Shown: positions 1 to 64,000 of the stretch, piece after piece
Position numbering within the stretch: the stretch's first letter is position 1
How the letters are laid out: every line of letters starts with the position of its first letter
From: Octopus vulgaris
Taxonomy: Eukaryota
NCBI GenBank assembly: GCA_951406725.2
Contig: OX597831.1
Coordinates: 21,948,001-22,012,000 of the forward strand
DNA length: 64,000 nucleotides
Reading direction: 5' to 3'
Made by a program: the position numbers and the translations under genes
The notes under the pieces: generated by a model
Database searches by the model: none
Told to the model about the DNA's origin: nothing
What the model saw: only the letters and a program-made list of their open reading frames with translations

Positions 1-1950
1 TACATACACACACATATATACATTTTCATACATATATACATACACACATATATACATTTTCATACATATATACATACACACACATATATACATTTTCATA
101 CATATATACATACACACATATATACATTTTCATACATATATACATACACACACATATATACATTTTCATACATATATACATACACACACATATATACATT
201 TTCATACATATATACATACACACACATATAAACATTTTCATACATATATACATACACACACATATAAACATTTTCATACATATATACATACACACACATA
301 TAAACATTTTCATACATATATACATACACACACATATAAACATTTTCATACATATATACATACACACACATATATACATTTTCATACATATATACATACA
401 CACACATATATACATTTTCATACATATATACATACACACATATATACATTTTCATACATATATACATACACACACATATATACATTTTCATACATATATA
501 CATACACACACATATAAACATTTTCATACATATATACATACACACACATATAAACATTTTCATACATATATACATACACACACATATATACATTTTCATA
601 CATATATACATACACACACATATATACATTTTCATACATATATACATACACCCACATATATGCATTTTCATACATATATACATACACACACATATATGCA
701 GTTTCATACATATATACATACACACATATATATACATTTTCATATATATATACACACACATATATACATTTTCATACATATATACATACACACACATATA
801 TACATTTTCATACATATATACATACACACACATATAAACATTTTCATACATATATACATACACACACATATAAACATTTTCATACATATATACATACACA
901 CACATATAAACATTTTCATACATATATACATACACACACATATATACATTTTCATACATATATACATACACACACATATATACATTTTCATACATATATA
1001 CATACACCCACATATATGCATTTTCATACATATATACATACACACACATATATGCAGTTTCATACATATATACATACACACATATATATACATTTTCATA
1101 TATATATACACACACATATATACATTTTCATACATATATACATACACACACATATATACATTTTCATACATATATACATACACACACATATATACATTTT
1201 CATACACATATACATGCAAACACATATATACATATTCATACATATATACATACACACACATATATACATTTTCATGCATATATACATACACACACATATA
1301 TACATTTTCATACATATATATATACACACATATATATGCATTTTCATACATATATACATACAGACACATATATACATTTTCATACATATATACATACACA
1401 CACATATATACATTTTCATACATATATACATACACCCACATATATGCATTTTCATACATATATACATACACACACATATATGCAGTTCCATACATATATA
1501 CATACACACATATATATACATTTTCATATATATATACACACACATATATACATTTTCATACATATATACATACACACACATATATGCATTTTCATACATA
1601 TATACATACACACACATATATGCAGTTTCATGCATATATACATACACACATATATATACATTTTCATATATATATACACACACATATATACATTTTCATA
1701 CATATATACATACACACACATATATACATTTTCATACATATATACATAGACACACATATATACATTTTCATACATATATACATACACACACATATATACA
1801 TTTTCATACACATATACATGCACACACATATACATATTCATACATATATACATACACACACACGTATATACATTTTCATACATATATATATATACACACA
1901 TATACACATTTTCATAGACATATACATTTTCATACATACACATATATACG
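1..1950. repeat. ~36-bp minisatellite (CATTTTCATACATATATACATACACACACATATATA)n with higher-order variant blocks
   Basis: Unit recurs continuously from the window start; the overlapping long ORFs are its periodic translations. Confidence 0.97.
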
Positions 1951-2074
1951 CATAGGTACACAAAAACAGATACACACCCGAACCCCAGATTACCGCACTT
2001 TATTTTCAACATTCGCCCTAATCTCTCATGTATCAAACTTACGCGCACAAGCACAGACTCTCTCCCGCACCTGC

Positions 2075-2076
2075 TT

Positions 2077-2127
<51 letters not shown>

Positions 2128-2378
2128 CATGCATGGAAACGCGAGCATGCACTAGCATTCTCACGTGCACAGAGAGATACACTAACACATTGATTAAACA
2201 TATCACCACTCATACACACACACAAACACACACACACACATACGCATATATATTTACTTAACTATAACTACGTAATACACACGCACACACACACACACAC
2301 TGCAAGCACATACGCGCGGCACGTACGCATCCACAAGTATTCTCGCGGACCCACATCTGATACACACACACACGCACA

Positions 2379-2430
<52 letters not shown>

Positions 2431-3263
2431 CTCACGCACATACATACACACACGCGTGCATACGAACACGCACAAGTCTGATACGAGCTTACACACACCT
2501 ACCACATAAATACAGACACGCACACATTCATACACACCTAACACACGTGCTCACGCGCACACACACACACACACGCACAAACGCACGTACAGATGCACGT
2601 TCAAATGCACACAAGGATACATGCAACACATTCATACACAGCATTCTCATGCACGTGTGTACACATACACGCACACGTATTCACACGCACGCACAAAGAC
2701 ACACGCATTAACACGCGCATACACACACACTTACACACATCACACGCATGTTCTTATACACACTAGAGAAATATGCACACAAAATTACGCGTATACACCG
2801 GCATACACACACATGCATACACACACACACACACACACACACACGTATATACACACGCAATCACGCGCGTGCACAGCCGACCAGGTAATCTAAAAGCGGT
2901 CGTGCAATCTGCACAAAATAATAACGAAATCTTCCTCAAATCACATCATATCCTCTTCAAAGTAACCGAGGTAGTCCAAGGTAAACTTATCCGTGAAGAA
3001 AAGAAAGATGTGGTCACACCTGTCTCAAATCTGTCGAATCACGACAGACTTGGAACATAAATAAAACACACATACACACGCACGCACGCACACACACACA
3101 CACACACTAACACACACACACATACACACGTACACACACACACGTACACACACATACACATATACACGTACACACACACACACACACATACACACGTACA
3201 CACGTACACACACACACACATATACAAGTACACACACACACACATACACACGTACACACACAA

Positions 3264-3294
<31 letters not shown>

Positions 3295-3390
3295 AACAAA
3301 CAGACACGCACACATACACATATACACAAACAGACACACGCACACGAGCGTACACATACTCACAGACGTATATGCATACGCACGGTTCAC
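2075..3390. repeat. Degenerate (CA)n/(CACG)n microsatellite-rich tract
   Basis: Seen directly; interrupted by a non-repetitive stretch at about 2880-3060. Confidence 0.9.
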
Positions 3391-3569
3391 CTGCGTTGTT
3401 ATGGTTACTGTTTATGCGCCACAATGCATAACGTTGCCATGGATACCTGCTGTCTGTTCACACTACACAAGATGGCTCTGGATGTTGATGATGGCGAAAG
3501 GGGGGGAGGAGGGTTGTTGTTTCTATGGTAACTTTATCTCTTCCCGGTCGACATACTGCCAACATCTCG

Positions 3570-4070
3570 TCTCTTTTCTTTCTTTATTTCGTTCTTTCTT
3601 TCTTTCTTTCTCCGTTTCTTTCCTTTTTCTTTTTTCCTTTCTTTCCTTTTATCTTTCTTTCCTTCTTTCTTTCGTTCTTTCCCTCATTTTCTTCCCTTCC
3701 TTCTTTCTGTCTTTCTTCCTTTCTTTCTTTTTATCTTTCCTTCCGTCTTTCTGTCTCTCTTTCCTGTTTTCCCTCCTTCCTTCCTTCTGTCTTTTTTTCG
3801 TTCTTTCTTTCTTTCTTTCTTACCTTCTTCCTTCCATTCTTTGTTTCTTTTTATTCCTTCTATCTTCCATTCCGTCTTTCTTTTCTTTCCTTCCCTTCTG
3901 CTTCTTCTTCTTTCTTCTTTTTCTTCTTTGCCATCTTTCCTTCCTTGTTTCATTCCTTCTTTCTAACCCCTCCCCCTTTTTTCTATCACACTGTTCTTAT
4001 CTCTTTCTTCATCTCTCTCGCTCTCACGTCTTTTCTCCCTTGTACCCCTCTCTCTCTCTCTCTCCCTCTC
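3570..4070. repeat. Polypyrimidine (CTTT/CTTC) low-complexity tract
   Basis: Seen directly; explains the F/S/L-rich pseudo-ORFs. Confidence 0.95.
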
Positions 4071-4379
4071 ACCACACAATATAGTTACATGTAAAACTGA
4101 CGCATGCACAAAACATTCCCCCATGTGTTCTGAGTTCAAATCCCAACGAAGCCGACTTTACATTTCCTTCTCCGGGGGTTCAACAATAAGCTCTAACATC
4201 AAAAGATTACTATGACATCAACAATATACAAGCCAAGAGAAATATACAAAGACACACATATTTATACTACAAAACAGGCTTTAATTATAAATTGCAACAA
4301 TTGTTTCTGTACCGTTGTACGACCTTAAAGTAGCTGAGAATTCATCCTCATATCAACACTTAAATTTATTTCATAATTA

Positions 4380-4536
4380 GGCGTAAGAGTGGCTGTGTGG
4401 TAAGTAGCTTGCTTACCAACCACATGGTTCCGGGTTCAGTCCCAGTGCGTGGCACCTTGGGCAAGTGTCTTCTACTGTAGCCTCGGGTCGACCAAAGCCT
4501 TGTGAGTGGAATTGGTAGACGGAAACTGAAAGAATA

Positions 4537-4587
<51 letters not shown>

Positions 4588-4804
4588 CTGTGTATGTTTG
4601 TGTGTCTTGTTTGTCCACACCCACAAATATTGATGCTGGTTGTGTTTACGTTCCCGTAACATAGCGGTTCGGCAAAAGAGACCGATAAAATAAGTACAAG
4701 GCTTACAAAGAATAAGTCATGGAGTCGGTCGATTTGCTCGACTAAAGGCGATGCTCCAGCATGGCCACAGTCAAATGACTGAAACAAGTAAAAGAGTAAA
4801 AGAG
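4380..4804 (+). mobile_element. tRNA-derived SINE family A (CORE-like segment, internal TA/TG microsatellite)
   Basis: A box GTGGCTGTGTGG, B box GGTTCAGTCCC, CORE-like GGCACCTTGGGCAAGTG, tail ...GACTGAAACAAGTAAAAGAG; homologous copies elsewhere in the window. Confidence 0.85.
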
Positions 4805-5245
4805 TGAAACGTGATAAGATTCGGCAACAGCCGTGTAGTACTTTATCGAGCAGGTTGCTTTTAAGGCACTTAAAAGAAATCTAGCCGACGATGTACAAGC
4901 CTTTATATGAATTCTATACATTAACGGAGTTTCCACGTGCTTAACTGCTCAGGAAATAGACTTGCCCTATGATAGCATATCGTATGCAGGTTATGAGATT
5001 ATTGCCCAAATGATTTTGTGCGTATGTTTGCACGTATGCGAGTGTGCATGTGTGTATGTGTGACGTGTGTGTGTGTGTGACGTGTGTGTGTGTGTGTATT
5101 TCATTTGTGGTTAACAAGGCTACCAGTGGTTTCGTATCGACATAGAATTAAAGATAGTTGTGTTAACCCACAAAAAAAGCAATATTTATCCACCAATGCG
5201 ATATTGAGTACTCGTTCTTATTGTTCGATATTGACATGTATGTAA

Positions 5246-5311
<66 letters not shown>

Positions 5312-5368
5312 CTACATACATACATTTATATATATATATACACATACCTACATATATATGCATACATA

Positions 5369-5435
<67 letters not shown>

Positions 5436-5543
5436 ATATATATATTTATATATACATGTAGAAGGATGAAAAGGAACACACGAGTTGATATATATGGAAA
5501 AAAGTCAAGATAGAAAATGCTAAAACAATGTTATAAAAAACAG

Positions 5544-5585
5544 TTCAGTACCTGTTTCAGTCATTGTGACTTTTTCAACTGTAAC
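5544..5585 (-). ncRNA. Minimal type I hammerhead ribozyme motif (U3-A8 variant), inverted copy
   Basis: CAG-TTGAAAA-AGTCA(CAA)TGACT-GAAAC-AG-GTA-CTG; the stem III palindrome is broken by one substitution. Confidence 0.6.
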
Positions 5586-6047
5586 AATCAAACAATTAAA
5601 TTTAGAAAAATTAAAAGAAAAGTTTTTTAAAAGAATATTTGTATAGTGTTCAAATACAAATGGTATTTTCCTTGTTTCTGCCTGTCTCTGTCTCTCTTGT
5701 TTACTCTTGTGGGTTCGAGGTCGTTGTGAATTCTTGGCAGGGAAGACGAAGAAGAAGAATGTGGGAGTGCCATGGCACACCCACATCCTTCTTCTTCTTC
5801 TTCTTCTTCTTCTTCTTCTTCTTCTTCTTCTTCTTCTTCTTCTCCTTCTTCTTCTTCTTCTTCTTCTTCTTCTTCTTCTTCTTCTTCTTCCCTACCAAGA
5901 ATTCACAATGACTTCGAACCCACAAGAGTAAACAAGAGAGACAGAGACAGGCCGAAACAAGGAAAATGTTACTTGTATTTGAACGCTATACAAATATTCT
6001 TTTTAAAAACTTTTCTTCTAATTTTTCTAAATTTAATTGTTTAATTG

Positions 6048-6088
6048 TTACAGTTGAAAAAGTCACAATGACTGAAACCGGTACTGAA
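6048..6088 (+). ncRNA. Minimal type I hammerhead ribozyme motif (U3-A8 variant)
   Basis: CAG-TTGAAAA-AGTCA(CAA)TGACT-GAAA-CCGG-TA-CTG; 5-bp stem II, palindromic ACCGGT stem III, GUA cleavage triplet, short stem I. Confidence 0.72.
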
Positions 6089-6109
6089 ATCTGTTTTTTC
6101 TCCCTCGAA

Positions 6110-6877
6110 GAGAAGTTCTTGTCTGTCCTATATAATTATGTCCACAAACTGAACAAGTTATAAGACAAGTTAGATTCTCGAAAGCACACGTGAAGTTGAT
6201 TTTAATTGTGAACCTCTTTCCTTGTTTGAATTGGAATTCCGAGCCTTCCTTCAGGTTGGGGTAAGTTCCTCAGTTTGGGCGTCCACATTTTTTAACTATC
6301 GCTTTCGTGGTTCTTGAGTAAAGTTTCACATTTGTCAGAAGTCTTTTCGTTTTTGGCTCCCCAGGAAGCATTGGTAGATTGTGTAGAATAGTGTTGTATG
6401 CCTCATTGTTTCTAGTGTTGTGAGTTGATACATACAATAGTATTTTGAGATGACGTGTGGTGTTACGTTTGCTTTCCTTTAGTGTTTTAAGGCCTGGTTT
6501 TTTAGCACGTTTAATTTCGTCATCTATAAACGAGGGTGGATCGTCTCTCTCAATTAGTGTTGTTTTGAGGTCTTGAAGACGGAGGTCCCAAATATTTCCA
6601 TCAGACACTATTGTGCAAATCTTTTCGCTAAATTAAAGGAGATATTTTATTTGATGTGTTTCGTGTGACATGAGCTAAACAAAAGATATTGCTTCCTGTC
6701 TGTTGGCCTATGATAAACGTCAGTTACAATTTGGTTCTTGACTTTTTTATCATAATATCTAAGAAAGGGAGGTATTCTTTGCTATATTCCATTGTAAATT
6801 GAATGTCAGTGTTTAGTATTGATTTAGATTTTGAAAGTTTATCAGTAGTCTCATTCCAAATGATAAATCAGTCAGCC

Positions 6878-6880
<3 letters not shown>
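6110..6880 (-). pseudogene. Penelope-like element RT C-terminus/thumb, linker and GIY-YIG start, decayed
   Basis: ORF 6270-6608 (SDGNIWDLRLQDLKTTLIER...KKCGRPN) is homologous to ORF 11533-12075; downstream ITCSVCGHNYIGQT. Confidence 0.88.
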
Positions 6881-6930
<50 letters not shown>

Positions 6931-6932
<2 letters not shown>

Positions 6933-7144
6933 CCTTTCTACTAAAGGCACAAGGCCTGAAATTTTGGGAGAGGGGACCAGTCAGTTACATCGGCCCCAGT
7001 GTTTCAATGCAACATAATTTATCGACATCGAAAGAATGAAAGTAAAGTCGACCACGGCGGAATTTGAACACAGAAGATAAAAGCAGACGAAATACCGCTA
7101 AGCATTTTGTCCGGCGCGCCAATGATTCTGCTAGCTTGCCGCCT

Positions 7145-7146
<2 letters not shown>
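6931..7146 (-). mobile_element. tRNA-derived SINE family B inside a (TAA)n tract
   Basis: Head GGCGGCAAGCTAGCAGAATC, B box GTGTTCAAATTCC, conserved central core shared with other copies. Confidence 0.8.
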
Positions 7147-7194
<48 letters not shown>

Positions 7195-7196
<2 letters not shown>

Positions 7197-7548
7197 GACT
7201 AAAACAATACCTGTTGTCATAGGTGCCCTGGGAATGATAGCAAAAGGAGCTGATCGCTACCTAACTCAGATACCAGGAACCCCCAAAATGGCAGAAATTC
7301 AAAAGATAGTGCTCATGGGAACTGCTCATATCCTACGCATAACACTTTCTATGTAATCTCAAGTTTTAAAACAAACATAATTTTCTTTCTTTTTTTTTTG
7401 ACATTCACTAGTACAACACTAAATACAAAACCAAATATATGGCACACTAGGCATAACAACATCACGAACTTCCAACCTGTTGTCTCTTGAGGTCTCTTGG
7501 TGAGACTTGGAGCCAACTTGTACAAACATAAAGCAAAAGTCAAACATA
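7195..7548 (+). mobile_element. 3' end of an R4/Dong-clade non-LTR retrotransposon in (TAA)n
   Basis: Translates TIPVVIGALGMIAKGADRYLTQIPGTPKMAEIQKIVLMGTAHILR, typical of an RLE-LINE C-terminus; (TAA)n on both sides. Confidence 0.8.
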
Positions 7549-7549
7549 A

Positions 7550-7612
<63 letters not shown>

Positions 7613-8905
7613 GACGATGACGATGATGATACCATATAAATAGTTATCCTAAGTTTGCAACTTAAAATAATTAGTACCAATGTGTACAAACCTCATTGGG
7701 TACTCGTTTGTGTTAGCGCGATTCTTTGTGCCATAGCATCATAATCATACGTACCACTTCTTTTTCATGGGTAGATTCGCTGTACGCAACGGTTTAATAT
7801 AGGGGAGCGCGGAGCAATACCATTGAAAGGTCTCCACCGAAACGGACTTCAAATATGATTCGCTGGATAGAAATCACTGGCGATTTCATTAGATTATCAA
7901 AGACCGTATTTCTTTGATAATGGAATGCCTGTAGCAATGTAACTACTAAATTTAGTTTTAGAACGCGTGAGAATCCGTTAAATATTGACGATAATAAAAT
8001 ATTTGTTGTGACATATTTAATCTAATGAAAACTATAAATTTCATGTGAATTCCTGAGGGTATTCACTATAATCCAAAAAAGAATTTGACATCGTTATTGT
8101 CATTGGACATGTGGATGTTTCATCCGGCAAGATAAAAAATACGTTATATCATCGATATTAATGTTTTATTGTGACTTTTATCCAATAATATAATCGACAT
8201 ATATTTTTCAAACATTCTAGTGAGAACGCAAGCACGTCTACCAACCTAAAATATATTGTACGTGGGTGGTTATGAAGTCAAAGTCGAGTATTGAGCACTC
8301 AGTACACTACATTACGTTGAAGGACCACAAACAAGTTTTAACAGAAACTTTCAGTATAATTTGAGCTTGAATTAGGAACAGACAACAGTCATATCCTTGA
8401 AACAATTATTATGTGATTCAGTACGCCTTATTATATAATTAAATAAACATATCTTTTCTACATAGGTTTGTACGATGAAATATTAAAATGATTCTGTAGA
8501 AGAGAAAACGAACACAATTGCAAATACATGCAGTTTGACATCGCTCGTTTACTCCAATCAAACCTCTTTGAAACAAAACTCTGAATTTCGTTAACACCTG
8601 CGCACTAACTGTTGTAATTCTTGTAGTTCTTTATTGTGGCACCTGGTTTCAAAGAACGCAAACGGGTTATTTAATGTCAGATATGTTAACGCTCGCGTGT
8701 GCAAGTTCGTATGCGTGATATTTTGAAATAAAAACATTCGCTATATAAGAGGTGGCATTTACAGTAATGAAGGAGAATTGATGTCGAAAATATGAGACGA
8801 CATAACTCTCTCATATTTTCTGGTTTTAGGTATTAATATACAGTAGAACATCTGATCACGAATAAAGCGTACATTATCTCTAATCTTTCTCATATTCATT
8901 CAATA

Positions 8906-9192
<287 letters not shown>

Positions 9193-9200
9193 TATATATA

Positions 9201-10273
9201 GGATCTGTTCAGCTAGACTGACAGATTTTTAATTATTTTTTAACTAAACAGTTTGAAATTTCATTTAATGGGAGAATGCCACGTGCATAACACGGTTTAC
9301 TTTGAACACTTTCGACAAAATTTGGTATTTTAGAAGTTATTTCGTGTTAAAGGGGTCGCATTTGAGTAATTTCAACCAATCAACGACGTGTATTCAGGTG
9401 AAAAAATCTACTGCTGTTTGCGATAGCAATCGAAGAGGAACAACTTCTGAGTCATCTCTACTAAATGTCACTACTCTATTCTATTCGTATGTCGAGCGAA
9501 GATGATGCCACCTTTATCCTTTCTTCCCTTCTAGTCAGCACCGTGCATTCCTTACTCTTTCCCTCTCTTCTACACTATCAGCTAGCAACCAGCAAACGAA
9601 CTTGTCACTGCCACTGCAATTACCGTATTTTCCGGTGGAAAAGCCGCTATTTGTTTTGTTTTACGTTCATGTTTTGATAACGAAATTTTTAATCTAATAA
9701 AGACTTTTATATTGACGAAATGTGTTCGTTGTTGATTATAGTAAGATAAAATCATGACAATAACAATACATCACATAGTTGTAAAATTAGGCATTTTGAA
9801 ACCAATCAGCAACAAAAAAAGCTAGCTGCGGACTCGTAAATGTATAGTTCTTTTAAACACCGGTGCGCTTCATGTGTGGATAAAACTCCGATGTCGGGCA
9901 AACCAATATGTAAATAATATTTCTTCCTTCTTGGTGTTGATTCTTCGACGTTTACTGGTTACTACGACACGAGTAGAAATAATATAGAACATAATGGTAA
10001 CATTTAGTAGAGATGACCCGGAAATTGTTCCTCTTCGATTACCATCGCAAACAGCAGTAGCTTTCTTTAACTGAATACACGTCGTTGATTGGTTGAAATT
10101 ACCCAAATACAACTTTAACACGAAATAACTTCCAAAATACCAAATTTTGTAAAAAAAAATGTTGAAAGTAAACCGTGTCCTGCATAAGGCATTCTCTCAG
10201 TATACGAAGTTTCAAACAATTTAGTTAAAAAAGAAATTAATTAAAAAATCTATGAACCAAACTGAATAGATCC
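9201..10273. mobile_element. Non-autonomous DNA transposon (MITE) with ~290-bp imperfect terminal inverted repeats
   Basis: GGATCTGTTCAG...CTGAATAGATCC ends flanked by TA; 9201-9495 is the reverse complement of ~9965-10273. Confidence 0.82.
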
Positions 10274-10609
10274 TAAATGTATCATACCCAACGTATATTT
10301 GTGTATATACTTTTGTGAGTAACATTTAGGCATTTAAAGCTGTTGAATATGTTCTACTTTACATGATTTACGTTCTAAATCATTCGACCCGAGCTCTAAT
10401 ACATTTGACATCGGTTGGAGTCGTTATGTTTATTATATTCAAACGTTAATTCTGTTGCCTTTTTTGCTTCATAACATTTCATTAACGGTTTTACGTTCTG
10501 ATAATCAGACTAGTTTTCTCCTTTTTCTTGCTGGTAAATCTAGTCAATATACGTGTATATAATACGCAGTGCTGTGTGGTCATTCTATATATATATATAT
10601 ATATATATA

Positions 10610-12669
10610 GAAACAGACTACATCACGAACTTCAAATGTAAACCCAGTCTTTTTTATGGCCTCCCTAAAATACACAAAGCAAGCTAATCAATGAAGCCTG
10701 CAAACAATCACCAGGCAAATATATAAACACCCAAATGCCAGAAGACTTGACTTTAAGACCCATTGTAGCTGGGCCAGCCTGTGAAACCCACCGACTGAGT
10801 AATTTTCTAGACATCCTACTGAAACCCTTGCTGAAATACATCAAAAGCTTCATTAGGGATGATTTAGACATGTTAGAACACCTACCAAAAACGATTAATG
10901 AAGAAGCAGTATTGGTCACCCTGGATGTTATCAATCTTTACACAACATCCCCCATGACTATGGAATAGAAGCAATTAAATTCTGGTTGGAAAAGTACCCC
11001 GAAGTCCTGCCGGAACGCATAAACCAGACCTTTATTATTGAATCCTTAAAATTTATACTTCAGAACAATTATTTCCTATTTGATGACACATACTATCGTC
11101 AGAAATGCGGAATTGTGATGGGGACGAAAGCAGCTCTTGTTCTTGCGAACCTAATAATGGGTTGTTTTGAATTCACCCTATATGAAGTATCACTTCAGAA
11201 ATATGGTCACCCATTTTACCTCTACATAAGAGAAAATTGGAAACGATAAATGGATGACTGTTTTATCATCTGGAAGGAGAATATCGACAAACTTCTGGAT
11301 TTCAAAACAACACTAAATGACATAAATAGTAACATTCAATTCACAATGGAATATAATAAAGAACAACTTCCATTTTTAGACATCATGATGGAAAAAAGTC
11401 AACAATGAAATCATAACTGACATTTATTATAAACCAACTGACGCAAAACAATATCTTCTTTTTAACTCATGCCACCAGAAACACATAAAAATAAACATCC
11501 CTTTTAACTTAGTAAAAAGGATCTGCACAATAGTGTCTGATAGAACAACTCGGGACCTTCGTCTCCAAGACCTCAAAACAACACTTACTGAAAGACAATA
11601 TCCACCCTCTCTTATCGACGAGGGAATTAAACGTGCCAAACAATTAGACACAAAAACACTAAGAACAAAAATACATAGCACCACATCTCAAACCAAAACA
11701 TTACTTTTTATATCAACACACAACCCCAGAAACAGTGAGGCATTCAACACTATTTTGCAAACCCTCCCTTTACTAACTAGAGATCCAAAAATGAACGACA
11801 TCCTGAAAACACACAAACTCATCAAATGCAAAAAACAAGACAAATCGCTAAAGAGACTACTAACAAATGCGAAGCTTTACAAAACAACCACGAAACCAAC
11901 GGTTAAAAAATGTGGGAGCCCGAACTGTGGAACCTGCCCCCACCTGCTTGAAGGCTCGGATTTCCTTTTCAAACAAGGACAGAGGTTCACAATTAAAACT
12001 AGTTTCACCTGTGCCTCTGAGAACCTAATTTATGTAATAACCTGCTCGGGTTGCAGTCATCAGTACATTGGATAAACGAGTTTAACTTTGAGGAAGAGAA
12101 TCACTCTGCATAAAGAGCAAATCCGTTTCCCGCAATACAGACAAATTCCTCTTAGTGAACACATAGAAAAATGTGCAGGTAACATCAAACCAAATTTTAC
12201 AGTCTTCCCTTTATACCAGTGCAAAGACACAATCTCTCAACTAGAACGTTTAAATAAAGAAACTTTTTTTATTGAAAAATACAAAACGCGTCTTAATAAG
12301 CACGAATAACCAATTTTTATATTTTTACATATTACCTCACTGTACATAAATCCACTACTAAACAAGGCCCCCTTTCTGTCTCCTTTCTGTACACATTTAT
12401 TCGCCACCCAAAACCTAAACAGTTATCTCCCTTACACACAACAATAACAATAATAACAACCAATTACCTCGCTTTACTTGTCAACTTGTAAAATCATTCA
12501 CTCGTGAATTTCATTAGAAACAACATGGACCCATTTTCTTCTTAAGAAAAATATATTTTCATATATATTAAACATTGTATCATGAATAGCGATTGCGAAA
12601 CCGGTCGATACATGACAAATTATACAATAACCATGTAAGTGTGCGTATTTTCCGTTTTTATTTTATTTT

Positions 12670-12670
<1 letters not shown>
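10610..12670 (+). mobile_element. 5'-truncated Penelope-like retroelement (RT, Cys-rich linker, GIY-YIG, 3' pLTR), frameshifted
   Basis: LRPIVAGP, LVTLDVINLYT, GIVMGT, WKR*MDDCF, CGSPNCGTC, NLIYVITCSGCSHQYIG; (TA)n on both flanks. Confidence 0.95.
12576..12612 (+). ncRNA. Minimal type I hammerhead ribozyme motif (A3-U8 variant) in the PLE 3' pLTR
   Basis: TGTATC-ATGAATA-GC(GATT)GC-GAAA-CCGG-TC-GATACA; perfect 6-bp stem I, ACCGGT palindrome, GUC triplet, sense to the PLE ORF. Confidence 0.78.
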
Positions 12671-12716
<46 letters not shown>

Positions 12717-13150
12717 ATTTACTTTTATTCCATTATCAATTATTTTACTTCATATGTTTCATGTTTCCCTATATTCCACTAATTTTATATTTAACTTGCT
12801 GGGAGGTATTATATATTCAACTTTACACAATTTACTTATTACACTGCTTGCATATATATAAATTTTAAGCAGAACAAAATCAAAAAATAATTGGAAATTA
12901 CAGATAGGAAATTCAGAAGTCAAGATGTACTGGTGTCTCCACGTATCATTACAAGAAGCATTGTTCTTTAGGAATTTTTACAGTGAATGTCAATAATAAT
13001 GCTTGTTATGTACGTTTTGGAGCTTTTACACGAAATGTGACGAATATGTTGTACACGTGCAACTTTTACAAAATTAAACCTTTGAAAATCTTAAGACAAT
13101 GTATATTACCTATCTGTAAGATCATATGTCCGTGTGTAAATATGAATATA

Positions 13151-13716
13151 TTGGGTTGTCCGGAAAGTTCGTGCCGATTTATAGTAGCTTACCTTTCGAC
13201 TTATTTTAGAACATGGTTGAGTCCATAAAATAGGATTTGACTACATCTCCATTTAGAGCAGAGTTTAGGCTATCTTTTCGTGGAAGAAGGTTTATGTTTC
13301 TATAACCTGTGATAATTTTGTAACCCTTTAAAATAGAAGATAAGAAAGTTCATTTTCGGCATTTGATACTTTCGGAACCAGACAAACATTGCTACCGCTC
13401 GGTTGGGATTGGTTACTCCACCATCCATATTTACCGGATATTGCTCCTTCGGATTTCCACTTATTCAGGTCTCTGCAGAATAGTCTTAATGGTAAAAATT
13501 TCAATTCCTTGGATGATGTAAAAAGATACCTTGATGAATTCTTTGCCATGAAACCAGGTCAATTTTGGGAAGAGAGTATTTTTCAAGTTAAAGAAAGATG
13601 GAGACGCATTGTGCAACAAAATGGTTCATATTTGGTTGATTAAAAATGTAATGGCAAGTATTTATTGACCTTTTTCTTTCCTTTAAAAATCCGTACGAAC
13701 TTTCTGGATAACCCAA
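13151..13716 (+). mobile_element. Internally deleted mariner element
   Basis: TIRs TTGGGTTGTCCGGAAAGTTCG...CGAACTTTCTGGATAACCCAA, TA TSD; ORF 13389-13643 has HPYLPDIAPSDFHLF (YSPDLAPSD motif); N-terminal EDKKVHFRHL relic. Confidence 0.93.
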
Positions 13717-14410
13717 TATTTTGATAATTTACATGTGCAAGATTTGTGAAATTTGGTAGATCATTTATTAAAGAAAATAACATAATGGCAAATAACAAGT
13801 GAATCGTTGAATAGAACTTATGTATTGCACACACTAAAAGCAATCAAACCTGTATAAATATATGATGATTAATAAATGATTAATGAATATAATTTTCTTA
13901 TTTCTCTTGTAATTTTGGTATTTTTCTTTACATAGACTCTCAATAGCAACTTTCAACATGCATGTTTTCCAGCAATAACTCCAATTAGAAAAATCGAATA
14001 TTCATACATACAAACCAATATGTTCTAATTATCGCTAAGTCAAGTAAAACACCTGTTATCATTATTGCCGGTTCTGGTTCTCTAGGGACCTAATAAAATT
14101 ACTCCAGATACAATGTTTATATACATGTTTACGTACAATAGCAGAAAATCAAGCTTAATATTATTAGTTTATCCGCTACTACAGTAATCCCAAGCACCGA
14201 TAAATTTAACCTTCATAAGCCCAATGGGAAGTTGCTAATTATACATAAAGTTTCGAAGCACACATGGAGCGCCTGGTGAAACTTGGTTTCCACTATTACT
14301 AGGTAGATATCTGTTTTGTCTCCAGAGTAGACCAGATTTGTAAGTGCGTCCCAGTACAACAATAAAGCACTGAACTTTGCCGAGGAGATAAAATACTTGC
14401 TGAAGTTTAA

Positions 14411-14768
14411 TAATCCTTTCTACTATAAGCACAAGACCTGAAATTTGTGGGAAGTGGTATAGTTGATCACATCGACTCCACTACTTGATTGTTACTTAAT
14501 TTATTGACCCCGAAAGAATGAAAGGAAAAGTTGACCACGGCGGAATTTGAACTCAAAAGGTAAAGGCGGGCGAAATACCTATTTCTTTACTACCCACAAG
14601 GGGCTAAACACAGAGAGGACAAACAAGGACAGACAAACGGATTAAGTCGATTACATCGACCCCAATGCGTAACTGGTACTTATTTAATCGACCCCGAAAG
14701 GATGAAAGGCAAAGTCGACTTCGGCGGAATTTGAACTCACAAGGTAAAGGCGGGCGAAATACCGCTCT
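14411..14768 (-). mobile_element. SINE family B, two-unit composite
   Basis: Two core units joined at GAAATACCTATTTCTTTACTACCC (+ strand). Confidence 0.8.
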
Positions 14769-15724
14769 TTATTTTGTCCAGTATTGAAGTTTGATGATTC
14801 GAAATGAAAGAAATGAAATGAGTCAAAAGAAATAACTCAAAGTGGCAAGTGATATGTATTTGAACAGCTAACACAAATAAGGATAAATCATATGCCTTGG
14901 ACGATGAATTCTTGATTAACTGAAATTATCTTAACTTCCTGAGAAGATACATAAACGCGTGGTGGAATTGCGACTAACTCTAAATGTAAGGGGGAGATAA
15001 TCTCATGAATCAAGTATTGTTCAAACCTTATATGCCATTAAGAAAAATACTTATGCTTCTAACTCTGCGGTTGATATCAGCCCAGCAGTTACCCAACCTT
15101 ATCGCTAGCAAAACGAAATACTTATACAAAAGAAGAGCAGAACACGTTTAAAGCTTAGACAGTTTGCATAAATGAAAAGAAAAGGAGTTAAAAGAAATTC
15201 CTCAGAGAGGCCGGTGTTTTGTATTCGAGGCATAAGAAAAGTAAGGATATATCAAATGCGATACAAGATAAAATTTTTGATATGATCCAATGGTTTGCAA
15301 TCACGAGGTTTTGGTTTCTGGCTGAGCCTTATATCATGGGTACATATGGCTGTTGAATACCCAACAATGCTAATTCAATGGCCCCGGTAGGTTAGTTTTT
15401 ACGAAAGCTAGAATTGATCGTGATCGTGTGATAAGCGTTTTTCGTCACAGAAAGGCACAGAATCGATGAAGATATTGAAGGAGAAAATTGGGATTCAACT
15501 GATGTGTAGCGTTCATGTAAGTGCAATCTTTTATCGTCTGCTTCTTTCAGTCATTGAAATGCGAAATGCGGCCATGCCTCGGCAAAACCTTCAAGAATTT
15601 AGTCGAAAAATCCACCTCATTAATTATTTGTACAGTGTAGTACTTATCCCTAGCGTTCTCTCTTGCCGAAACACTAGGTTAAGGAGACGTAAACAAACCG
15701 ATTGTCAAGCAGTGGGGCAAGAAC

Positions 15725-15762
<38 letters not shown>

Positions 15763-15891
15763 GAACACACATACATATAGTATATCTTTTGAGCATAAAT
15801 AGATGTATGATTGTTACTGCTTAATATAGAACTCTAAGTATGTTAGAATAATATAGAACTCTCCAAGATATAACTCTACGTAATATAGAAA

Positions 15892-16263
15892 TCTCTCTAT
15901 ATATAAACGGCAGTTTGTCTGTGCGTGTTTCTGTGTGTCTGTCAGGTTGTACCTTCACCCTGATCACGGCTTTCAACCGATTCTGATGAAACTTGACACA
16001 CACATAGCCCAATGTCATAATTCAAAACTAACGCAGCGAAAATTTTGAAAAGTTCCCCCAGTTCTGAAAATAATCGATAAATTCGACATGGGGTCGAGAA
16101 TCAGAAACACAAACCACAGACTGTCTAGAGGACACAACTCGACCTTTTTAACTAAAAAAAAAATTTACCATAATTTTTTTTCCATTTTTTGGCTATAACT
16201 CTCTAAAAATGCTTTATAGTTATTTCCCTTACAAACCCGAGCAACGCCGGGCGATACTGCTAG
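15892..16263 (+). mobile_element. Non-autonomous Helitron
   Basis: 5' TC, 3' hairpin CCCGAGCAACGCCGGG followed by CTAG; inserted between A and T with no TSD. Confidence 0.85.
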
Positions 16264-16276
16264 TCTACGTATAAGA

Positions 16277-16495
16277 GGCGGCGAACTGGCAGAATCGTTA
16301 GCACGCCGGGCGAAATGCTTAGTGGTATTTCGTCTGCCGTTACGTTCTGAGTTCTAACTCCGCCGAGGTCGACTTTACCTTTCATCCTTTCGGGGTCGAT
16401 TAAATAAGTACCAGTTACGTCCTGGGGTCAGTGTAATCGACTTAAACCCTTTGTTTGTCCCCTCTATGTTTAGCCCCCTGTGGGCAATAAATAAA
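16277..16495 (+). mobile_element. SINE family B, full length
   Basis: Head GGCGGCGAACTGGCAGAATCG, B box, core GTCGACTTTACCTTTCATCCTTTCGGGGTCGAT (resembles the Meta/Sauria-SINE-type core), A-rich tail. Confidence 0.85.
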
Positions 16496-17144
16496 TAAAT
16501 ATAGAACTCTACGTATATTACCATTGTCCAGTTTGGTTCAGCAACTACTATACTTAGTAGTATAGGAGTATGTCTACTAGTTATGAGATACTGAGCAAAG
16601 GTAGGAGAATTACGGTAAACGTAAGTATATATTATTTGTTCCTACATATGTTTCGCCATTATAGCTGCTTGGGACACTGCATTGGCTATCGAATACCTTT
16701 AATGTCCCTCGTAACTTAATGCAGTAAGGTGTTCCCTGGTGATCCGTTCTAGTTGAAAATCTAAATGCCCTTGGAACATTCAGTGCCACGTACCAACAAT
16801 CATGATGGTGAATCGTACGTAGGGACAAAAAATATAAACTCATATTTATAGTAATTTCTATCATGGCATCTTGATATATATATATATATAAATTTAACAA
16901 TTAAGGATAACTTCTTAATAAGGAATCTTAACAAGAAATTATCAGGTAGTTAGCGTGAAAAACCTCATAAGAGAAAAAATTCGAAAATAATTTTTTTCAC
17001 TTGAAAATATTAATTTATATTGTATAGAGGGCATTATTACACATAAATACCTCACGCTAAGAGGGACATAAGTCATTACTACCAAAATTTAACTAATCGT
17101 ACCTAATGCAGTTTTCGAAGCAAGACATTTAAAAAACTGAATTT

Positions 17145-17209
17145 AGCTCTATATCACCTGTGATTTCACAATTAATGCATCAAATACGTCTATGTTTATC
17201 AGTAGAACT
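17145..17209 (-). ncRNA. Type I hammerhead motif with C3/A8 mismatch (probably decayed)
   Basis: AGTTCTA-CTGATAA-ACA...TGT-GAAA-TCAC(AG)GTGA-TA-TAGAGCT; 7-bp stem I; lies in a TA-adjacent AT-rich module ~16890-17320. Confidence 0.65.
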
Positions 17210-17339
17210 GATTCTGAACACATCATAAATAAACACCCAACATACCTGGCGAAACCAAACAGACATCTGCTCTCCTCGGCGAAGCACATGGAAATGTTTA
17301 TTCATCATATATTCGTTAAATGGCGGGCTTTCTCGAACT

Positions 17340-17594
17340 GCATGTATATATATATGCGTATGTGTGTGTGTGTGTATGTTTGTGTGTCTTTGTTCGACCC
17401 CCCCCCCCAACATCGCTTGACAACCGATGCTGGTGTGTTTACGTTCCCGTAACTTAGCAGTTCGGCCTAAGAGACCGATAGAATAAGTACTAGGCTTACA
17501 GAGAATAAATCCTGGAGTCGATTTGGTCGACTAAAGGCGGTACTCCAGCATGGCCACAGTCAAATGACTGAAACGAGTAAAGGAGTAAAAAGAG
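17340..17594 (+). mobile_element. SINE family A, 5'-truncated
   Basis: Matches the 3' half of 4380-4804. Confidence 0.8.
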
Positions 17595-17811
17595 AATATA
17601 CTTTAACAGAGCAAGAAGATGGAAGAAATCTGGATAATTCCTACCCCATTTCCTGTTTTGACACACAATCACCCACTTTTTCAAAATATACACTATATAC
17701 ACATCCTCCAAAGAAGTTTTTCCAAGGACTATTACTGAACTCTAAAAGCATAAAGACTCTACAATGGATTGGTATACTTATTTATTAATTTTTGTATATA
17801 TGTGGCTGTGA

Positions 17812-18208
17812 GGCGCAGTAGTGGCTGTGTGGTAAGTACCTTGCCTACCAAACACATGGTTCCGGGTTCAGTCCCACTGCGTGACACCTTGGGCAAGTGT
17901 CTTCTGCTATAGCCCCGGGCCGACCAATGCCTTGTGAGTGGATTTGGTAGACGGAAACTGAAAGAAGCCCGTCGTATATATGTATTTATATGTATATGTA
18001 TGTATGTGTATGTGTTTGTGTGTCTGTGTTTGTACCCCTAGCATTGCTTGACATCCGATGCTGGTGTGTTTACGTCCCCGTCACTTAGCGGTTCGGCAAA
18101 AGAATAAGTACTGGGCTTACAAAGAATAAGTCCCGGGGTCGATTTGCTCGACTAAAGACGGTGCTCCAGCATGGCCGCAGTCAAATGACTGAAACATGTA
18201 AAAGAGAG
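17812..18208 (+). mobile_element. SINE family A, full length
   Basis: Colinear with 4380-4804. Confidence 0.88.
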
Positions 18209-18288
18209 TATGTATTATTATTTTTTTGAAAAAACATTGTAAATTTCTTTTTCCCCTTCCTCAATTTTTAAAAAATGTTTTCCATTTC

Positions 18289-18332
18289 TAAATCTTGAAA
18301 ATTTGCCTTGAGGTGAAAACCGGTTTGATTTA
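18289..18332 (+). ncRNA. Minimal type I hammerhead motif (U3-A8 variant, weak stem II)
   Basis: TAAATC-TTGAAAA-ttt-GCC(TTGA)GGT-GAAA-ACCGGT-TT-GATTTA; perfect 6-bp stem I, AACCGGTT palindrome. Confidence 0.6.
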
Positions 18333-18466
18333 TTTTTTATTTTTTAATTCTTCATACACTCATTTTAATTAAAATTTACTTTCAATTTAGCATCCTGCCT
18401 TCTAATTTTTTCCTTTCCTATCATTTCTCCATGTACGGTTAACACAACCCCACTATTTACTGATTT

Positions 18467-18545
<79 letters not shown>

Positions 18546-19884
18546 CATAATCAAAATAAGCAACAAGGATACACACACACACACACACACACACAATAGG
18601 CCTCTGTTCAGTTTGTGTCTACTAAATTCACTTGCAAGGCAAAGATGCAGTTGAAGACAGACATTTGCCCGAGGAGTTCCACAATGCGTGCGAACCCGAG
18701 ATCGCGTGGTTGCAGAGCGAGATTTTTCACCACACAGCCATGCCAGCGTAAGATGAGACCGAAGAGGAGAAACTTCTGATACAAGCCGTATGAAATGAAA
18801 GAGATCCAACACAAATGAAAGGAAACAATAGATTGAAATGGACTATGGACTAAAATGAATTTATAATAGAGAGCATCAAAAGACCGTATAAAGATATGCG
18901 TTTCTATTTAAAACCTAAATTAACGAAATGATAACAAAATTAAAAAATAATTCAAGCAAAATACACAAATGTATTATTGTGTATAACTAAATATGTATGT
19001 TAATTGTGTAAATTTAATTCTTGGAAAACAAATATATTAGCAGATAAAATCCTTTCTCCATTTGAAATTGTATACACTTCCATTTGATGTAATTAAATGA
19101 TTTTAATTGGAAATGCGAATAATTGCTAATCATTTTATCACGGAAAAGATATTTTATATTGTTATACGATTCGAAGATTTTTTAAATTAAAATTTTTGAA
19201 AAATGGTATTTTTTCCCCGGTGGAAATAAGTAATCGAACTGTTTTAATGTTGAAATAATTATCTTTTGTTTGTTTCAACTCTAAGCTGCTTCCATTTTCA
19301 ATAGTTTTGGAAAATGATTAAATCATTTATTTATTTAAATTTACAAACGTTTTTTTTTTTCAAAATGTAATATAATCGTAATATCCGGCTAACAAGTTGA
19401 TGTAGTACAACACCAGAGTTGAAGGCACTTCCGAAAGCCCCCCCCCCCCCACCGCCACGTCAAAACGGTAGAGGAGTAGCGGCCGAAACCGGACATGGTT
19501 CCTCTTGATGATGTCTTGAGCTAACTGGATCCTATAAAGGAGCTGTTGTGGTAGCAGACCACGAAACACGGTTGAAATTCCTGTGTAAAAATATGTATTT
19601 TAAACATTCAAGTAATGAAGGGATCTTTCCAAATACAATATTCCACATAGAATTTCTGGTTCCGTAAAATCGTTTTGGGGTATAAAACGACCTACCCTCT
19701 TCTGCTGTAAATTTTGCTCTGAAAAACTCCACTTGCATACTGGAAGAAACGGTTCACAGAGGACGCCGAAAAACCTCCCACGCTTTACAGGCTAAGTGTT
19801 TTAAGAGCAAACGTAAAATGTATACAGGCTAAAATTTTGATGTAATTAAATAAACGGTAAAACATTTACTTCATGAATACATTA

Positions 19885-20808
19885 TTGGTTTCAAATTTTG
19901 GCACAAGGCCAGGAACTTTATGGAATGGTGTAAGTCGGTTATATCGACCGCAGTACTCAACTGGTACTTATTTTTGACGCCGGCGAAATTTGAACTCAGA
20001 ACGTAATGCAGACAGACGAAACACGCTAAGTATTTTCCCCGGCATGCTAACAAATTTTTTCTTCTCTAGGCACAAGGCCCGAAATTTTGGGGAGGGAGGC
20101 TCAGTCGATTAGATCGACTCCAGTACGCAACTGGTACTTCATTTATCGACTCCGAAAGGATATAAGACAAAGTCGACCTCGGCGGTATTTATACTCAGAA
20201 CGTAACGGCAGACGAAGTACCTATTTCTTTACTACCCACAAAGGGGCTAAACACAGAGGGGACAAACAAGGACAGACAAAAGGATCAATTCGATTAGATC
20301 GACCCCAGTGCGTAACTGGTACTTAATTTATCGACCCCGAAAGGATGAAAGGCAAAGTCGACCTCGGCGGAATTTGAACTCAGAAGGTAGAGGCAGACGA
20401 AATACCTATTTGTTTATTACCCACAAGGGGCTAAACATAGAGGGGACAAACAAGGACAGACATAGGTATTAAGTCGATTACATCGACCCCAGTGCGTAAC
20501 TGGTACTTAATTTATCGACCCCGAAAGGATGAAAGTCGACCTCGGCGCAATTTGAACTCAGAACGTAGAGGCAGACGAAATACCTATTTCTTTACTACCC
20601 CCAAAGGGGCTAAACACAGAGGGGACAAACAAGAACAGACAAACGGATTAAGTCGATTATATCGACCCCAGTGCGTAACTGGTACCTAATTTATCGACCC
20701 CGAAAGGATGAAAGGCAAAGTCGACCTCGGCGGAATTTGAACTCAGAACGTAGAGGCAGACGAAATACCGCTAAGCATTTCGCCCGGCGTGCAAACGATT
20801 CTGCCAGT
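19885..20808 (-). mobile_element. SINE family B cluster, including a four-unit head-to-tail array (20060-20808)
   Basis: ~180-bp units repeat with the same junction; only the rightmost unit keeps most of the tRNA head. Confidence 0.88.
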
Positions 20809-20949
20809 TAATTCTGCTAATCAATAGAGTATTAATTATTCATTGAATAATTAAAAGAAAGAATTAATTAATATATAGCCACCCCTAATACATTACTTAT
20901 GTCTTGTATTCTTTTTGTCATGTATTTCTTATTCTCTTCATTTAGTTCG

Positions 20950-21692
20950 CTGCAAACTGTTGATATTTCCACCGTGCAGTATTGACTAATAATTACCAAA
21001 ACAGCCGAAATCTCCGAACTAGGTGTTTCAGCAGCATCGTATTTGGACTTGTATCGTTCCTTGACCTTCTCAATTCTTTGGTTTCTATGATCAGGAATTT
21101 CGTTTTATCAAATCTTGAGGCATAAACAGGTTAAACATTTCCAAATTTGATTTTGGATTCCTTGTAACGCCAATCAGACTCGGTTTTCCCTAATAGTACG
21201 TTCTTGAATCCACGTCGCTCATTCAACTCGCGACTTTGCACGCAGGACACCTTCTCCAGCATCATTTTCCACTATTCTTATCAGAACTTGATATCACTTG
21301 CTCTGTCTCGGAGTCAAGGTCATCTTCCTCAATCAATTCTTCAAATTAAGAATCACTGAATTCATTCTCAAAGTCAGAAAGGTCTGAATCGCTTTCCAGC
21401 AATTCTAGCACACGTTTTGATGCCATTTTTGAGCCCCGAGAAAGTAAAATTTATAAGTAAAATAATCTAACATTCAGAGTCTAAATGGGTCAAAATGACA
21501 GATATATAAATCCTAGCTCATTGGAGAACAACTGCCAGAAAAAATTTTTTTTTCCAATTTACCACATGCTTATCCCTCTAAGAGAGGCAGCTAGAGGAAA
21601 GGATAGGCAACTTCAACAAACAGCGAAAAAATTATGGCGAAAAATGTACCTTCATAGGTAAAAATGACCCATTTCGACCCGAAAAAGGCTAA
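20950..21692 (-). mobile_element. piggyBac-like transposon 5' end and transposase N-terminus, decayed
   Basis: Acidic N-terminus MASKRVLELLESDSDLSDFENEFSD, then LEMFNLFMPQDLINEI; terminus TTAG-CCTTTT resembles TTAA-CCC, with subterminal GGGTCA...TGACCC repeats. Confidence 0.6.
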
Positions 21693-22726
21693 AAAAATAA
21701 CACACACCAAACGACATCTGCACACTCCAAGATACCGGTATATCAACTTAATTTCACCTCCTCAGTGACAGATACCGTATCGGTTCCTTGAAGATGGCTG
21801 GAAACTTCTGTTCTTATATAGAACTCTACGAACAAAACATTTGCTGATGTATGCTAAGTTGTTCATCGAGGTAAAATTCCAAAGCGAATGCCATTTCTAC
21901 GTTTGAATTCGTAGTATAGTATTATAAATTGAAGTACACACTATAATTTTGATACGCGCTGTTTCGTGTACATATACAAATTAAATAAATAAATGATTAA
22001 AGCATAGAATGACCAAGTAAAGACTGACCCATTCTTATTAGAGTAGAAGAAATATGAATCAGACAAACTTTGGCGTCACTTCAATTTAAACGACATTACG
22101 CTAACAATGAAACCGTTGACCCATGAGCAAGCGAAAGCTTAAAATCAATAATTTTAGGTTCACAGTAGAAGCAATAAAGCTTGAATTCGACGAATGATCT
22201 GCAAAATATCACGTACGTTATGTTATGTATTCTAACGATTTATTAGCAGAGAGAATTTGCAGAATTAAATGCTAGGTTTTGTTACATTTAGCTACTGTAA
22301 TTTATCAACAACAGAAGATCAAAAAATTATATTTATATAAAGAAGGTGAGTGAAATATATAAGCAGATATAAATAATAGAGGACAAGTCGTAATCTTATT
22401 ATTTCTGATGTGAGTAAATTCAGATACAATAAATAATAATAAAAGTAAATAAGGGATATATTGGAAACATGCAAGTATATTAGGAAATACATACACACAT
22501 ACATACATACATATATACATATATACATATATACAAATGTACATTTATACATACATACAATATGCATATGTAAGTTTAATAACTAACATCAAACATAAAA
22601 ACATTAAAATCTCTGGGAATCAAATATGCATAAAACGAAACGGACACATCCACACACTCACACACACACATATACATACGTACACACGCACGCATGCACA
22701 CACACACTCATATATACACACACACT

Positions 22727-22784
<58 letters not shown>

Positions 22785-23104
22785 TAGATACGTACATACG
22801 TGTATATATTGAAACATAGATAAGTACATACATGCCTAACTTTATATATATATATGTATATTTATATTATATATACACTCACGCAAACACACACACACAC
22901 ACACACATGCATGCATTCACGTTGCCGGGCAGAGTTGATTGAAACAGTTGAAATGAATAATATAAAGAAAAATAGGCAATAAAATCAGTAGGAACTGGAA
23001 ATTGCATGTTGTTTGCTAATAAGCATATTCAATCCAAGTGAAATAAATCACCATTTCATATCGTTAAATAAATCCAACATCTGTATGAGATCCAAATATA
23101 TACA

Positions 23105-23227
<123 letters not shown>

Positions 23228-23230
23228 ATA

Positions 23231-24038
23231 CTAGCAGCATAGCCCGGCGTTGCCCGGGTATGTAAGAGCCCCTAGTAGGCAACGACTAATCCCAATCTAG
23301 TCCTTTCCCTCTAGCGAACGAAGGCGCATGTGTAGGTTGCAATGTCTTCTCTTCACTCCCAAATAACTATCAAACAGCTATCGGTAATTCAACCCAACCA
23401 ATTCCTACCAGGAAGAAGTTACATTCGAGACTTTACCCCCGACACCGCCACTTCTGCTAATAGCTGCTGCAGCCACAAGTTATTCGAATACTTTTTTTGT
23501 TTACACTTTCTTTATAACTATCACCCCAAACGTTTTACCTTAAATTTTTGATGTACCCTAAGGGTCCTCGGACGCTACTTGCAAACACTTGGTTTATTAT
23601 GAACCGCTTTTGTCGTGTGCACCAAAAAAACCTTTTCCATTCGTTTGTTCAGTTTGGTCACTTTTGACTTTTTCGTTGTTGTCACTCACATTGCTGCCCG
23701 CTTTTTTGCCGTTTTTGTACATTTTTATACATTTTGGGATACTTACCCCACATGTTCCGAGAGTTAAAAAAGTCGAGTTGCGCCCCCTAGACAGTCTGTA
23801 GAAAATGTGTTGCATATAAAAAGCTTAGATTCTCGACCCATGTCGAATTTATCGATTTTGTTTCAGAACTGGGGGAACTTTTCAAAATTTTCGCTGCGTT
23901 AGTTTTGAATTATGACATTGGGCTATGTGTGTGTCAAGTTTCATCAGAATCGGTTGAAAGCCGTGGTCAGGGTGAGGGTACAACCTGACAGACACACAGA
24001 CACACAGACAGACAAACTGCCGTTTATATATAGAGAGA
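23231..24038 (-). mobile_element. Non-autonomous Helitron
   Basis: 5' TCTCTCTATATATAAACGGCAG shared with 15892; 3' CCCGGGCAACGCCGGG hairpin plus CTAG; A/T insertion site. Confidence 0.85.
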
Positions 24039-24060
24039 TATATATGCATGTATATATATG

Positions 24061-24094
<34 letters not shown>

Positions 24095-24648
24095 TGTAGG
24101 TAAGCATGATCCAGGGATCCCAGTGTAGCGAAATTACGACAATGAAATGTAACTCGCAGCAAGATATTTACCAATCTTAGCGAAATTCTGATGTATATTC
24201 CAAAAATTAATATAATGTACATGTGTATGGTTGCATATATATGTGCACATATGGGCATGTGTGTGTGTGCATGTATGTGTTTCACGCGAGTGTGAGTTAG
24301 CATATGTACGTGGTGTGCGTCAGTGCATGTGTATGTATGTACATGCGCGCATACGCGAATTCTATGAGGGTTTTCCCTTTATTTAACGGTCATATTAATG
24401 GCTCCTTTGTTTGTCTGAATAACGTTCATTTTCATAGTAATTTCCCTTTGATTAACGGTCATTTTCATAGTTTATGTTTGTCTTAATAACTGACAAGATG
24501 CCGGAGCAGTCTTCCACCCCAACATCTAAAACTCAGAGTTTTATTATGGCAACCGAATAATTGTCACATATTATATTACAGATAAATTCCTCTATTTACA
24601 TAATTACATTCTATTTACATGCTTTCTTTTGTCGTCATACTATTACCA

Positions 24649-24704
<56 letters not shown>

Positions 24705-24708
<4 letters not shown>

Positions 24709-25461
24709 TCAATAAATGGTGGGGTTGTGTTGACCGCACGTGGAGAAATGATAAGCAAGGAAAAATTGTAAAAATGCAGAATGCTAAATTGAAAGAAAAT
24801 TTTAATGAATTGAGAAATTGAAAAAATATATAAATATATATTTATTCAAACCGGTTTTCGTCATAGTGTGACTTATCAAGAATAGTTATGTAAAAAAAGG
24901 GTTTTTTTTAAATGAGAAAGGGGAAAAAAAAAAAGAAATTTGCATTGTTTTTTGCAAAAGAATAATAATAAATATGTACAAAAATTAAAAAATAAATACT
25001 CCGATACATTGTGAGTTCGTTGTGTATCTTGAGTTTAATGATTGTTCACGAAAAAGTTACCTTGAGGTGTTAGGATCCAATGGGATTAAGACCATGTGTT
25101 TTTTGGTTTAATTAAGGATGTTGGCAAAAACAGGAAGTAGTAGTAATTGTGGTTCTTCAGTTCCTGTGTTGTGAATAAGGGGAGACAACTCTTTTGAGTT
25201 CTTCAATTTTTGTTTCACAAAATCCCCTGTAATAAAGGCTGCTAATAAACCCCAAATTATAAAATTATCATTTTAGCTTCATTTGTATTATCTTTTTTAT
25301 ATAATTGTTTGTTAACTTAACTTTCAGATTTTAACACTTTATTTATATTATTTTCTAATTATATAAATTTGCATAGACCAATTTATAATTACATTTCAGA
25401 ATTATTTTCTTTCAATTTTCTTTCAATTTAGCATTCTGCATTTTTACAATTTTTCCTTGCC
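24705..25461 (-). mobile_element. (TA)n-bounded PLE-derived module with inverted repeat 24755-24801 / 25414-25460
   Basis: ~47-bp inverted repeat, internal hammerhead motif, TA runs on both sides. Confidence 0.7.
24843..24884 (-). ncRNA. Minimal type I hammerhead motif (U3-A8 variant)
   Basis: TATTC-TTGATAA-GTCA(CACTA)TGAC-GAAA-ACCGGT-TT-GAATA; all three stems pair; AACCGGTT palindrome. Confidence 0.75.
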
Positions 25462-25562
25462 TATATATATATATATATATATATAGGACGCCATGATAGA
25501 TCGTTAGCTCCTACACGCACTTTTTTCTCTCCTAGTTTCTCTCCTTGTATTATTTTGTATCC

Positions 25563-25598
25563 CTTTCTGTCGAAGAGTGTAGGCTCGAAACGTAAAAG
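25563..25598 (+). ncRNA. Hammerhead-like motif with A6->U core variant in a (TA)n-bounded module (25485-25700)
   Basis: CTTT-CTGTCGA-A-GAGT(GTAG)GCTC-GAAA-CG-TA-AAAG; ACGT palindrome. Confidence 0.5.
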
Positions 25599-25702
25599 AC
25601 TTTTTCTATTTCTATTCCTGAGCGCTATACTAATACATTTGTTTGTTTGTACTCCACCTGCCTTCGTCTTTTGTTTATTTTCGTAAACTTTCCCGTTATA
25701 AA

Positions 25703-25774
<72 letters not shown>

Positions 25775-26062
25775 CATATACATGCATACTTACTTACATA
25801 TATGTGTGTGTGTGTAGTTGTGCGTATGAGTGAGAGATAGCTAGATAGCGATAGAGAGAGTGAAAGTGTGTGTTTGTGTGTCTGTGTGTGTGTGTCTGTG
25901 TGTGTGTGTCTGTGTGTATGTGCAATACACAAACTCGACAATGAATATGCATAACCTAGATGACCCAGATGAAAGATTATGGAATTTGAACTCAGAATGT
26001 GAAGACGGACGAAATGCTATGCATATTGCCAGGAGTGCTAACGATTTTGCCAGCTCACTCTT

Positions 26063-26131
<69 letters not shown>

Positions 26132-26136
26132 CAGCA

Positions 26137-26169
<33 letters not shown>

Positions 26170-26180
26170 GCAGCAGTAGC

Positions 26181-26226
<46 letters not shown>
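26063..26226. repeat. Compound (AGT)n(AGC)n(AGT)n microsatellite
   Basis: Seen directly. Confidence 0.97.
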
Positions 26227-27379
26227 ATTCCAGTATTACTTTGATGAAATGCATTGCTCTCAATAATAATAATACAAAATAAAAATGGTTTCAAATTTTG
26301 GCACAAGGCCAGTAGCTTCAGGCGAGGGGTTAAGTGGATTACATCAATCCTAGTGCTCAGCTGGTCCTTATTTTAACGACACTCAAAATCAACATTGGTG
26401 GAATGTGAACTCAGTACATAAAGAAAGACCAAATATCTCTAAACATCTTGTTTCTGGGCCAATGATTCTGTCAGGTTGTCACCTTAGATTAATAATACTA
26501 TTAGCAATCACGATTTCTCTTATTTGTTTGAGGGGTTTTAATTTGAAGAAACATTGCAAGGGACATTTTAGAATTTGTGTGAAAGGATTTGCATAAAAAC
26601 GTGAGAGGAAGAAGGGGATAAGAACCAGGACCGAGTTTTATAACAAACAATATAAATCCAATTTATAGTCAAATCGCCAACGTTTTAGCAAACATCACAA
26701 GAAAATTTACGAAAACGGCCGGAGTTTGCATAAGATCACGTGTGAGATCTCAAGCATGAATGAACATAATCTAATTAAGAATAATGATTTCAAATTTTCG
26801 CACAAAGCCAGTGATAATCTAAGTAAGAAAAATGAAATGAAACATTATATATGTAGGTTACCACCTCGAAGCCATTAAAAAGACCCGCCACAAATGGTGT
26901 TTGAGAAACTGTCAGATTGAATTAGTAGCTATATGTGAATAGTAATTATTCTGTATTTGAACAGAAAGAAAGAAAATAGAAAATTTAAATTCAATTAAAG
27001 AAGTATAATATATTTTCATTTTGTATTTGATTTGCTAGAGTCTTGGTGTGAACTCGTGTTTTAAAACAGATTTGTTGTGTCTCAGGAGATTGTGATGCTA
27101 ATAAAAAACACACGCGCCAGTGGATGTACCGTTACCGCTCTGGCAAAGTTACCTAGCGGCATTTCGTCTGTCTTTACTTTCTGAGATCAAATTCCACCGA
27201 GGTCAACTTTACCTTTCATTGATCACTGGAGTGGAGGTAATCGATTTTACCGTCCCTCGAAAATTGCTGCCCTTGTGTCAACATAAGAAATGATTATTAT
27301 TAAACAGTTTATGAAGCGAGCTGGCAGAATCGCTACCGCATCGGACAAGATGTTTAGCGACATTTCTTCCGGCTTTACT

Positions 27380-28720
27380 ACAGTGTTATCGCCGTGGTTA
27401 TCACTACTGGTCACATGGTTGGCCATATAGCCACCGGCGTTAGTGTGGCTGCGGCTGGTGGTAGCATATGGTACGGGGCCGGTCATCTCATCAGTGTTGA
27501 TGACAATTGCTTAGTCATCATCTGTGGTGATGGAACGGCGGATACCTCCTTTGTGTCGCTGGTCCTGGATTGGGCATCATCTCTAAGTGTGGCGATTGTA
27601 TTGGTGGCAACATATGGTGCGGAGCTGGTCACTCCATCTGTGTATATGACAGTAGTTTGTTCATCATCCGTGGCGATGGCATTGGGGTCATTGGTTACAT
27701 CCTCTGTGACGCTATTCCCTGACTGGTCTTCATCTCTGGTATGAGATCTGGTTAAACTGCTAATATTGTTATTGGATGGTACATTGCTAGTAATGCGGAG
27801 AGCAGGTCTTGGTGTTACCGTATCTTCATGGATGACTCCTTCAGCCTCGCGTCGACCTTCTACTGGACATTTATTGTATACTCTGCAAGAACACCCTGCC
27901 TCCCCCTTGTATTGTGAATACTTGTTAAAATGATTTTTATGTCAGGTGCACAACTAAAAGAGCCTCTTAGGTTGTGTCTCTCAAATAATTGCCTGTATCT
28001 GTGTGTGTGAGAGGTTTGTCTATTAATCTAAGAAAAATCCTTCCCACACAAGTCTTGACCTTGAGCGAGATGGATGGAGCAAACCAAACGACGTTTCTGC
28101 GGCTCCTCCTTTTCCTTTCGATTTCTGTAGTTGTCCCATAAAGGACGATGTTACTGTTGTGTAAGCCCCAGGAAAACATCTTTTCCAGCTGGTTATCGAC
28201 TCACAGTCTGTATCACGTAAGGCTGGAGATGGGAGCGATGACCACCCTTGCAAACACTATACGGACGCTGTGTGTCTATAGCCAGCTGGAAAAGATGTTT
28301 TCCTGGAGTTTTAACAAGAGTAGCATCGTCTTTTATAAGACCACCACATTCTGTTAGTAACTAAACGTTACTATTCGGTACTATCACTGTATATCTGTTG
28401 CTAGGAGATTTAAAATAAGTTGTTTTTCTCCATACGAGATCAGCGATTGTGTGTCGCTTACAGAATATATAGAGTTTGCGAGTGGAGAAAGCTTTCATCA
28501 GCAGCCAGTTATTGCCTCGCACTGAGGAGGGGTAACTATCCAGGAACCATGGTCTGTGAGTATCACATAAGGCTGGAGTTGGGAGCGATGACCTCCCTTA
28601 CAAAAACTATACGGATGCAGACTGTGTCGATAGCCAGCTAGAATAGATGTTTTCCTGGACCTTGAACAACAATAACTTCATCCTTTATAGGACCGCCACA
28701 TTCTGCTGGCAAATAAATTT
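27380..28720 (-). mobile_element. Rearranged Penelope-like fragment with inverted and direct internal duplications
   Basis: RKRRSRRNVVWFAPSISLKVKTCVGRIFLRLIDK is a PLE thumb/linker motif (compare 62640-62740); 28125-28213 is inverted relative to 28256-28350; 28205-28355 is repeated at 28555-28710. Confidence 0.7.
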
Positions 28721-28747
28721 TACTATTCTGTACAGTTAGAGAAACAA

Positions 28748-28873
<126 letters not shown>

Positions 28874-29019
28874 CAGGTGACTGTCAAAACTGTGTAGTCA
28901 TTGTCACCATTCTTCTTCTAAAAGTTAACTAAACATACTCAACTACAGTTCTTTAAAATTCTTGAATTTAATGTTAAATCGTGTTTGTTATAACTTGACC
29001 TAAAACAAACATGATTATA

Positions 29020-29189
29020 CTGTTGTGTCTGGGGAGAGTCATTCTCTTTTAGTACCTTATTATTTAACACTCTCACTGGTAAAATTTCCATTTAGGAAAA
29101 TAAAAAAGACGAAATAAGTGGAAATTTTACCAGTCAGTGTGTTAAATAATAAGGTACTAAAAGAGAATGACTCTCCCCAGACACAACAG
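29020..29189. repeat. Fold-back with ~70-bp arms inside a TA-adjacent module
   Basis: CTGTTGTGTCTGGGGAGAGTC...TTTCCA and its reverse complement; related decayed copy at ~27000-27125. Confidence 0.85.
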
Positions 29190-29547
29190 AATATGCTTCA
29201 ACACACGAACTCATATAAAGAATTTTGCAAACCAAATCCAAAAACGAAACATGATTATACTTTTATATGTATGTATATATGTACGTATGCATATATATGT
29301 ATATAAATGCTTATGTGTGTGCGTGTGTGTGTGTGTATAAATATATAAATACATACATACATGTATAAGTATATATATATATATATATCTATATGTATAT
29401 ATCTATCTATATATATATATAAATTGATCAAAATAAAAACATGATGTGAATATTTTGATCATGTTTTTATTTTGATCAATTTACTCCACCACCTACACCA
29501 CCAAACGGTATACACAGGTGCTTATAATTATCAAGTACTCACCCCGA

Positions 29548-29589
<42 letters not shown>

Positions 29590-30038
29590 GTATATGTATA
29601 TATATTTTTTTTTATATGACAATCGCCTTCATATATCCATACTTATATGGGCGTGTTTGTGTATTTGTGTGAGTGTGTGAGTGTAACCGATTATTATCAC
29701 ACCTAACTTTTTTCAATCCGTAAGTCACAGACGTTTTAGCCTGTAAATTCGGTAAGTAGGCCGTTGTTATGATGTTCACAATAGTCCTGCTTCTCTCTTA
29801 TCCATCTTTTCGTGTTGACAACAGTTGCAGCTGATATTATGGACTTGCTTTCATCTGGGTTGCATAATTAACTTAGTTAACGTTCGTCAGAGCCATTCAC
29901 TCATTTGGTAATGGAGCCTATGGCTATAGAAGTGACCGGATTGAGTTTGCTCAACAGAGATCCATATACATATCTATCTATCTATCTATATAACTATCTG
30001 TATGTATGTATGTAGTATATATATATACATACATATAT

Positions 30039-30092
<54 letters not shown>

Positions 30093-30106
30093 GTATATAG
30101 TTATAC

Positions 30107-30147
<41 letters not shown>

Positions 30148-30184
30148 CACACATAATTCACATGTATATATGTAATACATATAT

Positions 30185-30215
<31 letters not shown>

Positions 30216-31358
30216 TATATATGTATATATATATATACATACTTACATACATACTTACATACATACAAACACACATATACACGCACACACACAAATACAT
30301 ATATATACACATCATCACTCACATGATGCACGTATGTGTATACATATATCTGTATATATATATATATATATATATGTGTGTCTCTGTGTGTGTGTATGTG
30401 TGTGTTGCATTGTTACATTAGTGTGTATCGTTCTATATATGCACATATATACACATACATGTATATATATATATGGATACGTATATGTGTGTGCGTGCGT
30501 GAGTGTGTGTGTGTTATATACAATTTTGAATGTGCGTGTCCGCCATTGACATAATTCACATATCGACTACGCGTGTCTATTGATGTTTTCTTAATATGAA
30601 ATGGAAATCTAAAAGGCGCTAGATCTCGCGCTAGTTTTCGCGCATTAACTGTTTTCTTGTGTCCAAAGTGTTCTTTCGCACGGACAGGTTTTAAATTATG
30701 ATCAAAACACTTGACATCTTGAGCAAGTTTTTTTTTGTCTTCTTTTAGCTCAGACACACCAATACCTTTGTACATGAACTTCTTTACATGATGAGACACT
30801 GGAAGCTGATCAACGGAAAATTCTTATCCATAGACATTATGCTTAATACAATTTCTTCTGTCTTCACAAACTAGGTGTCTTCAGTGAAGAACTACGGTTC
30901 CTTTAGTGATGCGATCGGTTTCGTTTTGCGCATCTTTTGTGTATCTTTAGCGAGGCTGACTCTGTTGCAAGCACTCAGGCCAGCCGCCCGTTTGAGATAT
31001 CTGATCCTTTTTCTCGTTGCAAACTCAGAATTCTTGAATTTTTCTTTCGGAGAAAAATAGTTTTTTTGCTGCTGGTTCTGACGAATCAATTTAGAAAATT
31101 TATGTGTTTTAATTAAATAGAGATTGCTTTACTGAGAGGATTAATCCCCACGAAAAGAAGGAATCAAATCAGTGTTGGCATATTTTTTGGAAGGAAAAAA
31201 TTCGATAGCTAATTAGAGATAATTATGCTGTGTGAAAATGAGCATGTGAGGAAATAATTAATATTTTAATTATTCTGGTATGTTTCATTTCAAATAGTAT
31301 TATTTAACCTGTTAATGGTACAGACCAATAACCCCTTAGGGAGGATAGCACAGAGAGG

Positions 31359-31399
<41 letters not shown>

Positions 31400-32063
31400 G
31401 AGACAGAGAGAGGGCAAGGAAGAAAGAGAAAGAGACAGAGACAAGGGAATGAGACAAAGAGAAAGAGGGAGGGAGGGTGACGAAAGTGGAAGAAATAGAG
31501 AGAGAGAAAGAGAGAGAAGAGAAGCGAGGAACAGTGTATGAAGGTGGAAGGGAGGAATATAAGTAGGAGGAGAGAAAGAAAGAGAGATAGAGAGAGAGAC
31601 AGAAGAGTAAGCATGAAGGTTTCGTGAATGAGGATTTAGTTGTTCGGTCAACTGCATTACCTGTCCAGCAATAAATGTGTAAGTGGCTGAGTATTTCATA
31701 GACATGTGTAACTTTAGTGTGATTCAAAGGTTGAGCCACAACAATACGAAATATGTGACGAGACTATATCATCTAAATTACAGGTACAGATCAAGAGACA
31801 GGTTTCTATACAGATTCAGTCTACCCCATTCCACTCACAGGCTATGAAGCCACCCGTTGCCATCATAAAATTAAATTTGTCTCAGATACCACGGATTGGA
31901 ATTGAACCTGTGTCCTCTTGGTCACATAGTGATTTCTTATATATTCGGCCACACGCGCACACATATAATAATATACGCTTACATATACACATCCATCCAT
32001 CCATCCGTCTGTCTGTATGTATGTAAGTGTATTTAAGTACATGTATGGGTGTATATATATATA

Positions 32064-32488
32064 CTCTTTTACTCTTTTACTTGTTTCAGTCATTTGACAG
32101 TGGCCATGTTGGGGCACCGCTTTTAGTCGACCAAATCGCCCCCAGGACTTATTCTTTGTAAGCCTAGTACTTATTCTATCGGTTTCTTTTACCGAACCGC
32201 TAAGTTACGGGGACGTAAACACACCAGCATCGGTGGTCAAGCGATGTTGGGGAGACAAACACAGACACACACAGACACACACATGCACACATATATATAT
32301 ATATATATATATATGTACATATATACGACGGGCTTCTTTCAGTTTCCATTTACCAAATCCACTCACAAGGCTTTGGTCGGCCCGACGCTATAGTAGAAGA
32401 TACTTGCCCAAGGTGCCACGCAGTGGAACTGAATCCGGATCAATGTGGTTCGAAAGCAAGCTACTTACCACACAGCCACTCCTACGCC
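32064..32488 (-). mobile_element. SINE family A, full length
   Basis: Reverse complement of the 4380 and 17812 copies. Confidence 0.9.
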
Positions 32489-33256
32489 TAATATATATGC
32501 ATTAGGTGTAATATATATATATATATATTTATACACTTCAATATTTCTTCAGCTTCTACGATTGGAAACGGTCACACTAGAACTTAGTGTGGATATATTT
32601 ATACCGTTCGATTATTGATACCGATCGATTATTGATGAAGTGGCTGTTTATTTGCACTACGTTTTCTTTAGAGATTTACATCCTTTTAAAGGACTTAAGA
32701 CCGTACAGCGATTTACAACTTACACAAATACAACACACACCCACATACGCACAGACACACGCGCACGCACACACCTACAAACACACACACGTGTATACAT
32801 GCATACTTATGTGTGTGTCCTTATATGTACGTATACATATGTATTTACAAAAGCCTTGTAGAAAAACACGTTTAATATATAAATACATAGATATATACTT
32901 GATTGTAGAGACAAAAAATGCATGTGTGTATACACACGCCCTCACATATACATACACATACACATATACATCAGTGACATATGGTATATATACAAATATA
33001 TACTGGCGATACGTTTCCATCTTCAGTCTGTAGCTCCTTACAAACTTTGTAGGTGTAAGATCTGGCAACTTTTAAAAATCAAGATATTTCTAAATCACTA
33101 TGCTCAGCCTTTATAACTACAATAAAAGCATGCCCCTTCGTTTCTAGAGTAAGCTGAGGGTCTGCCATTATTATTTTCTGTAAGAAAGATTATACAGAGT
33201 TAGCAAAAAATGCAGCAATGACCCAAAAAAGGTATGGCCTCAAATACCTTACACAC

Positions 33257-33393
<137 letters not shown>

Positions 33394-33719
33394 GTGACAT
33401 GCAACCAAAGCTGGGCAGTGGATTCCACATTCGGTTCCAGGATCCAGTGTAGTGCGACTCGGGGCATTAAACTCGGGACAGGCTCGACTGCACGCACACA
33501 CATACATATAATATATACATATAGGGCACGTAAAAAGCCCCTTCCCGTATGTGTGTGTATATGTGTGTATACATTATATAAATACATATAATACATACCT
33601 ATATAGAAGCATACATACATGCATACGTACATACATACATACATACATGCATGCATACATACATACATACATACATACATACATACATACATACATACAT
33701 ACATACATACATACATACA

Positions 33720-33752
<33 letters not shown>

Positions 33753-33764
33753 GCATACATACAT

Positions 33765-35270
33765 GGATGAAAACATCTTACAATGCTACCTGTAACAAAA
33801 CACATGTCACTAAATAATATAACAGCTGAATAAAGAAATTTGGACCCCAATTCTGTGCATTCAATAAAACAGTGGCCCACAAATGTGTTTGCAGTGCCAG
33901 TACTCATACAAACACTTGGGCTGCTTGAGTGGACGCTTGATGAGATCCGATCCATTGATGTGAAAACCTGAAAAATACTAAGCGGCACATATAATTTCAT
34001 CATAAACAAAGGCGTAGACTGCCTTCACCTAAAACGAAAACAAGGCGGTAGAGGCTTAACATCGCTCCAAAATGTCTTTGAATGTCGTAACATATTCCTT
34101 CAGCAACATCTTTAACCACCAAGTCTCGAATTGCATCCTTTCACCAAGTTTTCATACATGAGGCTGATAACATTATAAAACTTGGAAGGCAGATCCTGGA
34201 GCTACATCCCTTGTCTGATAACCTAAGATACATGCACAAAGAAGTCGCACATCCCTACCGCAGCGTATCAAAGGATGAGCCTATATGAGCAGAGGATTAT
34301 GCCTGGATATGTCAGTAGAAAGCTCCGAGATTATAGTAGCATTGATAATCAAAGCAGTCTATCATGGACTAACAACCGGATTGCTACCTCCACATTTGAA
34401 GGGTATGCGTTTGCAATACAGGAACAGGAAATATCAACCAAATATTTGATGCACAAAAGGGATAGAGATGCAGGAAAAATAGTAAAATGTGATAACCGAT
34501 GCAGAATTTGTGGAGTTAATACGGAAGATATCCCCCACATCATAAGCAGTTGTCCGAAAATGTCATCACGGTGTTATCTACTGATGAGGCATGATATTGT
34601 AGTTAGGAGACATTATAATGAAGTCCGTCGGAAGGATAAGCCCGAGGACAAAGAAATAACCCACAGTATGGTAGAAGCCATAGTCGCTTATAATAAAGAG
34701 GAGTACTGATGGAATGTCCTAGTGAAGACCTCGATGATATGTAAGCACAACAGAACTGATATAATGATTTGGGACAGAAGAGAAACTGTGTACAGTTGTG
34801 GAAATTAACTGCCCAGCAGATGCTAATATAAAGCTGAAGATTAGTAAAAAAAGAGAATACCTATGCTGGGCTAGTGAGCAATTTGCGGTTTATCTAGATT
34901 AAATTTTCAGTTTTATACCTGTAATTATTGGGGCCCTGGGATATGTAACACACTGCCTAAATACCAAACTTGAGAAATGAGGCTTCTCAAAACCAGAAAG
35001 GGGTAAGCTAATTCGGACACGACAGACCCAATTCATCACTGAAACTGTAAAAATCTGTATAACTTTCCAGAAATTTATTATTGAAATATATATGAGCATG
35101 TCTAGATATGCAACTATATGCATGAGAATACATACATAAAACAAAACATACAAATCTGCACATATACATATATATATAAAAAGATTTTCCTGTTGTTGAT
35201 GTTGAAATTCGGTATAGTTTAGAAACCGGCTCTTTATAGGCAAGACATCTTGAAATAGAACTGAATAATG
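33765..35270 (+). mobile_element. 5'-truncated R4/Dong-clade non-LTR retrotransposon (RT C-terminus, CCHC, restriction-like endonuclease)
   Basis: RKQGGRGL, FAIQEQEISTKY, CRICGVNTEDIPHIISSC, RHDIV, HNRTDIMIWD, IPVIIGALG; flanked by (TACA)n on both sides. Confidence 0.9.
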
Positions 35271-35415
35271 GCATACATACATACATACATACATACATAC
35301 ATACATACATACATACACACATACATACACACATACATACATACATACATACATACATACATACATGCATACATACATATAGCCAGTTTGATTGAGAGAT
35401 AGGCAGAGAGAGACT

Positions 35416-35514
<99 letters not shown>

Positions 35515-35906
35515 GACAGGTGTAATTAGAATCGCTACTTATGTGTATATGATTGTATGTGGGTATGTGTGCGCGCATTTAAATGAAGTCACATTGGCGG
35601 AAATGGCTAAAAAGCGACATCAAAATGGTCGACCGATATAAAAATAACTTTGACGCCATCTTTATCAGACTCCTTGTCAGGTTAGCGACAAAAGTTCTTC
35701 GTGAGGAAGAGGTGTTTACATAGAAGATGAGTATTGCATGCTTAGCTTATCGATTCAGCTTTATCCAGTCCAGTAGATTTATTATCGACCACATGGGTAA
35801 AGAAAAAAGGACAAAACAAGACTCCGTATAAAGTGATTAGAAACACAATACTGGGTCCTGACTACTCCTCTTTAGATGTGTACACACATTTTAGCTTTGC
35901 CAATTC

Positions 35907-35972
<66 letters not shown>

Positions 35973-35985
35973 TGCTTCTACGTGT

Positions 35986-36022
<37 letters not shown>

Positions 36023-36181
36023 TGTGTATGTGCGGGCATGTGTGTATGGTGTATATATGGAAGTTTATCTGTATGTATAATATAAATGTATACATTAGTA
36101 CATATGTATATGTGTGTGCGTGTGTATACAGATACTTATAACTAATCTAACGCATATACGTATACGTTTCATTATATATAC

Positions 36182-36212
<31 letters not shown>

Positions 36213-36336
36213 AGTATGTGTGTATATGTATATATATATATATATATGCTTATAAGTGTGTTCTTGTTTCTACGAACATAAATGCACACATACACTTATA
36301 CATATATATATACATATGTATACATACATGCTAATG

Positions 36337-36411
<75 letters not shown>

Positions 36412-36764
36412 ATATATATGAATATATATGTCTATTTGCCTGTACATACGAATATATGTATGTACGAATATACGAAAATATATGTATGCCTACATATATA
36501 TAGGTGTATATTTATGTAGGCATATATGCTTATCGTTAAAGAGAGTGTAAAATATACGTTAATAAGTGCTGCTACTGTTAGGTATGGTGTTGTGAGTGTG
36601 AAGGTAGTAAGTGGGTAGTGGGTTGAGGTGGGTATATAACGTCTCCGAAGACGAGTGCTGCGTGTACACTTTCCATTAATTCTTCATTGGTCTATACCGA
36701 TCAATACGGAGAAACTGAGAGATAAACAAAACATAAGAGATGAGTAATTTATAATGTATACCTC

Positions 36765-36850
<86 letters not shown>

Positions 36851-36946
36851 GGTATATATACTTATATATATATATAAATATATATACATACATACATATA
36901 TGTACATGCATATAAATACATATATGTATATATATATATGTATACC

Positions 36947-36983
<37 letters not shown>

Positions 36984-37325
36984 TTGTACGCATGCATATA
37001 TAAATATATATATGTATCTATATACCTACATACAGGCATATATATATATATATATACACACACACTTATATATATATACATATACCTGTAAGAAGATATA
37101 TAAAATGTATATATGTGTGTGTGAGAGAGAGAGACAGTATATCGGTTCTATTGTGTACTTTTATCGTGTATATAGGGTATATGTATATATGTGCATGTAT
37201 ATATGTATGTGTGTATATATGTATATGTTGATCTATATGTATTTGAACGTATGGGCTGATGTATATGTACCTGTATGTTTATATGTGCATATATACGTAT
37301 ATATATATGTGTGTGTGTGTGTATG

Positions 37326-37371
<46 letters not shown>

Positions 37372-37423
37372 AGTATATATTTATGTGTATAAGTCTGTCA
37401 ATATTTATCAACATGTGTGTTGA

Positions 37424-37489
<66 letters not shown>

Positions 37490-37857
37490 TTGAACAGCTG
37501 TCCGAGAGCTTTATATGTGTTTAGTTAGGTGCGATTTGGCTAGCAATGATAAAAGGAACATCTGCAATACATATTTGCGAATATATAGACATATGTGTTT
37601 ACACACAAGCACACACAAACGCGCGCGCGCGCACACACATACACACACACATACACACGCACTCACCGCGCACACACTCTTGCACATGCACATATGTGTG
37701 CAAGCGTGGTCCTCTATGGCAGTGTATGTCTTGATCAAAATTGAGCTGTAAGTTGAGTCTGTGATCGGTTTTCACTTAAAAATTCTCTCTCATCTTCACT
37801 TTTTAACTTTTTGAGACCGGCACTCTTACATCTGTGCGTGTGTCTACACACACACAC

Positions 37858-37933
<76 letters not shown>

Positions 37934-38049
37934 ACACAACCACACACACACACACACATACACACATACATATATGGTGTACAGTTTCGAGATGTTAAGA
38001 TCAACAAAGAGTACTCTAGTTTGAGAGCGATAAATATTATTTAATGAAC

Positions 38050-39170
38050 GCAGTAGATATTATTTATGAGGTACTGATAGTTTCATGTGATGAAAAACAA
38101 CTGAGACAGCATTTTATATCACGTATGGTGCCTTCATCCAATCCTCAGGCTCTGCCCACGTGGCATAACAAGCCCAATTTTGGCGTTCTCCCTTGAAGAT
38201 TTCTTCGCATGTTCTAAAATATGCAGAGAAGTTAATCCCTTCTTTCAGGATTATAGCTGAATTCTTCAACTGAGTTTGCTACGCTGTCTGGCGAGTACGA
38301 AACTGAAGTATTTTCAGACTTCTTCAACATTAATTCCAGTAACTGTTGGTTTTTTGTTGTTGTTGCTGCTTTAACTGCTGCTGTAACTGTTGTTACTGCT
38401 GGTGTAGTTGCCATTATTGTTGCAGCTGTCTCCTCCTTCTTCTTCTTCTTCTTCTTCTTCTTCTTCTTCTTCTTCTTCTTCTTCTTCTTCTTCTTCTTCT
38501 TTTTCTTCTTCTTCTTACTCTTCCAATCAGGACTCACGCAATTAGCCACAAATAATAAATCCCTAATTCGAGCCTACTCTAAGCTACAGAGAATGCGTGC
38601 GGCAACTTGAAGATCCACCCACCGCACGCGATAGACTGGCGGTTGCACGGGCGCGGAAGCTGCGTTGTTATCCTCATTCCATAAACGGTGGCTTTTAACG
38701 GGTGGAGAACTGAACCATCCGGGGGTACAGAGGATTTGCAATCTAGACCAGGGTCTGAAAGTTTACCACACCATAGTGGGTTACACCATGGTTCCTCTGC
38801 TTTGTAGCAGAAGCAGAAAAAAAGAGTGAGAGAAAGTTGTGCTGAAAGAGTACAGCGGGGTTCACCCTCATACCGCCGTAGCCTCATGGAGCTTAGGTGT
38901 TTTTGCTCAATGAACACTCACAATGCCCGATCTGGGAATCGAAACCGCGTTCTTACGACCGCGAGTCCGCTGCCCTAACCTCTGGGCATTGCGCCTCCAC
39001 TGTTGCTGCTGTTGCTGTTGCAACTGCACCACGGAGGCTAATAAGATCTCCGTGTTAAACGATGTTTTCTTAGGTTTCGTACCAAAACAAAAATTTTAAA
39101 CGACCAACGCAAGCTTCGAATAACTCGTCACCACTTTTATATCCTGGTAGGTTGGATATACAATATAACA
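38050..39170 (-). mobile_element. Ty3/gypsy (Mag-like) gag relic with PBS-like motif, interrupted by a SINE
   Basis: SVANSVEEFSYNPE resembles Mag-clade gag; PBS-like TGGTGACGAG at ~39124-39133; a short TGTTATATTG LTR-like stub lies upstream. Confidence 0.55.
38515..38999 (-). mobile_element. tRNA-derived SINE family C (variant tail ending in (AAG)n)
   Basis: Head GGAGGCGCAATGCCCAGAGGTTAGGGCAGCGGACTCGCGGTC...TTCGATTCCC matches 48506-48880. Confidence 0.8.
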
Positions 39171-40375
39171 TTTTTTTATTTTAATTTTTGCAACCCTACG
39201 GCCAAGGTATGTAGGTATCATTACTAAGTTTTCGAATTGGAGGGACTTTGTGGAGAGGTCCTTGGCTCTTTCTTCACTATCGAATCGCACTTCAATGGTG
39301 GCAAATTTGTTGCCTCTTGCGATATAGGTTTTAAAGGCCCATATGGGTTTTAAACATTTTTCGACATTTTCTTGTGTGGCCTTTTCGTATATCCTTGTTT
39401 TGAGGTTGAATATTTTGTAGATAATTGGGGTTTTTTTTCGATTTTTTCTGTGATGTCTTGAGGTGTCTGTAAGTGTATGCTGAACTTGTCTTCTTTTAGC
39501 ATTCCTTTGCAGTCAAGTAGTTCGTCCTTCGAAAAAGATACGTAAGTTTTTTTTTCAGCTTTAAAGCTGCAGCAAAATTTTTTTTTCGGCATTTGTGTTG
39601 GTTGTGGTGGTGATGGCGGTGGTGGTGGTAGCAGTGGTAGAGCTAGTGGCAGAAACAGTAGTAGCAGAAGCGCTTTCTAAGGGCTGTGTGCGTTCACGCG
39701 GAACGGCTTTGTTTTCAGCTTCATTCGCCTCTGGCATTGGTAGAGGCGGGAAGTCAGTTTCGTGGTTTCGCATAGCCATACTCGACATTGTACCAGTGAA
39801 GTTGTCAGATGTGGTAGTTTTGGTGTTGATGGTGTTGATTACAGTCTTATCATTCTTTGTAGCAGCATCTCTGTTGACTGACTCGACAATTCTTCTTTCT
39901 TCTGTCTTTCCCAAAGTCGGAAAATGCTTCTCAGAAAAAAATCGCAGAATACTGCTCAACGACAAGATTTCTCGACATTTTTTATCGAGAAATAAAAATC
40001 AATTATTGAAAAGTTGATGAAAATGCCCCTAGGGGCAAATTCCACATTTAAAAACACCCAAACGAGAGTTGGGTGTTTGAAAAGTTCAAAACTCTGAAAA
40101 TGTAAACAAATAGAAGTAACAGAGAGAGAACGGTGTCTATGCGTTATGAGGAACGCGTCGGCGACATTATGTAAAAATAAGGTAGAGAAGCAAAAAATTT
40201 ATATATAAACAAGGCTGAAATTGACCCTAGGGGCAAAATCCCCTCCGGAAAACACAACCAGACGAAAGCTGGGTGTCTTACACACTCCGTGCGCAAAAAT
40301 TTGAAATGAGACTTTTGCAAAAAACAATAAAAAAAAGGCGATTGACCTTCAAGCCGATCCGACAACGAACACTAT
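39170..40375 (-). mobile_element. 5' UTR and frameshifted ORF1 of a non-LTR retrotransposon (L1/Tx1-like, tentative)
   Basis: Consecutive minus-strand ORFs 39561-39965, 39350-39592 and 39096-39290 with DFPPLP and an RRM-like IEVRFDSEERAK segment; the 5' end abuts (GATA)n. Confidence 0.55.
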
Positions 40376-40381
40376 CGATCG

Positions 40382-40502
<121 letters not shown>

Positions 40503-40959
40503 CAAAAGAACATAAGAAGCCGTCGGTTGTACGTTGTATGTCAACATCATTTTATGAGATTGCGTTTCTGATATCCTATTCTTTTTAACATCCACGATCT
40601 GGTAGAATTCAATATATAACTTTAGTAGTGTTAAGAGGGGTAGCACTGAGGAATTGACGGTTGTCATATTGTCCATATAGCTTTCGTCTAATCCTAGTTC
40701 AGCTTTTATCGATTAAGATCTTTGATTAAATTATTTCGGCCAATCGTTAAATGAGGTCTGCAGGAGATAAAAATATATTTCTTAATGTTCAGGTAATGTT
40801 CTAAAACCAAAGGTCAGTTACTTATAGCAAGAACTATATTAAGAAATTAAATATTTCATTTGTTGTATTGATTTTTCTTTATTAATTATTGATTCATATA
40901 TTACACGTATATTTTCCCCTTAATTACAAGAATATAAACTATAAATAGCCATTTATATA

Positions 40960-41300
40960 TCGTCCTTCGTTCCTATCTCCTGACCATGTAGTCGTTTGAG
41001 CATTCGTTGAAGTTGTCGCATTCAGATTTCAACACTTCCCTTGGTCTTCAGCCGCCTTCTGTCTGTCGGCGGAATTCAGCCCTGGCCCCTCTTTGTTGCT
41101 AACCTTATCGACGGGTTCTGGTCTGGTTGTCATAATCATTAATGTATCATGGCAGCACCAGTTCTTCTCTTAGCTGTGAGCCACAACCATATGCCGCTCC
41201 ACTGCCTGAGACACAGCTTGGCCTCGAATATTTGACCGTTGACCTGAGCAGGTTCATTCACCCGGTAACTCATTGGGAAGTCTTACTCGGAGTCTTGTGC
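40960..41300 (-). mobile_element. Decayed RTE-like LINE 3' end
   Basis: Degenerate C-terminal residues (KAAEDQGKC) and RTE-like terminus TGCTCAAACGACTACATGGTCAGGAGATAG. Confidence 0.4.
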
Positions 41301-42540
41301 TTATTGGTGCGATGTTAATACCATTCTTTCACTTGGTTTAACCCCCAGTTGTAGTTGAGTACCGTGATGTGATGCTCGAAGCTATCAAGTGTGAGATTAG
41401 GTTTTGATTGAGCACTACATATGCCTATCCACATGACCATCCCTAGCAAAGAGTAGTTGCCAGCTATCAGAGACCTTCTATAGCCGTTTATTCCTTTATT
41501 CTTTTATTCTTATATTTTTTTAACTTGTTTCAGTCATTTCCCTGCGGCCATTGTACAGCACCGCCTTGAAGAGTTTTAGTCGAACAAATAGCCCCGAGGA
41601 CTCATCCTACTTCTGCTCTTGATTCCGTAGTTGCATGTTTAATTATATTTTTCTGCGTCGTTAGTGTGCAAGCAAGTATCTACTTCTTTTTTACTTCATT
41701 TTACCTAAGTTTTTATAAGTTACTACAATTATTAAAAAATATTCTGTCTAGGTCCATAGCGTCAGAGGCAAAAGCCGAAAGGTCGATCCACCAAGTTAAA
41801 TCATTGATCAATCATTCAAACTGAACCCAAGTGGTCAGGAAACCATTGTTTTTTCACATACGAGTACAAGATTTATTTTCAAAAAACCTTACGGGCTTTA
41901 AGAAGTATTCAAACTAAGATGGGCGATTAAGAGGGAGGTGAGAGACTGAGTATACCCCGAAAACAAACACACAATTTATTAGAAAACTAGATAAAATCAT
42001 TCTTATATGCACTTTTATACAACTATTGAATTATTAATGAATTTAACATTTCAATAATTGGCCACTATATTATATACTTAATTTAAGTATTATATACTTA
42101 ATTTAATTAGCGTAGAATTTAATATTGAACTATGTTTAATTGAATATAACAAAATATATTATAAAATCATTTTTCTTTAAAACAGAAAATACATTTTCAA
42201 TATACTTTGCTAACTCTTTTTGGCAATTCGAGTTTGATTCAACAATACATTAGCTCTATTTTTTCCATGAGTTTACCAGCTCACTTGCTTTAGCTGTCAC
42301 TTTTATAATTTAGTTTGGTTTATCAAATTAATTTTCTTTCTGGATTGTCAACTGTAAAGGGAATGATAAATTCTTGTCTTGTTATTTTTACCTTTTTATA
42401 AGCATAAATATTAATCTGTTTTTCCTGATTATTTAAGCCTTTGATTTAGTTAACTGTGTAAAGTATTAACTTTATAAACTTGGTTTTAGATTTAATTTTA
42501 CACTTGGTTAACAAAGATATATTGGTTACCTTACTCTGTA

Positions 42541-42574
<34 letters not shown>

Positions 42575-42578
<4 letters not shown>

Positions 42579-43253
42579 TAATCAATATAGGGTGGCAAAA
42601 AAAATTTTTTAGAATTTTTTTGCCACCAGCGGCCTAGTGGGAAAAAAATTAAATAGTCATAGACCATTTATAAGTTCAACTTCACAATCAAGGAACGGCC
42701 ATAATAGGCCATTCACCCACTAGAAATAACAGCCAAAGCTTTAACCGCAAAATAACATTAATTCCGTAAACCAGGAGAAAATTAAAAAAACATTTACCCT
42801 GTAATTTCTTATACGATGCACCGTTTCATCTACTGTTTAATGGTAAACTAACCTGATTAAATTAAATCAAGCCAATCTTCCATAGGCCCTTAGATTCCTC
42901 AGTAAGAAATAGCCAGAACGGAACAGATATTCTCACGAGGCATTTCCGTCCCTGCCTCGGCAATATCTGACCTAAAATTTTCAAATCATCGCACTCGCGC
43001 CAAATTTATCGGCAGCAAATAAATATAAGCCGCCGATTCCATTACGGAATCAACCAGAAAATTCATAATTAATCAATATAGGGTGGCAAAAAAAATTTTG
43101 TAGAATTTTTTTGCCACCAGCGGCCACCAGCGGCCCAATTTGTTTTTTTAATTTTCTCCTGGTTTACGGAATTAATGTTATTTTGCGGTTAAAGCTTTGG
43201 CTGTTATTTCTAGTGGGTGAATGGCCTATTATGGCCGTTCCTTGATTGTGAAG
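42575..43253 (-). mobile_element. (TA)n-bounded PLE pLTR-type module with direct and inverted repeats
   Basis: Direct repeat 42578-42634 / 43069-43125; inverted repeat ~42678-42790 / 43143-43254; internal hammerhead. Confidence 0.8.
42804..42910 (-). ncRNA. Type I hammerhead ribozyme, canonical core
   Basis: ATTTCTTA-CTGAGGA-ATCTA(long loop)TAGAT-GAAA-CGGTGCATCG-TA-TAAGAAAT; 8-bp stem I, near-palindromic stem III, GUA triplet. Confidence 0.85.
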
Positions 43254-43274
43254 TATATATATATATATATATAT

Positions 43275-43869
<595 letters not shown>

Positions 43870-43949
43870 TTTACCTTACCCTGACGAAAACACTTGAAAC
43901 TAATCTCTTGTTTATTCAACTTTTTTGAAAATATTTGTTTATTATTTCA

Positions 43950-46014
43950 GGTAAACATGGCAAGGGCATCTTACAAATGTGTTGACAATATTCTGTCGAA
44001 TATCTTGCAAATGGATTCATTAAATCTCCACAAAATTCTACCGTGCCTATGTGTCTGCCATGCAAGACTTCGTTCTCTAAAGGAAGTATGCGTTCCTGCA
44101 AACTAAAAACAATATCTGCCGACTGCACATAGAGATAAGAAAGACAATCCACTCGATTTTTTGAAAAGTTTATGTGATGAGTTCAAGGAAGGATGACAGT
44201 GGATCAAATTTTCACTCAAAAAACAGCAAAAGTAGACAAAGGAACGTTGGCTTCTTACAAGATAGCAAATTTAATTGCAAAAGCTGGTAAGCCTCATACC
44301 TTCGGGGAATCTTTGATCATGCGTGTAGTGGCTGTAGTACTTTCAACAGTCATGGATCCGAGTTCACAAGAGGTTACTAATGTTATTCCTCTGATCAACT
44401 CATCAGTATCATGACGGATTGATGAAATGGCAGCTGATGTTGAAAGCCAATTAGTTTCAAAACTTAGGTTAATGAGTTCTCACTTCAAATAGATGAATCA
44501 ACTCTACCTGATAATTCTGCTTTTTTAATGGCATTTGTTAGGTTTCTTAATGTTAATGATGCATGTCAAAATTGCTTTTTGCTTTGAAATTAATGACCGA
44601 TACAGAAGAGGAATCCGTCTTCTAAAAACTTGAGGCCTATTTTGAAGAGAACAACAACATTCCATTGAAGAACATTGTGGCTTGTGCAACAGGTGGTGCT
44701 GCTGCTATGATCGGAAGATATCGAGGATTCAGTGCTTAATTAAAAAAAGCAGTTCCTAATGTGCTTTGTGCATACTGTGTTCTTTATCGATAGCAACTGG
44801 TTGCCAAATGCGTAGCAAGACGTTTGAATGATGCACTTATAAATGTTATCAAAGCTGTGAACTTGATAAAAAAGAATGCACTGCAAGATCGCCTCTTTAA
44901 GCAATTATGTAAAAATAACGACGAGGAATTTGAACGACTTGTATTGCATACTGAAATCAGATGGTTATCCAAGGGTAATTGCCTGCATCGCTTTGTTGCA
45001 CTTTGGGACACTGTTATCTCCTTTTAGAGTGAAACAGAACTTGGAGAGAACTTGTTAATGCAAAGAATGATATTTTTTTTTACTAGTCTGACATACTTGA
45101 AAAGTTTAATGTCCTTAAGAAACAACTTCAAGGAAATAACTCCACTCTGCTTTCTTGCAAAGAGAACATTAAAACCTTCAACGGGAAACTAGAGTTATTC
45201 TGGTTGAATCTTGGAAGACTGGAATTTGCACAGTTTCCTTCGTTAACAAGTATATTCACCGAGCTGCTTGATGGTGACATAACAGTTTTTTATGTTAATC
45301 ATTTGAAGCAGTTACATAATGATATGGAAATTTGTTTCTCTGATCTACTCCAAATGACGGTGCCGCAGTGATTTGTAGATCCCTTCGTTGTTGATTCATC
45401 TGAAATCGATATTGACATATAAGAAAGCTTCATTGAGCTTCATAATAACACAGCAGTTCTAGCAAAGTTTAAGTATGGAGGATACCAGAAGCTGTGAATG
45501 AATGAAGAGATCTCTAAAAAGTGCGCATTACTCTGGAAAAACGTCAAGTCGCTTTTACTCGCTTTTCCCACATCATTTTTTTTTAGCTGAGTCAGGTTTC
45601 AGTCGGGTGATGTATCTGCTGTCAAAGACTCGTAATCGCCTTGACGTAGAAAGAAGAGGAGATTTACGCCTCTCACTGGTGGCTTTGAGACCAAACATTG
45701 ACATGTTGGTAACCTAGCATCAGTCACAGGAATCCCTTTGAAATCAGGCAATATAAACTGAAATTGTTATATTTTTTGCTTTGTAAATGTAAATAAATTT
45801 ATTGAAATGAAATATTTATTCAACTATTTTGTTATTTACAAGTGGGGTGGATGCATGAAGCAAAACTACAACTTTTAATGTTTCTCTTTACTTCTCTTAG
45901 ATGCATTAAGTTGAGGGACAGAGTGGAGATAAAAACTTAAATTAGCATGGGGGCCATAACGTTTTCGCATTGAATTAAAGGGATCCATAGCCAGAATGAA
46001 GTTGAAAAACACTG
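43950..46014 (+). mobile_element. Decayed hAT (Buster/Charlie-like) transposon
   Basis: IAKAGKPHTFGESLI, SLQIDEST, ATGGAAAMIG, LHTEIRWLSKG, AESGFS, LRLSL; right TIR GTTGAAAAACACTG followed by ATATAAGT (central TA). Left TIR not found. Confidence 0.92.
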
Positions 46015-46954
46015 ATATAAGTAATATAACACACAGACAGAAAAACACACAAACACATATACATACATACATGTTTCATAAGTATTACACACAAAAAGGG
46101 CATTCTGATCGAACCCTTCGCGTGTTAACATAGGCCTCCTAAAGAGAAAGTAAACTTCATTTAATCAAGGTACCCTTGTTCTGAGGACTATCCTGCGGTA
46201 TACAACTCACTTGGATAATTACCACTTCTGAGTTTCCGCCCTCTATGAAATATATATATAGTCCGGATTTTATCTATTCCATTTCTTAACTTATGGATTT
46301 CTATTTGCATAACTGGCAACCCTGGCTGCTAACCCTAAATACAAAATGATTTTTTTCTTTCAGCTTTTCGTACTTTGATAAGGGAAAACTTCACAACCTT
46401 CCGCCTCAATAAACAACTACTGTTCCTGAATGTTGTTTTTTTTATATTCTTTACGGATTGCTTGAGGCTCACTTTCTTCCTACACCTCGATCCTTGGATC
46501 TTACATTTATATATATATATAAAGGCTATGGTAGAAGGCACTTGCTCAAGATACCACGCAGTGGAGCTGAACTCGAAACCATGTGGCCGAGATGCAAGCT
46601 TCTTACCACACAGTTGAACCTGCGCCTATTAAAGTATCATGTGTAAGTGAATACCGCGTGATAGGCAAACTTTACTGCGGTGTTCATTCGGAGATAATCT
46701 CTCTTGCGGACGCCCTGTGTTTAGCGATATGCTGACAGTGAGCACACAGAAATGCGTCTAGCGTTTTCCCTCCGGTATATACATATTGTATTTTTGTCAC
46801 AGTACTTCAAAAGATATTACTTCCGCTCGAATACCGCAGTAAATTTTGCCTATCACGATGTATTTGCATTGAATAATTATACATATATGGCTATTTTAAA
46901 TTATACTCCTTCTTTGAATTTAACGGATAAGCTATGTACATTTAAATATATTCG

Positions 46955-47427
46955 TTTCTCCTCTAGGCACAAAGCCGAAATTTTTAGAGAAGGGGCCAGT
47001 CGATTAGATCGACCCCAGTACGCAACTGGTACCTAATTTATCGACCCCGAAAGGATAAAAGACAAAGTCGACCTCGGCGGAATTTGAACTCAGAACGTGG
47101 AGATAGACGAAATATGGCTAAGAATTTCGCCAGGCGTGCTAACGATTCTGCCAGCTCATCGCCTTGGACGTTTAAATATATTATGATAGGATATATAATT
47201 CTTTATTGCCCACAAGGGGCTAAACATAGAGGGGACAAACAAGGACAGACAAACGGATTAAGTCGATTACATCGACCCAGTGCGTATCTGGTACTTAATT
47301 TATCGACTCCGAAAGGATGAAAGGCAAAGTCGACCTCGGCGGAATTTGAACTCAGAACGTAACGGCAGACGAAATACGGCTACGCATTTCGCCCGGCCTG
47401 CTAATGGTTCTGCCAGCTCATCGCCTA
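46955..47427 (-). mobile_element. Two adjacent SINE family B copies with duplicated flanks
   Basis: GGACGTTTAAATATATTATGATAG follows both copies. Confidence 0.82.
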
Positions 47428-47798
47428 GGACGTTTAAATATATTATGATAGAATATATGCTGTTGTGTATTAGTCGAAATTAAGTGATTGTTTAACTTAT
47501 ATACGCATTATATTTGACAAAATTTCTCTTTCAAAAAAAAAAAAAACCGATCACTTTTATTAAATCAACAGCAGTAAAATTATTTCTAATTAAGGCATCG
47601 GGAAAGCGACTTAGAGAGAAAGCTGTTCATCCCGATGCTTGACTAGTAATTTCTTTTATTGACACTGAAAAGATGAAATGCATGGTTGACGCTGGCGGGA
47701 TTTGAACCCAGAATGTAAAGAACCAAACGAAATGCCACAGAGCTGTCTTTTTTTTTCTTTTGTCTTTTTGAGACCCTTCAACTATTCTGTCAAATCAT

Positions 47799-48030
47799 GG
47801 CGGCGAGCTGGCAGACACGTTAGCGCGCCGGGCGGAATGCTTAGCGGTATTTCGTCTGTCGTTACGTTCTGAGTTCAAATTCCGCCGAGGTCGACTTTGC
47901 CTTTCATCCTTTCGGGGTCGATAATTAAAAGTACTAGTTTCGCACTGGGGTCGATGTAATCGACTTAATCCGTTTGTCTGTCCTTGTTTGTCCTCTCTAT
48001 GTTTAGCCCCTTGTGGGCAATAAAGAAATA
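47799..48030 (+). mobile_element. SINE family B, young copy with 16-bp TSD
   Basis: TSD TATTCTGTCAAATCAT at 47783-47798 and 48031-48046. Confidence 0.93.
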
Positions 48031-48505
48031 TATTCTGTCAAATCATTGCTTTTAACAAGCTTTTCTAATTTACATACAAGGCTAGATGGGAAAGTTAATC
48101 GTTTCTTTCGGCCATAGTTCTTGACTGAATTTTATTTTATTGGCGACCCCCAACCCGGAGGATGAACAGCGAGTTTGACCTCGGTGGGATTTGAACTCAG
48201 AATGTAAAAGAAACGAGGAAAAAAGTTCTGCATGGAAATTTATCCGAGGATATAACGACTCTGCCAATCCACTACCCTTATGACTTCCTAGTTTTCATTA
48301 CTAGAGAATTACTATTTGTTCACTGGCTGTATGTTTACAATCTACCATTGATGTTTGAGACGGAGCACATAATGAAATCGCATTAAAGAGATTTGTTGTT
48401 TTTTTTCCTCCATAATTTAAGCCAGCATATCTTGAAATGTTCTGAAGGATTTTACGTTTTGAATTATTAAATATCTGAAGTTACAGTATTCACTTATGAT
48501 ACAGT

Positions 48506-48880
48506 GGATGGAAGCACTCCGTCGGTTACAACGACGAGGGTTCCGGTTGATCCGATCAACGGAACAGCCTGCTCGTGAAATTAACGTGTAAGTGGCTGAG
48601 CATTCCACAGACACGTGTACCCTTAACGTAGTTCTCGGGGATATTCAGCGTGACACAGAGAGTGACAAGGCCGGCCCTTTGAAATACAGGTACAACAGAA
48701 ACAGGAAGTAAGAGTGAGAGAAAGTTGTGGTGAAAGAGTACAGCAGGGATCACCACCATCCCTGTCGGAACTTTAGGTGTTTTCGCTCAATAAACACTCA
48801 CAACGCCCGGTCTGGGAATCGAAACAGCGATCCTACGACCGCGAGTCCGCTGCCCTAACCACTGGGCCATTGCGCCTCCA
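48506..48880 (-). mobile_element. tRNA-derived SINE family C with 11-bp TSD
   Basis: A box TGGCCCAGTGG, B box GTTTCGATTCCC; TSD TATGATACAGT on both sides. Confidence 0.9.
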
Positions 48881-49243
48881 TATGATACAGTAAGATGGCA
48901 CTCGTGAGCGAGTTTGACTTGGTAACATGTACTATGCTTTCGCTAATTGTTTTAGGCGCTTAATTAGTATTTAGTCGCAAGTAGATATAGAAACAGTCTC
49001 GCCCGTCTATGGATAATCTAGTATACGACAGTTGGAAAGTGGGTGTTAATGATTCCCAACATCTCTGGTAGTCATTTACTTCGATGTAAACTGTAACAAA
49101 GTGAAACGAAGTGCCTTTCTCAATTCACTCGCAAAATATTGGTCGATAGAGTATTGTAGTATAAAACATTTGCTCAAAATGCCTCGCAGTGGTACTGAAA
49201 TCGAAACCACGTGGCTGCAAAGCAAAGAGCTTGCTTCTTAACC

Positions 49244-49459
49244 TATTTCTTTACTACCCACAAGGGGCTACACACAGAGGGGACAAAAGGATTAAGTCGA
49301 TTACATTGACCCCAGCCCTTAACTGGTACTTAATTTATCGACCCCGAAAGGATGAAAGGCAAAGTCGACCTCGGCGGAATTTGAACTCAGAACGTAACGG
49401 CAGACCAAATACGGCTACGTATTTCGCCCGGTGTGCTAACGATTCTGCCAGCTCGCCGC
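49244..49459 (-). mobile_element. SINE family B nested in a family A remnant
   Basis: TSD CTTGCTTCTTAACC at 49230-49243 and 49460-49473. Confidence 0.88.
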
Positions 49460-50378
49460 CTTGCTTCTTAACCACGTTAAGCCATGCCTGCTCCATTTGC
49501 TAAACAGAATTACTCGCGTCTTCGTCAATAATTAACTAAGGATATATTCAATTGAGTCCATTTCTGACATTAAGTGAATGGACAACGTTATTGATTGTCT
49601 AAACAGAAGTACATAATTGTTAGTACGTCAGCCTGATGTCAAGGACACATACTCCGAAAACATGATCAAGCACTGAGTTCATTCAAGTGTAGACATTGCA
49701 CAAAAGTTCATTGAACTGTACTGCAACTAACACATTGTCTAAAAGCACCTTAATTTCCATTTGCCTCGAATGTAAGCTTATATTTCCATCACTTCCGTTC
49801 TTCTTTCTCTCTCTCTCTCTCTCTGAAATTCCCTCCAAGAGTACTTTTAATGCTTGAGTAATCTCGTTTCTAACAATTTCCATAGCAGAAACATGTCGCT
49901 TCTACGATAAATGTATTTTCATGTAATCCATTTTCCACTCACGACCTCTCCTCTTCTTCATACCGTATGATTTACTGGTAGTTAACTCGCAAGAAAAATT
50001 TTGCTTCACTTTAAGTTTTCCAGATAAATCTTTTATTTTCCCCCGTATTAGAAAATTTCTTTCAAGCGAATTAATGTGGAACAATTTTTTTCTGCTTTGT
50101 TATTATGTTAGTATTTATAAGTCAACGTTTGTGTCAAGTCAATCTCCTTTAAAAATCGGAAGATTCACTACAGTTTTTGTTTTGTTTTTTGGTATCTTTT
50201 TCTCTGTTTTTTTTTTCTTTTCTTTTCTTTCGAAGATTTTACTTTCGCTGCCATTGTCTTTTGCACTGTTAGCATTTATGTAACATTGCACATGTTGTTA
50301 TAGTTGTTGTTGTTGTTGTTGTTGTTGCTGCTGCTGCTGCCCCTCGTTTTTTGTTTATTGGTTCTATTCGGCAACAAC

Positions 50379-50432
<54 letters not shown>

Positions 50433-50441
50433 ATATATATG

Positions 50442-50473
<32 letters not shown>

Positions 50474-50543
50474 TATATGCATATATGTATATATATGTAT
50501 GTATATATATATATATATATGTATATATATGTATATATATATG

Positions 50544-50604
<61 letters not shown>

Positions 50605-50834
50605 GTGTATGTATGTATATCTATATATGTATATATATATATATATTCTTTTATTCTTTCATTTGTTTCAATCATTTGACTCTAGCCATGATGGAACACC
50701 GCCTTTATGTTTTTATATATATATAAATAATATATATGTATATGTATATACATATATATATATATATAATATAAACACACACTCATATATATATGCATAT
50801 ATATATATAATATATACACACACATAAATATATA

Positions 50835-50881
<47 letters not shown>

Positions 50882-50885
<4 letters not shown>

Positions 50886-51075
50886 GTACAGGACGTCACC
50901 AACTGTAAACAACATGAAGTATGAAAACAAACGAGTTAAATATACAAACAGGAGAAAAAATGGAAAGTAGGAAAAGGAACACAAAGAGCGACCCTTCATC
51001 AGTTGTCGGCTGTATTTCTACTCCTCATTTCGAACATCCAACAACAATATGAGTCTTCGAAGACCGTTGCTCCCA
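50882..51075 (-). repeat. TA-adjacent dispersed repeat (second copy 54850-55036, + strand), probable PLE terminal fragment
   Basis: Shared CGAAAT(G/A)AGGAGTAGAA...CCGACAACTGAT(G/C)AAG...CCTGTACCC ending at (TA)n. Confidence 0.65.
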
Positions 51076-51576
51076 TCATTATCAAAATTAAACTTTGGAT
51101 TTTATGTAGGGTCAAAGTTGGGAACAAAAACAAGACAGTGGAAACATCGAGGGAAACCGAACGAAAACAAGCATTGAAGGCCGTTATATATATACAGAGA
51201 GCGAGAGAGAAAGAGAAAGAAATAGATTGTAAATGCAAATACTTATAAAGATTGTCGGCAGTAAATAAAGGATCTACACTTGCGCGGTAAATTTTGAAAA
51301 ATTAGAATGTATAAGCATATACTGGATTGCCTCGTGTATATATGTTTAATCTAAGGTGCACCTGCTTAAGAAGACTTCGCCTAGCAAATTATTTTAATAG
51401 CTAAATAAAATCTGAAACCATGGTCCAGGATTTAGATGGTAAATGTTTTTATTTTTCATTCCCTTCGAAGTTTTATCCCTATTTGTGGTTTGGAATTTAA
51501 CTGTTCTATCTACCGTGCAAGGAGTCCTATGATTGATGCCGCTTATGTGTTAAAATGTACACTGTATTTATATGTA

Positions 51577-51640
<64 letters not shown>

Positions 51641-51641
51641 T

Positions 51642-52388
51642 GTAATTCCAATCCGTTTCTGCCAGCTCGCCGCCTTATGATTCCGATTCTGTCCCACCAA
51701 ACACACCACATTGCCTTCTTACAGTGGACGCCTTTCAGCATTTCAGGTGAAACACCTGGCGAAACGCAAACCTTTCTTTTGACGTTTTCGAAAAGAAACC
51801 ACGAATCATTCCCAGTGACGGGATTCTTCAGGAACGGAGTTTGCTCATTTCGCTGCAGCAAATCAGTGAAAATTTCGGACAAGTTCAGCCTTGTTGTTAT
51901 CGGAAAGTTCTTCGGGGACCCACGCAGCCAATTTCTATACTTTTTCCGAGCTTTTGAGACGATGAAATATGGACGAATAGTTCCACATTGACGTCTTCGG
52001 CCAACATTCCCATTGTCAAGCTTTCGTCCACTTACATGGCTCACAAAAGTGCCTAGTCGTTGAAACTTGATGGTCGACCTCTTTCTTTTCCATCTGCGAG
52101 GTTTCTTTCGCCCGATTTGAACTTCCTGAAACCATCTTTCAACTTGGCTTTTGCTGATTGTTCCTTCACAAAATAATTCATTGAGATCGCGAAATTAACT
52201 GTGCTGCATTCCACCCTTTCTCGAAGGGGCAAAGCATATTATAACGAATGAGGATATGGTTTTCTATACGCATTTTTATGAAGAATAAGCAACTGTCATT
52301 GAAAGATGTTTTTGTTTAATATTGTTATTGTTTTTGTTGAATAAAATTTGTTGCAAAAAAAGCCGCAATAACTATGCACCAATCCAAT
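51642..52388 (-). mobile_element. Mariner relic (5' TIR and transposase)
   Basis: VTGNDSWFLFEN (cf. VTGDEKW), KKAMWCVWWDRIGII; TIR TTGGATTGGTGCATAGTTATTGCGG preceded by TA. Confidence 0.85.
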
Positions 52389-52956
52389 AGGAGACATTTG
52401 CCCATGGTGCCACGCAGCCGGATTGAACCCGGAACCATTTGGTTGGGAAGCAAGCTTCTTGCAACACATATAGATGTAAGTATACATGGTGAGGAGGGCA
52501 GTCCAAGGGATTTGCTTAATCTACTTTTTATCAAGATCATCTGAAAAACTCCAACTTTTATGTGTGTGTATTTAAAAGAGAGAGTGAGAGAGAGAGAGAG
52601 AGAAAAGAAAAGAAGAAAAAGAAGAAAGGAAAAGTGGACAGAAAGAGGAATGGAAAGAAGGACTGAAAGACAAGGGAGAAGGCAAAAAAGGAGAAGAAGG
52701 AGAGTAAAACTACTTGGCCCCCATTCATCGAATTCGACAGGAGAGAGAGAGAGAGAGACCATCATATGTGTGTATGTGTGTGTGTGTATGCGCGCCTGCG
52801 TGTGTGTATGTGTGGGCGGACGGGCGTATATGTGTACGTGTGTGAATGTGTGTGTGTCACTGTGTTTGTATCCATCTATATACACACACAAATCTCTACA
52901 CATAGATACATTCATACATACACAAACACAAGGACATACATGCATACATAAATACA

Positions 52957-53008
<52 letters not shown>

Positions 53009-53130
53009 CATACATATATTCATATATATGTATGTTATATATATATAAATATATATCCATATATATGTATATATATATTGATATGCATATATATGCGTAT
53101 ATATATATACATATATATAAATGTATATGA

Positions 53131-53169
<39 letters not shown>

Positions 53170-53661
53170 TATATCTCTGTGTGTGTTTATATATAATGAT
53201 ATATATGCGTATATTTGTGTATGTTTGTGTGTATACGTTTTTTGTCTTCCTATTCACGTTTCCGTTTTGTTTTTCTTCGCTCATACATATTAGAATATTC
53301 ACATACACATACATACGCACACATACGCCTTCACACAAACGCATTTACAAAAATATATCCCCTGACACTGACGCAATCTGATGAATAACTAAAATACATT
53401 AGAACACAAGAGGGACAGCAAAATGGATTTTAAAAAACATGAAAGACAGATATATGTTGAAATAATGCACTATGGAAATGAACTTAGCTCTATTAAAGTT
53501 TGATAAAGGAAACTTTGAAATATCTTATGAATCTTCAAAGAGAATTATTACTGTAAAAAGGGTATATAGATCATAAAAATGGCGATATACACAATAAATT
53601 TTTTCTCTGAAGAATTGTATTTTTACAAATCCATTGTAAAAAATATGATAAAAATGATAAA

Positions 53662-53711
<50 letters not shown>

Positions 53712-53799
53712 TACATATATATATATATATAAATATATATATATATAATGAACATATTTATATATATTATACATATGCATATATATGTGTGTTTGTGTA

Positions 53800-54310
53800 C
53801 AACACGCATTTGAGAAGTTCAGACTTTTTCAAGAGATATAATTATTAATTTCGAAGAAGTACAAAATTCTAATCTCCATGAGTGCATGAGCCACTGGTTT
53901 CACTGCTTCACAGTACATGTTTTAGCGCTCCAGGATCTTCCGGAAGGTCCCATCGACTTTTTTCCAAAATGGTGTCCATGGGTTTTGTGACCGCCACCTT
54001 CATCTTCTGTGACAAATAAAAGTCACAAGGTGCATGGTCTGGAACGTATTCAAAGTGAGGGTCAGTCTTGATGCCTATTTCTGTCAAGTAGTTGTTTACG
54101 AGGTTGGGACTATGGACTGACTGGTACATAGTCCTGATCTTTGTGAATAAATGTCTTCCTGAACTTCCTCAAAACTTCCACTAAGTAACCTTTGTTGATA
54201 GTTTGGTCAGAGTAAACCCGGTAGTTGTATATGATACCCTTACTGTCAAAAACGGGGGTCATCATCAGCTTCTCAGTGGACTTGCTTTGCCTGGCCTCTT
54301 GTTCCAAACA
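53800..54310 (-). mobile_element. Mariner-like transposase C-terminal relic
   Basis: KLMMTPVFDSKGII, TINKGYLVEVL, PHFEYVPDHAPCDFYL. Confidence 0.8.
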
Positions 54311-54786
54311 AAAAACCAGATGTTCTGCCCATCCTCCTTAACTCATAAGCAGTATTTAGAAGGGTGTGTTTAAACTGTTGTTGCTGCCGTCTCTTTCGAG
54401 CTGGAATAACAACGTTTGGCAGGTCAGCTTATTAGATTCTAGTAAAGATATGCTAAAATTACAATTATTTACGACTTTAAAAACCTCTCAAAATTCCCGG
54501 AGAAAACCTAATATGCAAATTAGAAATTCCTATTTTCTGTAGCTACTGTAATTGTTGAGCACATGAATAAATTCGCTGGCTGTTTCTTTGGTACTGGTCA
54601 AATTGATTTGAAAGTCGATTAAGGTTACTCATCATTTTCTCAATCGAACCAAAAATAGCCAAATTTGCCCTGTTCACACACAGAGACATATATATATAAA
54701 TGTGTGTGTGAGTACTCAAATTAGTAGCTGATAAATATATATATATTTATATTTATAAATATAAATATATATATATATTTATATTT

Positions 54787-54834
<48 letters not shown>

Positions 54835-55284
54835 TTACTTGGAAATAGATGCGTATGCTTTCAAAGCCTTATATTGTCGTTCATTGCTCGAAATAAGGAG
54901 TAGAAGGACTGCCGACAACTGATCAAGTGTTGTTCTTTAGGTTACTTGTCTTGTTTTCCATTTGTTTCTCTTGTTGTCTGCGTACCCTACTTTATTAATT
55001 TCATGTTGTTTACGTTTTGTGAGGCCCTGTACCCATATATGCATATATATATATATATACATATATATTCATGTACATATATGTATCTATGTATATATAT
55101 ATACATATATTGTTTATATATTATATTATAAAATAAGAGGGGGGAAAATTACATCAAAAAATCATCACAGAAGATATACGTCCAAAATTATATTGTATCA
55201 ATAGATATAGTATAAATATATATGAAGTATTATTATTTAAAAGGTTTAAATGTTTAAAATTTCTTACGATATTATCGATATATA

Positions 55285-55340
<56 letters not shown>

Positions 55341-55564
55341 GCACACACCTATATATATATTGGCCAATATCTGTATCTTTCATCTCATTAATTTTTCACC
55401 ACTTTTGCAATACGTATTTGAATCTTTATAAAAAACATTATATTTGACTTCGTTTGTAAGACTTACGAAGAAATGTGGCTTAGTGGTTATGAGTATTCGG
55501 CTCCCGATCGTAAGATCATGAGTTCAATTACCGGCAGCACGTTGTGTCCTTGAGCAAGACAGTT

Positions 55565-55635
<71 letters not shown>

Positions 55636-55660
55636 ATATATATATATATAATATATATAT

Positions 55661-55722
<62 letters not shown>

Positions 55723-55723
<1 letters not shown>

Positions 55724-56114
55724 TGGGGTGAAATATAATTAATTTAATAAAATCAACAAATTTCACCTAGTATTATTTCGGTATGGAAAAGGACCATATT
55801 CGGTAAAAATTTATATAATTATAATAATAAGGGATTTTTGTAACAAGCTGCTTAACCACATACCGAAAATTTTAGAAATAGCAGTCAAAAGACTACTATT
55901 TCCTTTTACTACAAAAATAAGTCTCCACAATTAACCGAAGACTGTGTGTTTTCATTATTTTTCTTCTTTTTTTGCCATATATGAGTTACAAATATTGTTG
56001 TTTGTGGAGACCTATTTTTGTAATAAAAGGAAATAGTAGTCTTTTGACTGCTATTTCTAAAATTTTCGGTATGTGGTTAAGCAACTTGTTGCAAAAAAAC
56101 CCTTATTATTATAA
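55723..56114. mobile_element. Microsatellite-bounded fold-back module (arms ~55820-55930 / 56002-56114)
   Basis: ~110-bp inverted arms; same architecture as the hammerhead-bearing modules, but no complete core seen. Confidence 0.75.
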
Positions 56115-56115
56115 G

Positions 56116-56147
<32 letters not shown>

Positions 56148-56724
56148 TATACACCAGTCGTCGTCGACTTACAACCACAAGCTATTTGGTTGAGTAAGAA
56201 GATACTTCAAACAAGATGTTGGCTGTTATTAGGTAGACCAATGCTTATGGGACAGGGAAAGTCTTATCATATAGTAGTACATTTACCTACTATAAAATCA
56301 ATGTTGTTATTTGTAAATACACAGATAAATTTTAGAGTTAATCTAAAGAATTCTAAGAAGAATATTTATGAATACTTTCAATATATATCAAAATTTCACA
56401 CAATAGATAGACAGAAAATAAAGAAATAGTTCAATATTTAAATATTTAAATACTAACTTTACATATATTTTTAATTATTGATTAAATGGTATTTAGTGGT
56501 ATTAATAAAGGAAAATTATTTTTGAAACTGACCCCCCACCCCATAATTAAATCTAAATAACAGAAATGATCAGTGAAAAGCAATGTCTTATTTTGAAAAC
56601 TTTCAGTTACAACTCTGATGTTGTTGTTAAAACAGGTTCTTTGTCTATTTCCTTATCTTCTTAGTGATTTTGGATAAAATTATACTAATGAGTTCTTCGA
56701 ATTTAATTAAATTCTATATTTTTG

Positions 56725-56811
56725 TGCAGCTGAAGATTGCTCTACATTTTAAATTCATGTAATGTTTTCATTGTTCAATTAAATGGAGTCGCATTAAACG
56801 ATCGTACTGCA
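56725..56811 (+). ncRNA. Decayed type I hammerhead motif (G12->T)
   Basis: TGCAG-CTGAAGA-TTGCTCTA...TGGAGTCGCAT-tAAA-CGATCG-TA-CTGCA; a related copy at 57910-57995 (-) retains GAAAC. Confidence 0.55.
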
Positions 56812-57099
56812 TTACCTGTGGACATCCTTGTTGCTTATTTTGATTATATATATATATAATCAAACAATGCTTCATGTAAACTTATATATACATATAATCG
56901 CTCTACTGTACTTTTGTTCTTGATCTTTCTTCTGATGAAGGACAGACATCCAAGACGTCGACTCGTTATTTTCTTTAAGCGTTAAACTAAATGCGTGTTT
57001 GAAAAATTGCCCTTTCTTAGTTACTATCTTTTTGCATCCATATACTTTATGAGGCATACACACACACACACTTGCATACAATGCACGTACGTGTATAAC

Positions 57100-57142
<43 letters not shown>

Positions 57143-57171
57143 TTCATATATATATATATATACATACATAC

Positions 57172-57235
<64 letters not shown>

Positions 57236-58578
57236 TCATCTATGCATATATATTTAGGTGCATCTCTTTCTCTATATATACATATGTGTGTATGAAAGTA
57301 TATAATTGTGATGAAAATATCGTATGTATGTAAAACTTCGTTATCGTTAGTAGAATATGATAAATATCTCTCAAGAAATAAGATTTTTAAATATACATTT
57401 TCATAAGCATGAATTAATAATAATTTTTGAAAGTGTAAAAAGAAATGAAATTCATTTTAAAAATAAATTGAAAACGAAGTCAATTTAGGAGCTGAGTGTA
57501 AAGTAAAATATATCTCAAGATACTGTGTGTATGTGAGTGTGTTTGTCAGTTTGCATGAGTGCGTGTACATTCACATACGTAGATATACATAAGAATACAT
57601 GCATATATACATTAACACACACACACACATACAGACATACATATATATTTATTTATACACACATATATATACATATATGAATATATATATATGTACCTAT
57701 ACATATATGTGTATATATATATATATATATATTATGCGTGTGGGTTTGTACATATATATACACACACACACACATATATATATATGTATATACATAATTA
57801 AGGTTCAGTTAAATTAGGTACATAAGTTGAAGCACCATGTCAGTACGGTATAATCCGCACAATTCGAAGTAAGGTGAATAAAATAAAATAACAGGGTGTC
57901 AAGTATTCATACAATACAACCGTTTCAATCGTCTCCATTTAATTGAACAATGCATGCATTACATTAATTTATATACAGTGCCTTCTTCAGATGATTAAAT
58001 AAATTTGTGTATGTGTATATGCATCTGTGTATACGTGCATGTGTGTATGTATACATTGAATGTTTTTACTGTGTATATATAAGTATATATAAATAAATAT
58101 ATAAGTAAATATAACTATATAAGTATATATGTTTCTAGTGTGTATACATAAGTAGATATAAATATGAATGTTTTTAGTGTGTATATATAAGTATATTTAA
58201 ATATTTATATGAAATTATATAAATATAATAATAAATATATAAGTATATATAAATAGCGTCTTTGTAAAGTTTTAGAAATTATAAATATTTTCATTTGATA
58301 TTTTTCGTCAAATATTTAAGAAGATATGTCAATCTGATGAAGCATCATTACATATTTAAACGGACTTGATTACTCCTCAGAAACTTCGTTTTATTACTGA
58401 AGCGAAGATAGCTGTAATTTATGAGATGCATCATTCGTTTGTATAAAATATTTAAATTGAATTGAAGTTATAATTGTTCAATTTATTGTTTTGTTATTTA
58501 TTTCTGATTTATATTTATATATTAATAAACTGTTTTATATTTTATACCTAGCTAAACTGTTATTATATATATGTATAT

Positions 58579-58631
<53 letters not shown>

Positions 58632-58632
<1 letters not shown>

Positions 58633-58930
58633 CTCTTATTATAAAAGGCAGATTTTATCTGCCTCCCTTTGGGAGTTATACAAATCTACAATATAGGATT
58701 TCTTCAATTACAATTTACCTTGCATTTTTAAGAGTACAATGCATCGCGTCATGCCAGGTCCAGTTTTTAAAATTTAAACTCCAGTTAAGCAAAATTTACA
58801 GAAAACTCACATTCTGGTGTGTGTGTCAAATGCTTTTCTTAGTCTGGTTTACACCACACGCAAACGCACACACACAGTGGGCAACGAATAAAATGAAACT
58901 AATTCACTTACTGTAGTGAGTGATTCTTTC
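58632..58930 (+). mobile_element. Probable Helitron 5' fragment
   Basis: Starts TCTCTTATTATAAAAGGCAG, like the other Helitron 5' ends; no 3' CTAG terminus found. Confidence 0.45.
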
Positions 58931-59142
58931 ACTCTGCCTCCCACTTCTTCTTTCCACACAGACACGCAAATATATAAATAAAATTGTAAGCTAACGTGCG
59001 TGTGTGTGAGTGGGTGTGTGTGGGTGTGCGCGCGTGTGTGTGTGTGAGGGTGCGTGTGTGTGTGTGTGTGTGCGTGTGCGTGAGTGTGTGACAGGAAAGT
59101 TTTTTTATGACGAATATAACACCTATATCCAAGTAGCAGAAA

Positions 59143-59730
59143 GATAAGACAGTAAGGTGTGATTTGAGGGAGATTTAGCTGCTATTTCTACCATGTCTAG
59201 CTGCCATGTAGGGGTCTCCCTCATAGGCTCATACATACATATATACATAGATAAGACAGTAAGGTGTGATTTGGGGGAAATTTGGCTGCTATTTCTACCA
59301 GGTCTAGTTGCCATGTAGGGGTCTCCCTCATAGGCTCATACATACATATATACATAGATAAGACAGTAAGGTGTGATTTGGGGGAAATTTGGCTGCTATT
59401 TCTACCAGGTCTAGCTGCCATGTAGGGGTCTCCCTCATAGGCTCATACATACATATATACATAGATAAGACAGTAAGGTGTGATTTGGGGGAAATTTGGC
59501 TGCTATTTCTACCAGGTCTAGCTGCCATGTAGGGGTCTCCCTCATAGGCTCATACATACATATATACATAGATAAGACAGTAAGGTGTGATTTGGGGGAA
59601 ATTTGGCTGCTATTTCTACCAGGTCTAGCTGCCATGTAGAGGTCCCCCTCATTGGCTCATATATATATACATACATAAGACAGTAAGGTGTGATTTGAGG
59701 GAGATTTGGCTGCTGTTTCTACCAGGTCTG
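59143..59730. repeat. 107-bp tandem repeat, ~5.5 copies
   Basis: Unit ATAAGACAGTAAGGTGTGATTTGGGGGAAATTTGGCTGCTATTTCTACCAGG...; inner copies nearly identical. Confidence 0.97.
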
Positions 59731-59799
59731 TTAGGCCTTCTCATGTAAACTCAAGCTTTCTCATGCCTTCAACATATGACCAAAGCAGAGAATGTATTC

Positions 59800-60010
59800 T
59801 TTTATTCTTCTGCTTTTTCCAGCCATTGGTCTGTGGCCATGCTGGGGCAATGCCTTGACGAATTGTAGTTTAATGAATCAACTCCAGTTTTATTTTTGTA
59901 AGCATTGTACTTATTCTATCTGTTTCCTTTGTCAAACCACTAGGTGACAGGGATGTAAACAAACCAGCATTCGTTGTCAAGCAGTGGTGGAGGACAATCA
60001 CAAGCACAGA
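59800..60010 (-). mobile_element. Diverged SINE family A 3' half
   Basis: Matches TGTGGCCATGCTGGGGCA...GTAAACAAACCAGCAT. Confidence 0.7.
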
Positions 60011-60090
60011 CACGCACACACACACACATACATGCATACACATATACACACATACATACATACATATATATATATGTGTGTATATATATA

Positions 60091-60415
60091 TTGCAGCGTG
60101 GAAGGTGTTTGTAAGCCATTTAAGAAACACACAAAAACCGTTACATTCACTTCAACATTTAAATTTAATTTGCCAAAATATTTTCGTCGCTTTCAGACCG
60201 CGACCTGTTCACTGACAAAAATATCGTGCTAACAGGTCGCGGTCTCAAAGCGACGAAAATATTTTCACAAATTAAATTTAAATGTTGAAGTGAATCTAAC
60301 GGTTTTTGTGTGTTTCTTAAATGGCTTATAAACACCTTCAACGCTGCAACTGTTTTCGTTCCAGCACACGATCTCAGATCAAGTCACTTGCTATGCAAGT
60401 ACATCTCTGTAACTA
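60091..60415. mobile_element. TA-bounded fold-back PLE-derived module (arms 60091-60209 / 60231-60349)
   Basis: ~119-bp near-perfect inverted arms with a 21-nt spacer; contains a hammerhead motif. Confidence 0.85.
60169..60219 (-). ncRNA. Minimal type I hammerhead motif (G3-C8 variant)
   Basis: TTTGTCA-GTGAACA-g-GTCGC(GGTCTGAAA)GCGAC-GAAA-ATAT-TT-TGGCAAA; 7-bp stem I, 5-bp stem II, AATATT palindrome. Confidence 0.7.
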
Positions 60416-60515
60416 TATATATATTTACATATATATATATATATATGTATATTGGTAAAAACAGTAAGATAACAAAAGAAAGAAAGAGACCTCAATATTA
60501 TGTAAATAGAGGAAA

Positions 60516-60902
60516 TCTTTATATATAAAAGTGAGGTTGTGTGTCTGTCTCCTACGATTTAGATTCCTAACTACTCCCACATTTTGCGGTGCAGTTTTAC
60601 CAAAACCGGGTATCTTATAGTCGTGATTCATATCGAGACCGTCTGGGTATTAGCGCGTCTACGATGAGTCTACGATTTAAAAAAATTTACCATCAATTTT
60701 TCCCATTTTTAATCCATTTTTGACATATATAAGGAAGTAACTCTCTAAAATTTATTATTAAATCTCAGAACGTAAAAAGCTACAGTAACACCCTCCCCTT
60801 TGTGGTTAGCCATATTGAGATGGCTATTATACTTTACATCTCTAAAAATGCTTATATAATTATTTCCCTTACAAACCCGAGCAACGCCGGGCGATACTGC
60901 TA

Positions 60903-60903
<1 letters not shown>
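60516..60903 (+). mobile_element. Non-autonomous Helitron
   Basis: 5' TCTTTATATATAAAAG; the 3' ~65 bp are nearly identical to those of 15892-16263 (hairpin plus CTAG); A/T insertion site. Confidence 0.85.
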
Positions 60904-60956
<53 letters not shown>

Positions 60957-61448
60957 GTGTGTGTATGTATATATGTATATATGTACATATACCGTATATA
61001 CTCGTGTAAAATTCGAATATTTTAGACCATTTTTTAGGTCAAATTTATGGTGTCGACTATTACATGGATTCTACTTTTGAGGGGCTGAAATTCAAGTTAG
61101 AATCCGAAGTACTGTATCAACAGCAGAATCCCAGCTGATCTCTAAGCGAATAAAACCAAAACCACAATGAATAACAGTAATATCATCAATTCCGTGCATC
61201 AAATCACACGTCCATAAACAAGGCTGCGTAGCTCTTATAAATATCTACACTCTCTCTTTTAAATAAATGTTACAGGATGTCATATGCACTTGGTAGTAAA
61301 TATTCATAATATGGTGTAAAGTTGTTAATCTGGAGCACGGATTCCAAAAGTTTGTTCTGCAAATCCCCAGAGTTCCTTGAAAGTTATCAGGGGTTCCAAG
61401 GTTTTCAAAATAATGTCGAAGTATTCCGTGGCAAAATAAAAATTTTGG

Positions 61449-61790
61449 GAACCACTGATTTAGCGATTAACTAAGTGTATGTAGGCTTACCGAAGTCATG
61501 TCTCTATATGAACTCATACAGTAGAGTTTGCTGTTGTTTGTCAATTTGCTGTCTGTGAAATACGTTTCACGCCATGTAAAAAGACGAGCGTATGGCATAC
61601 GTGTTTCTTATATTTGGACATGAGGAAAGGTCGCATGGAAACCACTGATCTATATATTAATTGAATGTTTTTAGGCTTACCAAAGCCATGCTTTTGTACG
61701 AATTCAGACAGTGACGTTTGTCAGTGTTCGCCAATAGCGATGTCTGTGAAACACGTTACTCACCATGTAAACAATGAGTCTATGACTTGC
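61449..61790. repeat. Diverged ~190-bp tandem duplication starting at hAT-like termini (AACCACTG)
   Basis: AACCACTGAT...TAGGCTTACC...TGTCTGTGAAA...CCATGTAAA occurs twice. Confidence 0.65.
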
Positions 61791-62296
61791 GCATACACTT
61801 TTGTAATGGTGATGAAGCACCCATCAACAAATGTGTAGTTTTCGCTATTAAATCGTGTTTTACTATATGCACCGAGCATTATAAGCACCAAGAATTCCAC
61901 CTATAGAGCAAGCTAGAGTAAGGTAGCAACACAGTTTATATATATATATATATATAAAAATGTATGTATATATATATCCCTAATTGCGTAATATTTTTAT
62001 TTGTGCTGTTAAATGTTTTAATTATTTCTGTTTTCCACGCATACAGTTTTCTCTGTTATCTTGGTGCGGTAGGGTGGATTAAGTTAAGACTTTAGCTCTT
62101 ATTTCTAGCAGGTAGATGCTTGTTAAGCATCATTGCGCTTCGTGCAAATTTATAATTCATAGCTATTTAATACTATTGCGCCTGCGATCCACCTATGCCA
62201 CTGCTGGTGATATCATCAGTTTTAAAATTTATCCACAGATGATATGAACAGTAGTGACATCTGATTACTAGTCTCAGTGTTTGAATGTTTTGCTTA

Positions 62297-62334
<38 letters not shown>

Positions 62335-62335
62335 A

Positions 62336-63470
62336 TTACGGATTACGATAGAAAGTAACTTTAACAACGTAGATTTTTAGATATTAACTTAGATTTGCAA
62401 TTAGATAAATTTAAACCCTACTGTAAGCCCAATGAAAAGCTATGTTATATTAACAAAGAATCAAATCATCCACTCGTAATTCTTTAGAATCTAGTTAGTA
62501 ATATAGTAAGGCACATATCATCCATATCTTCAGATGAGACAGCATTTCAAAATGCTGCACTGCATTGTAATAATACATTAAGGAACAGTGGATTATTGGA
62601 GAAGATCCAGTATAATCAAACTAATTCTAGCAATAATAGACCACGTAGACCAAGAACTAAGAAAGTTTGTGGTTTAATATGGCATTTAATATTGCTGTGA
62701 CAACAAATATTGAGAAGGAATTCTTAAAATTCTTAAACATTTTCAAACTAGCCATAAGTTATACTAAAGATTGTTTGCCAATTTATCATGGTAGTCCTGG
62801 TTTAGGACGAATGTTGCCATGTTATACTGGCAAACACTCTTTACTACAAGGTACTGTTGCTGAATATCTTATGTTGTGGGATTTAAAAATAGTAATTTTC
62901 TAGCCATAAGTTCTATAGAATTTTAAATAGAGAACACTGAAGGTTAGTTATTCTTGTTGCAAAAACTTTTATTAATCAGCATAACACAAACATTATTACA
63001 AATATCCATAGTGCTGAATTTAACCAGAAGAACTGCAACTTCAAAGATAAGAGTTGCTGTCCGTTGGAAGGAAAATGTCTTGAAAAAAGAATATTTTATA
63101 GAGCTAAAGTGCAAATAGACGACTCACAAGAATATAGAACATACATAGGGGCTTCGGAAAATTAATTCAATACAAGGCTTTATTCCTACCGAAACTCTTT
63201 CTGATACCCCGAGAATAGGACAGCAACAAGTCTTGCAAAATATGTCTGGCAATTGAAGGAGAATGACACCTATCTTTTCAACATCAGCTGGACGACTTTG
63301 GAAAAAACACCACCATATGAAAATGGAGCTTATAGAAAACCTATGAAATGTAATCTTTGCCTCTCTGAAAAGTTCTTCATCCTGCTTCAGGATAAACTTG
63401 CATTGAACCAGAGACGTTATCTCTTAAATTCCTGCACTCATGCTGCGACGTTTAAAGACTACCTCTCTCT
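62336..63470 (+). mobile_element. Penelope-like element 3' portion (thumb and GIY-YIG), decayed; second PLE lineage
   Basis: VDFLDINLDL, PYCKPN, SNHP, WFN, VSYSC, CCPLEGKCL, YRAKV...YIG, CNLCLSEKFFIL. Confidence 0.9.
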
Positions 63471-64000
63471 TCATAAATGTGCTAGAAATTTCACACTGAT
63501 ATGGCTTTGTTGTCTCATTATATTCAACACACACACACACACGCAAATATCTATATTAATCAATAACCATTGTCATATCTTCCGTCTTCTGTTTCTCTCA
63601 TTAATTAAATACCCAACGAACAGCGTGACAGTGAACGTGCTTTACCGGTACGCTACAAGGTGTTTACCATACGATTTCTTATCTAATTATATATATATAA
63701 TAAAAGGTCAATAAAAGTAATTCCAAATTAAAAGATTGAAAAGTTATAACTACAAGAACAAATATGAAAGGAACCGCATCAACAAAACAACCCCCAAAAT
63801 ATCCCACACACAGACAAGAAAAAATTCTAAATGTTTCAATCCAACAATATGTTTGAATCATCAATAATTATACCTTTTATAGATGTAATAAACGATATAT
63901 TGTTGTTTAAGGAAAATAAGTATATTTTAGGTCTTGAGTTACGAAATGACTTATTTCAGAACTATGTTTAGAAATTTTCAAATGTAAATAAACAACTTTT

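What the first reader, a model, noticed from the sequence alone, without database searches (positions are those of the whole stretch)
12576..12612. A3-U8 hammerhead with a 2-bp stem II in the 3' terminal repeat of a recognisable Penelope element
Seen: a 37-nt motif ~270 bp downstream of the GIY-YIG stop, on the sense strand, with perfect 6-bp stem I, ACCGGT palindrome and GUC site. This ties the ribozyme modules to PLEs. Inference: it is an extremely reduced, rare-core variant.
Basis: partly seen in the sequence, partly recalled or inferred. Interest (0 to 1): 0.75.

Follow-up and report, generated by a model that had tools for sequence, protein, structure and literature searches.

The report
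Flipped-core mini hammerhead in Penelope elements
A family of Penelope-type jumping genes with over a thousand copies in this animal genome carries a very small hammerhead RNA motif whose usual C-G core pair is replaced by A-U; it likely cuts itself slowly and only in pairs, but cutting has not been tested.

Summary
12576-12612 is a type I hammerhead motif: 6-bp stem I, A3-U8 core, 2-bp stem II, palindrome in place of stem III. It lies 266 nt after the GIY-YIG stop of a dead, 5'-truncated Neptune/Nematis-type Penelope-like element. A3-U8 is family-wide, not decay: 1,181 genomic matches against 25 in the control, and 15 of 15 copies picked by RT sequence keep it. Related families (about 60% protein identity) carry U3-A8 at the same place, and the core stays 20-21/25 identical while 4-fold sites are near saturation. 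That points to selection on the fold. Folding models allow it only as a dimer. Cleavage is untested. Copies keep 60-100 nt past the cut site, and 5' ends do not cluster there. Hammerheads in these elements, U3-A8 and 2-bp stem II are published. I found no natural A3-U8 in print, but could not read the closest paper (Lunse 2017). All four Watson-Crick pairs occur at 3-8 in this genome. The scan noted A3-U8 before, in this genome and two others. Verdict: new variant of a known kind, moderate interest.

The parts
10612..12306 (+). 5'-truncated, broken RT-thumb-linker-GIY-YIG coding region of a Neptune/Nematis-type Penelope-like element (several frameshifts and in-frame stops; dead copy)
   Evidence: Three-frame translation; Pfam GIY-YIG; RVT_1 and GIY-YIG in sister copy L105; family copies 87-97% identical
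12310..12668 (+). 3' untranslated end = pseudo-LTR region; this copy ends without the optional tail and runs into a (TA)n tract
   Evidence: the same region precedes ORF1 in partial tandems
12576..12581 (+). Hammerhead stem I, 5' strand
   Evidence: compensatory changes across subfamilies
12582..12588 (+). Core A3 U4 G5 A6 A7 U8 A9 (A3-U8 pair); A3-U4-G5 also reads AUG
12589..12596 (+). Stem II, 2 G-C pairs and a 4-nt loop; loop varies between subfamilies
12597..12606 (+). G12 A13 A14, 6-nt palindrome (predicted intermolecular stem III) and C17; predicted cut after 12606
12607..12612 (+). Hammerhead stem I, 3' strand

Best explanation
The 37 nt are a minimal type I hammerhead motif with an A3-U8 core pair, carried family-wide in the pseudo-LTR of a Penelope-like retrotransposon, and it likely works as a slow, dimer-dependent and probably protein-assisted self-cleaving RNA. 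Shown: the motif, its place in the pseudo-LTR, family-wide A3-U8, Watson-Crick pairing kept at 3-8 across families, and core conservation beyond neutral divergence. Predicted: a single copy cannot close stem III (2-nt loop), so two copies pair through their palindromes and swap stem I strands to make two active sites, cutting after C17 (12606). The two copies would come from a partial-tandem transcript or from two RNAs. Inferred: cutting is inefficient and trims or circularises some tandem transcripts rather than setting the end of the template, because inserted copies keep 60-100 nt beyond the cut. Inferred, not shown: A3-U8 arose by a double change from the U3-A8 of related families. This window's copy is dead and alone, so it would cut only on read-through transcription with a partner in trans.
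For: Family-wide core: 83 vs 0; 1,181 vs 25; 92 of the first 100 listed are A3-U8 with 3 (C excluded) and 8 free (counted by eye); 15 of 15 RT-picked copies keep A3 and U8, 11 of them with the whole core intact (5 of the 20 fetched were left out for lacking a continuous 3' end). Pairing at 3-8: with both free, the first 100 of 1,981 matches are 33 A-U, 62 U-A, 3 U-G, 2 mismatches (by eye); paired in 90 of 93 distinct rows, covariation 0.282 against 0.140 shuffled, 82% of cells paired against 17-41% when slid. Selection: 25-nt core 20/25 and 21/25 identical to two sister-family copies, against 24/64 at 4-fold sites and 186/302 residues. Stem I pair 3 is A-U in 36 and G-C in 22 of 71 A3-U8 rows. 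Contigs of three runs with three organism labels show no change above 5% at core positions, but a matched change in stem I. Dimer: for the short motif the hammerhead dimer is the lowest-energy fold in L031, L049, L065 and L068, and 2.5 kcal/mol above it for this copy. Architecture: hammerhead-ORF1 partial tandems. Literature: dimers with low activity (PMC4209133); a protein-assisted Penelope hammerhead whose cutting is not needed for insertion in vitro (PMC11167929).
Against: No activity data. In a full double-mutant scan of one type III hammerhead only the G3-C8 swap restored activity (PMC9901934). Stem II does not covary inside the A3-U8 group. The monomer fold is no more stable than shuffles (z 0.19). 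In this subfamily the stem II segment is itself nearly self-complementary and gives a competing dimer that is predicted more stable. With 22-nt flanks the constrained dimers of L031 and L049 did not form stem I. 5' ends of ORF1-bearing copies scatter from -302 to beyond +300 relative to A3, none at the cut (+26). Most rows were found by a core pattern and are related, so the shuffle counts are not probabilities. Direction of change is not shown: A3-U8 rows form one group at SH-aLRT 99, a distant outgroup rooted inside them, and a cleaner set gave one group with support 20.
Confidence: 0.7

Rival explanations
1. The hammerhead shape is kept as a binding or packaging signal for the element's protein, or as an RNA-dimerisation module, and catalysis is negligible; the 3-8 pair is free to take any Watson-Crick form because only shape is selected.
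For: All four pairs occur in high-copy families here. Inserted copies are uncut at this site. No 5'-end clustering at the cut. Cutting was dispensable for insertion in vitro in PMC11167929. A3-U8 gave low activity in PMC9901934.
Against: Core positions U4 G5 A6 A9 G12 A13 A14 are kept in most RT-picked and endonuclease-picked copies and between families with near-saturated synonymous sites. The 3-8 pair is a feature of the active fold (PMC2837043 passage).
Confidence: 0.2
2. A3 is kept because A3-U4-G5 is an AUG that opens a short upstream reading frame ahead of ORF1 and damps its translation, with U8 following to keep the pair; cleavage would remove the AUG.
For: From this AUG, 22 of 27 distinct copies of the window's subfamily and 16 of 18 of the next give an 18-codon frame. 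ORF1 has its own AUG about 175 nt downstream.
Against: Frame length is scattered in the oldest subfamily (mostly 11-38 codons); U3-A8 relatives lack this AUG; shared length among close copies follows from descent.
Confidence: 0.06
3. The motif is a fossil: a once-active hammerhead carried along neutrally, with A3-U8 a chance founder state.
For: No expression or cleavage evidence; this copy is dead.
Against: Core identity far above the neutral yardstick between families; two matched transversions separate A3-U8 from U3-A8 with few unpaired states; compensatory changes in stem I.
Confidence: 0.04

Closest known systems
Minimal type I hammerheads of metazoan Penelope-like elements (Cervera and De la Pena 2014, PMC4209133; read: main text parts 1-2 of 4, supplement file 2 parts 1-2 of 3)
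   Same: Type I, in the pseudo-LTR, palindrome in place of stem III, G10.1-C11.1 pair, predicted dimer; one natural core covariation (U3-A8) reported; small palindromic helix III variants reported.
   Different: A3-U8 rather than C3-G8 or U3-A8; stem II of 2 bp rather than 3-8; no extra nucleotide after A9. Their descriptor could not have found it.
Natural hammerhead core variants (Perreault et al. 2011, PMC3088659; read: passages)
   Same: 3-8 covariation in nature (U3-A8); stem II often 2 bp, once 1 bp; palindromic loop III dimers.
   Different: A3-U8 not named in the passages seen; their tested 1-bp stem II example depends on a pseudoknot, and I found no such contact here.
Poseidon hammerhead of Anolis (PMC11167929; read: passages covering much of the main text)
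   Same: Pseudo-LTR hammerhead; copies with and without a short tail; insertion from uncut RNA; AT-rich targets.
   Different: C3-G8 core, different clade; there the ORF starts inside the ribozyme, here ORF1 starts about 175 nt downstream.
Small dimer-cleaving hammerheads of Penelope-like elements (Lunse, Weinberg and Breaker 2017, PMC5785218; not held, title and citing passages only, content otherwise recalled)
   Same: Reduced stem III, dimer cleavage, Penelope association.
   Different: Unknown whether A3-U8 or 2-bp stem II cases are in their set; this is the main open check on novelty.
Neptune and Nematis clades (Craig et al. 2021, PMC8557442; read: Introduction, passages, supplement search)
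   Same: RT, linker zinc finger, C-terminal GIY-YIG with internal CxxC, (TA)n targets, inverted and partial-tandem copies.
   Different: Not placed against reference elements; two motif strings of this family were absent from the supplement file searched.

Membership tests
Type I hammerhead ribozyme | Three-way junction with U4 G5 A6 A9, G12 A13 A14, A15.1-U16.1 and H17; ends in stem I | tested here: met
Type I hammerhead ribozyme | Watson-Crick pair between positions 3 and 8 | tested here: met
   A3-U8; paired in 90 of 93 rows
Type I hammerhead ribozyme | Strict consensus C3 and G8 (as in PMC3088659) | tested here: not met
   A3 and U8; filed as a variant, not a consensus member
Type I hammerhead ribozyme | Rfam hammerhead model match | tested here: not met
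   No hammerhead family at E up to 10 on 12400-12670
Type I hammerhead ribozyme | Loop I - loop II tertiary contact | tested here: inconclusive
   A distal stem I with an internal loop is predicted in some copies (L002, L093, L094) but not others
Type I hammerhead ribozyme | Self-cleavage after N17 | not testable with these tools
   Only contigs were available
Penelope min-hammerhead (PMC4209133) | Located in the pseudo-LTR | tested here: met
   After the endonuclease and before ORF1 in partial tandems
Penelope min-hammerhead (PMC4209133) | Palindromic 15.2-16.2 and loop III allowing a dimer | tested here: met
   (folding model only)
Penelope min-hammerhead (PMC4209133) | G10.1-C11.1 pair | tested here: met
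   77 G-C and 4 G-U of 93 rows
Penelope min-hammerhead (PMC4209133) | Stem II of 3 bp or more and an extra nucleotide after A9 | tested here: not met
   2 bp, no extra nucleotide
EN+ Penelope-like element | RT followed by C-terminal GIY-YIG | tested here: met
EN+ Penelope-like element | Partial-tandem or inverted 5'-truncated copies, optional tail, (TA)n targets | tested here: met
Neptune/Nematis clade | CX2-5CxxC linker finger and CxxC inside GIY-YIG | tested here: met
   Both read in the translation
Neptune/Nematis clade | RT phylogeny with reference elements | not tested
   No reference sequences were on hand

The most novel reading that the evidence does not exclude
An active natural hammerhead of about 33-37 nt that combines the A3-U8 pair, a 2-bp stem II and no monomeric stem III, unpublished, and held by selection in more than a thousand copies. 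With the U3-A8, G3-C8 and C3-G8 families of the same genome it would show that Penelope hammerheads are tuned to be slow and protein-licensed, and that C3-G8 descriptors miss most of them.
Probability: 0.35. Interest if true: 0.65.

Novelty: new variant of a known kind. Interest (0 to 1): 0.45.

Why it matters
Why Penelope-like elements keep hammerheads that barely cut in vitro is an open question. This family and its relatives form a natural series with a similar scaffold and different 3-8 pairs and stem II lengths, which can be assayed side by side with and without the element's protein. It also shows that searches fixed on C3-G8 and a stem II of 3 bp or more overlook thousands of motifs: 1,981 matches to the 2-bp pattern and 5,444 to one mostly G3-C8 family pattern, against 1,756 (control 375) for the canonical pattern used (patterns differ in strictness).

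Tried and rejected
Rfam: no hammerhead hit on the region; whole-window list cut at 150 of 358, the listed rows being simple-repeat matches. Pfam on five separate frame pieces: none; GIY-YIG appeared only on the read-through frame. Monomer folding: z 0.19 for the 37-mer, uninformative for a dimer. Expression: no RNA holder listed; contigs only, so ends cannot be read; contig depth was not used. Idea that the core AUG is the ORF1 start, as in Anolis Poseidon: rejected, the frame stops after about 18 codons and ORF1 has its own AUG. Idea of an intron between ribozyme and ORF1: a donor-like site follows the motif, but I saw no acceptor before the ORF1 AUG in the copies. Idea that 5' ends mark the cut: not seen among the 30 loci (rows at +345 are an artefact of an inversion in one reference copy). 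Rooting with a distant element: unstable. A strict descriptor missed all 30 sister-family copies picked by endonuclease, most of which lack the first stem I pair; they were read by eye. Literature searches for natural A3-U8: searches found no paper; two searches listed none holding an A3-U8 term together with hammerhead core data; some searches were general. Not held: PMC5785218, PMC1986816, PMC2271363, PMC44321. Supplement file 1 of PMC4209133 could not be searched.

Full report
Observation. The sequence at 12576-12612 reads as a type I hammerhead: six Watson-Crick pairs of stem I, core A3 U4 G5 A6 A7 U8 A9, two G-C pairs of stem II round a 4-nt loop, G12 A13 A14, a 6-nt palindrome and C17 at 12606. 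A descriptor for this shape hit 0 of 100 first-order Markov windows and 2 places in the real window. Rfam does not score it. It begins 266 nt after the stop of a frame matching Pfam GIY-YIG above cut-off.

The element. The coding region 10612-12306 is 5'-truncated, starts and ends at (TA)n tracts, and is broken by frameshifts and stops. It has a CX4CxxC linker finger and a CxxC inside the GIY-YIG, the marks of Neptune/Nematis elements in PMC8557442 (Introduction read). The genome G000 has 2.8 Gb in 227 contigs; that it is octopus-like is my guess, echoed by earlier scan notes. The 3' stretch drew 1,390 candidates, 40 scored at 94-100%. One copy keeps a 635-residue open RT-EN frame (L114). Fuller copies have an ORF1 ahead of the RT frame. 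The hammerhead stands both after the endonuclease and about 175 nt before the ORF1 AUG in partial tandems (L222, L224; sister L105 with two motifs 3,468 bp apart), so the region is a pseudo-LTR. The window's copy has only the 3' instance.

Is A3-U8 the family state? Yes. 28 of the 30 closest loci matched a pattern with 3 and 8 free, all as A3-U8. A tight pattern gave 83 matches, control 0, all A3 (U8 was fixed there). A general A3-U8 pattern gave 1,181 against 25, spanning at least four subfamilies with different loop II and N7. With 3 (not C) and 8 free, 92 of the first 100 listed were A3-U8 (by eye). Free of motif bias: of 20 copies fetched by RT similarity, the 15 with a continuous 3' end all keep A3 and U8, and 11 keep the whole core. 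Contigs from three public runs with three organism labels (two studies) show no core change at 5% or more, but a matched G-to-A and C-to-T in stem I.

Is the pair under selection? With 3 and 8 free and a 2-bp G-C stem II, 1,981 places match against 0; the first 100 are 33 A-U, 62 U-A, 3 U-G and 2 mismatches (by eye). The U3-A8 motif belongs to a sister family of about 60% protein identity, 135-180 nt after its endonuclease. Three further families picked by GIY-YIG or by the window's second motif also carry U3-A8, with 4-5-bp stem II. On 93 distinct rows the 3-8 pair holds in 90; 82% of cells pair against 17-41% for slid partners; no shuffle of 500 reached the covariation score. These rows are related and mostly pattern-found, and one (L218) is probably unrelated, so this is support, not a probability. 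The stronger test is the yardstick: the 25-nt core is 20/25 and 21/25 identical to two sister copies, whereas 4-fold sites agree at 24 of 64. Stem I covaries at its third pair (36 A-U, 22 G-C of 71 rows) but shrinks to 4-5 bp in older subfamilies; stem II does not covary within the group. A3-U8 rows form one side of a single branch in two of three trees (SH-aLRT 99, where 21 of 95 rows were thinned out and the quick method was used; support 20), while rooted a long outgroup inside them. A change from U3-A8 to A3-U8 is the simplest reading but is not shown.

How it likely works. A monomer would need a 2-nt hairpin loop, which the folding model forbids. Two copies can pair their palindromes and swap stem I strands; this double hammerhead scores -18.1 kcal/mol for the window's copy against a -20.6 alternative that uses the near-palindromic stem II segment, and it is the lowest-energy fold for the short motif of L031, L049, L065 and L068. 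Published Penelope minimal hammerheads cut only as dimers and poorly (PMC4209133). The Anolis Poseidon motif cuts only with the element's protein, and insertion uses uncut RNA (PMC11167929). The copies here fit that: of 35 ends mapped, 11 run into (TA)n about 60 nt past the cut, 23 carry a further tail, 1 is unclear (tail counted by eye), so the templated 3' end was uncut or religated. 5' ends do not cluster at the cut. I therefore read it as a slow, dimer-dependent, probably protein-assisted ribozyme (0.7), with a shape-only signal as the main rival (0.2). Against activity: only the G3-C8 swap rescued a type III hammerhead in PMC9901934. For it: I recall from Przybilski and Hammann 2007 (not held) that any Watson-Crick pair at 3-8 kept cleavage in two type III ribozymes, by a margin that depended on context.

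Comparison and novelty. Hammerheads in pseudo-LTRs and the U3-A8 swap are in PMC4209133; U3-A8 and 2-bp stem II are in PMC3088659 (passages). None of the 56 motifs in Fig. S3 of PMC4209133 has A3 or a 2-bp stem II, but the descriptor excluded both. Searches for natural A3-U8 found nothing. The closest study, Lunse et al. 2017, was not held, so 'not in print' is provisional. Other papers seen: PMC6765202, PMC2837043, PMC2920678, PMC10085705 (passages); bioRxiv 10.64898/2026.07.22.740005 (part 1 of 5). In this genome the 3-8 pair is labile: canonical pattern 1,756 vs 375, a G3-C8 family 5,444 vs 0 with 94 of the first 100 G3-C8 (by eye). Earlier scan notes report A3-U8 in this genome, in a frog-like genome and in a phage; they are unchecked leads, not support. 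Verdict: real, selected, a new variant of a known kind; interest 0.45.

Noticed in passing
window 24842-24885 (-): Second type I hammerhead motif: U3-A8 core, 4-bp stem II, 8-nt palindrome, in a solo pseudo-LTR piece of another Penelope-like family; 5 of 12 fetched loci carry a related endonuclease frame.
   Followed up: partly
window about 60165-60220 (-): Hammerhead-like motif with a G3-C8 core and 5-bp stem II inside an inverted duplication; its pattern matches 5,444 places against 0. Link to an element not checked.
   Followed up: partly
window 6099-6879 (-): Older, decayed RT-thumb-endonuclease remnant of a related Penelope-like element.
   Followed up: no
L090:1600-2900, L105:3278-4620: These families have an ORF1 of about 270 residues or more, coiled-coil-like by eye, ahead of the RT frame, with a U-rich slippery-type heptamer at the overlap in both the A3-U8 family (8 distinct loci) and the U3-A8 sister; possible -1 frameshift.
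   Followed up: partly
L109, L110, L013:2162-2881: Tandem repeat of about 359 bp with one hammerhead per unit (retrozyme-like, 4-bp stem II); some arrays have C3-G8, another U3-A8 on the same scaffold.
   Followed up: partly
L197, L202 and related loci: A young Penelope-like family with many 781-residue open frames, a long 3' end of tandem repeats and a U3-A8 hammerhead 430-960 nt after the endonuclease in most copies.
   Followed up: partly
window 13150-13720: Short element with inverted ends that looks like a decayed Tc1/mariner piece (read by eye; label recalled).
   Followed up: no
window 9150-10300: Long imperfect inverted repeat pair (about 9210-9410 and 10060-10270), MITE-like, just upstream of the element (read by eye).
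   Followed up: no

What the first reader, a model, noticed from the sequence alone, without database searches (positions are those of the whole stretch)
60091..60415. G3-C8 hammerhead inside a near-perfect 119-bp fold-back
Seen: the left arm has the complete motif on the minus strand (GTGAACA core); the right arm is truncated inside the core and continues into a unique tail. Established: PLE insertions often have inverted 5'-truncated terminal copies. Inference: a flipped 3-8 pair in a young non-coding element, whose read-through transcript would form a long dsRNA hairpin.
Basis: partly seen in the sequence, partly recalled or inferred. Interest (0 to 1): 0.75.

Follow-up and report, generated by a model that had tools for sequence, protein, structure and literature searches.

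The report
Swapped-core hammerhead riding a Helitron
The hairpin is a head-to-head stub of a Penelope-type jumping gene that a second jumping element has copied to hundreds of places; its hammerhead RNA motif has two paired core letters swapped relative to a sister family, a natural variant that likely still cuts weakly but is untested.

Summary
The fold-back is real (119-nt arms, 6 mismatches). It is the usual head-to-head insertion of the end piece of a Penelope-like retrotransposon (PLE; RT, CxxxCxxC linker, GIY-YIG), which I traced in the same genome. The 'unique tail' is codons 10-31 of that PLE's ORF. The stub is not itself the young mobile unit: it is cargo in a 2.27-kb non-autonomous Helitron-type element (58632-60903), and its exact junction occurs at 549 places. 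The G3-C8 core is real. It stands in about 89% of 2,352 cores of this subfamily and in both pLTRs of a young sister subfamily with long ORFs, while a more distant sister (55% protein identity) has C3-G8 in the same register, with double-sided changes in helices I-III. Cleavage is not shown. Only 2 of 99 copies start at the predicted cut, and a G3-G8 sublineage also spread. In this fold-back the long stem is predicted to outcompete the ribozyme by about 53 kcal/mol. Verdict: a new core variant of a known ribozyme class, inside an ordinary insertion.

The parts
58632..60903 (+). Non-autonomous Helitron-type element (2.27 kb) that carries the fold-back as cargo; A|TC start, hairpin plus CTAG|T end
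   Evidence: 30 of 30 loci (one is the window itself) share both flanks out to these ends; 5' motif exact in 29 of 30 loci, 3' motif exact in 28 of 30; head-to-tail CTAG|TC junctions in L010, L013, L024, L029
59142..59729 (+). 107-bp tandem array inside the Helitron-type element
60091..60230 (-). PLE end piece with complete hammerhead, without tail (left arm plus spacer); PLE start codon at 60119-60117
60169..60219 (-). Minimal type I hammerhead motif with G3-C8 core (G3 60212, C8 60207), extra G at 60205, helix II 60204-60200/60190-60186, palindromic helix III, predicted cut 60176|60175
   Evidence: sequence; helices I and II form with probability 0.70-1.00 in the isolated motif; pair counts
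60231..60412 (+). Inverted partner, 5'-truncated inside the core, carrying the tail
60321..60412 (+). First ~31 codons of the PLE ORF (MAYKHL...); 60350-60412 is the PLE 'tail'
   Evidence: translation matches the ORF start that follows the 5' pLTR of L198
60876..60903 (+). Helitron-type 3' hairpin (CCCG...CGGG) and CTAG end
   Evidence: sequence; similarity between copies stops here

Best explanation
The fold-back is a head-to-head insertion of two short end pieces of a Penelope-like retrotransposon lying in a TA run inside a Helitron-type element that recurs at hundreds of places, and its hammerhead motif has a natural G3-C8 core that likely keeps weak, dimer- or protein-assisted cutting in the parent element but is predicted to be folded shut in this hairpin. 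Steps: (1, shown) the unit is the 3' pLTR plus tail of a PLE; (2, inferred from Frangieh 2024) reverse transcription started at two sites in the ORF start, giving one arm with the tail and one without; (3, inferred) this single insertion landed in the Helitron, which then multiplied it by DNA rolling-circle copying, with no need for the ribozyme; (4, shown as sequence, function inferred) the 3-8 pair flipped once in the ancestor of subfamilies A and B and was kept; (5, inferred) copies are made mostly from uncut RNA.
For: PLE link: long copies continue upstream into RT motifs, a CxxxCxxC linker and a GIY-YIG domain (Pfam GIY-YIG above cut-off); L198 has the unit in direct repeat on both sides of the ORF, 4.26 kb apart. 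Cargo: shared flanks and ends; exact junction at 549 places, whereas free copies show many different junctions. Core: 2,092 of 2,352 are G3-C8 and 0 of the 90 non-G3 are C3-G8; 49 of 58 readable cores in a sample picked by a downstream motif; subfamily B (80-86% protein identity to A) has G3-C8 in 98 of the first 100 of 2,019; subfamily C (55% to B) has C3-G8 in 98 of the first 100 of 3,299 in the same register, with double-sided changes in 5 of 15 pairs and at most 3 in slid controls. No variant at 5% or more at 60212 or 60207 in four public runs with four other organism labels. C3G/G8C partly rescues a PLE hammerhead in vitro, the motif needs the PLE protein, and cutting is not needed for insertion (PMC11167929). 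Hairpin beats hammerhead by 52.7 kcal/mol in the 325-nt minus-strand RNA.
Against: No cleavage data. Only 2 of 99 copies begin within 2 nt of the predicted cut, against 44 in one bin 52-61 nt upstream. A sublineage of long A copies has the unpaired G3-G8 core and still spread (15 G-G against 32 G-C cores in L161-L216, overlapping loci counted). Subfamily C mostly has C, not A, at position 9 (96 of the first 100), so its own core is imperfect. The covariation rests on one comparison (A+B against C), so each pair counts as one event; 40 of 500 shuffles reached the number of pairs changed on both sides. The extra base after position 9 is G, outside the published consensus H. No autonomous Helitron partner was sought.
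Confidence: 0.72

Rival explanations
1. The PLE and Helitron anatomy is as above, but the G3-C8 motif is a dead relic: the pair arose by two drifting changes and is copied only because it lies between the start site and the ORF.
For: 5' ends do not pile up at the cut (2 of 99); the G3-G8 sublineage spread; hammerhead mutants do not impair PLE insertion in vitro; U17 and a 2-bp helix III point to low activity (established knowledge, recalled).
Against: Between A/B and C both partners changed together at 3-8 and in helices I, II and III while U4-G5-A6, G12-A13-A14 and G10.1-C11.1 stayed fixed; between A and B loop II changed and the stem did not.
Confidence: 0.18
2. The fold-back is kept inside the Helitron for a function: read-through makes a 119-bp dsRNA that feeds small-RNA silencing or A-to-I editing, or the DNA hairpin helps the Helitron move.
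For: Very stable predicted hairpin; 549 exact-junction copies.
Against: Helitron-borne copies drift: the window's sublineage carries two changes (60194, 60266) that lower arm pairing relative to other carriers, and 2 of the 8 carriers compared have lost G3 (those two were picked by a non-G3 search). Head-to-head stubs are the normal insertion form of this family.
Confidence: 0.07
3. The 325-bp fold-back is its own young mobile unit (a foldback MITE or retrozyme).
For: Near-identical copies on many contigs.
Against: Identity runs on for about 1.4 kb left and 0.5 kb right of it in all 30 loci; no tandem direct arrays among the free copies inspected; the unit is the end of a protein-coding PLE.
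Confidence: 0.03

Closest known systems
Minimal type I hammerheads in pLTRs of metazoan Penelope-like elements (Cervera and de la Pena 2014, PMC4209133)
   Same: Position in the pLTR, sense strand, extra base between 9 and 10.1, G10.1-C11.1 pair, palindromic very short helix III, thousands of truncated copies, pairs on opposite strands.
   Different: Core pair is G3-C8. The paper reports C3-G8 and U3-A8; none of the rows of its Fig. S3 alignment that I read starts with G3. The extra base is G (their consensus is H).
PAc Poseidon element of Anolis (Frangieh et al. 2024, PMC11167929)
   Same: Tail is ORF sequence between two end points; AT-rich targets; copies do not start at the hammerhead cut. 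The C3G/G8C double mutant made there is the core that is natural here.
   Different: PAc is naturally C3-G8 and its ORF starts inside the hammerhead; here the ATG lies about 55 nt downstream of the cut and the protein has a CxxxCxxC linker (Neptune/Nematis type).
EN+ PLE insertions with an adjacent inverted 5'-truncated copy and tail (Craig et al. 2021, PMC8557442)
   Same: Inverted partner, tail at one end only, (TA)n target.
   Different: Tail is about 63 nt rather than 30-40; the insertion was then amplified by another element.
Non-autonomous Helitrons with captured cargo (features recalled, not from a call)
   Same: 5' TC, 3' hairpin plus CTAG, insertion between A and T, head-to-tail tandems, internal tandem array.
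   Different: Cargo is a PLE fold-back with a ribozyme motif; no RepHel partner was looked for.
Non-LTR retrozymes (bioRxiv 10.64898/2026.07.22.740005)
   Same: Short units with a type I hammerhead, related to PLE pLTRs.
   Different: Retrozymes are direct tandem arrays; these units are single or head-to-head and are truncations of a coding PLE.

Membership tests
PLE minimal type I hammerhead | Core CUGANGA ... GAAA ... UH with a Watson-Crick 3-8 pair | tested here: met
   Met as a pair, not as letters: G3-C8 in A and B, C3-G8 in C, same columns.
PLE minimal type I hammerhead | Helices I and II, G10.1-C11.1, extra base after 9, palindromic short helix III | tested here: met
   Sequence, folding of the isolated motif, pair counts.
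PLE minimal type I hammerhead | Lies in both pLTRs of a PLE on the sense strand | tested here: met
   L198:1220-1427 and 5481-5682 flank the ORF.
PLE minimal type I hammerhead | Self-cleavage (as dimer or with protein) | not testable with these tools
   No raw RNA reads were offered; genomic 5' ends do not mark the cut.
Rfam hammerhead families | Covariance-model match | tested here: not met
   No match in the window at gathering scores; none among 115 hits at E <= 10 in L198 and L206, which includes the C3-G8 motif.
EN+ Penelope-like element (parent) | One ORF with RT then GIY-YIG | tested here: met
   GIY-YIG above the Pfam cut-off in A and B, no Pfam hit for C; RT motifs read by eye and blastp E 7e-9 to a 781-aa protein that matches RVT_1 just under its cut-off; RVT_1 itself did not hit A, B or C.
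EN+ Penelope-like element (parent) | pLTR, tail, inverted 5'-truncated partner, TA targets | tested here: met
Neptune clade | CX2-5CxxC linker and RT phylogeny | tested here: inconclusive
   Linker present; no tree with reference clades was built, and Nematis also has such a linker.
Non-autonomous Helitron | 5' TC, 3' hairpin + CTRR, A|T target, no terminal inverted repeats | tested here: met
Non-autonomous Helitron | Autonomous RepHel partner with the same ends | not tested
Non-LTR retrozyme | Direct tandem array of hammerhead units | tested here: not met
   Single or head-to-head units in the loci inspected.

The most novel reading that the evidence does not exclude
A whole clade of recently active Penelope-like elements runs on a natural C8 hammerhead, the lab 'rescue' mutant fixed in nature: a deliberately slow, protein-gated ribozyme kept because the element must copy mostly uncut RNA, invisible to CUGANGA searches. 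Hundreds of Helitron-spread fold-backs would in addition supply dsRNA against that clade.
Probability: 0.3. Interest if true: 0.65.

Novelty: new variant of a known kind. Interest (0 to 1): 0.42.

Why it matters
Position 8 supplies the general acid of the hammerhead, and C3G/G8C is known as a partial laboratory rescue. A family with thousands of natural G3-C8 copies and a C3-G8 sister in the same genome gives a ready natural pair for asking why PLEs keep a ribozyme that insertion does not seem to need. It also shows that motif searches tied to CUGANGA miss whole PLE families. The fold-back itself is ordinary; its spread by a Helitron is a clear case of one element multiplying another's fragment.

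Tried and rejected
Rfam scans found no hammerhead. Plain folding of the motif with flanks gave weak z-scores (-1.2 to -1.9), as expected for a minimal motif. The first PLE family reached through Pfam GIY-YIG (781-aa ORF, U3-A8-type core) showed no DNA link to the unit. No RNA holder is listed on record; the 'RNA?' runs are contigs and cannot show ends, strand or level. The idea that G3 completes a splice acceptor (TTTTGTCAG), or that the upstream branch-point-like and pyrimidine tract ends an intron, got no support: one search showed no splice joint, but the upstream exon was not in the laid stretch, so it is untested. An untemplated cap G at copy starts was considered: G precedes the start in 7 of 17 cases, some explained by the partner arm, inconclusive. 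Fifteen window frames gave no Pfam hit above cut-off, so no host gene context is known. Paper searches: hammerhead+Penelope+octopus, 'G3-C8' (one engineered mention), C3G+G8C (57), U3-A8 (58), 'G3C8' (66, none), '3 and 8' with 'core variant' (67, none), C3-G8+natural+variant (84), Helitron+captured+Penelope+hammerhead (94, two reviews, listing only). Lunse et al. 2017 and Przybilski and Hammann 2007 are not held and may report or test natural G3-C8 cores.

Full report
Observation. The inverted repeat is there: arms 60091-60209 and 60231-60349, 119 nt, 95% complementary, six mismatches, folding z = -27.7. On the minus strand the left arm holds a complete type I hammerhead layout: helix I 60219-60213 with 60175-60169, core GTGAACA with G3 at 60212 and C8 at 60207, one extra G, helix II GTCGC/GCGAC, GAAA, a palindromic AATATT in place of helix III, and U17 at 60176. 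The right arm begins inside the core and runs to 60412. Rfam has no match.

The cassette is cargo. A DNA search of the own genome (2.8 Gb, 227 contigs) scored 40 of 2,345 candidates; all 40 matched full length. Of the 30 loci fetched, one being the window, 26 are identical over 60091-60415 and 4 differ by one base (these are the best hits, so biased to identity). All 30 also share the flanks, from about 58632 to 60903. That unit starts A|TC, ends in a short hairpin and CTAG|T, and occurs head to tail in four loci: the marks of a non-autonomous Helitron (criteria recalled). The exact junction between the arms occurs at 549 places, while free copies of the repeat join in many different ways. One insertion into a TA run of the Helitron, then amplification, is the simplest reading (inference). 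Eight carriers found by core patterns differ at 0-7 places; 60194 and 60266 are changes that lower arm pairing in the window's sublineage, and two carriers (picked by the non-G3 search) have lost G3.

The parent is a Penelope-like element. Some copies extend upstream through a branch-point-like and pyrimidine tract and about 1-1.7 kb of microsatellite-rich DNA into an ORF with RT motifs, a CxxxCxxC linker and a GIY-YIG domain. A protein search gave three groups: A, the window's type, with broken ORFs in the copies read; B, 80-86% identical to A, with open frames up to 1,025 aa; C, 55% identical to B, up to 1,312 aa. In L198 the unit stands in direct repeat on both sides of the ORF and its 5' copy runs straight into the ORF, which starts MAYKHL; window 60321-60412 encodes the same first ~31 codons. 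So the 'unique tail' is the PLE tail. Pfam RVT_1 did not hit A, B or C; the RT call rests on motifs and on blastp (E 7e-9) to another PLE protein.

The flipped pair. With positions 3, 7 and 8 free, the A-type motif has 2,352 matches; 90 lack G3 and 170 have G3 without C8, leaving 2,092 G3-C8 (89%; up to 549 of them are Helitron-borne and not independent). None of the 90 is C3-G8. A looser pattern that demands G3-C8 finds 7,623. In B, 98 of the first 100 of 2,019 are G3-C8. In C the motif lies at the same place and is C3-G8 in 98 of the first 100 of 3,299, though position 9 is C in 96 of them. MAFFT aligns six chosen copies (three A, one B, two C) in register: 92% of cells pair, 5 of 15 pairs change on both sides, including 3-8, against at most 3 in slid controls. 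These are single events between two lineages, and 40 of 500 shuffles reach that pair count. Four public runs with four other organism labels hold the repeat with no variant at 5% or more at either position (contigs, 80% likeness). As C3-G8 is the general rule, G3-C8 is taken as derived (inference; no tree).

Against activity. I sampled copies by a motif downstream of the cut (the first 100 of 3,783 matches, all on contig C1; 99 distinct units). Forty-four start in one bin 52-61 nt upstream of the cut, at or just after AGATG; 2 start within 2 nt of the cut, one of them at a helix I microhomology. Nine carry the upstream tract; six others binned as long were spurious microsatellite alignments or one base off the bin. 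Copies thus come mostly from uncut RNA. Long A copies clustered on C16 have G3-G8 and different flanks, so a broken pair did not stop spread. In the window the long stem removes the ribozyme fold: pair probability 0.0 and a cost of 52.7 kcal/mol, against 0.70-1.00 for the isolated motif and about 0.05 (cost 1.6 kcal/mol) for the left arm alone.

Literature. Cervera and de la Pena 2014 (PMC4209133; read parts 1-2 of 4 of the text and parts 1-2 of 3 of the supplement) describe the same minimal layout with C3-G8 and U3-A8 cores. Frangieh et al. 2024 (PMC11167929; parts 1-2 of 4) show that the tail lies between two RT start sites in the ORF, that C3G/G8C partly restores cutting of a PLE hammerhead, that cutting needs the protein, and that it is not needed for insertion. 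Craig et al. 2021 (PMC8557442; passages and a supplement search) describe the inverted partner, tail and linker. Perreault et al. 2011 (PMC3088659; passages) name U3-A8 as the natural covariation. PMC8495972, PMC3884650 and PMC6765202 were seen as passages; the retrozyme preprint as parts 1-2 of 5 (its supplements are closed). My searches found no paper reporting a natural G3-C8 PLE core, but Lunse et al. 2017 and Przybilski and Hammann 2007 could not be read. Earlier notes of this scan reach the same reading for this family and list similar swaps elsewhere; they are not independent support.

Verdict. An ordinary PLE stub, amplified as Helitron cargo, carrying a real natural core variant of the hammerhead whose activity is open. 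New variant of a known kind; interest 0.42. The genome looks octopus-like from recalled repeat content; this was not tested.

Noticed in passing
L206:3695-3750 (-), L204:2806-2861 (+): Sister subfamily C has C3-G8 but mostly C at position 9 (96 of the first 100 of 3,299; A in 3), and two helix III variants ending in U17 or C17.
   Followed up: partly
G000:C16, e.g. L142, L144-L147: A cluster of long subfamily A copies with an unpaired G3-G8 core, concentrated on one contig; either a reversion or an intermediate of the flip.
   Followed up: partly
L198:1195-1230 and 5' ends in L217-L303: 5' ends of short copies pile up at AGATG, which is both the end of a branch-point/pyrimidine/AG tract and an initiator-like site; start site or intron end is unresolved.
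   Followed up: partly
L091-L106: A second young PLE family (781-aa frame, overlapping upstream ORF, repeats in the 3' UTR) with a U3-A8-type hammerhead core; related U3-A8 motifs in L068, L070, L071, L074, L079, L085.
   Followed up: partly
window 55835-56097: A second fold-back (101-nt arms, 94%) between microsatellites, similar to stretches in L087, L068 and L109; probably another head-to-head stub.
   Followed up: partly
window 16241 (+): A second Helitron-type 3' end motif like the one at 60881.
   Followed up: no
window 60992 onward: Sequence starting TACCGTATATACTCG resembles the end of a pogo/Tigger-type DNA transposon (recalled, not tested).
   Followed up: no
window 46375 (+): TTGATAAGG, the start of a U3-A8-type core seen in other PLE families of this genome.
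   Followed up: no
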